Shown here piece after piece: positions 1 to 64,000 of a DNA stretch of 64,000 nt. A program made the position numbers and the translations under genes. Below the pieces are notes generated by a model. It worked only from the letters and a program-made list of their open reading frames with translations, did not search any database and was not told where the DNA came from. Position 1 is the first letter of the stretch. Each line of letters opens with the position of its first letter. The stretch is taken from NCBI GenBank assembly GCA_963835735.1, contig CAWIGP010000003.1, forward strand, positions 129,737 through 193,736, written 5' to 3'. Origin of the DNA: an uncultured Solirubrobacteraceae bacterium (GTDB lineage Bacteria > Actinomycetota > Thermoleophilia > Solirubrobacterales > Solirubrobacteraceae).

Positions 1-474
1 CGCGAACACCGTCAGCAGCAGCATCCCGAGCCAGAAGTCCGGCATCGAGTAGAGCGTCATCGTGACCGTCGTGGACGCGTGGTCGGTCTTCGAGTTGCGC
101 CGCCACCCGGCCGCGATCCCGATCAGGGTCCCGAACACCGCCGACAGCACGGCCGAGACGCCGACGAGCGCGATCGTGGCCGGCGCCTTGTCGACGATCT
201 CCTCCCACACGGGCTGGTTGGTGACGTACGAGCGGCCCATGTTCAGCTGCAGCGTCTGGGTCAGGTAGCTCCAGAACTGCTCGAGCTTGGAGCCGTCGAG
301 GCCAAACTCGCGCGTGAGCTCGTCGCGCTGCGCGTCGGTCAGGTTGCGGCCGCGGAACAGGTTCGCCACCGGGTCCTGCTCGACGACCCGGAAGAGGAAG
401 AAGTTGAACACCACCACGAAGGCCAGGGTCGCGAGCGACCCCAGCGCCTTCGTGATGACGATCCGTGAACTCAC
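1..474 (-). CDS. ABC transporter permease (DppB/OppB type), N-terminal part; continues past the left edge
   Basis: Absent from the ORF track because it is open to the window edge. Hand translation from GTG at 474 gives VSSRIVITKALGSLATLAFVVVFNFFLFRVV...YSMPDFWLGMLLLTVFA, typical of peptide/nickel ABC permeases. GTGA start/stop overlap with the upstream binding-protein gene. Confidence 0.8.
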   Translation of the reverse strand, partial: MSSRIVITKALGSLATLAFVVVFNFFLFRVVEQDPVANLFRGRNLTDAQRDELTREFGLDGSKLEQFWSYLTQTLQLNMGRSYVTNQPVWEEIVDKAPATIALVGVSAVLSAVFGTLIGIAAGWRRNSKTDHASTTVTMTLYSMPDFWLGMLLLTVFA

Positions 475-2282
475 TCGCGCTCGTCGGCCGTGCGCCGCCG
501 CATCACGGCCCACGTCAAGCCGGCCGCGGCGAGCGCCGCGACCACGACGATCGCGATGATCGCGGCGGATCCGCCGCCGCCGTCGTCACCGCCGCCGTTC
601 GCGCCTGCGGCTCCGCCCTCCGACGTCGCCGACACCGGCTTGATGCTCCAGTACGACGGCGAGGAGTTCGAGAACAGCACCGGCCCGGTGCCCTCCGGCT
701 GGCGCACGAAGCCCTCGAAGCGGTCGGTCCTGTACGCCTGCAGGTCCGGGTAGGTGTAGAGCGCGTTGTAGACGCCGTGGCTCGCCCAGCGGGTCAGCAT
801 CTCGTGCACGATCTGCACGCGCTTGGCGTGGTCGAGCTCGACGCTCTGCTGCTTGAAGAGGCGGTCGTACTCCTCGTCGCAGAGGTTCGCGTCGTTGTAG
901 TAGTTCGTCGGATCCTCGGGGTCCGCGCTGACCTGGTCGCAGGTCATGTAGGAGAGCATCGGCTCGGGGTCGACGAACGGCACCCAGCCCCAGACGAACA
1001 TGTCGTAGTCGCCCTTGCCGATCAGCTCGGTGAGCTGGCCGTCGTCATAGACCTTCTGGGTCGTCGCGATGCCGATGTCCTTGAGCCAGCCGGTGATGAA
1101 CTCGGCGGTTGGCTGCGAGCGCGGGCTCTCCGACCGCACCGCGTAACGGAAGCGCAGCTCCTCGCCGCCGCCGGGCATCTCGCGGACGCCGTCGCCGTTC
1201 GTGTCCTCGTAGCCGCCCTGGTCGAGCAGCGCGTTCGCCTTGTCGAGGTCGAACTCGAACTTCTGGTCGGCCGGGACCTCGGGCATCCACTCGGGGTTCG
1301 CGGACGGGCTGATCGTGTCGGCCGGCGTCGCATGCCCGTTCTCGACCCGGTCGACGATCGTCTGCTTGTCGATCGCGTGGGCGATCGCCTGGCGCACGAG
1401 CGGGTCGCTGAGCGCGGGATGGCCCTTCTTCAGGCCGTCGCCGCCGTTGATCGCGAACTCGTTGAACGAGCCCTGGCTGCCCTCGATGGCCTCGATCCCA
1501 TCCTCGCCCTCGAGCCGGTCGAAGGCGGCGCCGGGGATGTCATGCGCGGCGTCGATCTCGCCGCTCCGCAGCGCGGCGACCATCGCGTCGGCGTTGTTGA
1601 AGTTGCGGATCACGACCGCGTCGATCGCCGGCTTGCCGCGCCAGTGATTCGGGTTGGCCTTGAAGCGCGCGAACTGGCCCTTCTTGAACTCCTCGAGCAC
1701 GAACGTGCCCGAGCCGACGCCGTCCTGCCCGTCGTACTTGGTCAGCTCGTTCGCGTCGTATTTCTCGAAGATGTGCTTCGGGACGATGTAGACGTCCATG
1801 ACCGGCAGCTTCGGGTCGGCTACCGACGACTTGAGCACCACCGTGTTCGGGTCCGGCGCGGACGCCGTGATGTTCGCCACGGTCGCCGAGTGGTTCAACC
1901 ACTCCTCCTTGCGGGAGCGGTTGATCGTGTAGACGACGTCCTCCGACGTCAGCGGCTGCCCGTCCGACCACTTCATGTTCGGGCGCAGGTGGTAGGTCCA
2001 GGTCTTGCCGTCCTCGGAGCCCTCCCATGTCTCCGCCAGCCCGGGCGCGACCGAGAAGTCCTTCGCGGCCTTGTCGGTCAGCGTGGCGTACTGCAGATTC
2101 CACGCCTCGAACGCGGCGACGGTGACGCCGACCGCGACGTTCATGCTGTCGATGTCCTGCGTGTAGCCGACGGTGAACACCTGCGGCTCGCCGTCCTGGC
2201 CGCTCGCGCTGCCGCCGCTCACGGCGAGCACGAGCGCCGCCGCCGCTACCGCGGCGACGACCATCCCTCCTATGCGTTTCAC
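471..2282 (-). CDS. ABC transporter substrate-binding protein, family 5 (peptide/nickel type)
   Basis: 603-aa ORF with an N-terminal signal/TM segment (MKRIGGMVVAAVAAAALVLAVSGGSA) and SBP_bac_5-like sequence throughout. GAGGAGGG Shine-Dalgarno lies upstream of the GTG start. Confidence 0.9.
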   Translation of the reverse strand: MKRIGGMVVAAVAAAALVLAVSGGSASGQDGEPQVFTVGYTQDIDSMNVAVGVTVAAFEAWNLQYATLTDKAAKDFSVAPGLAETWEGSEDGKTWTYHLRPNMKWSDGQPLTSEDVVYTINRSRKEEWLNHSATVANITASAPDPNTVVLKSSVADPKLPVMDVYIVPKHIFEKYDANELTKYDGQDGVGSGTFVLEEFKKGQFARFKANPNHWRGKPAIDAVVIRNFNNADAMVAALRSGEIDAAHDIPGAAFDRLEGEDGIEAIEGSQGSFNEFAINGGDGLKKGHPALSDPLVRQAIAHAIDKQTIVDRVENGHATPADTISPSANPEWMPEVPADQKFEFDLDKANALLDQGGYEDTNGDGVREMPGGGEELRFRYAVRSESPRSQPTAEFITGWLKDIGIATTQKVYDDGQLTELIGKGDYDMFVWGWVPFVDPEPMLSYMTCDQVSADPEDPTNYYNDANLCDEEYDRLFKQQSVELDHAKRVQIVHEMLTRWASHGVYNALYTYPDLQAYRTDRFEGFVRQPEGTGPVLFSNSSPSYWSIKPVSATSEGGAAGANGGGDDGGGGSAAIIAIVVVAALAAAGLTWAVMRRRTADERE

Positions 2283-2374
2283 TCCACCCTCCTCAAGGCT
2301 TGAGTGCGCCGATCATTCCCGATCGCGCGTCGGACGCCAAGGGTAGCTTTAGACAATTTCGTCCACCGGAAGCC

Positions 2375-4244
2375 CTACAACAGGTACCAGTCGAGGAAGC
2401 GCTCGAGCCTTCTGTAGAAGTGCACCTGCGGGCCGGCGCGCAGTAGTCCGTGCGCCTCGGTCGGGTAGGTCACGTACTCGAACGTCTTGCCGGCGCGTCG
2501 CAATCCTGCGACGAGCTCCTCGGATTGCTTGGGGCTGACGCGCTCGTCGCGCTCGCCGTGGGCGATCAGCAGCGGCGCGGTGACGTTCTCGATCCGGTGG
2601 ATGGCGGAGGCGGCGCGGTAGGCGGCTCGATCGTCCGCCGGGTGGCCCATCATCCGCTCGAGGTCCTGGACGCCCTCGCGGTCGCCCTGTGCCCAGGACG
2701 TGAGCAGGTCACAGTCGCCGTACTTGGTGACTGCGCAGCGGAAACGGTGCTCGGGGTCGTCGGTGACTGACAACAGCGCCATGTAGGAGCCGTAGCTGGC
2801 GCCGAAGATCCCGAGCCGGTCGCCGTCGACCCAGTCGAGCGTGCGCAGATGATCGGCGGCGGCGAGGCAGTCCCACGTGTCCTTCACGCCCCAGACCCCG
2901 TGGTTCGCGCGCTCGAAGTCGCGCCCGTAGCCGGTCGAGCCGCGGAAGTTGACCGCCAGCCAGGCGTAGCCCTTGTCGACGAAATACTGCGCGTGGCCGT
3001 CCCACAGATCCATGTATGCGTCGGTCGGGCCGCCGTGCGGGTACACGATCGCGGGCGCTGGGCGCTCGGGCGACGCGTCGCGCGGGCGGAAGAGGAAGCC
3101 CGGGATCTCGAGCCCGTCGCGCGAGCGGAACGTGACGTCGGCGGGCGTGACGTGCGGCGCGCGCTTGACCGACAGCGGAGCGGGCGCCACGAGCGCGCGC
3201 GCGGCCGCCCCGGCCGGCGCCTCATCCTCCGCCGCCGGCGCGGCCTCGTTCACCAGGCGCAGCTCGGGCGCCGTGGCGTAGTCCTCGTAGGTCCCGACCA
3301 GCGCGCCGGACGCTGTCCACTGCGGCGCGCCCCAGACGCCGCCGGGCGCGAGCTCGGTCACCGCGCCCGTCGCGGCGTCGACGGTCGCGACGGCGTAACG
3401 GTTGCGGACGCCGCGCGTGACCGCGATGCGATCGCCGGCCGGGTGCCAGGCGGGCTCGCCGTAGTCGGCGTCGTCGGACGTGAGCCGGCGCTCGCCGCTC
3501 CCGTCGCGCCCGACGGCGTGCAGCGCCCAGGTGCCCGAGCGCTCCGAGACGTACGCGATCGTCGCGCCGTCGGGCGACCATGCCGGCGCGCGGTCCTGCA
3601 TCCGCGGCGTGCCGGTGATCGCGCGCGCGGCACCGTCAGCCACCGTTGCGATGCGGATCTCCGAGCGGTTGAGGTCGGCCCGCGGGGTGAACACGTACGC
3701 CACCTCCGAGCGGTCCGGCGAAACCGCCGCGGCCCACTCGTCGCCGCGTTCGTCGTGCGCGGTCGACGAGCGGGCGCGGCCACGGGTCGGCGACGTCCAC
3801 GACCGCCAGCCGCGTCTCGGCACCGCGCTCGATCGCGACGATCAGCCTCGCGTCGTCGAGCCACACCGGCGCGGCGGCCTCGAGCAGCCTGCGCGGCGGC
3901 CCGCCCGCGCTCGCGACGACATATACGTGTCCCTCGTCGCCGTAGGCGACCTGCGCGCCGTCCGGAGACAGCCGCGGCTGCGTGTCCTCCCAATAGGGCA
4001 TCGGCCGGCGCCCGGTCGTGAGCCGCTGCGGCGCCGGGTCCTCGAGGTCGAGCAGCCATACGTCGGACGTGTCGCGGTCCTGGATGAACACGGCCCGGCG
4101 GCGGTCGGCGCCGACCGCGAGCGAGCGCGGCCGCTCGGTCGCGGCGACCGCCTCGAGCCGCCAGTGGGGCGGGGGCGGGACGTCCTTGCGCGGCTGGACC
4201 GGGATCCCCTCGGCCTCATCCCTGCCCACCCAGTGCTCATCCAT
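2375..4244 (-). pseudogene. S9 family (prolyl oligopeptidase / acylaminoacyl-peptidase-like) serine peptidase, interrupted by a +1 frameshift
   Basis: The N-terminal beta-propeller part is in ORF 3636..4268 (start taken at MDEHWVG, 4244). The C-terminal alpha/beta-hydrolase part is in ORF 2375..3823 (GASYGSY nucleophile motif, HGERDERV). The two frames join around 3755-3790 (..VADPWPRPLV / AHDERGDEWAAAVSPD). Combined length is ~620 aa, normal for S9 peptidases. Confidence 0.8.
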
Positions 4245-5313
4245 CCCCGTCCTCCTGTCCTTGTGCAAGTCCGTCGAGCGCGGCGCGCACCAGGCCGCCG
4301 ATCTTCGCCGTGTCGTAGCCGCCCTCCTGCACCACGACGGTCGGCAGCCCGAGCGCGCCGAGCGCGCGGCCGGCCGCGCGGAACCCGTCGCCGCTCACGC
4401 GCAGCGGGCTCTCCGGGTCGCCGGCCGCCGCATCGACGCCCAGCGCGACCACGAGCGCGCGCGGCTCGAACGCCGCCGCCCACCCCGCGAGCTCGTGGAC
4501 CGCGCCGACCCAGGCCGCGTCACCGCTCCCCGGCGCGAGCGGCAGGTTGCGGTTCGCGCCGCCCTCGCCGCGCTCCGAAGCGAACCCCAGGAAATGCGGG
4601 AACCAGCCGGCGGCAGGGTCGACGTGGACGGAGCCGGTGATCACGTCGGCCTGCTCGTAGAAGATCGCCTGTGCGCCGTTGCCGTGATGCGCGTCGACGT
4701 CGAGGAGCGCGACCGGGCCGCCGAGCGCGTCGAGCAGCGCGGCGGCGGCGATCGCGGCGTTGTTGAGATAGCAGCAGCCGCCGTAGGCGCTGCGCGTGGC
4801 GTGATGACCGGGCGGCCGGCAGCACGCGTAGGCGCCGGGCGCGCCGCCGAGCACGAGGTCGCACGCGGTCAGGGCGGCGTCGGCGCCGCCGCGCGCAGCC
4901 TCCCACGTGCGCGGCCCGATCGGCGTCATCGTGTCGTACGCGAACGCCCCGGGGCGCGCCCACGTCGCGGCGGGCAGCGCCGGCGGGATCGTGCCGAGCA
5001 GCCCGGGGTGGGCGAAGAAGTACGGGATCACCTCGGGCTGGCCCGGATCGTCGGGGAGATCGGCGGCCGCCCACTCGCGCCACGCGCTCGCGAGGAAGTC
5101 GAGCAGCGCCCGGTCGTGCACCGCCTCGAGCATGGAGTCCGGGTGCGCGGTCGCGCTCACCACCGCGTGGCCGGCGCGCTCCAGCTCGGCCCTGATCGCC
5201 TCTGCCCGCTCCGGGAGCTCGACCGCCGGCGTACGGACGCCGAGCCAGATCTCCGCGCTCGGCACGTGCCCCCGGTGCGCGTCGCTCCACACCACCGGGA
5301 CCCGGGCCGTCAT
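4237..5313 (-). CDS. histone deacetylase-family amidohydrolase (acetylpolyamine/acetoin-utilisation type)
   Basis: 358-aa ORF with the HDAC-superfamily motifs RPPGHHA, DVDAHHGNG and EGGY. It overlaps the downstream peptidase start by 8 nt (ATGGATGA). Confidence 0.85.
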   Translation of the reverse strand: MTARVPVVWSDAHRGHVPSAEIWLGVRTPAVELPERAEAIRAELERAGHAVVSATAHPDSMLEAVHDRALLDFLASAWREWAAADLPDDPGQPEVIPYFFAHPGLLGTIPPALPAATWARPGAFAYDTMTPIGPRTWEAARGGADAALTACDLVLGGAPGAYACCRPPGHHATRSAYGGCCYLNNAAIAAAALLDALGGPVALLDVDAHHGNGAQAIFYEQADVITGSVHVDPAAGWFPHFLGFASERGEGGANRNLPLAPGSGDAAWVGAVHELAGWAAAFEPRALVVALGVDAAAGDPESPLRVSGDGFRAAGRALGALGLPTVVVQEGGYDTAKIGGLVRAALDGLAQGQEDGDG

Positions 5314-5385
5314 CGGTCCGCGAGCCTACAGCGCCCGCTTGACGCACTCGCCGCCGAGTGATAGACCGAGTTGCTTCTGTGCAGG

Positions 5386-5406
5386 TAACGCACGCACTGT
5401 GCGTTA
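5386..5406. promoter_or_regulatory. inverted repeat TAACGCAC-N5-GTGCGTTA, candidate IclR operator in a divergent promoter region
   Basis: Perfect 8-bp arms 36 nt upstream of the IclR start codon. Two further ACGCAC half-sites are nearby (5340-5345, 5408-5413). Confidence 0.35.
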
Positions 5407-5441
5407 TACGCACCGTGCTGCGCCGAAGCTGGAGGACGCCG

Positions 5442-6224
5442 ATGAGCGCTGGGCCTGCGGCAAGCGACCGACGCCGGCCGTCGACGCTGCGCACGGCCGA
5501 CCGCGCGCTCCGGGTGCTCCAGGAGGTCGGCTCCCCGAACCAGGCGCCGACCGTCAGCAAGGTGGCCGACCGGCTGGGGATCAACCGCAGCACGGTGTCG
5601 CGGCTGGTCGGGACGCTCGAGTCGCGCGGCTTCCTCGAGCGCTCCGGTCCGGGTGACCGGCTGCGGCTCGGCCCCGAGGTCGCGCGGCTCGGGCGCGTGG
5701 CGCTCGCCGGCCGCGAGCTCGCGAGCGTCGCACGACCGGGCATGGACCGGCTGGCCGACGAGACGGGCGAGACCGTCACGCTCGCGGTGCCGGCGGGCGC
5801 CACGGTACTGACCGAGGTCCAGTCCGACGGGAGGCACTTCGTCGCCTCCGGCAAGTGGGCCGGGGTCAGGACCGCATCGCACTGCTGCTCGGACGGCAAG
5901 GTGCTGCTCGCGTTCGGGGCGCTGGAGCTGCCGCCGGGACGGTTGCGGCGCTTCGCGCCCAACACGATCGTGGACCGGCGGGCACTCGCGCGCGAGCTGG
6001 CGCTGGTGCGCCGCCGCGGCTTCGCGGTGTGCGTGAGCGAGCTCGAGGACGGTCTCGTCGGCCTCGCGGCGCCGGTCCGCGACGGCGGAGCGTGCATCGC
6101 TGCGCTGTGCGTCTCCGGCCCCGCCTACCGGCTGGACCGCGACGCGGTCGAGAGGTTCGCCCCCGCCTGCCTGGCCGCGGCGGACGAGCTGGAGCAGCGG
6201 CTGGGCGCGACCGGAGAGGAGTGA
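5442..6224 (+). CDS. IclR family transcriptional regulator
   Basis: ORF 5358..6224. Start chosen at ATG 5442 behind GGAGGA. N-terminal wHTH (TVSKVADRLGINRSTVSRLVGTLESRGFLER) and a C-terminal IclR effector domain. Confidence 0.85.
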   Translation: MSAGPAASDRRRPSTLRTADRALRVLQEVGSPNQAPTVSKVADRLGINRSTVSRLVGTLESRGFLERSGPGDRLRLGPEVARLGRVALAGRELASVARPGMDRLADETGETVTLAVPAGATVLTEVQSDGRHFVASGKWAGVRTASHCCSDGKVLLAFGALELPPGRLRRFAPNTIVDRRALARELALVRRRGFAVCVSELEDGLVGLAAPVRDGGACIAALCVSGPAYRLDRDAVERFAPACLAAADELEQRLGATGEE

Positions 6225-6226
6225 GC

Positions 6227-7783
6227 ATGCTGAAAGGACGGGTCGACCCCGTCGTGTTCTGGGGCTCGGTCGGGGTTTCGGGAGCGCTCGTGCTGTGGGG
6301 GATCCTGGGCACCGACAGCCTGGCCACGGTGATGGGCGACGTCCTCGACTGGGTGATCCGGAACTTCGGCTGGGGGTTCGTGCTGATCGCGATCGGCGCG
6401 CTGGTGCTGGCGATCTTCCTTGCCGTGACGCGGTACGGGCGGATCCGCCTCGGCGCCGACGAGGACCGGCCGGAGTTCTCGACGGTGTCGTGGATCGCGA
6501 TGATGTTCGCCGCCGGTCTCGGGATCGGGCTGCTGTTCTACGGCGTCGCCGAGCCGATCTCGCACTTCTCGGCGCCGCCGCACGGGCTGGCCGAGCCCGA
6601 GAGCCCGGAGGCCGCGAATGTCGCGCTCGAGACGACGTACTTCCACTGGGGCTTCAACGGCTGGGCGATCTATGCGCTCGTCGGCCTCGCACTGGCGTAC
6701 TCCACCTTCCGCAAGGGCAAGCCGAACCTGATCAGTGCGACGTTCGCGCCGCTGCTCGGCGACAACGTGAGCGACCGCCCGATCGGCAGGACGATCGACG
6801 GGCTGGCGATCTTCGCCACGCTGTTCGGCACCGCCACGTCGCTCGGGCTCGGCGCGCTGCAGATCAACAGCGGCCTGAACTTCCTCTGGGACGTGACGAT
6901 CAGCAACGGCGTCGCGATCGTGATCATCACGGTGATCACCGCGCTGTTCGTGCTCTCGGCCGTGTCCGGGATCGAGCGCGGGATCCAGTTCCTGAGCAAC
7001 ATGAGCGGCGGCGTGACGATCGCGCTGATGGTGTTCTTCCTGGTCGTAGGGCCGACCGTGTTCATCATCTCGACGGCGATCGAGTCGATCGGCGGCTACC
7101 TGCTCAACGTGTTCCCGATGAGCATCCGCACGGGCATCTCGACCGACCCCGAATGGATGGCCGCCTGGACGATCTTCTACTGGGCGTGGTGGATCTCGTG
7201 GGCGCCCTTCGTCGGAACGTTCGTCGCCCGGATCTCGAAGGGGCGCACGATCAGGGAGTTCATCGTCGGCGTCGTCGCGATGCCGACCGGCATCGGCTTC
7301 ATCTGGTTCGCGATCGTGGGAAGCACCGGGATCGACGTCCAGACGAGCGGGCAGGCGGACCTGATCGGGACGGTGGCGACGCCGGAGCTGACCCTGTTCG
7401 CGACGCTCGAGCAGCTGCCGCTGACCAACGTGATCTCGTTCCTGGTCGTGGTCCTGATCGCGCTGTTCTTCATCAGCGGCGCCGATGCTGCCTCGGTGGT
7501 GATGGGGATGATGGCCTGCCGCGGGAACCTAGAGCCGCCGAAGTTCGTCGTCGCGGTGCTCGGGCTCCTGATGGGAGCGATCGCCGCGGTGATGCTGCTC
7601 GTCGGCGGGCTCTCCGCGCTCCAGCAGGGGGCGATCCTCGCGGCCGTGCCGTTCACGTTCGTGGTCGTGGGAATGGGCTGGAGCCTGCTCAGGGCGCTGC
7701 GCGTCGAGACCGTCGCGGTGATCGAGCGGCCGGAACGGGTCAGGATCGCGTCACAGCCTGGAGGGGTGAGCAGCGATGGATGA
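6227..7783 (+). CDS. BCCT family (betaine/carnitine/choline) transporter
   Basis: Inside ORF 5855..7783. Start at ATG 6227, 2 nt after the IclR stop. Multi-TM protein with the BCCT Trp-rich signature region (WTIFYWAWWISWAPFVGTFVARISKGRTIREF). Confidence 0.9.
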   Translation: MLKGRVDPVVFWGSVGVSGALVLWGILGTDSLATVMGDVLDWVIRNFGWGFVLIAIGALVLAIFLAVTRYGRIRLGADEDRPEFSTVSWIAMMFAAGLGIGLLFYGVAEPISHFSAPPHGLAEPESPEAANVALETTYFHWGFNGWAIYALVGLALAYSTFRKGKPNLISATFAPLLGDNVSDRPIGRTIDGLAIFATLFGTATSLGLGALQINSGLNFLWDVTISNGVAIVIITVITALFVLSAVSGIERGIQFLSNMSGGVTIALMVFFLVVGPTVFIISTAIESIGGYLLNVFPMSIRTGISTDPEWMAAWTIFYWAWWISWAPFVGTFVARISKGRTIREFIVGVVAMPTGIGFIWFAIVGSTGIDVQTSGQADLIGTVATPELTLFATLEQLPLTNVISFLVVVLIALFFISGADAASVVMGMMACRGNLEPPKFVVAVLGLLMGAIAAVMLLVGGLSALQQGAILAAVPFTFVVVGMGWSLLRALRVETVAVIERPERVRIASQPGGVSSDG

Positions 7784-8258
7784 GAGGTCCCGTTTCCGCG
7801 GCCTGTTCGACATGGCCGCCGAGCTCAACCGGATGCGCGAGCAGGTGCGCCACCCCGAGGCGCCGGCGGAGCCGGTCCACAGTGGCATCGCGTGGATCCC
7901 GCCCACCGACATCTTCGTGCGGGGCGACGACATCGTGATCCGCAGCGAGCTGCCTGGCCTGAGCGCCGCCGACGTCGACGTCTCGTTCAGCGGCGGCACG
8001 CTGACGATCTGGGGCGAGCGGACCGGCGCGCCCGACGAGGAGGCGTCGCAGTTCTACGTTCGGGAGCGCCGGTTCGGGACGGGCCGGCGCACGATCGACC
8101 TGCCGGAAGGTGTCGGCAAGGACGACATCACGGCCGTGTTCGAGGACGGCCTGCTTGAGATCACGGTCGCCTGCGCCGCGGCCAGGCGCGAGCCCGAGCA
8201 CGTCGAGATCAAGACCGCCGGCGACGGCCCGGTGAAACTGATGGGGAAGGACGGATGA
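7776..8258 (+). CDS. Hsp20/alpha-crystallin family small heat-shock protein
   Basis: 160-aa ORF with an alpha-crystallin domain (PPTDIFVRGDDIVIRSELPGL..., GLLEITV). Overlaps the BCCT stop by 8 nt and the next gene by 4 nt. Confidence 0.85.
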   Translation: MDERSRFRGLFDMAAELNRMREQVRHPEAPAEPVHSGIAWIPPTDIFVRGDDIVIRSELPGLSAADVDVSFSGGTLTIWGERTGAPDEEASQFYVRERRFGTGRRTIDLPEGVGKDDITAVFEDGLLEITVACAAARREPEHVEIKTAGDGPVKLMGKDG

Positions 8259-9169
8259 GGGCCTGGGCGCTCGCACTCGCCGCGGCGCTGCTGATCGCCG
8301 CGTGCGGCGAGGAGGGCGGTGGCGGAGGCTCCGCCCAGCCGCAGGGCGCCGCGGCGCGGGTCACCCTCGGCACGCAGAACTTCGCCGAGGTGTTCGTCCT
8401 GGGCGAGCTCTACAAGCAGGCGCTGGCCGCGAACGGCTACGCGGTCGACCTGCGCAAGAACATCGGGCCGACGGAGCCCGTCGACGAGGCGATGCGGAAC
8501 GGTGAGATCGACGGCTACACGGCCTACATGGGGACGTCCCTGTCGGTCGTCGCGCGCGAGGAGTCGAGTGGGCTCAGCGACGAGGAGACATACCGCCGGG
8601 TCAGGGCGTTCTACGAGTCGCTCGGCCAGACCGTGAGCGAACCGACGCCGTTCGAGAACGTCGACGCCGTCGCGACGACGCGCGAATTCGCCCGGAGCAA
8701 CCGGCTGCGCACCGTGGCCGACCTGCGCAAGCTCGACCGCTTCACCTACGGTGCCCAGCCGGAGTACGAGTCGCGGCTCCAGGGGCTGGCCGGGATGCAG
8801 CAGGTCTACGGGCTCACGAACGCCGTCTTCAAGCCGATGGCGCTGGGCGCCCAGTACCGCGCGCTCGACGAGGGCGACGTCGACACCGCCGGCGTGTTCA
8901 CGACCGACCCGACGCTCACGCAGGGCGACTACGTCGTGCTCGAGGATCCCGAGCGGCTGTTCGGCTCCCAGCACGCCGGGCTGGTGATCGACAACGGCGA
9001 GCTCGACCGCGTCGGGCGCGACAAGTTCCTGCGTGTCGTCAACGACGTCAGCCGCCGGCTCACGACCGACGTGATCGTGGAGATGAACACGGCGGTGGAG
9101 AACGGCCAGGACGAGGCGGACGTCGCTGCGAGCTTCCTGCGGGGGGTGGGGATCCTGCGGGGCAGTTGA
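8255..9169 (+). CDS. glycine betaine/choline-type ABC substrate-binding lipoprotein (OpuBC/OsmF-like), with no cognate permease or ATPase nearby
   Basis: 304-aa ORF with a lipobox (LLIAAC). Sequence FAEVFVLGELYKQALAANGYAVDL...GEIDGYTAY is typical of OpuAC-family binding proteins. Confidence 0.8.
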   Translation: MRAWALALAAALLIAACGEEGGGGGSAQPQGAAARVTLGTQNFAEVFVLGELYKQALAANGYAVDLRKNIGPTEPVDEAMRNGEIDGYTAYMGTSLSVVAREESSGLSDEETYRRVRAFYESLGQTVSEPTPFENVDAVATTREFARSNRLRTVADLRKLDRFTYGAQPEYESRLQGLAGMQQVYGLTNAVFKPMALGAQYRALDEGDVDTAGVFTTDPTLTQGDYVVLEDPERLFGSQHAGLVIDNGELDRVGRDKFLRVVNDVSRRLTTDVIVEMNTAVENGQDEADVAASFLRGVGILRGS

Positions 9170-10644
9170 GCGGCGTGAACCGCCCGAACCTGCTCCTGGT
9201 CATGGCCGACCAGCTCGCGGCGGCGTGGCTGCCGGCGGCGCGGACACCTGCGCTCGACGGGCTCGCCGCGCAGGGCACCGTGTTCGACAGCGCGTATTGC
9301 GCGTCGCCGCTGTGCGCGCCCTCGCGCGCGGCGCTGCTGACCGGGCGGCTCGCCTCGCGGGTCGGCGTGTACGACAACGCGGCCGAGCTGCCCGCGTCCG
9401 TGCCGACGATCGCGCACCGGCTGCGCGCCGAGGGCTACGCGACGTGCCTGGCCGGCAAGATGCACTTCGTCGGCCCCGACCAGCTGCACGGCTTCGAGGA
9501 GCGGCTGACGACCGACATCTACCCCGCCGACCTGGACTGGACTCCGGACTGGCGCCTCCCCGCCGGCGAGCGGCTGCCCTGGTACCACACGATGGAGAGC
9601 GTCCTGCGGCCGGGCGTCTGCACCGCGTCGATGCAGATGGACTACGACGACGAGGTCGCGTTCAGCGCCGCGCGCAAGCTGCGCGACCTCGCGCGGTCGC
9701 GGCCGCGGGAGCCGTTCTTCCTGTGCGTGTCGTTCACCCACCCGCACGACCCGTGGGAGGTGCCCGCGCGCTATTGGGACCGCTACGACCGCGCCGCGAT
9801 CGACCTGCCGGCCCCCGCTGCCGTCGCCACGGATCCGCACAGCCTGCGTCTGCGCGCGATGTACGACGCGGATGCCGTCGACCTCGACGACGAGCAGATC
9901 CGCACGGCGCGCCATGCGTATCTCGCGGCGGTCAGCTACGTCGACGAGCGCATCGGCGACGTGCTCGGCGCGCTGCGTGTCAGCGGGCTGGAGGACGACA
10001 CGGTCGTCGTGTTCACGTCGGACCACGGCGAGATGCTCGGCGAGCGCGGGCTCTGGTACAAGATGGCGTTCTTCGAGGCCTCGGTGCGCGTCCCGCTGAT
10101 CGTGCGCGCGGCGCGTCGGCTGGCGCCGGGGCGGGTCGCCGAGCCGGTGTCGCACCTGGACGTGGCGCCGACGCTGCTCGAGCTGGCGGGCGTCGCGGGC
10201 GACGCGGACCTCGACGGCGAGTCGCTGCTGCGGGGGCCGCTGCAGCGCGACGTGCTGAGCGAGTACCTCGCGGAGGGGGTGACCGCGCCCGCGGTGATGA
10301 TCCGTCGCGGCGCGCACAAGTACGTCTGGTGCGAGGGTGACCCCGAGCAGCTGTACGACCTGGCCGCGGACCCGGAGGAGCTGACCAACGTCGCGGCCGA
10401 TCCTGCCCACGCCGAGCTGTGCGCGAGCCTGCGCGCCGCGGTGGCCGAGCGCTGGGACCTGGACGGCCTGAGGCAGCGCGTGCTGGAGAGCCAGCGCGCG
10501 CGCCGGCTGGTCGCGCGCGGGCTGAGCCGCGGCGTCCGGACCGCGTGGGACTTCCAGCCGCACGTCGACGCGTCGAGGCAGTACGTCCGCACTCGCACCG
10601 ACCTGTACGAGCTGCAGCGCCGCGCGCGGCTCGAAGCAACCTGA
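9166..10644 (+). CDS. betC: choline-sulfatase
   Basis: 492-aa ORF with a sulfatase N-terminus (NLLLVMADQL) and a formylglycine motif (CAPSRAALLTGR). The C-terminal tail RWDLDGLRQRVLESQRARRLV...WDFQP...SRQYVR resembles the choline-sulfatase-specific C-terminal domain. Confidence 0.75.
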   Translation: MSGVNRPNLLLVMADQLAAAWLPAARTPALDGLAAQGTVFDSAYCASPLCAPSRAALLTGRLASRVGVYDNAAELPASVPTIAHRLRAEGYATCLAGKMHFVGPDQLHGFEERLTTDIYPADLDWTPDWRLPAGERLPWYHTMESVLRPGVCTASMQMDYDDEVAFSAARKLRDLARSRPREPFFLCVSFTHPHDPWEVPARYWDRYDRAAIDLPAPAAVATDPHSLRLRAMYDADAVDLDDEQIRTARHAYLAAVSYVDERIGDVLGALRVSGLEDDTVVVFTSDHGEMLGERGLWYKMAFFEASVRVPLIVRAARRLAPGRVAEPVSHLDVAPTLLELAGVAGDADLDGESLLRGPLQRDVLSEYLAEGVTAPAVMIRRGAHKYVWCEGDPEQLYDLAADPEELTNVAADPAHAELCASLRAAVAERWDLDGLRQRVLESQRARRLVARGLSRGVRTAWDFQPHVDASRQYVRTRTDLYELQRRARLEAT

Positions 10645-10728
10645 AGCGGGACTGTCCCCCTTTAGGGACTCGCTTCGAGCGCCTGCCTGGCTCACAGCGC
10701 ATTCCTAAAGGGGGACTGTCCCGCTTAA
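10644..10728. repeat. long inverted repeat (about 25-bp stem, ~33-nt loop) filling the betC / S58-peptidase spacer
   Basis: AAGCGGGACTGTCCCCCTTTAGGGA (10644-10668) pairs with TTCCTAAAGGGGGACTGTCCCGCTT (10702-10726). There is one T:T mismatch and one G:T pair. Confidence 0.85.
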
Positions 10729-10729
10729 G

Positions 10730-11827
10730 ATGCGCCGCGTGTCCGGCCCGCCCGCGCCTCGTGGTCCCCGCCTGCGCGAGCTCGGGCTGCGGATCGGCGC
10801 GTTCGAGAGCGGCGCCGCGAACGCGATCACCGACGTCGCCGGCGTGCGCGTGGGGCACGCCACGGTCTGGCGCGACGAGCCCGGCGGGCGCGGGATCGCG
10901 CGCACCGGCGTGACCGCGATCGTGCCCGGCGACGGGCTGTTCCGCGCGCCGGCGCCGGCGGGCGCCGCGGTGCTCAACGGCGCGGGCGAGCTGACCGGCT
11001 TCATCGGCATCTCCGAGTGGGGCGTGATCGAGACGCCCGTCTACCTCACGTCGACGATGGCCGTCGGGCGCGTGTTCGACGGCGCGGTCTCCGTGGCGGT
11101 CGCGGCCGATGCCGGGGTCGGCGACGAGCAGGTCGTCATCCCGATCGTCGGCGAGTGCGACGACAGCTGGTTGTCCGACAGCGCGGTCGTCCAGGTCGAG
11201 GCGGCCGACGCCGGCCGGGCGGTTGCGGCGGCGCTCGGCGGGCCGGTGGCGGAGGGCGCCGTCGGCGCCGGCACCGGCATGATGTGCTTCGACTGGAAGG
11301 GCGGGATCGGCACGGCGAGCCGCGTCGTGCCGGAGGCGGGCGCGACGGTCGGGGTGCTCGTGCTCGCGAACTTCGGTGACGCCGACCAGCTGCGCGTCGA
11401 CGGCGTGCCGGTCGGCCGGACGCTCCGGCCGGCACAGTCGCAGCCCGGCTCCGCTGGGAGCTGCATCGCGATCGTCGCGACCGACGCGCCGCTCGCCTCG
11501 GCTCAGCTCACCCGGGTCGCGCGGCGCGCCGGCCTCGGGCTCGGCCGGACGGGCTCGGTCGCGCACCACGGCAGCGGCGAGATCTTCATGGCGTTCTCTA
11601 CCGCCGGGCGCCAACCGTGGGAGTTGATGGGCCGTCGCGACGAGTCCTTCGCCGACTTCGAGCTCGATCCGCTCTTCGCAGCCACGGTTGACGCGACCGA
11701 GGAAGCGGTGCTCAACGCGCTATGGGCGGCACCCGACGTCACCGGCCGCGACGGCCGCGTCGTGCCCGGGCTGCCGCACGAGGACGTGCTGGCGCTGCTG
11801 CGCGAGCACGGTCGCCTCGCCGGCTGA
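10730..11827 (+). CDS. P1/S58 family peptidase (DmpA-like L-aminopeptidase)
   Basis: 365-aa ORF with NAITDVAGVRVGH, GAVGAGTGMMCFDWKGGIGTAS and ATDAPL segments characteristic of the DmpA/Ntn-hydrolase family. Confidence 0.8.
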   Translation: MRRVSGPPAPRGPRLRELGLRIGAFESGAANAITDVAGVRVGHATVWRDEPGGRGIARTGVTAIVPGDGLFRAPAPAGAAVLNGAGELTGFIGISEWGVIETPVYLTSTMAVGRVFDGAVSVAVAADAGVGDEQVVIPIVGECDDSWLSDSAVVQVEAADAGRAVAAALGGPVAEGAVGAGTGMMCFDWKGGIGTASRVVPEAGATVGVLVLANFGDADQLRVDGVPVGRTLRPAQSQPGSAGSCIAIVATDAPLASAQLTRVARRAGLGLGRTGSVAHHGSGEIFMAFSTAGRQPWELMGRRDESFADFELDPLFAATVDATEEAVLNALWAAPDVTGRDGRVVPGLPHEDVLALLREHGRLAG

Positions 11828-11959
11828 CCTGACATCCGTCCAGTTCGCTCAAGCCGCTCGCCGGCGCGCCGATCCCACTGGACGCGAGCTGAACAAGCTC
11901 CTCCGGGACAGGTGCGGGACCCGGCCCGGTCCATCAACAGGCGAACTCTAGGCGGGCAA

Positions 11960-13775
11960 ATGACCAGGAATCGACTCACTGCCATGCTGGCGGTGGCGGC
12001 GGGCGTCATCGGGCTGCCCGCCTCGGCACACGCGAGCTATGCAGACGGGGTCCTGGACGACGATCCCCTCACCTACCTCCGACTCGACGAGACGACCGGT
12101 CGCGACGCGCTCGATGCGTCAGGAATGCACAACGATGGCGAGTATGTGGGGGGCGTCACGCTAGACGGGCCCGCTCCCTTTGCCGACGCCGTCAGGTCGG
12201 TGAAGCTGGGAACGACCGGTGCGATCACGGCGGACGTACCTAGAACGGACGCTCACGCGACTGGCGGCTCCGTCGAGCTGTGGGTGAACCCGGACCGCAT
12301 GGTGAAGAACCCGCAGGCGCCGCTCGTCGCGCACGGCAACCCGGCGACGGACGGCTGGGCGCTCGGCATCGGCGACAAGCGCAAGCTTTGGTGGAAGAGC
12401 GGCCCTACGACGGTGAAGACGAAGCTCAGCCTCGGCAGCGGGGTATGGACGGCACTCACCCTGTCGTGGGACGGATCCAAGGTCAGCTTCTACCGTAACG
12501 GCGCGGACGCCAAGATCTTCAAGGCCTCGGTGTCACCGAGCTCCAGCACCGGCGACCTGGTCGTGGGAGGCAACGGCAACGGTGGTTTCACCCGTCAGTT
12601 CTCCGGCAGGGTCGACGAGGTCGCTCTGTACCAGAAGGCGCTCAGCGTCTCCGATGTCCGCGACCACTTGGCCGGCGCGCACGTGCCGATCAACACGAAT
12701 CTGCCGTCGATCGATGGCACGGCTCAGGTCGGCGAGACTCTGACGGCGCATCCCGGCACCTGGATCGACACAGACTTGGCTGTGTACCCGCCTTCTTACC
12801 AGTGGCTGCGTTGCGACGACACGGGCGAGGCCTGCGTGGAGGAGGCCACCGGGTCGACGTACCTGCTCGACGACCAGGACAAGTGCTCGAGGTTCCAGGT
12901 AGAGGTGACGGTCACCAACTCACATCGTCAGACCGGCATCGCCCAATCGGTACGGACCGACGTCGTGACCCCATGTGACGAGCGTTCCGGCGCCGATCAA
13001 CGAGGCTCCGCCGGAGATCGAAGACGACGGGACGCCAGCTGTGGGCGAGGTGCTCACCGTCCTTGCCGGCGAGTGGCAGTTCGTCGAGCACGCGGCGGCG
13101 TATCAGTGGCAGCGTTGTGACGTCTCCGGCGCGAACTGCCTGCCGTTCACCCCCGACGGCACGGACGACGAGTATGTCTTGTCCGACATCGACAAGTGCT
13201 CGACGTTCTTCGTGGAGGAGACGGTCAGCAACGCCACCGGACCCGCCACTATGCGTTCGGCCCTTACAAGCCCTATCGCGCCGTGCGACAGCGATCCGGG
13301 CGACGGCGGCAACGGCGGCGGTACCGGTGGCGGCGGTCCCGGTGGCGGCGGCGGTACGGGTGGCGGAGGCGGCACCGGTGGTGGCGGTGGCGGCGGCAAT
13401 GGCGCCGGCACCGGCCCGGCGTCCGCGCCCGTCGTCCAGAACCCGGCCCCCGCGGGCTGCCTGAAGCTGGTCGCTGCCCGCAAGCGGCTCAAGGTCGGGC
13501 GGCTCGGCAAGCTGCGCCTCGCCGCCGCTGCGAAGAACGTCTGCGTCACCGTGCCGCTCGGCGCGTCATTCAAGGCCCGCAACGGCGTGAAGCTGCGCTC
13601 GGTCGTCTACAAGTTGGACGGCAGGAAGCTCAAGCGCGTAAAGCGAAAGGGCTTCCACGCCCGGCTCGTGCCGTCGAAGCTCGCTGCCGGCACGCATACG
13701 CTGACGGTGCGCGTGCGCCCGCGTGCCGGCAAGGCGAAGACCGTCAAGCTGCGGATCCGCACGGCCGTCGCCTGA
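11960..13775 (+). pseudogene. secreted LamG (concanavalin-A-like) domain protein with two YQW-RC repeat modules, a poly-Gly linker and a basic C-terminal domain; +1 frameshift
   Basis: ORF 11912..13120 (signal peptide MTRNRLTAMLAVAAGVIGLPASAHA, then a LamG-like segment) continues in ORF 12975..13775. The junction is about 12969-12985 (..VVTPCDE / VPAPINEAPPEIEDDG). Confidence 0.7.
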
Positions 13776-13786
13776 CGCCCCGCCCG

Positions 13787-13814
13787 CCCGCGAGCGGCTC
13801 CGGCCGCTCGCGGG
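13787..13814 (+). terminator. GC-rich hairpin, candidate intrinsic terminator without a U-tract
   Basis: CCCGCGAGCGGC-tccg-GCCGCTCGCGGG, a perfect 12-bp stem beginning 11 nt after the stop of the LamG gene. Confidence 0.5.
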
Positions 13815-13834
13815 CGAGGCGCTAGGTTGCGCGC

Positions 13835-14242
13835 ATGATCACGGGACGATGTGTCTGCGCCGGCGTCCGCTTCGAGGTCAGCGAGCCGCTCGTCTCATCC
13901 GGCTGGTGCCACTGCACGCGCTGCCAGCACCGCACGGGCGCGCATGCCTCCCCCGCCGGGGCCGTCGCGCCCGGCAGCTTCCGGATCACCGCCGGCAAGG
14001 AGCTCGTGACCGAGTGGACCCCGCCGGGCGGCGGCTTTGTCAAGGCGTTCTGCTCGGTCTGCGGCGGGCACCTTTACAGCCGCTCGCCCGAGGAGCCGGA
14101 GCGCATCAGCGTCCGGCTCGGGGCGGTCGACGGCGACCCCGGCATCCGGCCGCAGTACCACCAGTTCACGGCCAACGCCGCGGTCTGGCAGCCGCTGCCG
14201 GATGACGGGCTGCCGCGGTACGAAGAGCGCAGGCCGCAGTAA
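13835..14242 (+). CDS. GFA (glutathione-dependent formaldehyde-activating / CENP-V) family protein
   Basis: 135-aa ORF whose Cys pattern (CVCAGV..., CHCTRCQ, CSVCGG) is typical of the GFA zinc-binding fold. Confidence 0.8.
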   Translation: MITGRCVCAGVRFEVSEPLVSSGWCHCTRCQHRTGAHASPAGAVAPGSFRITAGKELVTEWTPPGGGFVKAFCSVCGGHLYSRSPEEPERISVRLGAVDGDPGIRPQYHQFTANAAVWQPLPDDGLPRYEERRPQ

Positions 14243-14272
14243 TCGATCTGACGCTCGTCGTCCGGCTGACGG

Positions 14273-14584
14273 TCAGTGGGCGACCCGCGTCTGGTCGCGC
14301 GACATCAGCTTGAAGCCGGCGAGCGAGACGAGCACCACCAACGCGGCCGCGCCTCCGGCGCCGATCGCGGCGGAGCCCCAGTCGAAGCCCTGGTCGATCG
14401 TGGTCGTGACCGGCGGCGCCTGCTGGGACTCGAGCCCGCTGACGTCGATAGCCGCCGACCCCGGCGTGTCTTGCGTGCCGGGCTCGAGGATGGGGGCGGC
14501 CTGGGCCGCGGGCGCCGCGAGCGCCGCTGCAGCGAGGCCCGCGGCGATGCTGCGTTGCAGATGCGTACGGCGATGGGACTTCAC
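14273..14584 (-). CDS. hypothetical small secreted protein with a C-terminal membrane anchor
   Basis: ORF 14273..14623. Start moved to GTG 14584, six nt behind AGGAG. Has a signal peptide (..AAALAAPAAQA/AP) and a C-terminal hydrophobic segment followed by basic residues. No family recognised. Confidence 0.4.
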   Translation of the reverse strand: MKSHRRTHLQRSIAAGLAAAALAAPAAQAAPILEPGTQDTPGSAAIDVSGLESQQAPPVTTTIDQGFDWGSAAIGAGGAAALVVLVSLAGFKLMSRDQTRVAH

Positions 14585-14660
14585 GGCGGCCTCCTGGGGA
14601 GGTGGAGAACGGATGCGATCCACCCTTCTCCGGGCCGGTAGAGCGTGGGTCGAGTACCGG

Positions 14661-14690
14661 TTTACTTAGCTACTCGACCGGGAGTAGGCT
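14661..14690 (+). promoter_or_regulatory. candidate sigma-70-type promoter TTTACT-N18-TAGGCT upstream of the SARP-fusion gene
   Basis: This is the only AT-richer patch in the divergent spacer. The -10 ends 27 nt before ATG 14718. It overlaps an 8-bp inverted repeat GTCGAGTA..TACTCGAC (14649-14678). Confidence 0.3.
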
Positions 14691-14717
14691 CGCGCCAACC
14701 GGACTCCCCCCATCGGA

Positions 14718-17700
14718 ATGGATCTCCAACTCCTCGGCCCGATCGAGGCCCGCGTCGGCGACAGCGCCGTCCACCTCGGTGCCCGCAAGCAGCGCGCCGT
14801 CCTCGCCATGCTCGGGCTCGAAGCGAACCGGACGGTGTCGGCCGGCCGCCTCGCAGAGGGCCTCTGGGGCGAGGAGCCGCCGTCGAGCGCTCCGAAGATG
14901 GTGCAGCTGTACGTCTCCCAGCTGCGCCGCATTCTCGACGGGAACGGCGCGGCGATCGTCACACACGGCCGCGACTACGAGCTCCAGCTGCCCGCCGACG
15001 CGGTCGACGTCGCCCGGTTCGAGCGGCTGATGGACGAGTCCCGGCCGCGTGAAGCGCTCGCGCTCTGGCGCGGCGAGGCGCTCGCGGACGTCGCCGACGA
15101 GCCGTTCGCCCGCGCGGAGATCCGCCGGCTCGACGAGCTTCGCCTACGCGCGCACGAGCTGGCGATCGAGGCTGATCTCGAGGCCGGGCGGCACGCCGAC
15201 GTGATCGGCGAGCTCGAGGCGCTCGTGGCGGAGCATCCGCTGCGCGAGCGGTTGCACGCCCAGCGGATGCTCGCGCTGTACTCCTCGGGGCGCCAGTCCG
15301 AGGCGCTCGACGCGTATCAGCAGGCGCGCGACGCGCTGGTGGAGCAGGTGGGCGTCGAGCCCGGGGCCGAGCTACAACGGCTCCAGCAGGCGATCCTCTC
15401 GCATGACCCTGCACTCGATCCCCTCGCGCCCGCGCCACCGGCCCGTCCACCGCCATCGGAGCCGGCGCCGGCCCGGCCGCCACCGCGCCGGCGGATCCAC
15501 CCGCTCGTGGCCGTCGCAGTCCTCTGCGGCCGCAGCGGGCCTGATCGTGTTCGGCGTCAGCCGCGTGACTGCGCCGGACTCGCTGCCGCGGATCGACGAG
15601 AACGCGGTCGGGGCGATCGACCCGGGCGACGGCCGCATCACCGCCCAGTACGCCGTCGGCCGCGGCCCCGTCGGCGATCACGGCGGGCGCGGCCGCGGTC
15701 TGGGTCGCGAACGCGCTCGACGGGACCGTCTCTCGGATCGACGATCAGGTCACCGAGATCGACGTCCGCGGCGAGCCGACAGCGCTCGCTTACGGGGCGG
15801 GTTCGCTGTGGGTCGCCAACGGCGAGTCGCGCAGCGTGTCGCAGATCGATCCGGGCTCGAACCGGGTCGTGAACCAGCTGGAGGTGGGCAACGCGTCGCG
15901 CGGCATCGCGGCGGGCTTCGGGGCGCTGTGGGTGACGTCCGCAAACGACGGCGCGGTCCGCCGGATCGACCTCGACCGTCCCGCCGACGCCCGCCGGATC
16001 GCCATGGGCGCAAACCCGACGGCGATCGCAGCTGGGGACGACGCGATCTGGGTCGCGAGCGAGGAGGCGGGCACGGTGACCCGCCTGGAGCCCCGGACGG
16101 GAGACGTCACCGGCGCGATCAGAGTCGGAAACGGGCCGAGCGCGATCGCCGTCGGCGCCGGCGCGGTGTGGGTCGTCAATCGCCTCGACGGGACCGTGTC
16201 GCGGATCGATTCGGGCAAGAACGCCGTCACCTCGACGGTCCACGTCGGTGCGGACCCGACCGGGGTCGCGGTGGGCGAAGGCGGCGTGTGGATCGCAGGC
16301 GGCGCATCCGGCACGATGACGCTCATCGACCCGGATGCGCTGACCGTGCGCGAGCGCTTCGACATCGAGAACAGCGCGTCGGCCGTCGCGATCGCCGACG
16401 GAAAGGTGTGGACGGCCGCCGTCGCTCCGCCGGCGAGCCACCGCGGGGGCACGCTGCGCGTCATCTCGCCGGGATCTGAGTCCGATCCCGTGGAGATCGA
16501 CTGGCTGGATCAGTCGGGCTATGACTCCCAGACGTCCCGGCTGATCTCGCTGGCATACGACGGGCTCGTCGGCTACCGGCGCGTTGCCGGCGTCGCCGGA
16601 GCGACGCTGGCGGGCGCGCTGGCCACCGACGTTCCGCGACCGAGCCCGGATCGGCGGACATACGTCTTCACGCTTCGTCCCGGGCTCCGCTACTCAGACG
16701 GAACCGCGGTGCGGCCGGAGGACTTCCGTGCCTCGGTCGAGCGCTTCTTGCAGGTGGCAGGCGACAATCCGGCCTTCCCACGGTTGTTTGCGGGAATCGT
16801 CGGGGCGCGGCGTTGCGAGGAGGAGTCGGGGCGCTGCGACCTGTCGGCCGGGATCGAGACCGACGGGCCAGCGCGCACGATCACCGTCCACCTGACCCGC
16901 CCCGACGCGGACTTCCTCAACAAGCTGACCATGCAGTTCGCGTACGTCGTGCCGGCGACCACCCCTCGGCGCCGCACCGGCGACGACGTGCTGCCGGGCA
17001 CGGGGCCCTATCGGTTCGCGAGCTGGGACGCCCGGCGCGGCGGGCGGCTGGTACGTAATCCGCACTTCCACGCCTGGTCCCCGCAGGCGCGCCCGGACGG
17101 CTTCGCGGATCGGATCGAGGTCGACACGAAGCCCCGGCAGGGCGTCCGGGGGCAGGTGGCAGACGTGGAACGCGGGACCGCGGATGTCGTGGCGCTCGCC
17201 GGGCCGTTCGGGACCGATGTGTCGCCAGATCGGTTCGCCGCCCTGAGAGTGCGCTTTCCGGGGCAGCTCCACAGCTACCCGGAATCGGTCCTGAACTTCA
17301 TGTTCCTCAACGTGCGCAGGCCGCCGTTCGATGACGTCGAGGCGCGCCGCGCACTCAATTTCGCGACCGACCGGTCGCGCATCGTCGAGCTCGAAGGCGG
17401 TCCCGCGGTCGGCCAGCCCGCATGCCAGATCCTGCCCAGCACCGTCCCGGGCCATGAGCCGTACTGCCCGTACACCGCGCGGGCAGGGCGGGAGCGCGGA
17501 TGGTCGGCGCCGGATATGGAGCGCGCGCGGGCACTCGTGGCGAACTCCGGCACGGCCGGCGAGCGGGTGGTGGTCTCGGTACCGCCGTTCCGCCGGGGAG
17601 TCGGGCGCTATTTCACGGTGCTGCTCGACCGGCTCGGCTACCGCGCGTCGCTGCGCGTGCTGCCCGACGCGGAGTACTGGCCGGGGATCATCCAGAACCC

Positions 17701-18028
17701 TCCCGCCTCACGGGTGCAGATTGCGTTCTTGGGATGGGGGGCGGACTATCCGAGCGCTTCGTCCTTCATCGAGCCGAACTTCGGCTGCCCCGACAACCTC
17801 TCGCATTTCTGCGACCCGTGGGTGACCAGCCAGATCGCCCAAGCGCTCGCCTCCGAAGGCGCCGCCGCCGCCGGGCGCTGGGCCGCGATCGATCGCCGGG
17901 TCACCGATCTGGCGCCGGCCGTGCCGCTGACGAACCGGCGCTCCGTGGATCTCGTCTCGACGCGGGTCGGGAACGTCCAGCACCACCTGCAGGGCGGCAC
18001 GCTGCTCGATCAGATGTGGGTGCGCTGA
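14718..18028 (+). pseudogene. SARP/AfsR-type (winged-helix + BTAD) regulator fused to a TM segment, YVTN-like beta-propeller repeats and a family-5 solute-binding domain; two +1 frameshifts
   Basis: ORF 14718..15872 carries the OmpR-like DNA-binding and BTAD domains. The frame of ORF 15403.. carries the TM segment and first propeller repeat (AAAAGLIVFGVSRV...IDENAVGAIDPGDGRI). ORF 15836..18028 carries repeated G..P.AIA.G.GA.WV.N..DGTVSRID blades followed by SBP_bac_5-like sequence. Shifts lie at about 15519-15526 and at the C-run 15666-15669. Confidence 0.75.
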
Positions 18029-18031
18029 GCG

Positions 18032-18922
18032 TCAGGCCGCAGAGGGCGCAGCGGCGAGGCGCGCCGGGGTGTCGTCGTCGAACTCGGCGAAGAACCCGCC
18101 GACGCGGTCGGTCAGCTCGCCCATCCCGTCGCACGCGAACAGGATCGGCTGGTAGTGCGTGATGTCGTACTCGAGCGTCGCCATCTCGTGGAAGTCGATC
18201 GGACGGACGTCCGCGGTGCGGAACTCCTCGATCTCGCCGTAGGACGACAGCAGGCCGGCGCCGTAACAGCGCAGACGGCCCTCCTCCCACATCACGCCGA
18301 ACTCGAGCGTGAACCAGAAGACGTCGGCGACGTACTGCAGGCTCTCGGGCGTCGTGCAGCGGCGCGCGGCCTCGCCGGCCAGGCGCTTGACCTCGGCGAT
18401 GCTGGGATCGGCAAGCAGGTTCCCGTGCCCGATCACCTCGTGCACGATGTCCGGCTCGGGCGTATAAAGCGGCGCGCTCGGGTGGCGCAGGTACTGGGTC
18501 GAGTGGAACACCCGGTCGGCCAGCGAGCCGTAGAACTCGTCGAGCGGGACGAGCCCGGCGGCGGGGTGGAAGCGGAAGCCGGTGAGCGGCTCCAGGCCCG
18601 CGCTCACCTCGTCCAGCTGCGGCACGCGGTCGGCCGGCAGGTCGAGCTTCGCCTTCGCCTCGCGGAACGCGCGGCACGCCAGCCGCTCGTGCTTGGGTGC
18701 GAGCTCGCGCGACACGGTGCGCCAGATCGCATGCTCCTCGTCGGTGTACTCGACGCGCGGGACCGGCTCGCCCGGTCGCCAAGCCAGGGCGGCGGCGGCG
18801 ATCTCGTTGCGGCGGCGGCGGTACTCGGGGTCGTTGGCGCCGGGATGGTCGTCGGCGAGGTGGACCTTGACCCCGTCGGGGCCCTCGGTCACGGGTGCGT
18901 ACAGCTGGGCCTCTTCGAACAT
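18032..18922 (-). CDS. phhA: phenylalanine 4-monooxygenase (aromatic amino acid hydroxylase)
   Basis: 296-aa ORF with the iron ligand region PEPDIVHEVIGHGNLL and FWFTLEFG, and the bacterial PhhA length. Confidence 0.85.
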   Translation of the reverse strand: MFEEAQLYAPVTEGPDGVKVHLADDHPGANDPEYRRRRNEIAAAALAWRPGEPVPRVEYTDEEHAIWRTVSRELAPKHERLACRAFREAKAKLDLPADRVPQLDEVSAGLEPLTGFRFHPAAGLVPLDEFYGSLADRVFHSTQYLRHPSAPLYTPEPDIVHEVIGHGNLLADPSIAEVKRLAGEAARRCTTPESLQYVADVFWFTLEFGVMWEEGRLRCYGAGLLSSYGEIEEFRTADVRPIDFHEMATLEYDITHYQPILFACDGMGELTDRVGGFFAEFDDDTPARLAAAPSAA

Positions 18923-18983
18923 GGCGAAGGTCTAGCGCCGCGCGTCCGCGCCCGGCAACTCGCGAGGACGTATCGTTTCGTTG

Positions 18984-19448
18984 ATGACAACGATCGAACG
19001 TTTGACGGACCTGGATCGGAAGATCCTTGCGCTCCTGCAGCAGGAAGGTCGTCGTTCGTTCGCCGACATCGGCCGCGAGGTCGGGCTGTCGACGCCGGCG
19101 GTCAAGCGCCGCGTCGACCGACTGGAGGCGGCCGGCGTGATCCGCGGCTACACGGCGATCGTCGACGCGTCCAAGCTCGGCTTCGGCTTCGAGGCGATCG
19201 CCGAGATCTACGCCGCCGACCGCACCGCGCCACGCGACCTGCTCGAGAGCCTCGCGGGGATCCCGGAGGTCGTGAGCGCGGTCACCGTGTCCGGCGAGCC
19301 CGACGCGGTACTACGCGTCCAGGTCGACGACATCCGGCACCTGGAGCGGCTGATCGAGACGCTCCGGCGCCGCCCCAACATCGTCCGCACGCGCACGATG
19401 ATCGTGCTGTCGGTACTGGTGGATCGGCCTACCGCTCTGCCGGGCTGA
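18984..19448 (+). CDS. Lrp/AsnC family transcriptional regulator
   Basis: ORF 18981..19448 (TTG 18981 or ATG 18984). HTH_AsnC N-terminus ([39 protein letters not shown]) plus an RAM domain. Divergent from phhA. Confidence 0.85.
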
Positions 19449-20154
19449 CCGCCTCGGGATCCTGACCGAGGGCGGCGCGACCGCCGTCGACCGGGATCAC
19501 GGCGCCGTTGACGAAGCTCGCCGCGGGCGACAGCAGGTGCGCGACCACCTCGGCAACCTCGTCCGGCCGTCCGACTCGGCCGAGCGGGTGGAGCCGGCGC
19601 AGCTCGTCCTCCACCGCATCCAGGCGGCCGGTGGCGATCGAGCCGAGCGCGACCGCGTTCGTGCGGATCCCCCGCGGCCCGTAGTCGACCGCCAGCGCCC
19701 GGGTGAGCCCCTCGATCGCCGCCTTCGCGGTCGCGTACGGGAGCGCGCCCGGCACCGCCCGCTGCGCTTGGTGGGAGGAGACGTTGACGATCGCGCCCGC
19801 CGTGCCGGCGGCGAGGAAGCGGCGCACGGCCACCGAGCAGCCGGTCACCGCGAGGCCGAGGTTCAGCGCGATCAGGTCGAGCAACTCGTGGGCCGGCGTG
19901 TCGTGCACCGCGGCGTCGCGGAACACGGCGGCGTTGTTGACCCAGCCGGACAGCGTGCCCGCGCGCTCGGCGGCATCGGCCGCGCGCTCCGCGACTGCCT
20001 CGTCCGCGGCGTCACCGATAAGCGCCTGCACGCGCTCGTGCGTCCCGTCCGGGTCGGCGACGTCGAGCGCGACGACGTGGCCGTCCCGGGCGAGCCGCTG
20101 CGCGATCGCGAGGCCGATCCCGCGAGCGCCGCCTGTCACGACGTAACTCCGCAT
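19429..20154 (-). CDS. SDR family oxidoreductase
   Basis: C-terminal 241 aa of ORF 19429..20673, start ATG 20154. Contains [12 protein letters not shown] and the YATAK catalytic motif. Confidence 0.8.
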
Positions 20155-20178
20155 CCAGGCCACCCTAAGCCGTAGCTT

Positions 20179-20790
20179 GTGCGCGTGACGTACGACGAGT
20201 ACGAGTTCGGCTTCTCGTGGATCGCGGACGAGCCGATCACCCGCACCGCGCACGCGCTGGACACGGGCGACGGCGTCTTCCTCGTCGACCCGGTCGACGT
20301 CCCTGAAGCGATCGAGCGGGCGCAGGCGCTCGGTCCGCCCGTGTGCGTGATCCAGCTGCTCGACCGGCACAACCGCGATTGCGCGACGCTTGCGACGCGG
20401 CTCGGCGTGCCGCATCTCCACGTCCCCGACATCGTGCCCGGCAGCCCGTTCGAGGTCGTGCAGGTGCTGAACCTCCCGCGCTGGGTCGAGCGCGCGCTCT
20501 GGTGGCCCGAGCGGCGCGCGCTCGTGGTCGCCGAGGCGCTCGGCACCAACCCCGTCTACCGGCTCGGCGACGGAGCCGCCGGCATCCACCCGCTGCTGCG
20601 CGCCTTCCCGCCGCACGCGCTGCGCCGCTACCAGCCGGAGCACCTGCTCGTCGGTCACGGCCGGGGCGTGCACGGGCCGGCGGCGACCGCCGCGCTCGAG
20701 GACGCCTACGAGCGCTCGCGCAAGGATCTGCCGAAGCTCGTGCTCAGGCTGCCGGAGATGGCGCGTGCGGTGATCAAGCCCCGCCGCTGA
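20179..20790 (+). CDS. hypothetical protein
   Basis: 203-aa ORF with coding-like composition. No family recognised with confidence; there is a weak resemblance to MBL-fold proteins around LLDRHNRD. Confidence 0.45.
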
Positions 20791-20975
20791 CGGCTCGTTC
20801 GAGCCGCCCGACGGCCCACGCGCCCGAGCGCAGGCCGAGATAGAGCGACAGCAGCGCGCTCGTCAGGAGCAACTCGCCGGTGGGGGGAGGGGCCGTGCGA
20901 TCCATGGTCCTGACTGTATTCCCGGCGGGTGGGGGTGGGTACGGACCTGGGGTCGGAAACCGACTCGACCGGATG

Positions 20976-23597
20976 TCAGCCCGTATTGCGCATCCCGGCG
21001 GCGATGCCGGTGATCGTCGCCAGCAGCGGCTCGTGCGCCTCGGCCTGTCCGGCGCGCGCCCGCGCGAGCAGCTCGACCTGCAGGTGCGAGAGCGGGTCGA
21101 TCCACGGGTTGCGATGCGACAGGCGGCGCTGCAGCGCGGGCGAGTCGTCGAGCAGCGAAGGTGCGCCGGTGATCTCGAGCAGCCGGCCGACGACCTGGTC
21201 GTGCTCGCGCGCGACGTCGGGCCAGAACCGGTCGCGCAGCTCGGGCTCGACGAGCTGCAGGTAGCGCTCGGCGACACCGAGGTCGGTCTTGTACAGCGCC
21301 ATCTCGAGCGTCGACAGCAGGCTGCGGAAGAACGGCCAGCGCGCTGTCATCTCGCGCTGCAGCTCGAGCGATCCCTCGGTCAGCGCCGCGCCGGCGCCGT
21401 ACCACGACGGCAGCAGCAGCCGGTTCTGCGTCCACGCGAACACCCACGGGATCGCGCGCAGCGCCTCGATCCCGCCCGACGCGCGCGTGGACGGGCGCGA
21501 GCCGATGTTCAGCGACGTCAGCTCGGCGAGCGGCGTGGCCTGCTCGAAGAAGCGGGGGAAGTCGGGGTCGTCGTAAACGAGCGCGCGGTAGCGCTCGCGC
21601 GAGCGCGCCGACATCCGCTCCATCTCCGCGCGCCACGGCTCCGGAACAAGCGGCTGCTGGCGCGCCGACGCGAGCAGCACAGCGGACAGCGTCTGCTCGA
21701 GCGAGCGCACCGCCAGCTCGGGATCGCCGTAGCGGGCCGAGACCGTCTCGCCCTGCTCGGTGATCCGGATGCGTCCGCGCAGGGACGCGCGTGGCTGGGC
21801 GAGGATCGCGCGGTGCATCCGCCCGCCGCCGCGCGACGGCGAACCGCCGCGGCCGTGGAACAGCTCCAGCTCCAACCCCGCCTCGGCCGCCTGCGCCGCG
21901 AGCCGCTCCTGCGCGACGTGCAGCGCCCACTGGCTCGACACGAAGCCCGAGTCCTTCCCCGAGTCCGAGTAGCCGAGCATGATCAGCTGTCGGTCGCCGT
22001 GGGCGCGCAGCGCGTCGCGGTAGACCGGCGTGTCGTAGAGCGTCGCCATCGTCTCGGGGGCGCCCTCGAGATCCGCCAGCGTCTCGAACAGCGGCGCGAG
22101 CCGCAGCTGCGCGCCGGCGCGGCGCGTGAGCCAGAGCGCGGCGAGCACGTCGGACGGCGACTGCGTCATCGACAGCACCAGCACCGGCACCGCGCGCTTG
22201 CCGTATGCCTCGCGCGCGAGCGCGACCGTGTCGAGCACGCGCAGCAGCTCGCCGGCCTGGCCCTCCGGGCGGCGGACCAACCCGCGCCGCTGGTCGCCGA
22301 TCGCCTCCTGCAGCAGCCGCGTCCGCTCCGCTTCGCCGGCGTCGCGGTAGCCGGGGAGCAGCGTGGCGACCGCGTCGTGCACGACCGAGGCCGACTGGCG
22401 CACGTCGAGGCTCGCGACGTGGAAGCCGAAGACGTCGATCTGCAACAGCAGCCGGCGCAGGCTCGCGTGTGCGACGTGCGCGGAGCCGACGCTCTGCAGC
22501 ACGAGCCAGAGGTCGTCGCGCAGCTCATCCGGGTCGCCGTAACCTGGCTCGCGCGCCAGCGGGTTGAGCATGTTGTCGAGCCGGTGCGTGATGAAGCCCA
22601 GCTTGGTGCGCAGCGGCTCGTACTCGCGGTTGGCGCGGCGCAGCACGCGCGCCGACGGCAGCTCCAGCGCGTCGCGCTCCAGCGACGCCTCCAGGGCGGG
22701 GGAGACCGGCACGCGGCGGGAGGAATGCGAGAAGTGCTGGGCGAGCAGGTCGACGCGCTCGCGCAGCATTCGCAGCGCGGTCTCGCGGTGCAGCGCGAGC
22801 GTGCGCGCGAGCGTCTCGGCGCCGACCTCGGGGTGGCCGTCCATGTCCGAGCCGGCCCACGAGCCGAACGCCAGCTCGCGCCCGTCGACGCGGACGTCGA
22901 AGCAGCGCTCGAGCTCCTCGAGCACCTCGGGGACCGCGTCGTACAGCGTCGCCTCGAAGAAGAAGAGGTTGCGGCGGACCTCGTCCTCGACCATCGGCCG
23001 CACGCGCCGCACCTCATCGGTCTGCCACCAGATCGTCAGCGCCTCGCGCAGCTCGGAGGTGAGTGCCCGCCGGCGCGAGCGCCCGATCCGCGGGTCGTCG
23101 AGCCGGTCAAGCAGCTTGGCGACGTGGACCTGGTGGTCGAGCACCGAGCGGCGGGTGGCCTCGGTCGGGTGCGCGGTCAGGACGAGCTCGACGTGCAGGC
23201 TGCGCAGCGCGGCGGCGAGGTCGGCGCCGTCGGCGCGCAGCAGGTCGGCGGCCTCCATCAGTGACTCCCGCTGGCGCACGCCGGTCGCGTCGTAGTGGCG
23301 CCTCCTGCGCACGCGCTCGCGCTCTTCGGCGATGTTCGCGAGCTGGAGCTGGAGCGCGCACGCGCGGATGCACGGCTCGACCTCCTCCTGCGGCAGCCCG
23401 CGCACGAGCTCGCCGAGCGCGGCGCCCGCGCTCGCGTCCCCATTGCGGACGTCGGCGGCCGACTCGTGCAGCCAGCGCACGGTGCGGGCGAACCCCTCGC
23501 CGGACTGCTCGACGAGCACGTCGTGTAGGACGGAGGAGAGAAGCTCGGAGTCGCGCGCGAGCGCGTCTTGTGTTGCGGCCTCGGTGGCGACTGACAT
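20976..23597 (-). CDS. ppc: phosphoenolpyruvate carboxylase
   Basis: ORF 20976..23867, start taken at MSVATEAATQD (ATG 23597). Contains the PEPC motifs VLTAHPTE, GYSDSGKD and FHGRGGSPSRGGG, plus the C-terminal MRNTG. Confidence 0.9.
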   Translation of the reverse strand: MSVATEAATQDALARDSELLSSVLHDVLVEQSGEGFARTVRWLHESAADVRNGDASAGAALGELVRGLPQEEVEPCIRACALQLQLANIAEERERVRRRRHYDATGVRQRESLMEAADLLRADGADLAAALRSLHVELVLTAHPTEATRRSVLDHQVHVAKLLDRLDDPRIGRSRRRALTSELREALTIWWQTDEVRRVRPMVEDEVRRNLFFFEATLYDAVPEVLEELERCFDVRVDGRELAFGSWAGSDMDGHPEVGAETLARTLALHRETALRMLRERVDLLAQHFSHSSRRVPVSPALEASLERDALELPSARVLRRANREYEPLRTKLGFITHRLDNMLNPLAREPGYGDPDELRDDLWLVLQSVGSAHVAHASLRRLLLQIDVFGFHVASLDVRQSASVVHDAVATLLPGYRDAGEAERTRLLQEAIGDQRRGLVRRPEGQAGELLRVLDTVALAREAYGKRAVPVLVLSMTQSPSDVLAALWLTRRAGAQLRLAPLFETLADLEGAPETMATLYDTPVYRDALRAHGDRQLIMLGYSDSGKDSGFVSSQWALHVAQERLAAQAAEAGLELELFHGRGGSPSRGGGRMHRAILAQPRASLRGRIRITEQGETVSARYGDPELAVRSLEQTLSAVLLASARQQPLVPEPWRAEMERMSARSRERYRALVYDDPDFPRFFEQATPLAELTSLNIGSRPSTRASGGIEALRAIPWVFAWTQNRLLLPSWYGAGAALTEGSLELQREMTARWPFFRSLLSTLEMALYKTDLGVAERYLQLVEPELRDRFWPDVAREHDQVVGRLLEITGAPSLLDDSPALQRRLSHRNPWIDPLSHLQVELLARARAGQAEAHEPLLATITGIAAGMRNTG

Positions 23598-23707
23598 CGG
23601 GTGTTCGAGTGTGCCAGGTTGGTGCGCCGGCGCCCGCGGTGCTGCCGGCGTGTGTGTACTGCGGCATTGAAGGAGGGGGATCGGGTCTGGTCGCGGCTCG
23701 CGAGAGC

Positions 23708-23940
23708 GACCAAAACGTCGAGATCGCGTCACGATCGCACTGCGTCTCGACGTTGTGGTCGGATAGCAGCCAAAACGTCGAGCACCTCCCGCGATCGGCG
23801 CCCCGATCGACGTTTTGGTCGTTCCGGTCCGCAAAACGTCGAGCTCCCGGCCGGCTTGCCGGCCCACCCGACGTTATGCGGCCACCAGCCGCAAAACGTC
23901 GCGCGGCTCCGCCACGAGCCGCGCGCTCGACGTTTGCGGC
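23708..23940. repeat. four tandem ~60-nt stem-loop units with conserved AAAACGTCGAG / CTCGACGTTTT arms and variable GC-rich loops
   Basis: 5' arms lie at 23708, 23769, 23829 and 23888. 3' arms end at 23760, 23820, 23881 and 23940. Stems are 12-15 bp. Confidence 0.85.
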
Positions 23941-23964
23941 CACGCCGAACCCGCTCCCCTCACT

Positions 23965-24275
23965 GCCCGCCGTACCCCAGCGGCGGCGCCCAGCGGGCGT
24001 GCCGCGCCTACGCGAGCGGTGGCGCCGAGCGGGGCGTGCCGCGCCTACGCGAGCGGTGGCGCCGAGCGGGGCGTGCCGCGCCTACGCGAGCGGTGGCGCC
24101 GAGCGGGGCGTGCCGCGCCTACGCGAGCGGTGGCGCCGAGCGGGGCGTGCCGCGCCTACGCGAGCGGTGGCGCCGAGCGGGGCGTGCCGCGCCTACACGA
24201 GCCGGTGGCGCCCAGCGGGGCGTGCCGTGCCTATACGAGCCGGCGGCGCCCAGCCGGGCGCGCCGCGCCTACAAC
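23965..24275. repeat. 37-nt tandem repeat: 5 identical copies plus about 3 diverged 38-nt copies
   Basis: Unit CGTGCCGCGCCTACGCGAGCGGTGGCGCCGAGCGGGG starts at 23998, 24035, 24072, 24109 and 24146. Variants start at 24183, 24221 and 24259, and a degenerate copy precedes 23998. The last copy overlaps the MocR stop codon. Confidence 0.9.
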
Positions 24276-25720
24276 CCCGCGTCCCGCAACGCCGCCGCCA
24301 ACCCGGCGACCGCCGCGTCCACGCCGGCCGTCGGCACGCGCCCGTACCCGAGCACCAACCGCGTCGGGCCGCGCGGCACGAGCGCGTGCCGCCGCGCCCC
24401 GAGGTCGTCCGCCACCACCCCGTGCGCGGCGTTCGCCTTGCGCAGGCGCACCGGGTCGAGCGCGACCGGCAGCGCGAGTACGAGGTGCACTCCGGCCGCG
24501 GCACCCTCGATCCGCCCCTCCGGCACCTCGCGCGCGAGCGCGGCGACGAGCCGGTCGCGCCGCTCGGCGTACGTGCGCCGCACGCGACGCAGATGACGGT
24601 CGTGCTCGCCCGAGGCGATCAGGTGCGCCAGCGCGAGCTGGTCGAGCGCGGGCGAGCCGGAGTCGGCTGCGAGCTTCGCGGTCGCCACCGCGGGGGCGAG
24701 CGCAGCGGGGGCGAGGATCCAGCCGAGCCGCAGCGCGGGCGCGAGCGTCTTGGACGCCGTCCCGACGTACACGACGCGCGCGGGATCGAGCCCCTGCAGC
24801 GCGGCGAGCGGACGGCGGTCGTAGCGGAACTCCGCGTCGTAGTCGTCCTCGATCACGATCCGGTCGCCGTCGTGCGCCCAGGCCAGCAGTGCGTGGCGGC
24901 GCTCGGGGCCCATCACCGCGCCGGTCGGGAACTGGTGGCTGGGGGTGACGACGACCGCGTCCGCGCCGGACGCGGCGAGCGCATCCACGCGCAGCCCTTC
25001 GCCGTCGAGCGGCACCGGCGCGGTCTCGAGCCCGGCGTGCGCGGCGGCGTCCCAGTGGTCGCTCAGCGACGGGTCCTCGAGCGCGACGCGGCGGGCGCCG
25101 CGCTCCGCGAGCGCCGAGAACAGAAGCCCCACGGCCTGGCTGTAACCCGCGCACACGACGATGCCTGCGGGATCGGCGGCCGTGCCGCGCACGCGGCCGA
25201 GGTAGCCCGCGAGCGCCTCGCGCAGCGCACGGCTGCCGAAGCCGCTGCCGTAGTCGAGCTCGGCGTCGGGCGCCTCGGCCGCGGCGTGCGCGACCGCGCG
25301 CGCCCACTCGCGGCGGGGGAAGAGCGAAACGTCCGGCGTCGTCGGCGTGAAGTCGAAGCGCACGGCCGCGCGCCGTGGCGGCTCGGCGCGCACGGGCTCG
25401 GCGGCGGGAGCGGCGGCGACGACGGTGCCGGCGCCGCGGCGCGCGGCGAGCCAGCCCTCCGCGCTGAGCTGCTCGTAGGCGTCGGTGACGACGCCGCGCG
25501 AGACGCCGAGCTGCGCCGCGAGCGCCCGCGACGCGGGCAGCCGCACGCCGGTTCGCAGCCGGCCGCCGCGGATCGCGTCGCGCAGCTCGCCGGCGAGCTG
25601 CCGCCGCAGCGGCTCCGCCGCGGCGTGGTCGAGCGCGATCAGCAGGCCCGCCTCCTCGCCGCCTGCCGCCTCGTCGCCCGCGGCCGCTACGTCCCCTGCG
25701 CCCTTGTCCCGCGTTGCCAT
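24269..25720 (-). CDS. MocR-subfamily GntR regulator (wHTH fused to a PLP-dependent aminotransferase-like domain)
   Basis: 483-aa ORF with a GntR HTH (LPASRALAAQLGVSRGVVTDAYEQLSAEGWL) followed by fold-type-I aminotransferase-like sequence with a candidate PLP-lysine region (YVGTASKTLAP). Confidence 0.85.
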   Translation of the reverse strand: MATRDKGAGDVAAAGDEAAGGEEAGLLIALDHAAAEPLRRQLAGELRDAIRGGRLRTGVRLPASRALAAQLGVSRGVVTDAYEQLSAEGWLAARRGAGTVVAAAPAAEPVRAEPPRRAAVRFDFTPTTPDVSLFPRREWARAVAHAAAEAPDAELDYGSGFGSRALREALAGYLGRVRGTAADPAGIVVCAGYSQAVGLLFSALAERGARRVALEDPSLSDHWDAAAHAGLETAPVPLDGEGLRVDALAASGADAVVVTPSHQFPTGAVMGPERRHALLAWAHDGDRIVIEDDYDAEFRYDRRPLAALQGLDPARVVYVGTASKTLAPALRLGWILAPAALAPAVATAKLAADSGSPALDQLALAHLIASGEHDRHLRRVRRTYAERRDRLVAALAREVPEGRIEGAAAGVHLVLALPVALDPVRLRKANAAHGVVADDLGARRHALVPRGPTRLVLGYGRVPTAGVDAAVAGLAAALRDAGL

Positions 25721-25797
25721 CCTCCAATGATTGGCCCTACGGACGGCGCCGTCAATGGCCCTGGACCAAGGACCACTTGGCGCCGATCCTTCGGGCT

Positions 25798-26475
25798 GTG
25801 AGCTCCCCGGCCGCAGCCCGCAGCCGCACCGCCGCGCCGTCCGAGCGCGTGCGCGTCCGCCGCGTGCACGACAAGGCGTCGTACGCCGGCGACGACGTCA
25901 AGGCCATCCTCGACGAGGCGCTCGTGGCGCACCTCGGCTTCGCCCACGAAGGCCAGCCGTTCGTGATCCCCACGCTGCACGCGCGGCTCGACGACGAGGT
26001 GTACGTGCACGGCTCCTCCGCCAGCCGGACGCTGCGCGCGCTCGGCGGCGCGCTGCCCGCGTGCCTCACGGTGACGCTGCTCGACGGGCTCGTGTTCGCG
26101 CGCTCGGTGTTCGAGATGAGCGCCAACTACCGCTCGGTCGTCGTGCTCGGCGAGGCCCGCGCCGTCAAGGACCGCGACGAGAAGCTGCGCGCCCTGCACG
26201 CCTTCTCCGACCAGGTCATGCCCGGTCGCTGGGACGAGGTGCGCAAGCCGACGCGGCAGGAGCTCAAGGCGACCGCGGTGCTCGCGCTGTCGCTCACCGA
26301 GGCGTCCGCGAAGATCTCGGCCGGCGGCCCCGACGACGGCGAGACCGAGGACGGCGAACTGCCCGTGTGGGCCGGCCACGTCCCGCTCCGGCTCGTGGCC
26401 GGAGAGCCGATCCCATGCCCGCACCTGCGCCCGGACATCCGCGTCCCGGCGGACATCGCGAACTACGCGCGCTGA
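25798..26475 (+). CDS. pyridoxamine 5'-phosphate oxidase family (Pyridox_ox_2-like) flavin-binding protein
   Basis: ORF 25714..26475. Start uncertain; GTG 25798 was chosen to avoid overlapping the divergent MocR gene. Split-barrel-like sequence (GFAHEGQPFVIPTLHARLDDEVYVHGS). Confidence 0.65.
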   Translation: MSSPAAARSRTAAPSERVRVRRVHDKASYAGDDVKAILDEALVAHLGFAHEGQPFVIPTLHARLDDEVYVHGSSASRTLRALGGALPACLTVTLLDGLVFARSVFEMSANYRSVVVLGEARAVKDRDEKLRALHAFSDQVMPGRWDEVRKPTRQELKATAVLALSLTEASAKISAGGPDDGETEDGELPVWAGHVPLRLVAGEPIPCPHLRPDIRVPADIANYAR

Positions 26476-26846
26476 CCCAGCTCGGCGACGAGCACCGGCA
26501 GGCTGCGCCCAAACGACCGCACGCCCGGCGGCAGCGGCGCGGACCCGTCGCGCACGATCCGCACCGACGCGAACCGCTCCCGGCGCCCGCGCCGGATCAC
26601 CTCGCCGCCGTCGGCGGCGACCACGTTGCGCACCCATTGCGCGGCGGCGCCGTAGTACAGGACCACGCAGAGCGTCGAGCCAGAGCGCCAGGCGAGCACC
26701 GGCGTGCGGTACTCGGTCCCCGAGCGCCGGCCGCGATGGACGATCACCGCCCCAGGCGGAATCCACGGCGCCAGCCGCCCCGTGACCGGGTTGACCACGC
26801 GCTTGTTGACCTCGGGCAGCCACGACGGCATGAGCGACTCGCGCAT
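26463..26846 (-). CDS. deazaflavin (F420)-dependent nitroreductase-family protein (DUF385-like)
   Basis: 127-aa ORF. VNPVTGRLAPW...VIVHRGRRSGTEYRTPV...YGAAAQWVRNV resembles the small F420H2-dependent reductase family. Confidence 0.65.
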   Translation of the reverse strand: MRESLMPSWLPEVNKRVVNPVTGRLAPWIPPGAVIVHRGRRSGTEYRTPVLAWRSGSTLCVVLYYGAAAQWVRNVVAADGGEVIRRGRRERFASVRIVRDGSAPLPPGVRSFGRSLPVLVAELGQRA

Positions 26847-26949
26847 GACGACATCATCGCGCCTCGCGGCGCTCGCTCGCGCACGGCCGTAAGGAGCGGG
26901 TTTCCGGAGTCCTGGGGCGGGCAGTTAGGGTCTCGCACGGAGCAGCAAA

Positions 26950-27492
26950 TTGCCCGGCCGTTTCCCCCCATCGGCCCGGTTGGCATTGCCGGCCCTGGTC
27001 GCCGCGATCGCGGTGGACGGAACGGCGACGGCGGCCGTCGACCCCCCGAACTGTCCACCCGGCGCGAGCGACCGGGCAGCGATCGTCTGCGAGATCAACG
27101 CCGCGCGCGCGGAGGCCGGGCGCGGGACGGTGCGCAGCCGCCCGGCCCTTGTCGAAGCCGCCCGCGCGCACTCGTCCGACATGGTTCAGCGGAACTACTT
27201 CGCGCACGAGAGCCCGGAGGGGGCGGGACCCGCCGACCGCGCGCGGCGCGCCGGGTACATGCGCAACACCGACGAGTGGCAGGTCGGCGAGGTGCTGCTG
27301 TGGTCGCGCGGGGAGCCGTTGACGGCGGCGCGCGCCGTCGAGCTGTGGCTCGACAGCCCGGCCCACAAGCACATCCTGCTCGCGCGCCGCTACCGCGAGG
27401 TTGGCGTCGGCCCGGTCGCCGGCGCGCCGATGGGAGATCCCGGCCGGCAGCCCGCCACGACCGTCACCGCCGTGTTCGGGCGAAGGAGATGA
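26950..27492 (+). CDS. CAP/SCP (YkwD-like) domain secreted protein
   Basis: 180-aa ORF with a TTG start and a signal-like N-terminus. Contains the CAP-domain motifs (INAARAEAG, HSSDMVQRNYFAHES, WLDSPAHKHILL). Confidence 0.75.
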   Translation: MPGRFPPSARLALPALVAAIAVDGTATAAVDPPNCPPGASDRAAIVCEINAARAEAGRGTVRSRPALVEAARAHSSDMVQRNYFAHESPEGAGPADRARRAGYMRNTDEWQVGEVLLWSRGEPLTAARAVELWLDSPAHKHILLARRYREVGVGPVAGAPMGDPGRQPATTVTAVFGRRR

Positions 27493-27613
27493 GCCGGCGC
27501 GCGAGCAGCTCGGCCCAGTCCGCGATGCCCGCCCACAGGTGGCCGAGCGGGCCGGTGACGAGCCATGCCGCGAGCCGGGAGCGCATGTAGCGACGGTATC
27601 GTGGAGGCCGCCC

Positions 27614-29006
27614 ATGGCCGCCACCACCATTTCCACCTCCGTCACCGAACTGCCCGAGTCACGCGTGCGCGTGGACGCCGAGGTGCCGCCGGAGGAGGTC
27701 GAGAAGCGCATCGCGGTCGCCGCGCGCTCGCTCGGCCGCAACATGCGCGTCCCCGGCTTCCGCGCCGGCAAGGCGCCCGCGCCCGTCGTGATCAAGCGGG
27801 TCGGCCGCGACGCCGTGCTCGATGAGGCCGTGCGCGACTCGATCGGCGCGTGGTACTCCGCCGCGATCGACGACGCGGCGATCGTGCCGGTCGGCGAGCC
27901 GCAGCTCGACCTGGGCGAGCTGCCCGGCCAGGGCCAGCCGCTGACCTTCTCGATCGAGATCGGCGTCCGCCCTGAGGCCACACTCGGCGAGTACAAGGGC
28001 CTCGAGGTCGGCAAGCGCGAGCCCGAGGCGACCGACGAGGCGATCGAGGAGGAGATCGAGCGGCTGCGCGACCGTTCCGGCCGGCTCGAGACCGTCGAGC
28101 GCCCGGCCGCCGAGGGCGACTTCGTGGTGATGGATTACAAGGGCACGATCGACGGCGTGGCGTTCGCCGGCGGCGAGGGCCGCGACCAGATGGTCGAGCT
28201 CGGGCTCCGGCCGGCTGGTGCCCGGCTTCGAGGAGCAGCTCACCGGCGCGGCCGCGGGTGAGGAGCGCACCGTCAAGGTCACGTTCCCGGACGACTACGG
28301 CGCCGACGAGCTCGCCGGCAACGACGCCGAGTTCGCCGTGACGGTCAAGGAGGTCAAGGCGAAGGAGCTCCCCGCCGTCGACGACGACCTCGCCGCCGAG
28401 GCCGGCTTCGACACGCTCGACGAGCTGCGCGACGACATCCGCGAGCGCCTGTCCGAGGGCGAGGAGCGCCGCATCGAGGCCGAGTTCCGCGAGGCGGTGC
28501 TCGACTCCGCCGTCGCCAACGCGACCGTCGAGGTGCCCGAGGCGCTGGTCGAGGCGCGCGCCCGCGAGCTGTGGGACCAGATGCTGCACTCGCTCTCGCA
28601 CCAGGGGATCTCGAAGGAGATGTACCTGCAGATATCCGGCCGCGACGAGGACGACATCGTCAGCGAGGGCAGGCCGGACGCCGAGCGTCAGCTCAAGCGC
28701 GAGGCGGTGCTCGCCGCGGTCGTCGCCGCGGAGCAGATCGAGCCGAGCGAGGACGAGGTGCTCGAGGCGCTCGAGGAGGCCGCGCCGTCGGAGAGCACGA
28801 GCGCGAAGAAGCTGCTCGAGCGGATGAAGTCCGCAGGGCGCCTGGACACGTTCAAGGCCGAGCTCGCGAACCGCAAGGCGCTCGACCTGCTGGCCTCCTC
28901 GGCGACGCCGATCAGCGTCGAGCAAGCGCAGGCGCGGGACAAGCTGTGGACCCCCGGCAGGGACGCCGAGGCGCGCTCGCAGCAGCTCTGGACGCCGGGT
29001 TCCTGA
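27614..29006 (+). pseudogene. tig: trigger factor, split by a single extra G
   Basis: Starts at ATG 27614 behind GGAGG. ORF 27401..28261 carries the N-terminal and PPIase parts and ORF 28218..29006 the remainder. Deleting one G of the run 28202-28204 restores ..MVELGSGRLVPGFEEQLTG.., the conserved trigger-factor motif. Confidence 0.9.
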
Positions 29007-29118
29007 CCCCACCCAGCCGCCCTTGCGGCGTTGCTAGACTCGCGCCGAGACGAGCGGGCAGCAGCTGATTGCTCGCCGTGAAGGATTCAGGCGCCGTACG
29101 CGAAACGAAGCGAGGACC

Positions 29119-29703
29119 GTGAGCCCACTCGTCCCAATGGTCGTCGAACAGACCTCGCGCGGAGAGCGCGCGTTCGACATCTATTCCCGCCTGCTGAGCG
29201 AGCGGATCATCTTCCTCGGCACGCCGGTGGACGACCAGATCGCGAACCTCGTCGTGGCGCAGCTGCTGCACCTCGAGTCCGAGGATCCCGACAAGGACAT
29301 CTCGCTCTACATCAACTCGCCCGGCGGCTCGGTCTACGCCGGCCTCGCGATCTACGACACGATGCAGTTCATCAAGCCCGACGTGGCGACGATCTGCGTC
29401 GGGATCGCGATGTCGATGGGCGCGCTGCTGCTGGGCGGCGGCGCGCACGGCAAGCGCATGGCGCTCCCGAACGCGAAGATCCTGATCCACCAGGTGTCGT
29501 CCGGCTTCCAGGGTCAGGCGACCGACATCGAGATCCACGCGCGCGAGGTGATCGACCTCCGCCGCCGGCTCGACGAGATCATCGCCGAGCACTCGGGCCA
29601 GAGCATCGAGAAGGTCAAGCAGGACACCGAGCGCGACTACTTCATGTCCTCCGAGGAGGCCAAGGAGTACGGCATCATCGACCGGGTCATCTCGGAGCAC
29701 TAG
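29119..29703 (+). CDS. clpP: ATP-dependent Clp protease proteolytic subunit
   Basis: 194-aa ORF with a typical ClpP sequence ([19 protein letters not shown]-type Ser region [12 protein letters not shown]). Confidence 0.95.
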
Positions 29704-29722
29704 GCTCTGGGGAGGAGGACTC

Positions 29723-30997
<1,275 letters not shown>

Positions 30998-31015
30998 CCG
31001 CTCGAGCCTCGCCGG

Positions 31016-32968
31016 GTGGCGGGCGATCGCGAGATGCCCCGCTCGGTGAAGACACTGCTGGCCGTGGTGATCGCCGCGGGAGCCGCGGTCGTCGCGGTGT
31101 GCGTCGCGACGCTCGCCGGCGACCCCGTCGAGCGCACCGGGCTGATCGCCGTGCTCGCGGCGGGGATGTTCCTCGCCGAGCTGATCCCGATCCGGGTGCC
31201 GGGGCGCGCCGAAGAGGTCAGCTTCTCCACGTCGTTCACGTTCGCGCTGCTCGTCACGCACGGGACGGCGGAGGCGGTCCTCGTCGCCACCGGCACGCTG
31301 CTCCTCGCCGACACGCTGCGGCGCCGCGCGCCGATCAAGGTCGCCTACAACGCGGCCCAGTACGCGATCTCCTGGGCGGTCGCCGGCCTCGTGTACGAGC
31401 TGATCGCCGGATCGCCGGGACTGGACGTCGAGACCGTCGCGCCGGGCGAGCTGGTCGGGCTGCTCGCGTCAGGACTGGCCTACGGGGTGGTCAACGGAAT
31501 GCTCGCCCCGCTCCCGCCGGCGCTGCTCGGCGGCGGGCTCGTCTGGCCCGAGCTGCGGCGCGGCATGGAGTTCGTGGTCGGCACGACGCTCGCGCTCGTC
31601 GCACTCGCGCCGATCATCGTCGTGGTCGCCGGTAACGAGCTGTGGCTGGTGCCGCTGCTCGCGGCGCCGCTGGCCGCGATCCAGCTCGGCACTCGCCAGG
31701 CGCTGATCAACGAGGCGAGCGCGCGCATCGACGCCGTGAGCGGCGCGCTGACGCGCAGCGAGCTCGAGCACGAGCTGGAGCGGCGGCTGCGCGCGCCAGA
31801 GATGGACCCGGCCGTCGTGGTCCTCGACATCGTCGGGTTCGGGGACGTCAACGACGCGCTCGGCTATCGCGCGGGCGACGTCGTGCTGGCCACGGTGGCG
31901 GAGCGGCTGGGCGACGCCGCCGCACGCGGCGACCGCGTCGCCCGGACCGGCGGCGACGCGTTCGGGGTGCTGTGCGACGCGGGACGGGTCGAGTCCGTCG
32001 TCGCGCAGATCGAGGCCGCGCTCGAGCCGCCCGTGCCGGTGGGCGAGCTGGCGGTCGACGTGCGCGCCGTCGTCGGCGTGGCGTCCGCGCCGGCGCCCGA
32101 CGCCGCCACGCTGCTGCGCGAGGCCGACCTCGCGCTGCGGACCGCAAAGTCCCAAGGCCTGCCGTGGGCGCGCTTCGAGCCGGCGATGGCCGCAGGCGCG
32201 GCCGAGCGGCTCGCGCTCGCGCCGGAGCTGCGACGGGCGATCGGCGCGGGGCAGTTGGTGCTCCACTACCAGCCGAAGGTCGACCTGAGCACCGGGGAGC
32301 TGGCCGGCGTCGAGGCGCTGGTGCGCTGGAACCGCCCCGGGCACGGGCTCGTCCCGCCGGGCGCGTTCATCGACCTGGCCGAGCGCACGGGGCTGATCCG
32401 GCCGCTGACGTCCTGGGTGCTGCGCGCGGCCGTCGCGGACCAGGAGCGGTGGGCGGCCGGCGGCGTGCGCGTGCCGGTGGCCGTGAACCTCTCGGCGCGC
32501 GTGCTGCACGCGAACCTGGTCGACGAGATCGCCGCGCTGCTGGGACGCGGCACGCTCGAGCTCGAGGTCACAGAGTCTGCCGCGATGCGCGATCCCGAAC
32601 GCGCCCTCACGGTGCTGCGCCGACTCGCGGGGCTCGGTGTCCGCCTCAGCGTCGACGACTTCGGGACCGGCCACTCGTCGCTCGCCTACCTGGCGCGGCT
32701 GCCGGTGGCTGCGCTGAAGATCGACCGCGAGTTCGTCGCCGGACTGGACACGGACGCGGCGAACCGCAGCATCGTCAGCACGACGGTCGAGCTGGGGCAG
32801 CAGCTCGGGCTGCAAGTCGTCGCGGAGGGCGCCGAGGATGAGGCGACGCTCGCGATCCTGCGCACCCTGGGCTGCGACCTCGCCCAGGGCTTCGGAATCG
32901 CTCGGCCGATGCCGGCCGACGCCGTCACCGACTGGGCGGCGCAGCACACGGCGGAGCGATCTACCTGA
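31016..32968 (+). CDS. membrane-anchored GGDEF-EAL protein (degenerate GGDAF site, intact EAL)
   Basis: 650-aa ORF (start GTG 31016 or ATG 31034). About 230 aa of TM helices, then a GGDEF domain with RTGGDAFGV, then an EAL domain with [16 protein letters not shown] and EGAEDE. Confidence 0.85.
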
Positions 32969-33007
32969 CCTCCGCGCCTCGGGTCTGGTCCTAGACTCCG
33001 GGGCCCG

Positions 33008-35563
33008 ATGGCCAACCTGCAGGAGCGCACCCGCTGGGAGCCCGACGAGGCCGAGGCGCGCATCTTCGCGCGCTGGCTGGAGTCGGGCCTGTTCCACCCC
33101 GAGCCGGCCGGGACGGCCGCCGAGAACTACTCGATCGCCGTCCCGCCGCCGAACGTCACGGGCGAGCTGCACATGGGCCATGCACTCAACGGCTCGTTGC
33201 AGGACACGCTGATCCGCTACCACCGGATGCTGGGGCGGCGCACCAAGTGGACGCTCGGCACCGACCACGCCGGGATCGCCACTCAGCGACAGGTGGAGAA
33301 GCTGCTGCTCACTGAGGGCACGAGCCGCGAGGAGCTCGGCCGCGAGGCGTTCATCGAGCGTGTCTGGCAGTGGCGCGAGCAGTACGGCGGCACGATCATC
33401 GGCCAGTTCCAGCGGCTCGGCGCCTCGCTGGACTACGACGAGGAACGCTTCACGCTCGACGACGCCTACGCGCGCGCGGTCATGAAGGTGTTCGTCGACC
33501 TGTACGAGAAGGGCCTGATCTACCGCGACTACTACATGGTCAACTGGGATCCCGGGCTGCGCTCGGCGATCTCCGATCTCGAGGTCGAGGAGCGCGAGGT
33601 CACCGACACGCTCTACTACGTCGATTACCCGCTCGCCTCGGGCGTCGGCTCGATCACCCTCGCGACCGTGCGGCCGGAGACGATGCTGGCCGACACCGCG
33701 ATCGCGGTGCATCCCGATGATGAGCGTTATACGCGCCTGATCGGTGAGTCCGCGATCCTTCCGCTCGTCGGCCGCAAGCTGCGCATCATCGCCGACCCAT
33801 ACGTGAAGCCGGAGTTCGGCACCGGCGCGCTGAAGATCACGCCGGGCCACGACCCCAACGACTTCGAGATCGGTCGCGCGCACGGGCTCGAGGAGCTGGT
33901 CGTCATCGGCGAGGACGGGCGCCTGAACGAGAACGCGCCGGACGCGTTCCGCGGCCTGACCGCGCTCGAGGCGCGCGAGGCGGTGGTCGCCGCCCTACGC
34001 GACGAGGGCCGGATCGCCCGGACCGAGCAGTACGTGCACGCGGTGCCCTACTCGCACCGCTCCGGGGAGCGGATCGAGCCGCTGATCAGCCTGCAGTGGT
34101 TCATGAGGATGGACGAACTGGCGGTGCCCGCGATGGAGGTCGTGCACGACGGCCGACTGCGCATCCATCCGGAGAGCCAGCGCAAGCGCTATCTCGATTG
34201 GCTCGCCGCGATCCGACCGTGGGCCATCTCGCGCCAGCTCTGGTGGGGCCACCAGATCCCGGTCTGGTACCGCGGCGACGAGACGTACGTCGGGACCGAG
34301 CCGCCGGAGGGCGACGGCTGGGAGCGCGACCCCGACGTGCTCGACACGTGGTTCTCGTCCGGCCTGTGGCCGTTCGCGACGCTCGGCTGGCCGGACGACA
34401 CGCCGGAGCTGCGCGCGTTCTACCCCACCGACGTACTCTCCACCGGTCGCGACATCCTCTTCCTGTGGGTCGCGCGGATGGTGATGCTCGGGATCGAGTT
34501 CACCGGCGAGGTGCCGTTCTCCGACGTCCTCAACCACTCGATCATCCTGGCCCCGGACGGGCGCCGCATGTCCAAGTCGCTGGGCACCGGAATCGACCCG
34601 CTCGAGGTGATCGACGAGTTCGGCGCCGACGGCACGCGCTTCGGCCTGCTCGCGATGTCCTCGACGCAGGACGTCCGCTTCTCGGTCGAGAAGGTCGCGC
34701 AGGGCCGCCAGCTCGCCAACAAGCTGTTCAACGCGACGCGGCTCGTGCTCCTGCGCACGGCGGACGGCGTCGTGCTCGACGACGAGCCGCCGCGGCCGGC
34801 GGCCGTCGAGGATGCCTGGATCCTCTCGCGCCTGGAGCGCGCGAAGGCCGGCACCGCGCACGCGATCGAGTCGTTCGAGCTCCACCGCGTCGCGCTCGGG
34901 CTGTACGACTTCGTCTACGGCGAGCTGTGCGACTGGTACCTGGAGATCGTCAAGCCGCGCCTGTACGCGGAGGACAACCGCGAGGTCAGCCGCTTCGCGC
35001 TCGGCGTGATCGCCGAGACGCTCGCGCTCGCCCACCCGGTCATTCCGTTCGTGACCGAGGAGCTGTGGTCGCATGTCCCCGGTGCCGACGGCCTGCTCAT
35101 GGCGCGCCGCTGGCCCGTGGCCGACGAGTCGCTGATCGACCCTGACGCCGAGGGCGAGGTCGGGCGCGCGATCGCCGCCGTGCAGGAGCTGCGCGGCTGG
35201 CGCGACCGGATCGGCGCCACGCCGTCCGCCGTGCTCCCGGCGCGGCTCGAGGCCGGCGGCTACGAGCGCACCGCCGAGCACGTCGCGCGACTCGCGCGCG
35301 TGGCATGGTCGCTCGACGGCGGCGACCCCGCCGCGGCGGTCTCGGTGCCGGGCGGCACGGTCGCCGTGCTGGCGTCGGACGCCGTCGACCTCGGCGCGGC
35401 GGCGCGCCGGATCGACGAGCGACGGGGCTGGCTGGAGGGCGAGATCGCGCGTGCCGAGAAGAAGCTGGCCAACGAGGGCTTCGTCTCCAAGGCGCCGGAT
35501 GCGGTTGTGGCGGCCGAGCGCGACAAGCTCGCGCGGCTGCGCGAGGAGCGTGCGAGCCTGTGA
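33008..35563 (+). CDS. valS: valine--tRNA ligase
   Basis: 851-aa ORF with class I motifs (PPNVTGELHMGH, KMSKS) and a C-terminal coiled coil. Confidence 0.95.
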   Translation: MANLQERTRWEPDEAEARIFARWLESGLFHPEPAGTAAENYSIAVPPPNVTGELHMGHALNGSLQDTLIRYHRMLGRRTKWTLGTDHAGIATQRQVEKLLLTEGTSREELGREAFIERVWQWREQYGGTIIGQFQRLGASLDYDEERFTLDDAYARAVMKVFVDLYEKGLIYRDYYMVNWDPGLRSAISDLEVEEREVTDTLYYVDYPLASGVGSITLATVRPETMLADTAIAVHPDDERYTRLIGESAILPLVGRKLRIIADPYVKPEFGTGALKITPGHDPNDFEIGRAHGLEELVVIGEDGRLNENAPDAFRGLTALEAREAVVAALRDEGRIARTEQYVHAVPYSHRSGERIEPLISLQWFMRMDELAVPAMEVVHDGRLRIHPESQRKRYLDWLAAIRPWAISRQLWWGHQIPVWYRGDETYVGTEPPEGDGWERDPDVLDTWFSSGLWPFATLGWPDDTPELRAFYPTDVLSTGRDILFLWVARMVMLGIEFTGEVPFSDVLNHSIILAPDGRRMSKSLGTGIDPLEVIDEFGADGTRFGLLAMSSTQDVRFSVEKVAQGRQLANKLFNATRLVLLRTADGVVLDDEPPRPAAVEDAWILSRLERAKAGTAHAIESFELHRVALGLYDFVYGELCDWYLEIVKPRLYAEDNREVSRFALGVIAETLALAHPVIPFVTEELWSHVPGADGLLMARRWPVADESLIDPDAEGEVGRAIAAVQELRGWRDRIGATPSAVLPARLEAGGYERTAEHVARLARVAWSLDGGDPAAAVSVPGGTVAVLASDAVDLGAAARRIDERRGWLEGEIARAEKKLANEGFVSKAPDAVVAAERDKLARLREERASL

Positions 35564-36762
35564 CGTGGTCGGTCGAACGCGCCGAGGACCACCTGCTCGG
35601 GCTCGAGCTGTTCGGCATGCGCTTCGGGCTGGAGCGCATGCGCCGGCTGCTGACCGCGCTCGACACGCCGCAGGAGCGCTTCTCCGCGATCCACGTCGTC
35701 GGCACGAACGGCAAGAGCTCGACGGTGCGCATGACGGCGGCGCTGCTCGAAGCGCACGGCGTGCGCACGGGCGCGTTCGTCTCCCCGCACCTGACGACGT
35801 TCGCGGAGCGGATCCGGATCGGTGACCGCGACCTCGAGCCTGCCGCATTCGGCGCCGCGGTGCAGCGCGCGGCCGCCGCGGCGGCGAAGGTCGACCGCGG
35901 GCTGGAGACCGGCGACCGCGTCACCCAGTTCGAGCTGATCACCGCCGCGGCGTTCGACGAGCTGGCGCGGCGCGGGGTGGAGGTCGCGGTCGTCGAGGCC
36001 GGCCTCGGCGGCCGCCACGACGCGACCGGCGTGCTGCGCGCGCCGATCGTCGTGTTGACGAACGTCGGGCTGGAGCACACCCGCTGGCTCGGGCCGACGG
36101 TCGCCGACATCGCGCGCGAGAAGCTCGCCGTCGTGCGGCCGGATGCCACGCTCGTGCTGGGCGAGGTGCCAGCGGAGGTCGAGGAGCTCGCGGTCGCGAC
36201 CGGTGCGCGGATCGTCCGGCCGGAGCCGGTCGACACGCAGCTGCCCGGCTACCAGGGCGAGAACTTCGCCGTCGCCCGCGCGGCGGCGCGCGAGCAGCTC
36301 GGGCTGCTCGACCCACTTGTGGTCGAGCGCGTCGCCGCCTCCATCACCGTGCCGGGCCGGCTGCAGGTCGTCGCCGAGCGGCCGCTCACGATCCTCGACG
36401 GCGCGCACAACCCGAGTGGCGTCGAGGCGTTGGCCGCCGCGCTGCCGGAGCGCCCGTTCGTCGCCGTCGTCTCGATCCTCGACGACAAGGACGCGGCGTC
36501 GATGCTGCGTGCGCTGCTGCCGCGCTGCGAGCGCTTCGTCTGCACGGCGGCGCCCAGCCCCCGCGCGCTGTCGCCGGCCACGCTCGCGTCGCTCGTGGAG
36601 CAGCTCGGCGCGGAGGCGGAGATCGTCCCGGCGCCCCGCGCCGCCGTCGCCCGCGCGCAGGGGCTGGCCGGGCCCGAGGGCGCAGTGGTCGCGACCGGAT
36701 CGATCTACCTGATCGCCGAGTTGGTCTCGGCTCCAGGACGGCGGAGGGCCTCCGCGCTGTGA
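35560..36762 (+). CDS. folC: bifunctional folylpolyglutamate synthase / dihydrofolate synthase
   Basis: Inside ORF 35305..36762. GTG 35560 overlaps the valS stop (GTGA). Contains HVVGTNGKSS (Mur-ligase P-loop) and a DGAHNP motif. Confidence 0.85.
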   Translation: MTWSVERAEDHLLGLELFGMRFGLERMRRLLTALDTPQERFSAIHVVGTNGKSSTVRMTAALLEAHGVRTGAFVSPHLTTFAERIRIGDRDLEPAAFGAAVQRAAAAAAKVDRGLETGDRVTQFELITAAAFDELARRGVEVAVVEAGLGGRHDATGVLRAPIVVLTNVGLEHTRWLGPTVADIAREKLAVVRPDATLVLGEVPAEVEELAVATGARIVRPEPVDTQLPGYQGENFAVARAAAREQLGLLDPLVVERVAASITVPGRLQVVAERPLTILDGAHNPSGVEALAAALPERPFVAVVSILDDKDAASMLRALLPRCERFVCTAAPSPRALSPATLASLVEQLGAEAEIVPAPRAAVARAQGLAGPEGAVVATGSIYLIAELVSAPGRRRASAL

Positions 36763-36875
36763 ACGACAACGGCCCCAGCGTGCTCGGGATGATCGCCCTC
36801 GTGGCGGTCGTCGTCGCGCTCACGATCCTGATCTTCTTCGCCCTCGGCTACGCTTTCGGGCGGATGTTCCTCTAG
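36759..36875 (+). CDS. candidate 38-aa single-TM peptide translationally coupled to folC
   Basis: Below the ORF-track size cutoff. GTG 36759 overlaps the folC stop (GTGA). Hand translation: VNDNGPSVLGMIALVAVVVALTILIFFALGYAFGRMFL*. Confidence 0.4.
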   Translation: MNDNGPSVLGMIALVAVVVALTILIFFALGYAFGRMFL

Positions 36876-36913
36876 TCGGCCGGTGCCGTCGCTACGGTTT
36901 CTGCCGCGTTCTC

Positions 36914-37453
36914 ATGCTCAGCTTCGGCGTCTTCGGCATCGACAACGACGCGCTCAACACGGCCGTCAACGTCCTCATCCTCGTGCTCATCGTGGTGTGG
37001 GCTGCGCTCGTGTTCTGGACGTTCGCCGACGCGCGGCGCCGGATCGACGACCCGATGCTGGTCGGCTGCGCGACGCTCGCGTCGCTGTTCCCCTTCGTCG
37101 GGACGATCATCTACTGCATCGTCCGGCCGCCGGAGTACCTCGACGACGTGCGCCTGCGCGAGCTCGAGATGCAGGCCGCCGAGGCGCGCCTCGTGCAGCT
37201 CGACTACGAGCTCTGCCCGCATTGCGAGTACGAGGTCAAGTCCGACTACCTGCGCTGTCCGAGCTGCATGCGCAAGCTGAAGGACCGCTGCGTTTCGTGC
37301 GGCAAGGCGATCGACCCCGCCTGGCGGCTCTGCCCCTACTGCGAGGCCGAGACGGGGGCGGCGCCGCCGGCGTCGGCCAGCCGCCGGCGCCGCCGCGGCT
37401 CCACGACGTCCGAGGACGCCGTGGCCGAGGCCTCGCCGCGCTCCTCACGCTGA
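36914..37453 (+). CDS. membrane protein with a C-terminal double zinc-ribbon
   Basis: 179-aa ORF with two N-terminal TM helices, then CPHC..CPSC and CVSC..CPYC cysteine pairs. Confidence 0.6.
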
Positions 37454-37472
37454 ACTCGACCACGGAGACCAA

Positions 37473-37871
37473 ATGGACCGGACCCTGATCCTGGTGAAGC
37501 CGGACGCCTTCGCGCGCAACCTGACCGGCGAGATCATCGCCCGCTTCGAACGCAAGGGGCTGCGGATCGCGGCTCTGCGCCACATGACGCTCGACCGTCC
37601 GCTGGCGGAGCGGCATTACGCCGAGCACGAGGGCAAGCCGTTCTTCGGGGAGCTGGTGTCGTTCATCTCGTCCGGCCCGCTGGTCGCGATGATCCTCGAG
37701 GGCCAGGACGCCGTCGTCGCGGCGCGCCAGGTGATCGGGGCGACCAACCCGCTCGAGGCCGCGCCGGGCTCGATCCGCGGCGATTTCGCGATCGAGGTCG
37801 GCCAGAACATGGTCCACGGCTCCGACTCGCCCGAGTCGGCCGAGCGCGAGGCGAACCTGTTCTTCCCGTGA
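37473..37871 (+). CDS. ndk: nucleoside-diphosphate kinase
   Basis: 132-aa ORF: [10 protein letters not shown]..., NMVHGSDS active-site His region. Confidence 0.95.
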
Positions 37872-38418
37872 TCCTGGCGAGCGCGTCGCCGCAGCGGCGC
37901 GCGATCCTCGCCCAGGTGCGGATCCCGTTCACGGTCGCGCCCACCGGTGTGGAGGAGCTGACGGCGGGCGAGCCGCACGCGGTCGCCGCCGAGAACGCGC
38001 GCCGCAAGGCGCTCGCGGTCGGGGGTCAGAGCTGCCCAGCCGACGCCCGCTCGTGCTCGGCGCGGACACGCTGGTCACGATCGACGGCGAGATCCTCGGC
38101 AAGCCGCGCGACGCCGCCCAGGCGGCCGAGTACGTCGGCCGCCTGGCGGGCCGCTCGCACGAAGTCGTCGGCGGGATCGCGCTCGCGCGCGACGGCGAGA
38201 TCACGGCCGAGGCGGTCGAGGTCACCGAGGTCGTCTTCCGCGAACTGACGGCCGACGACGTCAAGGAGTACGTGGCGCTCGGCGAGTGGGAGGGGAGGGC
38301 AGGCGGCTACGCGATCCAGGGCGCCGGAGCGGCGCTCGTGCGCCGCATCAACGGCGACTACCTCAATGTGGTCGGCCTCCCGCTTGCACGCTTATTGGAT
38401 CTCCTGCCGCACGGCTAA
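37868..38418 (+). pseudogene. maf: Maf-like nucleoside triphosphate pyrophosphatase, split by a missing base
   Basis: ORF 37868..38248 ([14 protein letters not shown]...) and ORF 38053..38418 (LGADTLVTIDGEILGKP...GGYAIQG...VVGLP) are in frames offset by -1. Adding one G to the run 38021-38025 joins them as ..ALAVGGSELPSRRPLVLGADT... Confidence 0.85.
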
Positions 38419-39540
<1,122 letters not shown>

Positions 39541-39615
39541 GCTGTTCGGCCGGGCCGTGCGCTCGCCGCTTGCGGCGGTAGCCTCCTCTCCGCTGGCCCG
39601 AGGAGTCTCTGGACG

Positions 39616-40494
39616 ATGTACGACAAACAGGTGCGACGTCGCCGTGCGGTCCTGTTCGCGCTCGTCGTGTGCTGCCTGATCCTGCTCACGGCGTACTTCG
39701 GCGAGTCCTCGGGCGGGCCGCTGCGATCGGTCCAGACCGGCGCGATGGAGGTCGTCGCCCCGGTGCAGGAGGGAACCAACCGCGCGCTCAAGCCTGTACG
39801 CGACCTGTTCGGCTGGTTCGGCGACACCTGGGATGCCAAGGACGAGCGCGACAAGCTCGAGGCCGAGCGCGACCAGCTGCGCCGGGAAGTCGCGCGCCTG
39901 CAGCTGATCGAGAACGAGAACGCCGAGCTGCGCGACATGGTCGACTACGCGCGCGGCAACGGGCTCGACGCCTACGAGCCGGTCACCGCGCGCGTGTACA
40001 GCCGCTCGAACTCGTCGTGGTACTCCACGATCGAGATCAACAAGGGCTCGAGCGACGGCGTCGCGGTCAACCAGCCGGTGATCAACGGCAAGGGCCTGGT
40101 CGGCAAGGTCAAGACGGTCTCCGACGGCAACGCGGTCGTGATGCTGCTCAGCGACTCCGAGTTCGGCGTCTCCGCGCTCGCCGCCCAGGCCGACCAACCC
40201 GGCTCGATCCTGCCGGTGGCGGGCTCGCCCGGCGACCTGCTGCTCGACCTTGTGCCCGACGCGAAGGAGATCCGCAAGGGCGATCGGATCGTCACCGCCG
40301 GGACGGTCTCCGACCGGCTCCCGTCGCCGTTCCCGGAGGGGATCCTGATCGGCACGGTCAAGCGGATCGACGGCGAGGGCGAGCTGGATCGCACGATCCA
40401 CGTGGCGCCCGCCGCCGACCTGCGCAGCCTCGACTTCGTGCAGGTGCTGACCAAGCCCGCGTCCGACCTGCGCGCCTCGACCGGTACGCCGTGA
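39616..40494 (+). CDS. mreC: rod shape-determining protein MreC
   Basis: 292-aa ORF with an N-terminal TM segment, a coiled coil (LEAERDQLRREVARLQ..ENAELR) and the MreC beta domain (VINGKGLVGKV, GILIGTV). Confidence 0.85.
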   Translation: MYDKQVRRRRAVLFALVVCCLILLTAYFGESSGGPLRSVQTGAMEVVAPVQEGTNRALKPVRDLFGWFGDTWDAKDERDKLEAERDQLRREVARLQLIENENAELRDMVDYARGNGLDAYEPVTARVYSRSNSSWYSTIEINKGSSDGVAVNQPVINGKGLVGKVKTVSDGNAVVMLLSDSEFGVSALAAQADQPGSILPVAGSPGDLLLDLVPDAKEIRKGDRIVTAGTVSDRLPSPFPEGILIGTVKRIDGEGELDRTIHVAPAADLRSLDFVQVLTKPASDLRASTGTP

Positions 40495-41057
40495 CCTGGA
40501 GCGCCGCCGCAGTCGCCCGCCTCTTCGCCATCGGCGTCGTCGGCGGGATCCTCCAGCTGACCACGGTCTCGCAGGTCGCGATCTTCGGCGTGCCGGCCGA
40601 CCTCTCGCCGCTGCTGGCCGCGACGGTCGGGTTGCTGTGCGGCTCGATCGCCGGCGCGTCGTTCGGCTTCGGCCTCGGCCTGTTCATGGACACGCTGCTG
40701 GCCCAGACGCTCGGCGTCACGTCGCTCGTCCTGCTCGCCACCGGCTACGCCGCCGGGCGGCTGCGTGAGCTGCGCGACCCGGCGCACGCGCTGATCCCGG
40801 TCGCCGTCGGCGCCGCCGCCACCGCCGCGGCCGCGATCGGCTTCACGATCCTGCAGCTGCTGCTGGGGGTCGACGCGCCGGTCTCGCTGATGCTGATCCG
40901 CCAGATCCTGCTCGTGATCGTGCTCAACACGCTGATCGCGATGCCCGTCTACCTGGCGTGCCGCCGGGTGCTCGCCCCGTTCCTGCCCGACGATCCGCGC
41001 CGCCGCCGCCGGCGCGCCTACACAACGGGCGGCCTGAGCCCGCTCAGCCGCGCGTAG
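40491..41057 (+). CDS. mreD: rod shape-determining protein MreD (polytopic membrane protein)
   Basis: In the frame of ORF 39669..41057. GTG 40491 overlaps the mreC stop (GTGA). About 5 TM helices, in the canonical position between mreC and mrdA. Confidence 0.7.
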   Translation: MTWSAAAVARLFAIGVVGGILQLTTVSQVAIFGVPADLSPLLAATVGLLCGSIAGASFGFGLGLFMDTLLAQTLGVTSLVLLATGYAAGRLRELRDPAHALIPVAVGAAATAAAAIGFTILQLLLGVDAPVSLMLIRQILLVIVLNTLIAMPVYLACRRVLAPFLPDDPRRRRRRAYTTGGLSPLSRA

Positions 41058-41059
41058 AG

Positions 41060-43232
41060 ATGCCGCCGCAGCTGGAAGAACGGAGGCCGGCGATCACGCC
41101 GCAGCTCGCGCTGCGGGTCGCCGTGCTCGGCGGCGTCGCGTTCGTCGCGTTCGCGGTGATCTTCTTCCGCCTCTGGTTCCTGCAGGTCCTGACCGGCGAC
41201 GATTACGTCAGCCAGGCGCGCGAGAACCGCGTGCGCAAGGTCAAGATCGAGGCGCCGCGGGGCAACATCATCGACCGCAACGGCAAGACGCTGGTCAAGA
41301 CGCGCGCCGCGCCGGTCGTGCAGATCCTGCCGAACTCGATCCCGGACACCGAACGCGAGGTCGCCGACAGCTACCGCGAGGCGCTCGCCGCCGTCGAGGG
41401 CCGGCGGCGCGACGCCAAGCAGGACCTGCGCGACCTCGAGCGCCGGCTGCGCGCCGACGGGCGCAAGTCCACGCGCGCGGAGCGCAGGCTGCGGCGCGAC
41501 CTGCAGCGGCAGCTCGACGCGCGCCGAGCACGTGCGCGTGGGTCCGATCCCGGCGGGCGAGCCGGCACTGCGCTCGCTCTACCGCCGGCTGGGCGTAGTG
41601 ATCGATCTCGACCCGAAGGTGATCCACCGGCGCGTGATCCAGGGCATCGCCGACCAGCCGGGCGCGAACGTGACGATCAAGACCGACGTCTCGGCGCCCG
41701 CGTTCAACTACCTGCTCGAGCACCGCGAGAACTTCCCCGGCATCGTGGTCGAGAAGCGCTATCTGCGCAATTACCCGTTCAAGACGCTCGGCGCGCAGCT
41801 GTTCGGCACGCTGCGAGAGATCTCGCCCGAGGAGCTCGGGACGGAGGAGTACCGCGGCGTCAGCCAGGGCACGCGGATCGGCAAGGACGGGATCGAGGAG
41901 ACCTACGACAAGTACCTGCGCGGTACCGACGGGTTCACGCGCGTGATCGTGAACTCGTCCGGCAATCGCGACGACAGCCGCCGCACCACGCGCACCGATC
42001 CGATCCAGGGCCGGCAGCTGCGGCTCACGCTCGACCTCGGGCTCCAGCGCGCCGCGCAGGGCGCGGTCGCCCGCGCCGTCGAGGCCGCGCAGGGCAACGG
42101 CAATCCGGCCGACGCGGGCGCGTACGTGGCGATGGATCCGCGCGACGGCGAGGTGCTCGCGCTCGGGTCGTTCCCGAGCTTCGACGCGAACGTCTTCGCC
42201 AAGCCGATCGACCAGCAGACCTACGACGAGCTCAACTCCGAGGAGAACGGGGCGCCGCTGTTCAACCGCGCTATCTCCGCGGGCTATCCGACCGGCTCGA
42301 CGTTCAAGCCGATCACCGCGTTCGCGGCGCTCGACGAGGGCATCATCACGCCGAGCACGCCGCTGTCGGATCCCGGCGTGTTCAGGTACGGCCTGCGCGA
42401 GTTCAAGAACGCGGGTGACGCGGTGTACGGCACGCTCGCGCTGCCGCGCGCGCTGCAGGTCTCCTCGGACGTGTTCTTCTACCAGCTGGGGGCCGCTGCG
42501 AACGAGCGCGGCCCGGTGATCCAGGACTGGGCGCGCCGGCTCAGCTTCGGCAAGCCGACAGGGATCGACCTGCCGGGCGAGTACGGCGGGCTCGTGCCCG
42601 ACAGCAAGTGGCGCGACTCCGAGTTCGCGAAGTACGAGCGCTGCCGCAAGAAGGAGAAGCTCGGCTACCAGTCGCAGGAGGCGCTGTTCGCGTGCGGCGG
42701 GATCGACCGTGGCTGGAGCGGCGGCGACAACGTGAACCTGTCCGTCGGCCAGGGCGACCTGCAGGCAACGCCGCTGCAACTGGCGGTCGCGTACGCGGCG
42801 ATCGCCAACGGCGGGCGCGTCATCACGCCGCATCTCGGCCAGCAGGTCGAGGACGGCGCGGGCCGCCAGCTCGAGGACATCCGCAAGCCCGCCAAGCGCC
42901 GCGCCGAGTTCGACCCCGGCGCGCTCAGCGCTGTCCGCGAGGGCCTGCGCGCGGCCGCGATGGAGTCGGGCGGCACGTCGGCCGACGTGTTCGCGGGCTT
43001 CCCCTACACGGTCTACGGCAAGACCGGCACGGCCGAGCGCGGGCTCAATCCCGACCAGTCGTGGTACGCGTGCTTCGTCGACGACCCGGTCAAGCCGATC
43101 GTCGTCGTCGTCACGGTCGAGAAGGGCGGCTTCGGCGCCGAGGCCGCCGCGCCGGCTGCGCGGCTGATCCTGTCGAAGTGGTTCGGCGTCAAGGACGGCG
43201 ACTTCCACGCGGGGACGAGCGCGACCCGATGA
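41060..43232 (+). pseudogene. mrdA: penicillin-binding protein 2 (elongasome transpeptidase), +1 frameshift
   Basis: Starts at ATG 41060 (MPPQLEERRP.., TM, FRLWFLQV). ORF 41532..43232 carries the transpeptidase motifs STFKP, SSD-type region and KTGTA. The frames join around 41510-41535 (..LQRQLDARRA / EHVRVGPIPAGE..). Confidence 0.85.
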
Positions 43233-43321
43233 TCGTGCTGGATATTGGTTTCGCCTGCCAGGCGAGCGGCTCGTTCCTCGCGCTCGCCTTCGGCGACGTT
43301 ACAGTGAGCCCCGCCGCGTGA
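43229..43321 (+). other. 30-codon ORF bridging mrdA and rodA; contains copy B (43249..43305) of the 57-nt element
   Basis: ATG 43229 overlaps the mrdA stop (ATGA) and its TGA overlaps the rodA GTG (GTGA). Peptide: MIVLDIGFACQASGSFLALAFGDVTVSPAA. Whether it is translated is unknown. Confidence 0.35.
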
Positions 43322-44517
43322 GCACCGCGACCCCGATCAAGCCGGCCTCGGACCCGCCGCCGTCGCTCGCCCCACGCGAGTGGCGGTTGCGGCTCGATCC
43401 GCTCCTGCTACTCGCCGCGCTCGGCCTGGTGGCGTGCTCGCTGATCGCTCTGCGGGGCGCCACGCGCGCCGACGTCCCCGGCGACCCCTACTACTACGTC
43501 AGCCGCCAGGCGATCTACGCGGGCGTCGGAGTCGTGCTGATGTACGTGGTCTCGCGAATCGACTACTCGCGCTTGCAGGAGCTGCGCTACGCCGCCTACG
43601 GCGTGCTGATCGGGCTGCTCCTGCTGGTGCTCGGCGTATCGACCACGACCCGCGGGGCGAACGCGTGGGTCGAGCTGCCGTTCTTCCGCTTCCAGCCTTC
43701 CGAGTTCGGCAAGGTGCTGCTGGTCGTCGCGCTGGCCGGCTTCCTGGTCAGCCGGATGCGGCTGATGGGCCGCCAGACGACCGCGCGGATCGTGCTGCTC
43801 GGCCTGATCCCGACGATGCTCGTGATGGCCGAGAACGACCTCGGCTCCGCGCTCGTGTACGCCGTCGGCATCCTCGCCGTGCTGTTCGTCGCGGGGGCGC
43901 CGTGGCGGCACTTCGCGGCGCTCGGCGCGCTCGGCGCGGTCTCGCTGGGCATCGTGCTGGCGGGTGCGCCGGCGCTCGGCGTCGAGGTGCTCAAGCCCTA
44001 CCAGAAGGACCGCCTGACGTCGTTCCTGGAGCCGTCGGCCGATCCGGCCGACGCCGGCTACCAGCAGCACCAGGCGCTGATCGCCGTGGGCTCGGGGGAG
44101 AAGACCGGCCGCGGCGTCGACAACGCCACTCAGACCGGGCTCGACTTCCTGCCCGAGCACCACACGGACTTCATCTTCGCCGTGGTCGGCGAGACCTACG
44201 GATTCGCCGGCTGCGCGCTCGTGCTTTCGTTGTACGCGTTATTGATATGGCGCGCGCTCCACATCCTGACCATCGCGAAGAATCTCTACGGGGCCTTGCT
44301 GGCCGGCGGCATCACCGTGATGCTGCTGTTCCAGCTCTTCGTCAACGTCGGGATGAACGTGGGCATAATGCCCATCACGGGCGTCACCGCCCCACTCCTT
44401 TCTTACGGCGGGTCATCCATGCTCGCCACCTTCCTGGCCATCGGCCTACTCCAGTCGGTCAACGCGCAGGCGCGCGAGACCGCTGCGATCAAGGGCCGGG
44501 CCACCGTCTTCGAATGA
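43318..44517 (+). CDS. rodA: FtsW/RodA/SpoVE (SEDS) family peptidoglycan polymerase, RodA by context
   Basis: 399-aa polytopic ORF immediately after mrdA. Typical SEDS sequence (EHHTDFIFAVVGE, PITGVTAPLLSYGGSS). Confidence 0.9.
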   Translation: MSTATPIKPASDPPPSLAPREWRLRLDPLLLLAALGLVACSLIALRGATRADVPGDPYYYVSRQAIYAGVGVVLMYVVSRIDYSRLQELRYAAYGVLIGLLLLVLGVSTTTRGANAWVELPFFRFQPSEFGKVLLVVALAGFLVSRMRLMGRQTTARIVLLGLIPTMLVMAENDLGSALVYAVGILAVLFVAGAPWRHFAALGALGAVSLGIVLAGAPALGVEVLKPYQKDRLTSFLEPSADPADAGYQQHQALIAVGSGEKTGRGVDNATQTGLDFLPEHHTDFIFAVVGETYGFAGCALVLSLYALLIWRALHILTIAKNLYGALLAGGITVMLLFQLFVNVGMNVGIMPITGVTAPLLSYGGSSMLATFLAIGLLQSVNAQARETAAIKGRATVFE

Positions 44518-44526
44518 GGTATCCAA

Positions 44527-46701
44527 GTGAAAAAGCAAGTGCTGGTCACCGTCGACCGGGGGGAGACCCGGGTCGCGATGCTGGAGGCCGCGGGCGAGGT
44601 ACCGGCCGCCCGTAGGTCGCGCCGCCGCAAGAAGGGCGGCCTCCCCACCGGCTATCGCGTCGCCGAGGTCTACTTCGAGCGCCGCGGCGGCCGATCGATC
44701 GTCGGCAACATCTACAAGGGCAAGGTCGACAACGTCCTGCCCGGCCTCGAGGCGGCGTTCGTCGACTTCGGGGAGGACAAGAACGGCTTCCTGCACGTCG
44801 ACGAGATCGTGCTGCCGGGTGTCGACCAGGTGAGGCGCGGCCGCGGCAAGGAGAGCGGCCCGCGCATCACCGAGCTGCTCAAGCCCGGGCAGGAGATCGT
44901 CGTGCAGGTGATCAAGGACCCGCTCAAGACCAAGGGCGCGCGGCTCACGATGGAGCTGACGATCGCCGGCCGCTACATGGTCTACGCGCCGACCGGCGAG
45001 GGCGTCGGCGTCTCGCGCCGGCTGGAGGACGCCGAGCGCACGCGGCTGCGGCAGGAGGCCAAGTCGCTCGACCTCGGCGGCGGCGGCGCGATCATCCGCA
45101 CGGCCGCGCACGGCGCGTCGCGCGCCGACTTCGAGCGCGAGCTCAGCTACCTGTTCAAGCTCAACGAGGTGCTGCAGAAGCGGGTCGCGGAGACGCCCGC
45201 GCCCGCGCTCGTGTTCCAGGAGGCCGACCTGTCGGTCCGCGTCGTGCGCGACATCTTCTCCGCGCACTTCGAGCGCGCGATCGTCGACGACCCCAAGCAG
45301 CACCACCGGCTGATCTCGTTCTTCACCCGCACCGCGCCCGAGCTGGTCGACCGCGTCGAGCTGTGGGAGGAGGACACGCCGCTGTTCGAGGCCTACGGCG
45401 TCGACCCGGTGATCGAGGGCATGCTCTCCCGCCGCGTCGACCTGCCCAGCGGCGGCTACCTGATGATCGACTACGCCGAGGCGCTCACGGTGATCGACGT
45501 CAACACCGGCTCCTACACCGGCAAGGGCAAGACTGCGCGGCTGGAGGACACGATCACGCGCACGAACCTGGAGGCGGCCGAGGAGGTCGTCAACCAGCTG
45601 CGGCTGCGCGACATCGGCGGCATCATCGTCATCGACTTCATCGACATGGCGCGGGCGCGCAACCGCGACGCCGTGCTGAAGACGCTGCGCAAGGCGCTCG
45701 ACGAGGACCGCACGAAGACGTTCGTGGTCGAGATCTCGCCGCTCGGGCTGGTCGAGATGACGCGCCAGAACGTCACCGACGGGGCGCGCGAGATCATGAC
45801 CAAGGCCTGCCCGACGTGCGGCGGCGAGGGCGTCGTGAAGTCGGAGGAGACGATCGCGATCGAGGCCGAGCGGCGGCTGCGCGAGCTGGTCGCCGAAGCC
45901 GGCGCGGACGCGCCCGAGGCCTACCTCGTGCGCATGAACCCGAAAGTCACGGCCTTCTTCACCGCCGACGGCGCTCGCATGCTGCACGGACTGGAGGAGG
46001 AGACCAACCGCTTCTTCCACTTCACCGGGTCCGAAGGCCTGCCGCTCGACCACTTCGCGATCGTCGAGGCGGGCGCGCGGGCGCAGATCGAGGAGCAGAG
46101 CGTCCCGTTCCGCGAGGGCGAGGAGGTGCACGTCGACATCGTCGAGCCGCACATGTACTCCGAGGACGACGCGGTGGCGAAGGTCGACGGCTACCTGATC
46201 GAGGTCACCGACGCGATCCCGTACGTCGGCGAGAAGATGATGGTCCGGATCGAGCAGGCCGGGCGAACCGCCGCGCGGGCGGTGCTGACCGGCGAGGTGG
46301 CCGAGCAGGCCGCCGCCGCGACGGTCGAGCGGCGCCAGTCGCGCGAGCGGTCGGCCAAGCGTGCGGCGACCGCGGCGCGGACACGGGCGCGCAGGAAGCC
46401 GGTCGAGGCTCCGGCGCCGCCGGAGAGCGAGGAGGTCGAGGCGGTCGAGACGCTCGTCGACGACGACTCGGCCGTGCACGCCGGGACCGGCCCGGCGGCT
46501 GTCGCGGAGGCCGACGAGGACGCCGCGAAGCCGAGGGGCCGCAGGCGCTCCCGCACGCGCGCCGCGGCGGACGAGCCGGCGGAGGCGGCCGAGGACGCCA
46601 CGGACGACGCGGTATCATCGAAGCCTCGGCGCCGTGGCCGCAGAGGCGGACGGCGCCGTTCGCGTGCGAACGCCGCCGAAGTCTCCGACGCCAGCGAGTG
46701 A
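44527..46701 (+). CDS. rne: Rne/Rng family ribonuclease (RNase E/G)
   Basis: 724-aa ORF with an S1 domain (GNIYKGKVDNVLPGLEAAFVDFG), the catalytic core (IDVNTG..., DFIDM) and an Arg/Ala/Glu-rich low-complexity C-terminus. Confidence 0.85.
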   Translation: MKKQVLVTVDRGETRVAMLEAAGEVPAARRSRRRKKGGLPTGYRVAEVYFERRGGRSIVGNIYKGKVDNVLPGLEAAFVDFGEDKNGFLHVDEIVLPGVDQVRRGRGKESGPRITELLKPGQEIVVQVIKDPLKTKGARLTMELTIAGRYMVYAPTGEGVGVSRRLEDAERTRLRQEAKSLDLGGGGAIIRTAAHGASRADFERELSYLFKLNEVLQKRVAETPAPALVFQEADLSVRVVRDIFSAHFERAIVDDPKQHHRLISFFTRTAPELVDRVELWEEDTPLFEAYGVDPVIEGMLSRRVDLPSGGYLMIDYAEALTVIDVNTGSYTGKGKTARLEDTITRTNLEAAEEVVNQLRLRDIGGIIVIDFIDMARARNRDAVLKTLRKALDEDRTKTFVVEISPLGLVEMTRQNVTDGAREIMTKACPTCGGEGVVKSEETIAIEAERRLRELVAEAGADAPEAYLVRMNPKVTAFFTADGARMLHGLEEETNRFFHFTGSEGLPLDHFAIVEAGARAQIEEQSVPFREGEEVHVDIVEPHMYSEDDAVAKVDGYLIEVTDAIPYVGEKMMVRIEQAGRTAARAVLTGEVAEQAAAATVERRQSRERSAKRAATAARTRARRKPVEAPAPPESEEVEAVETLVDDDSAVHAGTGPAAVAEADEDAAKPRGRRRSRTRAAADEPAEAAEDATDDAVSSKPRRRGRRGGRRRSRANAAEVSDASE

Positions 46702-46710
46702 CCTGAACAA

Positions 46711-47034
46711 ATGCCCGAATCCACCTACGCCGTAGTCCGCACCGGCGGCAAGCAATACCGCGTCGAGGAGGGCACCACGTTCCTTGTCGAGCGACTGGGC
46801 GCCGACGAGGGTGCCACCGTCGACCTCGAGCCGCTGCTGTACGCCAGCGGCGACGAGTCGCTGTTCGGCGACAAGCTCGGGAAGGTCTCCGTTCAGGCGA
46901 CCGTGCTCGGCCACGAGCGCGGCCCGAAGCTCCGCATCTTCAAGTTCAAGCCCAAGCGCGGCTACAAGCGCACCGCCGGCCACCGGCAGGAGCTCACGCG
47001 GCTCCAGGTCACGGGCATCAAGAAGGGGAAGTAG
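46711..47034 (+). CDS. rplU: 50S ribosomal protein L21
   Basis: 107-aa ORF: [16 protein letters not shown].... Confidence 0.95.
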
Positions 47035-47039
47035 ACGAG

Positions 47040-47283
47040 ATGGCGCACAAGAAGGGCCTCGGCTCCAGCCGCAACGGCCGCGACTCCAACGCCAAGCGCC
47101 TCGGCGTGAAGGTCTTCGCCGGCGAGGTCGTCAGCGGCGGCGAGATCATCGTCCGCCAGCGCGGGACCCGCTTCAAGCCGGGCGACGGCGTCGGGATCGG
47201 CCGCGACGACACGATCTTCGCGACGACCGCGGGGATCGTGCAGTTCACCGAGGGCCGCCGCGGCCGGGTGATCTCGGTCGCGC

Positions 47284-47309
<26 letters not shown>
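47040..47309 (+). CDS. rpmA: 50S ribosomal protein L27
   Basis: 89-aa ORF: [24 protein letters not shown].... Confidence 0.95.
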
Positions 47310-50794
<3,485 letters not shown>

Positions 50795-50822
50795 CTTCCC
50801 GCGCCGTAGGCTTACGCGCCGC

Positions 50823-51917
50823 GTGCCCGTCGCCGTCGTCAAGCTCGGATCGTCGGTCGTGGCCCAGGATTCGGGCGAGCTGCGCCTGTCCGTGCTCGCG
50901 CGCGTGTGCGAGGACGTCGCCGCGCTGCACCGCGGCGGCGTCGACGTCGTGATCGTCACGTCGGGGGCGATCGCCCGCGGCATCCATCTGCTCGAGCGGC
51001 CGGTCCGCCGCTCCGAGATCGCCGAGCTGCAGGCCGCGAGCGCGCTGGGACAGGGCCGGCTGTACCGCACGTATGACGACCTGCTGCGCGAGCAGGGGGT
51101 GCAGACGGCGCAGGTCCTGCTCACGTTCTTCGACATGAGCGCGCGCTCGCACTACCTCAACGCGCGTCGCACGCTGCAGACGCTGCTCGGCTGGCGCGTG
51201 GTGCCCGTGATCAACGAGAACGACACCACGACGACCGACGAGATCTCGTTCGGCGACAACGACTTCCTGGCAGCGCAGGTAGCCGTGCTGCTCGGCGCGG
51301 ATCTGCTGCTGCTCCTGACCGAGGTCGACGGGCTCTACACGGCGAACCCGCGCCGCGACCCGGGCGCCACGCTGGTCGAGGAGGTCACCGATCCGGCCGA
51401 GCTCAGCGACATGCAGATCGGTCACGAGGTCTCGCCGCTCGGTTCGGGCGGCATGCGCTCGAAGGTCGTCGCGGCCGAGATGGCGACCGCGGCGGGGATC
51501 CCGACGCTGATCGCCAGCGGGACCGAATCGGGGGCGATCTCGCGCGCGTGGGCGGGCGAGCGGGTCGGGACGCGCTTCGCCCCGCAGGCGGTGCGCCAGT
51601 CGAGCTTCAAGCTGTGGCTGAAGTTCGCCAAGCCGGCGCAGGGCACGGTGACCGTCGACGCGGGCGCCGCGCGCGCGCTGCGCGAGGGAGGCACGAGCCT
51701 GTTGCCGGTCGGGATCGTGGACGTGGCGGGCGAGTTCGACGCGGGCGATGCGGTCGAGGTGCGCGAGGCCGGCGCCGGCGAGATCGGCAAGGGCATCTGC
51801 AACTACTCGGCCGCCGAGCTGCGCACGGTCATGGGGATGAAGAGCACGCAGGTGCGCGAGCGGCTGCCGCGGGCGACCGACGAGGCCGTGCACCGCGATT
51901 ACTTCGTGCTGGCCTAG
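50823..51917 (+). CDS. proB: glutamate 5-kinase
   Basis: Inside ORF 50661..51917, GTG 50823. VVKLGSSVV, VIVTSGAI, NENDT and a C-terminal PUA domain. Confidence 0.9.
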   Translation: MPVAVVKLGSSVVAQDSGELRLSVLARVCEDVAALHRGGVDVVIVTSGAIARGIHLLERPVRRSEIAELQAASALGQGRLYRTYDDLLREQGVQTAQVLLTFFDMSARSHYLNARRTLQTLLGWRVVPVINENDTTTTDEISFGDNDFLAAQVAVLLGADLLLLLTEVDGLYTANPRRDPGATLVEEVTDPAELSDMQIGHEVSPLGSGGMRSKVVAAEMATAAGIPTLIASGTESGAISRAWAGERVGTRFAPQAVRQSSFKLWLKFAKPAQGTVTVDAGAARALREGGTSLLPVGIVDVAGEFDAGDAVEVREAGAGEIGKGICNYSAAELRTVMGMKSTQVRERLPRATDEAVHRDYFVLA

Positions 51918-51942
51918 CAGCGCGGTCGCCTATCCTTGGCCG

Positions 51943-53208
51943 ATGGCCGTCGCCACCCAGTCCGTCACGGACGTGTGCCGCGCCGCCAAGGATGCGGCGC
52001 GCCGGCTGGCCATGCTCGACTCCGCCACCAAGGACCGCGCGCTGCTCGCGATCGCCGACGCGCTCGAGGCCCGCACGGGCGAGATCCTCGATGCGAACGC
52101 GCGCGATCTCGAGGCGGGGCGGGAGTCCGGGCTCTCCCACGCGCTGATGGACCGGCTCGCGCTCGACGCGGGCCGCGTCGCCGCGATGGCGCGCGGCGTG
52201 CGCGAGATCGTCGCGCTGCCCGACCCTGTCGGCGAGGTGATCGACGGGTCGCGGTTCGCGAACGGGCTGGCGATGCGCAAGGTGCGCGTGCCGCTCGGCG
52301 TCGTCGCGGTCGTCTACGAGGCGCGGCCGAACGTGACGATCGACGCGGCCGCGCTGGCTTTGAAGTCCGGCAACGCGATCGTGCTGCGCGGATCCTCGTC
52401 GGCGGCTCACTCGAACGCGGTGCTGGCGAGCGTCGCGCGCGCGGCCGCCGAGGCGAACGGGCTGCCGAGCGGCGCCTTGGCGCTCGTCGCCGGCGGTGGG
52501 CGCGAGGAGCTGGCCGAGCTGGCCGGCCAGGAGGGCCTGGTCGACCTGATCATCCCGCGCGGCGGCGAGGGGCTGAAGAAGGCGCTGCAGGCAGTCGCCA
52601 AGGTGCCGGTGATCTACGCGGCTTCGGGCAACTGCCACGTCTATGTCGACGCCGGCGCCGACGTCGAGGACGCGCGCGCGATCATCCTCAACGCCAAGAC
52701 GCAGCGGCCCGGCGTCTGCAATGCGGCCGAGACGCTGCTCGTGCACGCCGACGTCGCCGATCGCTTCCTGCCGGGCGCGCTGCGGGCGTTGCACGACGCG
52801 GGCGTCGAGCTGCGCGGCGACGACCGGTCGCGGGCCCTGGCCGGCGGCGTGCCGGTGGTCGAGGCGACCGAGGAGGACTACGCCGAGGAGTTCCTCGCGC
52901 TGATCCTCGCCGTGCGCGTCGTCGACTCCGCGGACGAGGCGATCGAGCACGTCAACGTCTACGGCTCCGGGCACTCGGAGGCGATCGTGACCGAGTCGGT
53001 CTCCGCGGCGCGGGCGTTCCAGCTCGGCGTCGACGCCGCGTGCGTGTACGTGAACGCGTCGACGCGCTTCACCGACGGCGGCGAGTTCGGCATGGGCGCC
53101 GAGATCGGCAACTCGACCCAGAAGCTGCATGCGCGCGGCCCGATCGGCCTGCGCGAGCTGTGCACGTTCAAGTACCTGGTCGAGGGCACCGGTCAGGTCC
53201 GGACGTAG
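51943..53208 (+). CDS. proA: glutamate-5-semialdehyde dehydrogenase
   Basis: 421-aa ORF with the aldehyde-dehydrogenase fold and the catalytic Cys region (RPGVCNAAETLLVH). Confidence 0.9.
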   Translation: MAVATQSVTDVCRAAKDAARRLAMLDSATKDRALLAIADALEARTGEILDANARDLEAGRESGLSHALMDRLALDAGRVAAMARGVREIVALPDPVGEVIDGSRFANGLAMRKVRVPLGVVAVVYEARPNVTIDAAALALKSGNAIVLRGSSSAAHSNAVLASVARAAAEANGLPSGALALVAGGGREELAELAGQEGLVDLIIPRGGEGLKKALQAVAKVPVIYAASGNCHVYVDAGADVEDARAIILNAKTQRPGVCNAAETLLVHADVADRFLPGALRALHDAGVELRGDDRSRALAGGVPVVEATEEDYAEEFLALILAVRVVDSADEAIEHVNVYGSGHSEAIVTESVSAARAFQLGVDAACVYVNASTRFTDGGEFGMGAEIGNSTQKLHARGPIGLRELCTFKYLVEGTGQVRT

Positions 53209-53214
53209 CCGCGC

Positions 53215-53856
53215 GTGGCGCGCGTCGGCCTGCTCGGCGGGACCTTCAACCCCCCGCACATCGCGCACCTCGTGTGCGCGCAGGAGGCGCTCGTGCAGCT
53301 CGGCCTGGACCGCGTGCTGCTCGTCCCGGCGGGCGAGCCGCCGCATAAGGCGGTCGAGGCGGAGCCGGGCGTCGCTCATCGCGTCGCGATGTGTGAGCTG
53401 GCGGTGGCGGGCGACGAACGGCTGGGCGTCTCGCGCGCCGACGCCGAGCGGTCCGGCCCGGCCTACACGGTCGAGCTGTTGCGTGCGCTGAGCGGGCCGG
53501 ACGAGCTCAGCTTCATAGTCGGCGGCGACGTGGCGTACTCGCTGCCGGCGTGGCGCGAGCCGGAGCAGGTGCTCGCGCTCGCGCGGTTCGCGGTCGCCGA
53601 GCGCGAGGGCGTGCGGCGGGCGGACATCGCCGAGCGGCTGTCCGGGCTCGCCGGCGTACCGGAGCGGATCGACTTCTTCGAAATGCCGCGGCTCGACATC
53701 TCCAGCTCGCTGCTGCGCCGGCGCGCGGCGGCGGGCGGACCGCTGCGCTACCTGGTCCCGGATGCAGTGGCCGAATACATCGAACGGGAGCGTCTGTACA
53801 CGCCAGCGCAACCGGCGCCGTCTGGCGCCCGCCTATCCTTGGGGGGCAGCGCATGA
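53215..53856 (+). CDS. nadD: nicotinate-nucleotide adenylyltransferase
   Basis: 213-aa ORF with GGTFNPPHIAHL (the HxGH-type motif) and an ISSS region. Confidence 0.9.
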   Translation: MARVGLLGGTFNPPHIAHLVCAQEALVQLGLDRVLLVPAGEPPHKAVEAEPGVAHRVAMCELAVAGDERLGVSRADAERSGPAYTVELLRALSGPDELSFIVGGDVAYSLPAWREPEQVLALARFAVAEREGVRRADIAERLSGLAGVPERIDFFEMPRLDISSSLLRRRAAAGGPLRYLVPDAVAEYIERERLYTPAQPAPSGARLSLGGSA

Positions 53857-54239
53857 ACCAGACCAGCAGCGGCACCACCACACACGACACCACCGACCCC
53901 GCCGGCCTCGCCCGCCAGATCGTCGACTACGCGGCCGACAAGAAGGCGATCGACATCGCCGAGCTCGACCTCCGCGGGGTGCTCGGCTACACCGACTTCT
54001 TCGTCGTCTGCTCGGGCAACACCGACCGCCAGGTCAAGGCGATCCACGACGGGATCCACCAGGGGCTCAAGAAGGAGCATGGCCTGCTGCCGCGGCGCGT
54101 CGAGGGACTCGCCGAGGCGCGCTGGATCCTCATGGACTACCTCGACGTCATCGTGCACGTCTTCACGCCGGAGGCGCGCGAGTTCTACCGGCTCGAGCAG
54201 CTCTGGGGCGAGGCGCCGCGACGCGCAGTCGCGGAGTAG
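53853..54239 (+). CDS. rsfS: ribosome silencing factor RsfS
   Basis: In the frame of ORF 53550..54239. ATG 53853 overlaps the nadD stop (ATGA). TDFFVVCSGNTDRQVKAI...WILMDYLDVIVHVF is the RsfS/iojap signature. Confidence 0.9.
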   Translation: MNQTSSGTTTHDTTDPAGLARQIVDYAADKKAIDIAELDLRGVLGYTDFFVVCSGNTDRQVKAIHDGIHQGLKKEHGLLPRRVEGLAEARWILMDYLDVIVHVFTPEAREFYRLEQLWGEAPRRAVAE

Positions 54240-54251
54240 TACGAGCTCCTC

Positions 54252-54752
54252 TCACGCGAGCGGCCCTCGGGGAGTGGAGCTAGTCGGGCTCGAACCGACG
54301 ACCTTCGCGCTGCCAGCGCGACGCTCTCCCAGCTGAGCTATAGCCCCGAGCCGGTACTGCGCCGCCCAGTGTACTAAGAGCTCCTGGTTGTTTCGCGCGG
54401 GTGCGAGGCGCAGATGCATGCAGGAGCGGCCGTCGATTTCGGCGATCGGGATGAAGTAGCAATCCGCCGTCTCGGGGCACCACGCCGCGATCCCGTCCAC
54501 CTCCGTGGCCGAGTACGTGGTCCAGACGTACCCGCGCGGCGTGTGCCGGCACGTGCGCCCGCGCACGACCACCACGTCGCCTTCCCGATTCGCCCATTTG
54601 CACTGCGTCCGCAATAGCTCGTCGCGCGCCTCGAGGATCAGGTCGTACCGGCAGCCCTCCACGACCGGTCGCCACACGTTCATCCCGAGCTCGACGGCGG
54701 CCGCGGTGATCTGGGCCTCCGCGATCGCGCCCTTCTGGTTCGTCGACATCAT
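54252..54752 (-). CDS. PD-(D/E)XK endonuclease-like protein (PDDEXK_5, 'group I intron-associated' type); the ORF runs through the tRNA-Ala gene
   Basis: ORF 54252..54815, start ATG 54752 (MMSTNQKGAIAEAQITAAAVELG..CRYDLILE..RTQCKWA). The last ~33 codons (GAIAQLGERRAGSAKVVGSSPTSS..) are the in-frame translation of the tRNA, so the true C-terminus is uncertain. Confidence 0.6.
   Translation of the reverse strand: MMSTNQKGAIAEAQITAAAVELGMNVWRPVVEGCRYDLILEARDELLRTQCKWANREGDVVVVRGRTCRHTPRGYVWTTYSATEVDGIAAWCPETADCYFIPIAEIDGRSCMHLRLAPARNNQELLVHWAAQYRLGAIAQLGERRAGSAKVVGSSPTSSTPRGPLA
54275..54347 (-). tRNA. tRNA-Ala (anticodon GGC)
   Basis: The reverse complement GGGGCTATAGCTCAGCTGGGAGAGCGTCGCGCTGGCAGCGCGAAGGTCGTCGGTTCGAGCCCGACTAGCTCCA folds as a cloverleaf. 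It has the G3:U70 Ala identity pair, anticodon loop CU-GGC-AG and a TPsiC loop GGTTCGAGCC. CCA is not encoded. Confidence 0.9.
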
Positions 54753-54823
54753 GACACGAACACTAGTTCGTGTTGCGGACGGAAAATGCGCTCTGCTGCA
54801 AGCCGCTAATCTCACCGCTCGCC

Positions 54824-57277
54824 ATGTCCGAGCACCGCTACGACCCGCGCACCATCGAGCCCCACTGGCAGGCGATCTGGGAGCGCGAGAAGACGTGGGA
54901 GGTGACGAACGAAGAGGTCGGCGGCGCCGAGAAGTACTACGTGCTCGAGATGCTCCCGTACCCCTCCGGCGAGCCGCACATGGGGCATCTGAAGAACTAC
55001 TCCGTCGGCGATGCGGTCGCCCACTTCCAGCGCCGCAACGGCCGCCGCGTGCTGCACCCGATGGGCTACGACGCGTTCGGGCTCCCCGCCGAGAACCACG
55101 CGATCAAGACCGGCGAGCACCCGCGCATCTCGACCGCGAAGTCGATCGAGGCGTTCCAGCGCGAGATGCGGGCGTGGGGCATCTCGATCGACTGGTCGCG
55201 CGAGTTCGCGACCAACGAGCCGCGCTACTACCGCTGGACTCAGTGGCTGTTCCTGCGGCTGCTCGAGCGCGGCCTGGCCTACCGCAAGGAGGCCGCGGTC
55301 AACTGGTGCCCGTACGACCAGACAGTGCTGGCCAACGAGCAGGTGATCGACGGGCGCTGCGAGCGCTGCGGCCACCCGGTCGAGGTGCGCCAGCTCGAGC
55401 AGTGGTTCTTCCGCATCACCGACTACGCCGACCGGCTGCTCGACGACCTCGCGACGATCGAGTGGCCCGAGCACGTCGTCACGATGCAGCGCAACTGGAT
55501 CGGCCGCTCGGAGGGCGCCGAGGTGACGTTCACGTGCGAGGACCCGGCGATCGACTACCCGGTCTTCACCACGCGCCCGGACACGCTGTTCGGCGCGACC
55601 TTCTTCGTGATGGCGCCCGAGCATCCGGACGTCCTGCACCTGGCGGACGGCACCGAGCACGAGGCCGCGGTGCACGAGTACGTCAACAAGGCGCTGACAG
55701 AGAACCGCGAGGACCGGGGCTCCGCCGAGCGCGAGAAGACCGGCGTCCCGCTGGGCCGCAGCGTCATCAACCCGGTCAACGGCGAGCGCATCCCGATGTG
55801 GGTCGCGGACTACGTGCTGATGGAGTACGGCACCGGCGCGATCATGGCGGTCCCGGCCCACGACGAACGCGACTTCGACTTCGCGACCAAGTTCGGCCTG
55901 GAGATCCGCCGCGTCATCGGCGGCGACGAGGAACTGCCGTACTCCGGCGACGGGCCGATCGTCAACTCCGACCCGCGCTTCGACGGCATGGACAACCGCA
56001 AGGCGCTCGGCGCGATCGTCGACTGGCTGGACAGCGAGGGCCGCGGCCACCGCTCGGTCAACTACCGCCTGCGCGACTGGCTGCTCTCCCGCCAGCGCTA
56101 CTGGGGCTGCCCGATCCCCGTCGTGCACTGTGACGGCTGCGGGATCGTGCCCGTGCCGGACGACCAGCTCCCGGTGCTCCTGCCGGACATCACCGACTAC
56201 AAGCCGAAGGGCCGCTCCCCGCTCGCGGCGGCGGAGGACTGGGTCAACACCACGTGCCCGGCGCTGCGCCGGCCCGCGCGGCGCGAGACCGACACGATGG
56301 ACACGTTCGTCGACTCGTCCTGGTACTACCTGCGCTACTGCGACGCCAACAACGACGAGGCCGCCTGGGACCCCGACGTGCTCGCCTACTGGACGCCGGT
56401 CGACCAGTACATCGGCGGCGTCGAGCACGCGATCCTGCACCTGATGTACGCGCGCTTCTTCGTGAAGGCGTTCGCGGACATGGGCCTGCTCAGCACGCAG
56501 GAGCCGTTCAGGCGGCTGTTCACGCAGGGCATGATCACCCGCGACGGGGCGAAGATGTCCAAGTCGAAGGGCAACGTGATCAGCCCGACGTCGTACATCA
56601 CCCGCTACGGCGCCGACACCGCACGCTGCTACACGCTGTTCATCGGCCCGCCGGATCAGGACGCCGACTGGTCCGATTCCGGCGTAGAGGGCGTGCATCG
56701 CTTCCTCAGCCGGCTCTGGCGGCTGGGCGCGGATCTGGCCGATCGGGGCGCTCCGGCGCCGGTCGACGTCGCCGCCAACGGCGCGGCGGGCGACGACCTG
56801 GAGCTGCTCCGCAAGGCGCACTGGGCGATCGACAAGGTCACGGGCGACATGAGCGGCCGGTTCGGGTTCAACACCGCGATCGCGGCGGTGATGGAGCTGG
56901 TCAACGAGTGCTACGCGCGGCGCGATGGCGCCGGCGAGGACAGCCTGCGCTTCGCGACGGCGACGGCCGCGTCGCTGATCTTCCCGTTCGCTCCCCACTG
57001 CGGCGCGGACGTATACGAGCGCCTGACCGGACTGCGCGTGTGGGAGCAGCCGTGGCCGTCCGCCGATCCGCGGCTGCTCGCGCGCGACGAGGTCGAGATC
57101 GCGCTGCAGATCAACGGCAAGTTGCGCGATCGGATGCCGGCGCCGGCGGGCGCGGATCGCGACCAGCTCGAGACGATGGCGCGCGAGCGCCCGCGGGTGC
57201 AGGCGCACATCGACGGCAAGGACGTGGTCCGCGTGATCGTCGTGCCGTCCAAGCTGGTCAACTTCGTCGTCCGCTGA
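54824..57277 (+). CDS. leuS: leucine--tRNA ligase
   Basis: Inside ORF 54770..57277, ATG 54824. PYPSGEPHMGH (HIGH) and KMSKSKGN (KMSKS). Confidence 0.95.
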   Translation: MSEHRYDPRTIEPHWQAIWEREKTWEVTNEEVGGAEKYYVLEMLPYPSGEPHMGHLKNYSVGDAVAHFQRRNGRRVLHPMGYDAFGLPAENHAIKTGEHPRISTAKSIEAFQREMRAWGISIDWSREFATNEPRYYRWTQWLFLRLLERGLAYRKEAAVNWCPYDQTVLANEQVIDGRCERCGHPVEVRQLEQWFFRITDYADRLLDDLATIEWPEHVVTMQRNWIGRSEGAEVTFTCEDPAIDYPVFTTRPDTLFGATFFVMAPEHPDVLHLADGTEHEAAVHEYVNKALTENREDRGSAEREKTGVPLGRSVINPVNGERIPMWVADYVLMEYGTGAIMAVPAHDERDFDFATKFGLEIRRVIGGDEELPYSGDGPIVNSDPRFDGMDNRKALGAIVDWLDSEGRGHRSVNYRLRDWLLSRQRYWGCPIPVVHCDGCGIVPVPDDQLPVLLPDITDYKPKGRSPLAAAEDWVNTTCPALRRPARRETDTMDTFVDSSWYYLRYCDANNDEAAWDPDVLAYWTPVDQYIGGVEHAILHLMYARFFVKAFADMGLLSTQEPFRRLFTQGMITRDGAKMSKSKGNVISPTSYITRYGADTARCYTLFIGPPDQDADWSDSGVEGVHRFLSRLWRLGADLADRGAPAPVDVAANGAAGDDLELLRKAHWAIDKVTGDMSGRFGFNTAIAAVMELVNECYARRDGAGEDSLRFATATAASLIFPFAPHCGADVYERLTGLRVWEQPWPSADPRLLARDEVEIALQINGKLRDRMPAPAGADRDQLETMARERPRVQAHIDGKDVVRVIVVPSKLVNFVVR

Positions 57278-57369
57278 GTGGCTCTTCTCGCGACACTCCA
57301 TCCGAGACCGGCGGCCGCTGATCGCCGCGCGCGGCGGGTCTCTCGGGTGCATCGTCACGAGAACGGTTG

Positions 57370-57882
57370 ATGCCGCGCCCGGTCCCGTACGTCGCGGTGA
57401 TCGGGCCCGGCCGCGACGTGGAAGCAGCCGAGCTGGCGGCGGCGGAGGAGGCGGGCGCCGCGATCGCCGACGCCGGCGCGACGCTCGTCTGCGGCGGTCT
57501 CGGCGGGGTGATGGAAGCCGCGTGCCGCGGCGCGCGGTCGCGCGGCGGGCTCACCGTCGGCCTGCTTCCGGGGACCGATCGCGAGGACGCGAACGGCTGG
57601 GTCGTGCTCGCGCTGCCGACCGGGCTCGGCGAGGGGCGCAACGCGTTGATCGTGCGCGCCGCGGATGCCGTGGTGGCGATCGGCGGCGGCTGGGGGACGC
57701 TGAGCGAGATCGCGCTCGCGCTGCGGGCGGGGGTCCCTGTGCTCGGCGTCGGCACCTGGGAGCTCGCGCGCGGCGGTGAGCCGGTCACGGGCGTGCGCGC
57801 GGTCGACGATGCGTCGACGGCGGTGACGGAGGCGCTGCGGTTGGCACGAAGTCGCCGCGGAGTCGGCACGGACCCCGGCTGA
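57370..57882 (+). CDS. TIGR00725/LOG-like Rossmann-fold protein
   Basis: ORF 57367..57882. GGLGGVMEAACRGA and the IGGGWGTLSE (PGGxGTxxE-type) motif. Confidence 0.7.
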   Translation: MPRPVPYVAVIGPGRDVEAAELAAAEEAGAAIADAGATLVCGGLGGVMEAACRGARSRGGLTVGLLPGTDREDANGWVVLALPTGLGEGRNALIVRAADAVVAIGGGWGTLSEIALALRAGVPVLGVGTWELARGGEPVTGVRAVDDASTAVTEALRLARSRRGVGTDPG

Positions 57883-57913
57883 TCCGTCACATCCGCGCGC
57901 CTAGCGTGCGGGC

Positions 57914-58510
57914 ATGGCCGACCTCACCCGCCCGCAGCTCGCGCTCTGCGTGGTGGGCGTACTCGTGGTCGCGGTCCTCGGGCTGCGCCAGCTCGGCGGC
58001 CGTTCCTCCGCCGGCGCCGGCGCCGGCGCGCCGCGCCCGGTCGCCACGATCGACGTGCAGGAGGACGGTGCGGGCGGCGGCGGCCGGCTCACGGTGCACG
58101 TGGCGGGCGCCGTGCGGGATCCAGGCGTGTACAGGCTGCCGGCGGACGCGCGCGTGGACGACGCTGTCCGGCGCGCCGGCGGCGCCAGCGCACGCGCCGA
58201 CCTCGGGGGCCTCAACCTCGCCGCGGAGTTGGAGGACGGCCGGCAGGTGCTGGTGCCCGAGCGGCCTCGGGGCGGGACCGGTGCGGCGCCCGCCGCGCCG
58301 GTGGAGCCCGCCGAGGGCCAGCCGCTGAACCTCAACACGGCGACGCTCGAGCAGCTCGACACGCTGAGCGGAATCGGGCCGACCACCGCGCAGAAGATCC
58401 TCGACTTCCGCGAGGACAAGGGCGGCTTCGGCTCGGTCGAGGAGCTCGGTGAGATACCGGGCATCGGCGACAAGCGGCTGGCGTCCCTGCGGGAGGAGGT
58501 GACGCTGTGA
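57914..58510 (+). CDS. comEA: ComEA family DNA-binding protein
   Basis: 198-aa ORF with an N-terminal TM segment, a SLBB-like segment and C-terminal tandem helix-hairpin-helix (LNLNTATLEQLDTLSGIGPTTAQKI...LGEIPGIGDKRL). Confidence 0.85.
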   Translation: MADLTRPQLALCVVGVLVVAVLGLRQLGGRSSAGAGAGAPRPVATIDVQEDGAGGGGRLTVHVAGAVRDPGVYRLPADARVDDAVRRAGGASARADLGGLNLAAELEDGRQVLVPERPRGGTGAAPAAPVEPAEGQPLNLNTATLEQLDTLSGIGPTTAQKILDFREDKGGFGSVEELGEIPGIGDKRLASLREEVTL

Positions 58511-61290
58511 CCGCGGCGGTCGACGTCGCCCGCCGCCATCCGCGTCACCTGATCCTGTTCGCAGCGACGGCCGGGCTACTGCTCGGCCCGGTCGCGCCGG
58601 CCGCCGCGCTGCTCGCGGTCGCGGCCGCGGCATGGCTGGCGGGCCGCCTCCCGCTCGCGCTGCTCGCCGGCGCCGCCGTGCTCGTTGGCGCGACGCTCGC
58701 GCAGGCGCGCGTGGACGCGCTGTCCGCGGGCGAGCTGCCGGCCACGATCGGCCGGGGCATCGAGACGCGCGCGATCCTGCTCGAGCCGATCCGCGTGCGC
58801 CGCAACGGCAGCGCGGTCGCTCGCGTGCGGCTGGTCGGGCGCGCCACGCTCGGCGGCGCGGCGAGCGCCGGCGGTCCGCTCGCGGCCTCCACGGCCGGCT
58901 CGTCCACGCCGTCGCCGCGCGGACCATCCGATGCCTCCGGGGCCGGCTCGTCCACGCCCTCGCCGGGCGGACCATCCGATGCCTCCGGGGCCGGCTCGCC
59001 AGCGCCGCCCGCGGCCGCCGTGGTTCGGACCGACGACCTCGCCGGCGAGGTCGCCGTGGCCCGGGCGACGGACGGGCGACTCCCGCCCGGCGTCCGCGTC
59101 GGCAGCGAACTGCGGATGCGCGGAAGCGTCGCGCCGCTCGGCGAGTTTGACGAGTACCAGCGCCGGCGGGGCGCGGGCGTCGCCGTCGAGGTGGCGTCAT
59201 GGGAGCCGACAGGCGGCGCGCGCGGCGGCCTGCCGGGCCTGCTCGACGGAGCACGCGAGCGGGCCGCACGCGGGCTCGGGACGAGGCTGGCCGAGCCCGA
59301 GGCGGCGCTGCTGCGCGGGATGGTGCTGGGCCAGGACGAGGCGATCGGGCGCGAGGTCCGCGAGGACTTCGAGCGCTCCGGCCTCGCGCATCTCCTCGCG
59401 GTATCCGGTCAGAACGTGCTGCTGCTCTGCATGTTGGTGCTCGCGGCGTGCGCGGTGCTCGATGTTCCGCTGCGTTCGCGCCTGATCGCGGCCGCGGTGC
59501 TCGTCGCTCTCTACGTGCCGCTCGCCGGCGGTGGCCCTTCGATCCAGCGGGCCGGCGTGATGGGGATCGCCGGGCTCGTCGCGGCTCTCGCCGGGCGGCC
59601 GGCATCTCGCTGGTACGCGCTCGCGCTCGCCGCCGCGGTCACCCTCGCGCTCAACCCGCTCGCAGCCGGCGAGCCCGGCTGGCAGCTGTCGTTCGCGGCG
59701 GTGGTGGGCCTGCTCGCGCTCGCTCCGCGGCTGCGCGAGGCGCTGACGCGCCGGCGGGTGCCCGTGCCGGTCGCCGACGTCGCCGCGATCACCGTGGCCG
59801 CGACGCTCGCCACGGCGCCGCTGATGGCGCTGCACTTCGAGCAGGTCTCGCTCGCCTCGCTGCCCGCCAACCTCCTCGCCGCGCCCGTGGTAGCGCCCGT
59901 GATGTGGCTGGGCATGCTCGGGATCGCGCTCGCGCAGGTGGCGCCGCCGCTCGCCGCGCCGCTCAACGTGATCTGCGCGCCGCTGCTCGGCTACCTGGAG
60001 TGGGTCGCGCACGGCGCTGCCGGCGCTCCGCTGGCCGCGGTGCCGGTCCGGCTCGGCGGCCCGACCGGGCTCGCGCTCGCTTACGGACTGCCGATCGCCG
60101 CGGCCGTCGCTTTCCTCCGGCTCCGCCGGGCATGGCCGCGCATCGCCACTCGCCGCCGGCGAGGACCGCGCGTGGCCGTCTGGCTGCCGCCCGTCGCGGC
60201 AGATCGCCGCGGCGCATCGGCGCAGCGAGCTGGCGGCGAGCCGCAATCCGCGGCGGGCGAGGCGCACGCCACCGAGGCCGGGCGGCAGCCCGGGGCGGCC
60301 GTGTCGCCGGCGGGCGAGGTGCACGCCATCGAGGGCGCGGCACCGGCAGGGGCCGGCGAGCCAAAGGTCGGAGCGGACGAGCTGCCGGCCGCGGCGGACG
60401 AGCCACACAATGGGGCGGAGCAGGTCACGGGTCGGGCCGCCCGCGCGCGATTGCACCTGGCGCTCTTGCTCGGCGTCGCCACGGTCGCGGCGGCCGTCGT
60501 CGCGGTGCAGGCGGTGCGGACGCGGCCGGCGCCGCTCGCGCCAGGGGAGCTCGTCGTCTCGTTCCTCGACGTCGGACAGGGCGACGCGGTGTTGCTGCAG
60601 CGCGACGGGACGTCGATCCTCGTGGACACCGGGCCGCCCGGCGGGCCGATCCTGCAACGGCTCTCAGAGGCGGGCGTTGACCGGCTCGACCTGCTCGTGC
60701 TGACCCACGCCGAGGCGGATCACGAGGGCATGGCGCTCGCGGTGATCGCCGCGCACCGCCCGCGCATGGTGCTCGACGGCGGTGCCGGCTGGCCGACCGC
60801 CGTGCAGCGCGGGCTGCCCGAGGCGATCGCGCGCGGCGGCGGTCGGGCGGTGGCGGGGCGCGCCGGGCAGGTGCTGCGGCTCGGCTCCGTCAAGCTGCGC
60901 GTGTTGTGGCCGCCTGCGCCGAGCCCCGGCTGGCGCCCGGACGGCAACCCGAACGATCGCGCTCTGGTCGCGCACGTCCAGGACGGCACCTTCGACCTGC
61001 TGCTGCCGGCCGACGCCGAGAGCAACGTGACCGCCGGCCTGGACCTGCCCGACGTGGAGGCGCTCAAGGTCGCCCACCACGGGAGCGTCGACGAGGGCCT
61101 GCCCGCGATGCTGGAGCGTACGTCTCCCCGCGTCGCCGCGATCGAGGTCGGCCGCAACAGCTACGGCCATCCAGCGCCCTCGACACTCGACGCGCTCCGA
61201 GTCGTACCGGAGCTTGTGCGCACCGATCGCGACGGCACCGTCCGGCTGCACGTAGCCGATGGTCGGATGCGGCTCGAGGGCGGGGCGTGA
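58507..61290 (+). CDS. comEC: DNA internalization-related competence protein ComEC/Rec2 with a C-terminal metallo-beta-lactamase domain
   Basis: 927-aa ORF with a polytopic competence domain (GLAHLLAVSGQNV) and an MBL motif (VLTHAEADHEG). Confidence 0.85.
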   Translation: MTAAVDVARRHPRHLILFAATAGLLLGPVAPAAALLAVAAAAWLAGRLPLALLAGAAVLVGATLAQARVDALSAGELPATIGRGIETRAILLEPIRVRRNGSAVARVRLVGRATLGGAASAGGPLAASTAGSSTPSPRGPSDASGAGSSTPSPGGPSDASGAGSPAPPAAAVVRTDDLAGEVAVARATDGRLPPGVRVGSELRMRGSVAPLGEFDEYQRRRGAGVAVEVASWEPTGGARGGLPGLLDGARERAARGLGTRLAEPEAALLRGMVLGQDEAIGREVREDFERSGLAHLLAVSGQNVLLLCMLVLAACAVLDVPLRSRLIAAAVLVALYVPLAGGGPSIQRAGVMGIAGLVAALAGRPASRWYALALAAAVTLALNPLAAGEPGWQLSFAAVVGLLALAPRLREALTRRRVPVPVADVAAITVAATLATAPLMALHFEQVSLASLPANLLAAPVVAPVMWLGMLGIALAQVAPPLAAPLNVICAPLLGYLEWVAHGAAGAPLAAVPVRLGGPTGLALAYGLPIAAAVAFLRLRRAWPRIATRRRRGPRVAVWLPPVAADRRGASAQRAGGEPQSAAGEAHATEAGRQPGAAVSPAGEVHAIEGAAPAGAGEPKVGADELPAAADEPHNGAEQVTGRAARARLHLALLLGVATVAAAVVAVQAVRTRPAPLAPGELVVSFLDVGQGDAVLLQRDGTSILVDTGPPGGPILQRLSEAGVDRLDLLVLTHAEADHEGMALAVIAAHRPRMVLDGGAGWPTAVQRGLPEAIARGGGRAVAGRAGQVLRLGSVKLRVLWPPAPSPGWRPDGNPNDRALVAHVQDGTFDLLLPADAESNVTAGLDLPDVEALKVAHHGSVDEGLPAMLERTSPRVAAIEVGRNSYGHPAPSTLDALRVVPELVRTDRDGTVRLHVADGRMRLEGGA

Positions 61291-61390
61291 CGTCGCGGCG
61301 CCGGCGAACTGCGGCGTCGACGGGACGGCCCGGATCGCGGACGCGTCTCCGCGGGAACGCGTCCGCGCTCGACGCGGGGCGCTTTAGGGT

Positions 61391-62557
61391 GGGCGGACTC
61401 CGAGATGTGCCGACGGTTGCGGCTCATCTGGGCTCCATCTTGTGGGCACGGTAGACGATGTCTGCGGGGATCCGGCCGCGGGTGAGTCGGCCGTGGTGGA
61501 CGCGGTCGTGGTTGTAGAAGTGCAGGTAGCTGTCGAGCTCGCGGCGCAGGCCTTTCAGGCTCGGGTAGAGGTAGCGGGCAAAAGCGGGGCGCCAGCATTC
61601 GTCGAGGATCGTTTTGTGGAGCGCTTCGACGTGCCCGTTGGTCTGCGGTCGTCCGGCGTGGATGCGGGTGTGGCGGGCCTTCAGGCGTTTGGTCGTGGTG
61701 TCGAAGTCGCCGCGGAACTCGTTGGCGTTGTCGGTGAGCACGCGCTCGAGCCTCCAGCCGGCGGCCTTGAGTTCTGCCGCGACGCGCCGGGCGAGCCGTG
61801 AGGTCTGTCGCGTGGTCGGGTTGCGCTGCTTGCAGATCACCAGCTCGGCCCAGGCGTAGGAGGAGTAGATGTCGATCGCGGTCAGCTGCCAGATCGCGCC
61901 CTCGGTGCCGCGCAGGCGCCCGACGTAAAAGCAGTCGATCCCGACCAGCTCGCCCGGATGCTCGACGTCGAGGTGCTGCTCGGGAGCGGGATCGCGTGGC
62001 GGCTGATACGGGGCGGCGTAGCCGGCGATCAGCCCCAGCCGCTTGGCGCGCGTGTTCAGGCCGTGACGGCAGAGCACCTTCCAGACGCCGTTCGGGGAGA
62101 CCACGATGCCACCCCACTTCGGCCGCGCCAGCTCGGAGGCCACGCGCTTGGGTCCCAGGCCGGGATGCGCGAGCGAGAAGCTCACGATCCGCTGCTCGAC
62201 CATCTTGGGCAACGCGTTGGGCATCCGCGGCCGGCGGCGCTCACGCGGCCTGAGCATCTCCAGCCCGTGACGGTCGACCTGGCGCTTCCACGCGTAATAG
62301 GTCGAGCGATGCACCCCGAAGGTGCGGCACGCGTGCGTCACGGTCGTACGCGCGGCCAGATCAAACAGCTGCAGGCGATAGCCGAACAGCACGTCATCCT
62401 GCGTCATGCGGCTCTGCTCCATTCACTTGGCGGTGAAGGAGCCAGCCTGAGCCGCACAGCGGACGACCCCGGGCACTCTCGGGGTCGTCCCGTCTCTAGA
62501 CGATCACACTCACAAACACAAAACGAGAAAGTGTCGGGAGAACTCGGAGACCGACCA
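61391..62557 (-). mobile_element. IS481-family insertion sequence (1167 bp) flanked by a 9-bp direct repeat CTTTAGGGT
   Basis: Imperfect terminal inverted repeats: GGGCGGACTCCGAGATGTGCCGAC (61391-61414) versus the reverse complement of 62533-62557, TGGTCGGTCTCCGAGTTCTCCCGAC. Identical CTTTAGGGT lies at 61382-61390 and 62558-62566. A single transposase ORF is inside. Confidence 0.85.
61424..62422 (-). CDS. IS481 family transposase (DDE / rve integrase core)
   Basis: 332-aa ORF with an N-terminal HTH (ACRTFGVHRSTYYAWKR) and an rve core (VGIDCFYV..., LTDNANEF, RPQTNGHVEALHKT). Confidence 0.9.
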   Translation of the reverse strand: MEQSRMTQDDVLFGYRLQLFDLAARTTVTHACRTFGVHRSTYYAWKRQVDRHGLEMLRPRERRRPRMPNALPKMVEQRIVSFSLAHPGLGPKRVASELARPKWGGIVVSPNGVWKVLCRHGLNTRAKRLGLIAGYAAPYQPPRDPAPEQHLDVEHPGELVGIDCFYVGRLRGTEGAIWQLTAIDIYSSYAWAELVICKQRNPTTRQTSRLARRVAAELKAAGWRLERVLTDNANEFRGDFDTTTKRLKARHTRIHAGRPQTNGHVEALHKTILDECWRPAFARYLYPSLKGLRRELDSYLHFYNHDRVHHGRLTRGRIPADIVYRAHKMEPR

Positions 62558-63025
62558 CTTTAGGGTCGGACAGCGACCCCAAGGCGCCCCACGTCGATGC
62601 AGGGCGCCTAACCACCAATGCGGTGGTCAAGGCGCCCCGCGTGCGCCGCCCCGGCCGAGCCCGCGTCCTCAATGCCCGCAGTTCAGGCCGCCACGGCGAC
62701 ACGAGCCGACGCGAACCGCGCATGCTCAATGCCGCCGCCGTGGCGACCTGAAACTGCGGGCTTTGAGGAGGGGCCCGGATCGCGGGTGCGTCTCCGCGGA
62801 GACGCACCTGCGATCCGGCGCGGTGTGACTTCAGGCCGGACAGCGCTCCGAGTCGATGCGGGGCAGCTTTGACTCGAGTCAAAGGCGCCCCGGATAGCGG
62901 CCCCGCCACCGGGGGCGCGCTGACCACCCAAATGCGGTGGTCAAAGCGCCCCGCGTCAGCGCCGCCGCATTCGCCCCCTCTCTTCAATGCCGCTGTACCC
63001 CAGCGATCGTGGCCGCCGCCGCATC
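62558..63025. repeat. hairpin-rich non-coding spacer (REP/BIME-like) with internally duplicated modules
   Basis: At least six stem-loops. Examples: GGATCGCGGGTGCGTCTCCGCGGAGACGCACCTGCGATCC (62778-62817), CTTTGACTCGAGTCAAAG (62870-62887), GACCACC-N-GGTGGTC twice (about 62611-62632 and 62922-62944), and a ~105-nt long hairpin (62659-62767). Confidence 0.75.
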
Positions 63026-63039
63026 TAGACTCACCCACC

Positions 63040-64000
63040 GTGCCGACCTTCCGCCCCGCGTACCTGATCTACGGCGACGACCAAGGCCGGATCACCGAGC
63101 GCCGGAGCCGTCTGCGCGCGATGGCCGAGGAAGAGAGCGGCGCCGGCGGCGTCGAGGTGCTCGAGGGCGACGACTGCACGCCCGAGACGGTCGCCAACGC
63201 GCTGTACGCGATGACGTTCGCGCTCGGCCGGCGGTTCGTGATCGCCGACGGGGTCGAGCGCTGGAAAGAGGCCGAGGTCGGGGCGGTGGTAGCCGCGATG
63301 AAGAGCATGGACGCCGAGGCGCTGACCGTCGCGTTCTTCGGCCGCGAGGAGGGGCGCTACAAGGTGCCGGCAGCACTGCGCAAGGCGGTCGAGGCGGCCG
63401 GAGGGCAGATCGCCGAGGAGAACACCGTCAGGCCGCGCGAGCTGCCGCGCTGGCTGATTGCGCGTGGCAAGGAGCTGGGCGTCGAGCTCGACAACCAGGC
63501 GGCGCGCGCGCTGATCGCCCACGTCGGCGACCGTCAGCAGCGGCTGCTGCGCGAGCTCGAGAAGCTCGCGCTCGAGCACGGCGAAGGCGCCCGGCTGGGC
63601 GTCGAGGAGGTCGAGCAGTCGTCGGCGACGTCGGCCGAACGTAAGACGTGGACGCTCGCCGACGCGCTCGTCGCGGGCGACGAGAAGACCGCGACGCGCG
63701 CGCTGCTCGAGCTGCGCCAGCAGGGTGAGCGGCTCCCCGGCCTGCTCTACAACATGGTCCGGCGCCTGCGCGATGCGCACACGATCGCGGAAGCGCTCGC
63801 GGCCGGCCGGCCGGCGGCGGAGGTCAAGAAGAGCCTGCGCATGCCGTCGTTCGCGGCCGACCGGCTCGTAGCGGACGTCGCGAAGCGCGACGTCGAGGCA
63901 TTCCGCCGCGCGCTGGAGCTGATGGCCGACCTCGAGCTCGAGAGCCGTGGCGGCGGCGGAGGCGTGCTGAGCGAGGACACCGCCGCGGTGCGCGCCGTGA
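63040..64000 (+). CDS. holA: DNA polymerase III delta subunit, 5' part; continues past the right edge
   Basis: Absent from the ORF track because it is open to the window edge. Hand translation from GTG 63040: VPTFRPAYLIYGDDQGRITERRSRLRAMAEEE...LPRWLIARGKELGVELDNQAARALIAHVGDRQQRLLRELEKLAL..., a delta-subunit pattern in the canonical position after comEC. TAGACT lies 8 nt upstream of the GTG. Confidence 0.8.
   Translation, partial: MPTFRPAYLIYGDDQGRITERRSRLRAMAEEESGAGGVEVLEGDDCTPETVANALYAMTFALGRRFVIADGVERWKEAEVGAVVAAMKSMDAEALTVAFFGREEGRYKVPAALRKAVEAAGGQIAEENTVRPRELPRWLIARGKELGVELDNQAARALIAHVGDRQQRLLRELEKLALEHGEGARLGVEEVEQSSATSAERKTWTLADALVAGDEKTATRALLELRQQGERLPGLLYNMVRRLRDAHTIAEALAAGRPAAEVKKSLRMPSFAADRLVADVAKRDVEAFRRALELMADLELESRGGGGGVLSEDTAAVRAV

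Follow-up and report, generated by a model that had tools for sequence, protein, structure and literature searches.

The four tandem hairpins between the genes for a MocR-type regulator and phosphoenolpyruvate carboxylase (ppc) in the window, i.e., the whole stretch of 64,000 nucleotides of DNA from an uncultured Solirubrobacteraceae bacterium that was analyzed here, are very probably the inside of one copy of a dispersed repeat element and not a device specific to ppc. The preferred overall explanation, with a rough probability of 0.75, is a non-autonomous interspersed palindromic repeat specific to the Solirubrobacterales (class Thermoleophilia) that is mobilized in trans and tolerated at ppc. 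Comparison of the copies shows that the family is dispersed at unrelated loci, that its arrays change via tandem duplication of whole 60-nt modules, and that its AACGTCG/CGACGTT cores and inverted repeats are nearly invariant while the loops drift and the outer stem pairs covary.

Anatomy of the array and of the element around it

The array occupies positions 23707-23940 and consists, as read directly from the sequence, of four hairpin units with arms of the form ..AAAACGTCGAG / CTCGACGTTTT.., the 5' arms starting at 23712, 23772, 23833, and 23893 and thus following a period of 60, 61, and 60 nt. Unit 1 (23707-23761; plus-strand sequence cgaccAAAACGTCGAG-[23]-CTCGACGTTgtggtcg) has arms at 23712-23722 and 23746-23756 and an outer stem CGACC/GGTCG (-30.8 kcal/mol, z -5.2, inverted repeat I4), while unit 2 (23767-23821; gccAAAACGTCGAG-[25]-aTCGACGTTTTggtcg) has arms at 23772-23782 and 23806-23816 (-25.4 kcal/mol, z -2.4, inverted repeat I12). 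The arms of unit 3 (23829-23881; ccgcAAAACGTCGAG-[25]-cCGACGTTatgcgg) lie at 23833-23843 and 23869-23875 with an outer stem CCGC/GCGG (-36.5 kcal/mol, z -5.3, inverted repeat I13), and those of unit 4 (23888-23940; gccgcAAAACGTCGcG-[..]-CTCGACGTTTgcggc) at 23893-23903 and 23926-23936 with an outer stem GCCGC/GCGGC (-39.8 kcal/mol, z -4.2, inverted repeat I21).

Folded alone, each unit forms one long hairpin (-25 to -40 kcal/mol, z -2.4 to -5.3), the whole array region folds far better than shuffled sequences on either strand, and the 5' and 3' arms were paired within each of the four units by the repeat finder. The 11-mer AAAACGTCGAG, with at most one mismatch, has eight matches in the 64-kb window, seven of them inside the array, compared with 0.47 expected, and none of 100 shuffles reached eight. 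The preliminary description, which had reported four tandem stem-loops with a period of about 60 nt, is therefore borne out by direct reading, motif test, arm pairing, and folding, and it was also correct regarding the outer stems, which are of the GACC/GGTC type in units 1 and 2 and of the CCGC/GCGG type in units 3 and 4, the stem of unit 2 being imperfect. Each unit is symmetrical, an A-run being followed by a G+C stem and a T-run (AAAACGTCGAG...CTCGACGTTTT).

The array is bracketed by inverted repeats, and the core of the whole repeat element (23658-23973, minus strand) comprises, from 5' to 3' on the minus strand, an inverted repeat, the four units, a small terminal hairpin, and the second inverted repeat. 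The MocR-proximal terminal inverted repeat (23945-23973, minus strand) reads ACGGCGGGCAGTGAGGGGAGCGGGTTCGG, with an outer extension CGCTGGGGT to 23982, and the ppc-proximal one (23658-23685, plus strand) reads ACTGCGGCATTGAAGGAGGGGGATCGGG. These terminal inverted repeats are about 30 nt long and have the consensus ACGGCGGGCATTGAGGGGAG..., which is common to about 85 ends from genome and metagenome loci. The small terminal hairpin, GGTCGC-N11-GCGACC (23689-23711), shares its 3' half with unit 1 and is kept at the same end of the element in the loci L084, L060, L064, and L016.

Beyond the core, weaker inverted similarity extends outward to about 23625 and 24005, including complementary outer arms at 23631-23642 and 23988-23999 (inverted repeat I25), and fades gradually via a GGCG..CGG.GA segment, so that the outer boundary is fuzzy. 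In some subfamilies the similarity continues via a ACGTCAAC / GTTGACGT segment similar to the arms of the units, and because the arm-like ACGTCAAC stands at the outermost ends of several subfamilies, a module resembles the two ends of an element in miniature. Inspection of TA, GC, and 5-6-mer candidates at several boundaries gave no consistent target-site duplication, the exact boundary of the element being uncertain. A Tn3-type end had been considered for the GGGGTAC.. outer end in the window and was dropped, since other subfamilies lack the GGGG.

A 37-bp tandem repeat (23983-24272, minus strand; reported by TRF as 23964-24272, with 8.3 copies and 93% matches) fills the gap that separates the element from the MocR stop codon. 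The first 27 nt of its unit are about 78% identical, by direct comparison, to the outer part of the MocR-side inverted repeat, and the orthologous copy in L084 has a single segment of about 37 nt where the window has eight copies of 37 bp. Judged by this likeness, the eightfold repeat appears to be an amplified copy of the outer end of the element. The end region is also tandemly duplicated in L174 and L168/L159, and a (GGCGCGT)n run adjoins the element in L120, L129, and L156; together with the likeness of the 37-bp repeat, these cases make the outer end seem prone to tandem amplification. The bracketing inverted repeats and the adjacent 37-bp tandem repeat had been overlooked in the preliminary description, as had the absence of the array from most close relatives.

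The MocR-ppc spacer and the dispersal of the family

Regarding the neighboring genes, gene and domain assignment confirmed that the array lies, as first described, between the MocR stop codon and the ppc start codon, with both genes on the minus strand. The phosphoenolpyruvate carboxylase of 873 aa (20976-23597) has the domain PF00311, and the MocR-type regulator (24269-25720), in which a GntR HTH is combined with an aminotransferase fold, has PF00392 and PF00155. The best matches of the carboxylase are uncultured soil sequences at 84-91% identity, with the named genera Solirubrobacter and Baekduia at 64-68%. No match on record is the exact ppc of the window, and the sequencing runs searched for the window genome, all from soil metagenome DNA, had a word share of at most 0.11, none of them containing it.

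The MocR-ppc spacer of the window is 670 nt long, and in it the array stands 110-340 nt ahead of the start codon of ppc when the coding strand is read. The same spacer measures 19 nt in L001, L002, and L003, from which the hairpin motif is absent, 98 nt in L116, where the array is absent, and 145 nt in L115, where the array is likewise absent and a different perfect palindrome is present. The ppc DNA of these array-free relatives is about 88-89% identical to that of the window, and the window and all array-free relatives compared have a short CACACTCG motif immediately 5' of the start codon of ppc; the empty spacers (L116, L115, L001) are too diverged from the filled one for base-by-base alignment. 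The element is present in L084 (a contig of bin DATHJG01), in the same place and orientation and with four units, the layout being MocR stop, about 37 nt, the element, about 60 nt, and ppc start. The copy between MocR and ppc is an insertion of restricted lineage distribution, placed in a spacer that is otherwise short, and not an ancestral ppc leader.

Scanning of species-representative genomes with the pattern CAAAACGTCGAG-N15-35-CGACGTT revealed at least 20 loci in six other Solirubrobacterales bins, each match having a span of 43-46 nt, and also chance-like single matches of variable span in many phyla. Several of the Solirubrobacterales loci have two to four matches spaced 60 nt apart, and an nhmmer search with the window element gave, among the matches listed, these Solirubrobacterales loci only. 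The genome bins were read as 8-kb pieces around the loci, and units of this kind were found at many unrelated positions in the six bins and in soil metagenomes. In the minus-strand direction of the window, the loci have a common anatomy of one end, (..)ACGGCGGGCATTGAGGGGAG(C/G)GG.., one to five units, often a GGTCGC..GCGACC hairpin, and the other end, ..CTCCCCTCAATGCCCGCCGT(..). Besides the window, at least 13 of the 20 genome loci have the paired ends ACGGCGGGCATTGAGGGGAG.. and ..CTCCCCTCAATGCCCGCCGT, and end variants (ACTTCGG.., ACCCCG.., ACGGCCG..) are common to both ends of one copy, indicating that the two ends of a copy evolve together.

The genes flanking these copies are unrelated and include those for CTP synthase, 4-alpha-glucanotransferase, an FtsX-type permease, UvrA, an amino-acid permease, an AMP-binding enzyme, and an aldo/keto reductase. 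According to a rough call from open reading frames and third-position G+C, a stop codon immediately precedes most copies, the neighboring genes being convergent or in the same direction, and only one copy lies in a divergent context. Orienting the element relative to the genes was abandoned, most copies being too nearly palindromic. Loops of copies within one genome (L084, L060, L064) differ as much as those of the two orthologues, so the family is old. The preliminary description had named units scattered over the genome and absence of the array from relatives as observations that would count against a locus-specific function, and both were made.

The distribution bears directly on the proposal that the array is a structured 5' leader, acting as a riboregulator or multi-hairpin attenuator of ppc. 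Such a leader would suit the position upstream of ppc on the coding strand, the very stable fold, and the retention of the orthologous position in L084; however, four relatives of equal divergence (L001, L002/L003, L115, and L116), including those with 19-nt spacers, have the same spacer without the array, which thus lacks a conserved orthologous position, and units of identical type adjoin unrelated genes, mostly downstream of them. Rfam, moreover, gave no match around the array at E ≤ 10, and across the whole window only tRNA at the gathering score. With the units scattered and absent from the MocR-ppc spacers of relatives, a ppc-specific leader is unsupported and must be considered very improbable.

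Conservation and covariation in the hairpin units

The window and L084 permit a comparison of two copies at the same locus, the flanking genes of which agree at 90-91% in protein sequence and at 75-76% of third codon positions. Few gaps interrupt the colinear alignment of the two elements, and identity differs strongly by part: 56 of 56 positions are identical in the arm cores, 52 of 56 in the inverted repeats, and 39 of 48 in the outer stems, compared with 65 of 105 (62%) in the loops, 27 of 47 in other internal sequence, and 62 of 87 in the spacer outside the element. At the rate of change seen in the loops, the chance of 56 unchanged positions would be about 0.62^56, or 10^-12. The arms and ends have thus been held fixed at the ppc locus while the remainder drifted, the cause being either selection or some form of concerted evolution.

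Colinear, slowly diverging loops also bear on the idea of a CRISPR-like or integron-like array, in which repeats would be separated by acquired spacers or cassettes. The regular 60-nt period and the alternation of conserved palindromic parts with variable ones recall such arrays, but here conservation is seen in inverted arms, the outer bases of which are specific to each unit, instead of in identical direct repeats, these unit-specific differences are common to the orthologous copies, and the variable parts are homologous between window and L084. The arrays, furthermore, have at most five units and lie inside inverted repeats. In integrons, the attC R''/R' consensus is RYYYAAC/GTTRRRY, which the arm ends CCAAAAC and GTTTTGG do not fit. 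The probability of an array of this type is accordingly negligible.

For statistics on the units, 54 units from 20 elements were aligned. The AACGTCG and CGACGTT cores are invariant or nearly so, the distance between them is 27 nt in 44 units (81%) and 26-29 nt in the remainder, and the period from one unit to the next is 59-61 nt in 32 of 34 cases. The pair adjacent to the core is A-T in 48 units and C-G in four, and outer pairs 2, 4, 5, and 6 are each swapped between G-C and C-G, in 7-15 units per pair. Over an 18-pair stem, 79.2% of cells are paired compared with 74.0% in column shuffles, double-sided changes number 80 compared with 51, and the covariation score is 0.184 compared with 0.112, none of 500 shuffles reaching any of the three observed values; sliding the partner by one to three columns lowers pairing to 31-41%. 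The compensatory arm changes suggested for the window are therefore real and general across the family, and the margin over the shuffles is modest because all units have similar flanks. A register test on the six outer positions gave means of 3.72 paired within the unit, 3.45 with the 5' arm of the next unit, and 3.0 for random unit pairs, so that pairing within the unit is favored only modestly. Mismatches of G-T and A-C type are equally frequent (57 and 60) and thus single out no RNA strand.

An independent set of 16 metagenome units repeated the G-C/C-G swaps and had the 27-nt spacing in 15 units. Metagenome locus L171 is the same element as L060, with an identical flank. Two neighboring units in L174 are identical, the product of a recent duplication and direct evidence for growth of the arrays by duplication of the 60-nt module.

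Regarding the loops, the preliminary description considered them unrelated in sequence and themselves small hairpins, and each statement holds in part. Mean pairwise identity among loops is 35%, compared with 30% expected from composition, and GATC occurs in 30 of the 54 loops, compared with 4.0 in shuffles, and at fixed positions (1, 11-12, and 22), so the loops are not fully unrelated. Only some loops are small hairpins, in-register pairing inside the loops being 30-48%, which is about random. The loop GATC has the appearance of a remnant of a formerly perfect palindrome or of an independent motif. A constant loop length would fit the geometry of binding to duplex DNA better than a hairpin, whereas the covariation of the outer stems speaks for the hairpin.

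A domesticated function in the host, similar to those discussed for REP sequences, could account for the fixed arms: the modules would be kept by selection at each locus because they are useful to the cell, whether as (bidirectional) attenuators or terminators, as stabilizers of mRNA 3' ends, as processing sites, or as phased sites for nucleoid or topology proteins as proposed for REP/BIME. This alternative overlaps with the preferred explanation on the origin of the element and differs from it on why the arms are conserved. The identity of all arm-core positions in orthologous copies with loops at 62%, the fixed 27-nt spacing and 60-nt phasing, the bias towards gene 3' ends in convergent or same-direction contexts, and the symmetry of the A-run, G+C stem, and T-run in each unit, one of which is terminator-like, are all in its favor. 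However, a terminator or stabilizer acting by structure alone needs no invariant 7-mer, and no known protein binds the arms. Only one of the four units, on the plus strand, passes a simple rule of a hairpin plus a T-run, the T-run being only 4 nt long and pairing with the A-run. In two lineages, moreover, ppc lies directly behind four hairpins, and in relatives it follows MocR after 19 nt, which suggests that transcription passes through the array or that the final ~60 nt contain a promoter, and argues for read-through. A terminator array, also among the readings first proposed, is on these grounds reduced to a possible and weakly supported side effect, and a host function maintained at each locus is a tentative and on the whole rather unlikely alternative.

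Cargo, mobility, and relation to known repeats

Hairpins of another sequence, here called type-B cargo, also occur between inverted repeats of the same kind, and in the window this cargo forms a cluster at 62555-63003 (minus strand) with one complete copy (62753-62996) and others that are partial. Its sequence has the form GGGGCGCTTTGACC...GGTCA.GCGCCCC. A metagenome scan with 18 nt of end sequence gave 72 loci, of which about 45 are real as judged by high G+C and an extended match, with paired ends 105-514 bp apart; most of these pairs enclose type-B cargo and a few enclose type-A units, i.e., units like those at ppc. Window and metagenome loci thus agree in having the type-B cargo between the same inverted repeats. 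Unpaired end matches in the metagenomes arose by chance in other organisms or belong to degraded copies.

No transposase was detected between the inverted repeats in the approximately 65 copies examined, no gene of any kind between the paired ends in the metagenome loci, and no autonomous partner with the same inverted repeats was found in the roughly 1 Mb examined around the loci. An IS30-like transposase gene in L132 was rejected as a partner, since it interrupts a type-B hairpin and so represents an insertion into the element. A tblastn search of the window and all loci with E. coli RayT gave nothing better than E=0.99, a single-copy gene being rarely expected in such pieces. Viral contigs contained no match to the hairpin pattern, and 110 single matches of the inverted-repeat 14-mer in viral contigs were dismissed as chance, none having the extended repeat or a partner.

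Regarding known systems, the closest architecture is that of the pneumococcal BOX element, a composite interspersed repeat of the form boxA-boxB(n)-boxC for which target-site duplications and the proposed partner ISSpn2 were described (Croucher et al., 2011, PMC3049150). In both cases end modules that are partly complementary bracket a variable tandem array of independently folding modules, one to five of them in the present family, and the likeness, which is architectural only, extends to a size range of about 70-640 bp, an intergenic and often co-transcribed location, and an array length that changes as modules are gained or lost. A relation in sequence is not expected, however, and the host phylum and base composition differ; neither a target-site duplication nor an insertion sequence partner, both of which BOX has, was found for the Solirubrobacterales element. 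The latter is further set apart by its module, a hairpin of 55 nt that recurs in a fixed 60-nt phase and has an unchanging 7-mer at the core of its stem, and by ends that also carry a second, unrelated hairpin cargo.

In behavior, the closest relatives are REP, BIME, and REPIN sequences. REPs are 20-40 bp palindromes with loops of 4-5 nt and an unpaired GTAG or CGTC head, the families include inverted-repeat families next to tyrosine transposase genes and CGTC REPs without an identified transposase, and Actinobacteria are not mentioned in the text of that survey (Di Nocera et al., 2013, PMC3733652). The present units likewise are palindromes located outside genes, their stems being conserved and their loops variable; they often form inverted pairs or clusters of alternating orientation, stand mostly in convergent or same-direction gene contexts (by rough gene calls), and are conserved in sequence as well as in structure. 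As in the CGTC REPs, the arms contain CGTC and, in the pieces examined, no transposase was found. The definition of a REP nevertheless does not apply, the unit being 55 nt long with a 27-nt interior and with CGTC inside the paired stem; the units also stand in fixed order inside inverted repeats, and no RAYT-type gene was seen in the pieces examined. The REP/BIME-like cluster of the preliminary description thus comes nearest among its three readings, with the difference that the hairpins are modules inside an element bounded by inverted repeats and that their arms are invariant in situ.

Miniature inverted-repeat elements provide the third comparison, the Solirubrobacterales element resembling them in being small, non-coding, and strongly base-paired, with terminal inverted repeats and many copies at unrelated sites (20 genome loci and about 45 metagenome loci). 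The Correia element, Nezha, and Chunjie are bacterial MITEs. A further likeness lies in insertion between the genes of an operon without destroying it and in internal or adjacent tandem repeats, and a MITE of Porphyromonas gingivalis contains a minisatellite (PMC4596501). In contrast, the target-site duplication and matching autonomous insertion sequence that define a MITE were not found in the loci examined, the element is G+C-rich instead of A+T-rich, and its inverted repeats are unusually long (30-45 nt or more) with ill-defined outer ends. A literature search on such repeats in Solirubrobacter, Thermoleophilia, and Conexibacter returned nothing relevant. The family is therefore judged to be a previously undescribed one of a familiar kind, a non-autonomous MITE-, BOX-, or REP-like repeat, and its unusual points are the 7-mer stem core that is invariant in situ, the fixed 27/60-nt geometry, the GATC positions, and the interchangeable cargo.

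The element is modular, long terminal inverted repeats surrounding one to five hairpin modules of 60 nt. Under the preferred explanation it is somewhat more probably mobilized in trans than not, and would have spread by transposition or recombination catalyzed by an enzyme that is encoded elsewhere and recognizes the inverted repeats and/or the arm hairpins. The invariant arms with their fixed 27-nt spacing may, with an even chance, be a sequence-specific protein recognition site, and the protein in question might, as a guess, be the mobilizing enzyme or a host factor acting on the folded hairpin or cruciform. At the ppc locus the element is most likely tolerated cargo in a former MocR-ppc transcription unit, and any effect on ppc, e.g., attenuation, transcript processing, or stabilization, would be a side effect.

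One observation runs against this explanation, in that the arms are perfectly conserved in situ while the loops are randomized, unlike in a dead selfish insert; conservation over a divergence that randomizes loops indicates a function that is either at the level of the host or continuing. A bolder and distinctly doubtful possibility is that the modules are not decaying selfish DNA and serve as recognition sites still in use by a trans-acting protein system of the Thermoleophilia that awaits discovery. The protein would read the unchanging AACGTCG stem, presented by a hairpin or cruciform whose geometry is fixed (an interior of 27 nt, a phase of 60 nt, and GATC at three fixed loop positions). 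The sites would then be kept intact at each locus by the cell or by a still-active mobilizing enzyme, and the chassis of inverted repeats would be a general vehicle delivering the cargos A and B between genes.

For the biology of the lineage, the analysis removes a false lead, as the array says nothing specific on the regulation of ppc, and it documents a repeat family with a clean, countable anatomy in a poorly studied and abundant soil lineage. Repeats of this kind cause breaks in assemblies, mislead gene callers, and can change how neighboring genes are expressed, so that models of the family are useful for annotating Thermoleophilia genomes. The contrast of invariant arms with drifting loops also offers a handle on a question raised by REP-like sequences in general, namely whether they are kept by the host or by their own spread.

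Unit loops and ends of the elements

The loops of the 54 units with AACGTCG/CGACGTT arms (type A, alignment A1) show a strong enrichment of the tetranucleotide GATC, which is present in 30/54 loops, compared with 4.0 in shuffles, and occupies three fixed loop positions, namely 1, 11-12 and 22.

At the window copy of the element, a 37-bp tandem repeat of 8.3 copies (93% matches; 23964-24272) begins at the stop codon of the MocR-type regulator gene, and its unit is similar to the outer part of the inverted repeat of the element. The orthologous locus on contig L084 has one copy only of the 37-bp segment. Short (GGCGCGT)n tandem repeats were observed beside the element end in L120, L129 and L156, where they lie upstream of the inverted repeat. 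In L174 (2224-2370) and L168/L159 the end region is itself duplicated in tandem, with a period of 73-78 nt. Both patterns echo the 37-bp repeat of the window.

Second element cluster and other repeats

The window has a second cluster, at 62555-63003, made up of a complete element and one or two partial ones, located in a 600-nt spacer of which both flanking genes are on the minus strand. The terminal inverted repeat is the same as that of the family, but the hairpins differ (GGGGCGCTTTGACC..), and a 22-nt perfect palindrome is present at 62775-62818 within the cluster. Regarding hairpins of type B, which are carried between the same inverted repeats, an IS30-like transposase gene (..LTLEEREEISRGIACGESDRAIARALGRS..) in the metagenome locus L132 (about 100-1816) starts exactly at the break in the type-B hairpin, into which the IS appears to have inserted.

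A 40-nt inverted repeat (10641-10729; CTGAAGCGGGACTGTCCCCCTTTAGGGA..), 83% complementary with arms 9 nt apart, lies directly past a gene end; it has no sequence relation to the element family and could represent a terminator or a different palindromic repeat. Further tandem repeats were detected at 58885-59007 (48-bp unit, 2.6 copies, 90% matches) and 13299-13410 (GGC-rich, 15/18 bp), and the sole Rfam match at gathering score within the window was a tRNA gene on the minus strand (54275-54347).

The MocR-ppc spacer in relatives

Three relatives without the element at this locus have a gap of only 19 nt between the MocR-type gene and ppc (L001, 5083-5103; L002, 9981-10001; L003, 3062-3082), a spacing that would imply that ppc is co-transcribed with a regulator gene in this lineage. 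The spacer of L115, the closest ppc relative (91% protein identity), contains a different, near-perfect palindrome of ~47 nt at 150-215 (CCGAGTGTCGTGAATGTCTCGCGTCACGAGACATTCGCGACACTCGG). The MocR-ppc spacer may acquire palindromic inserts repeatedly.
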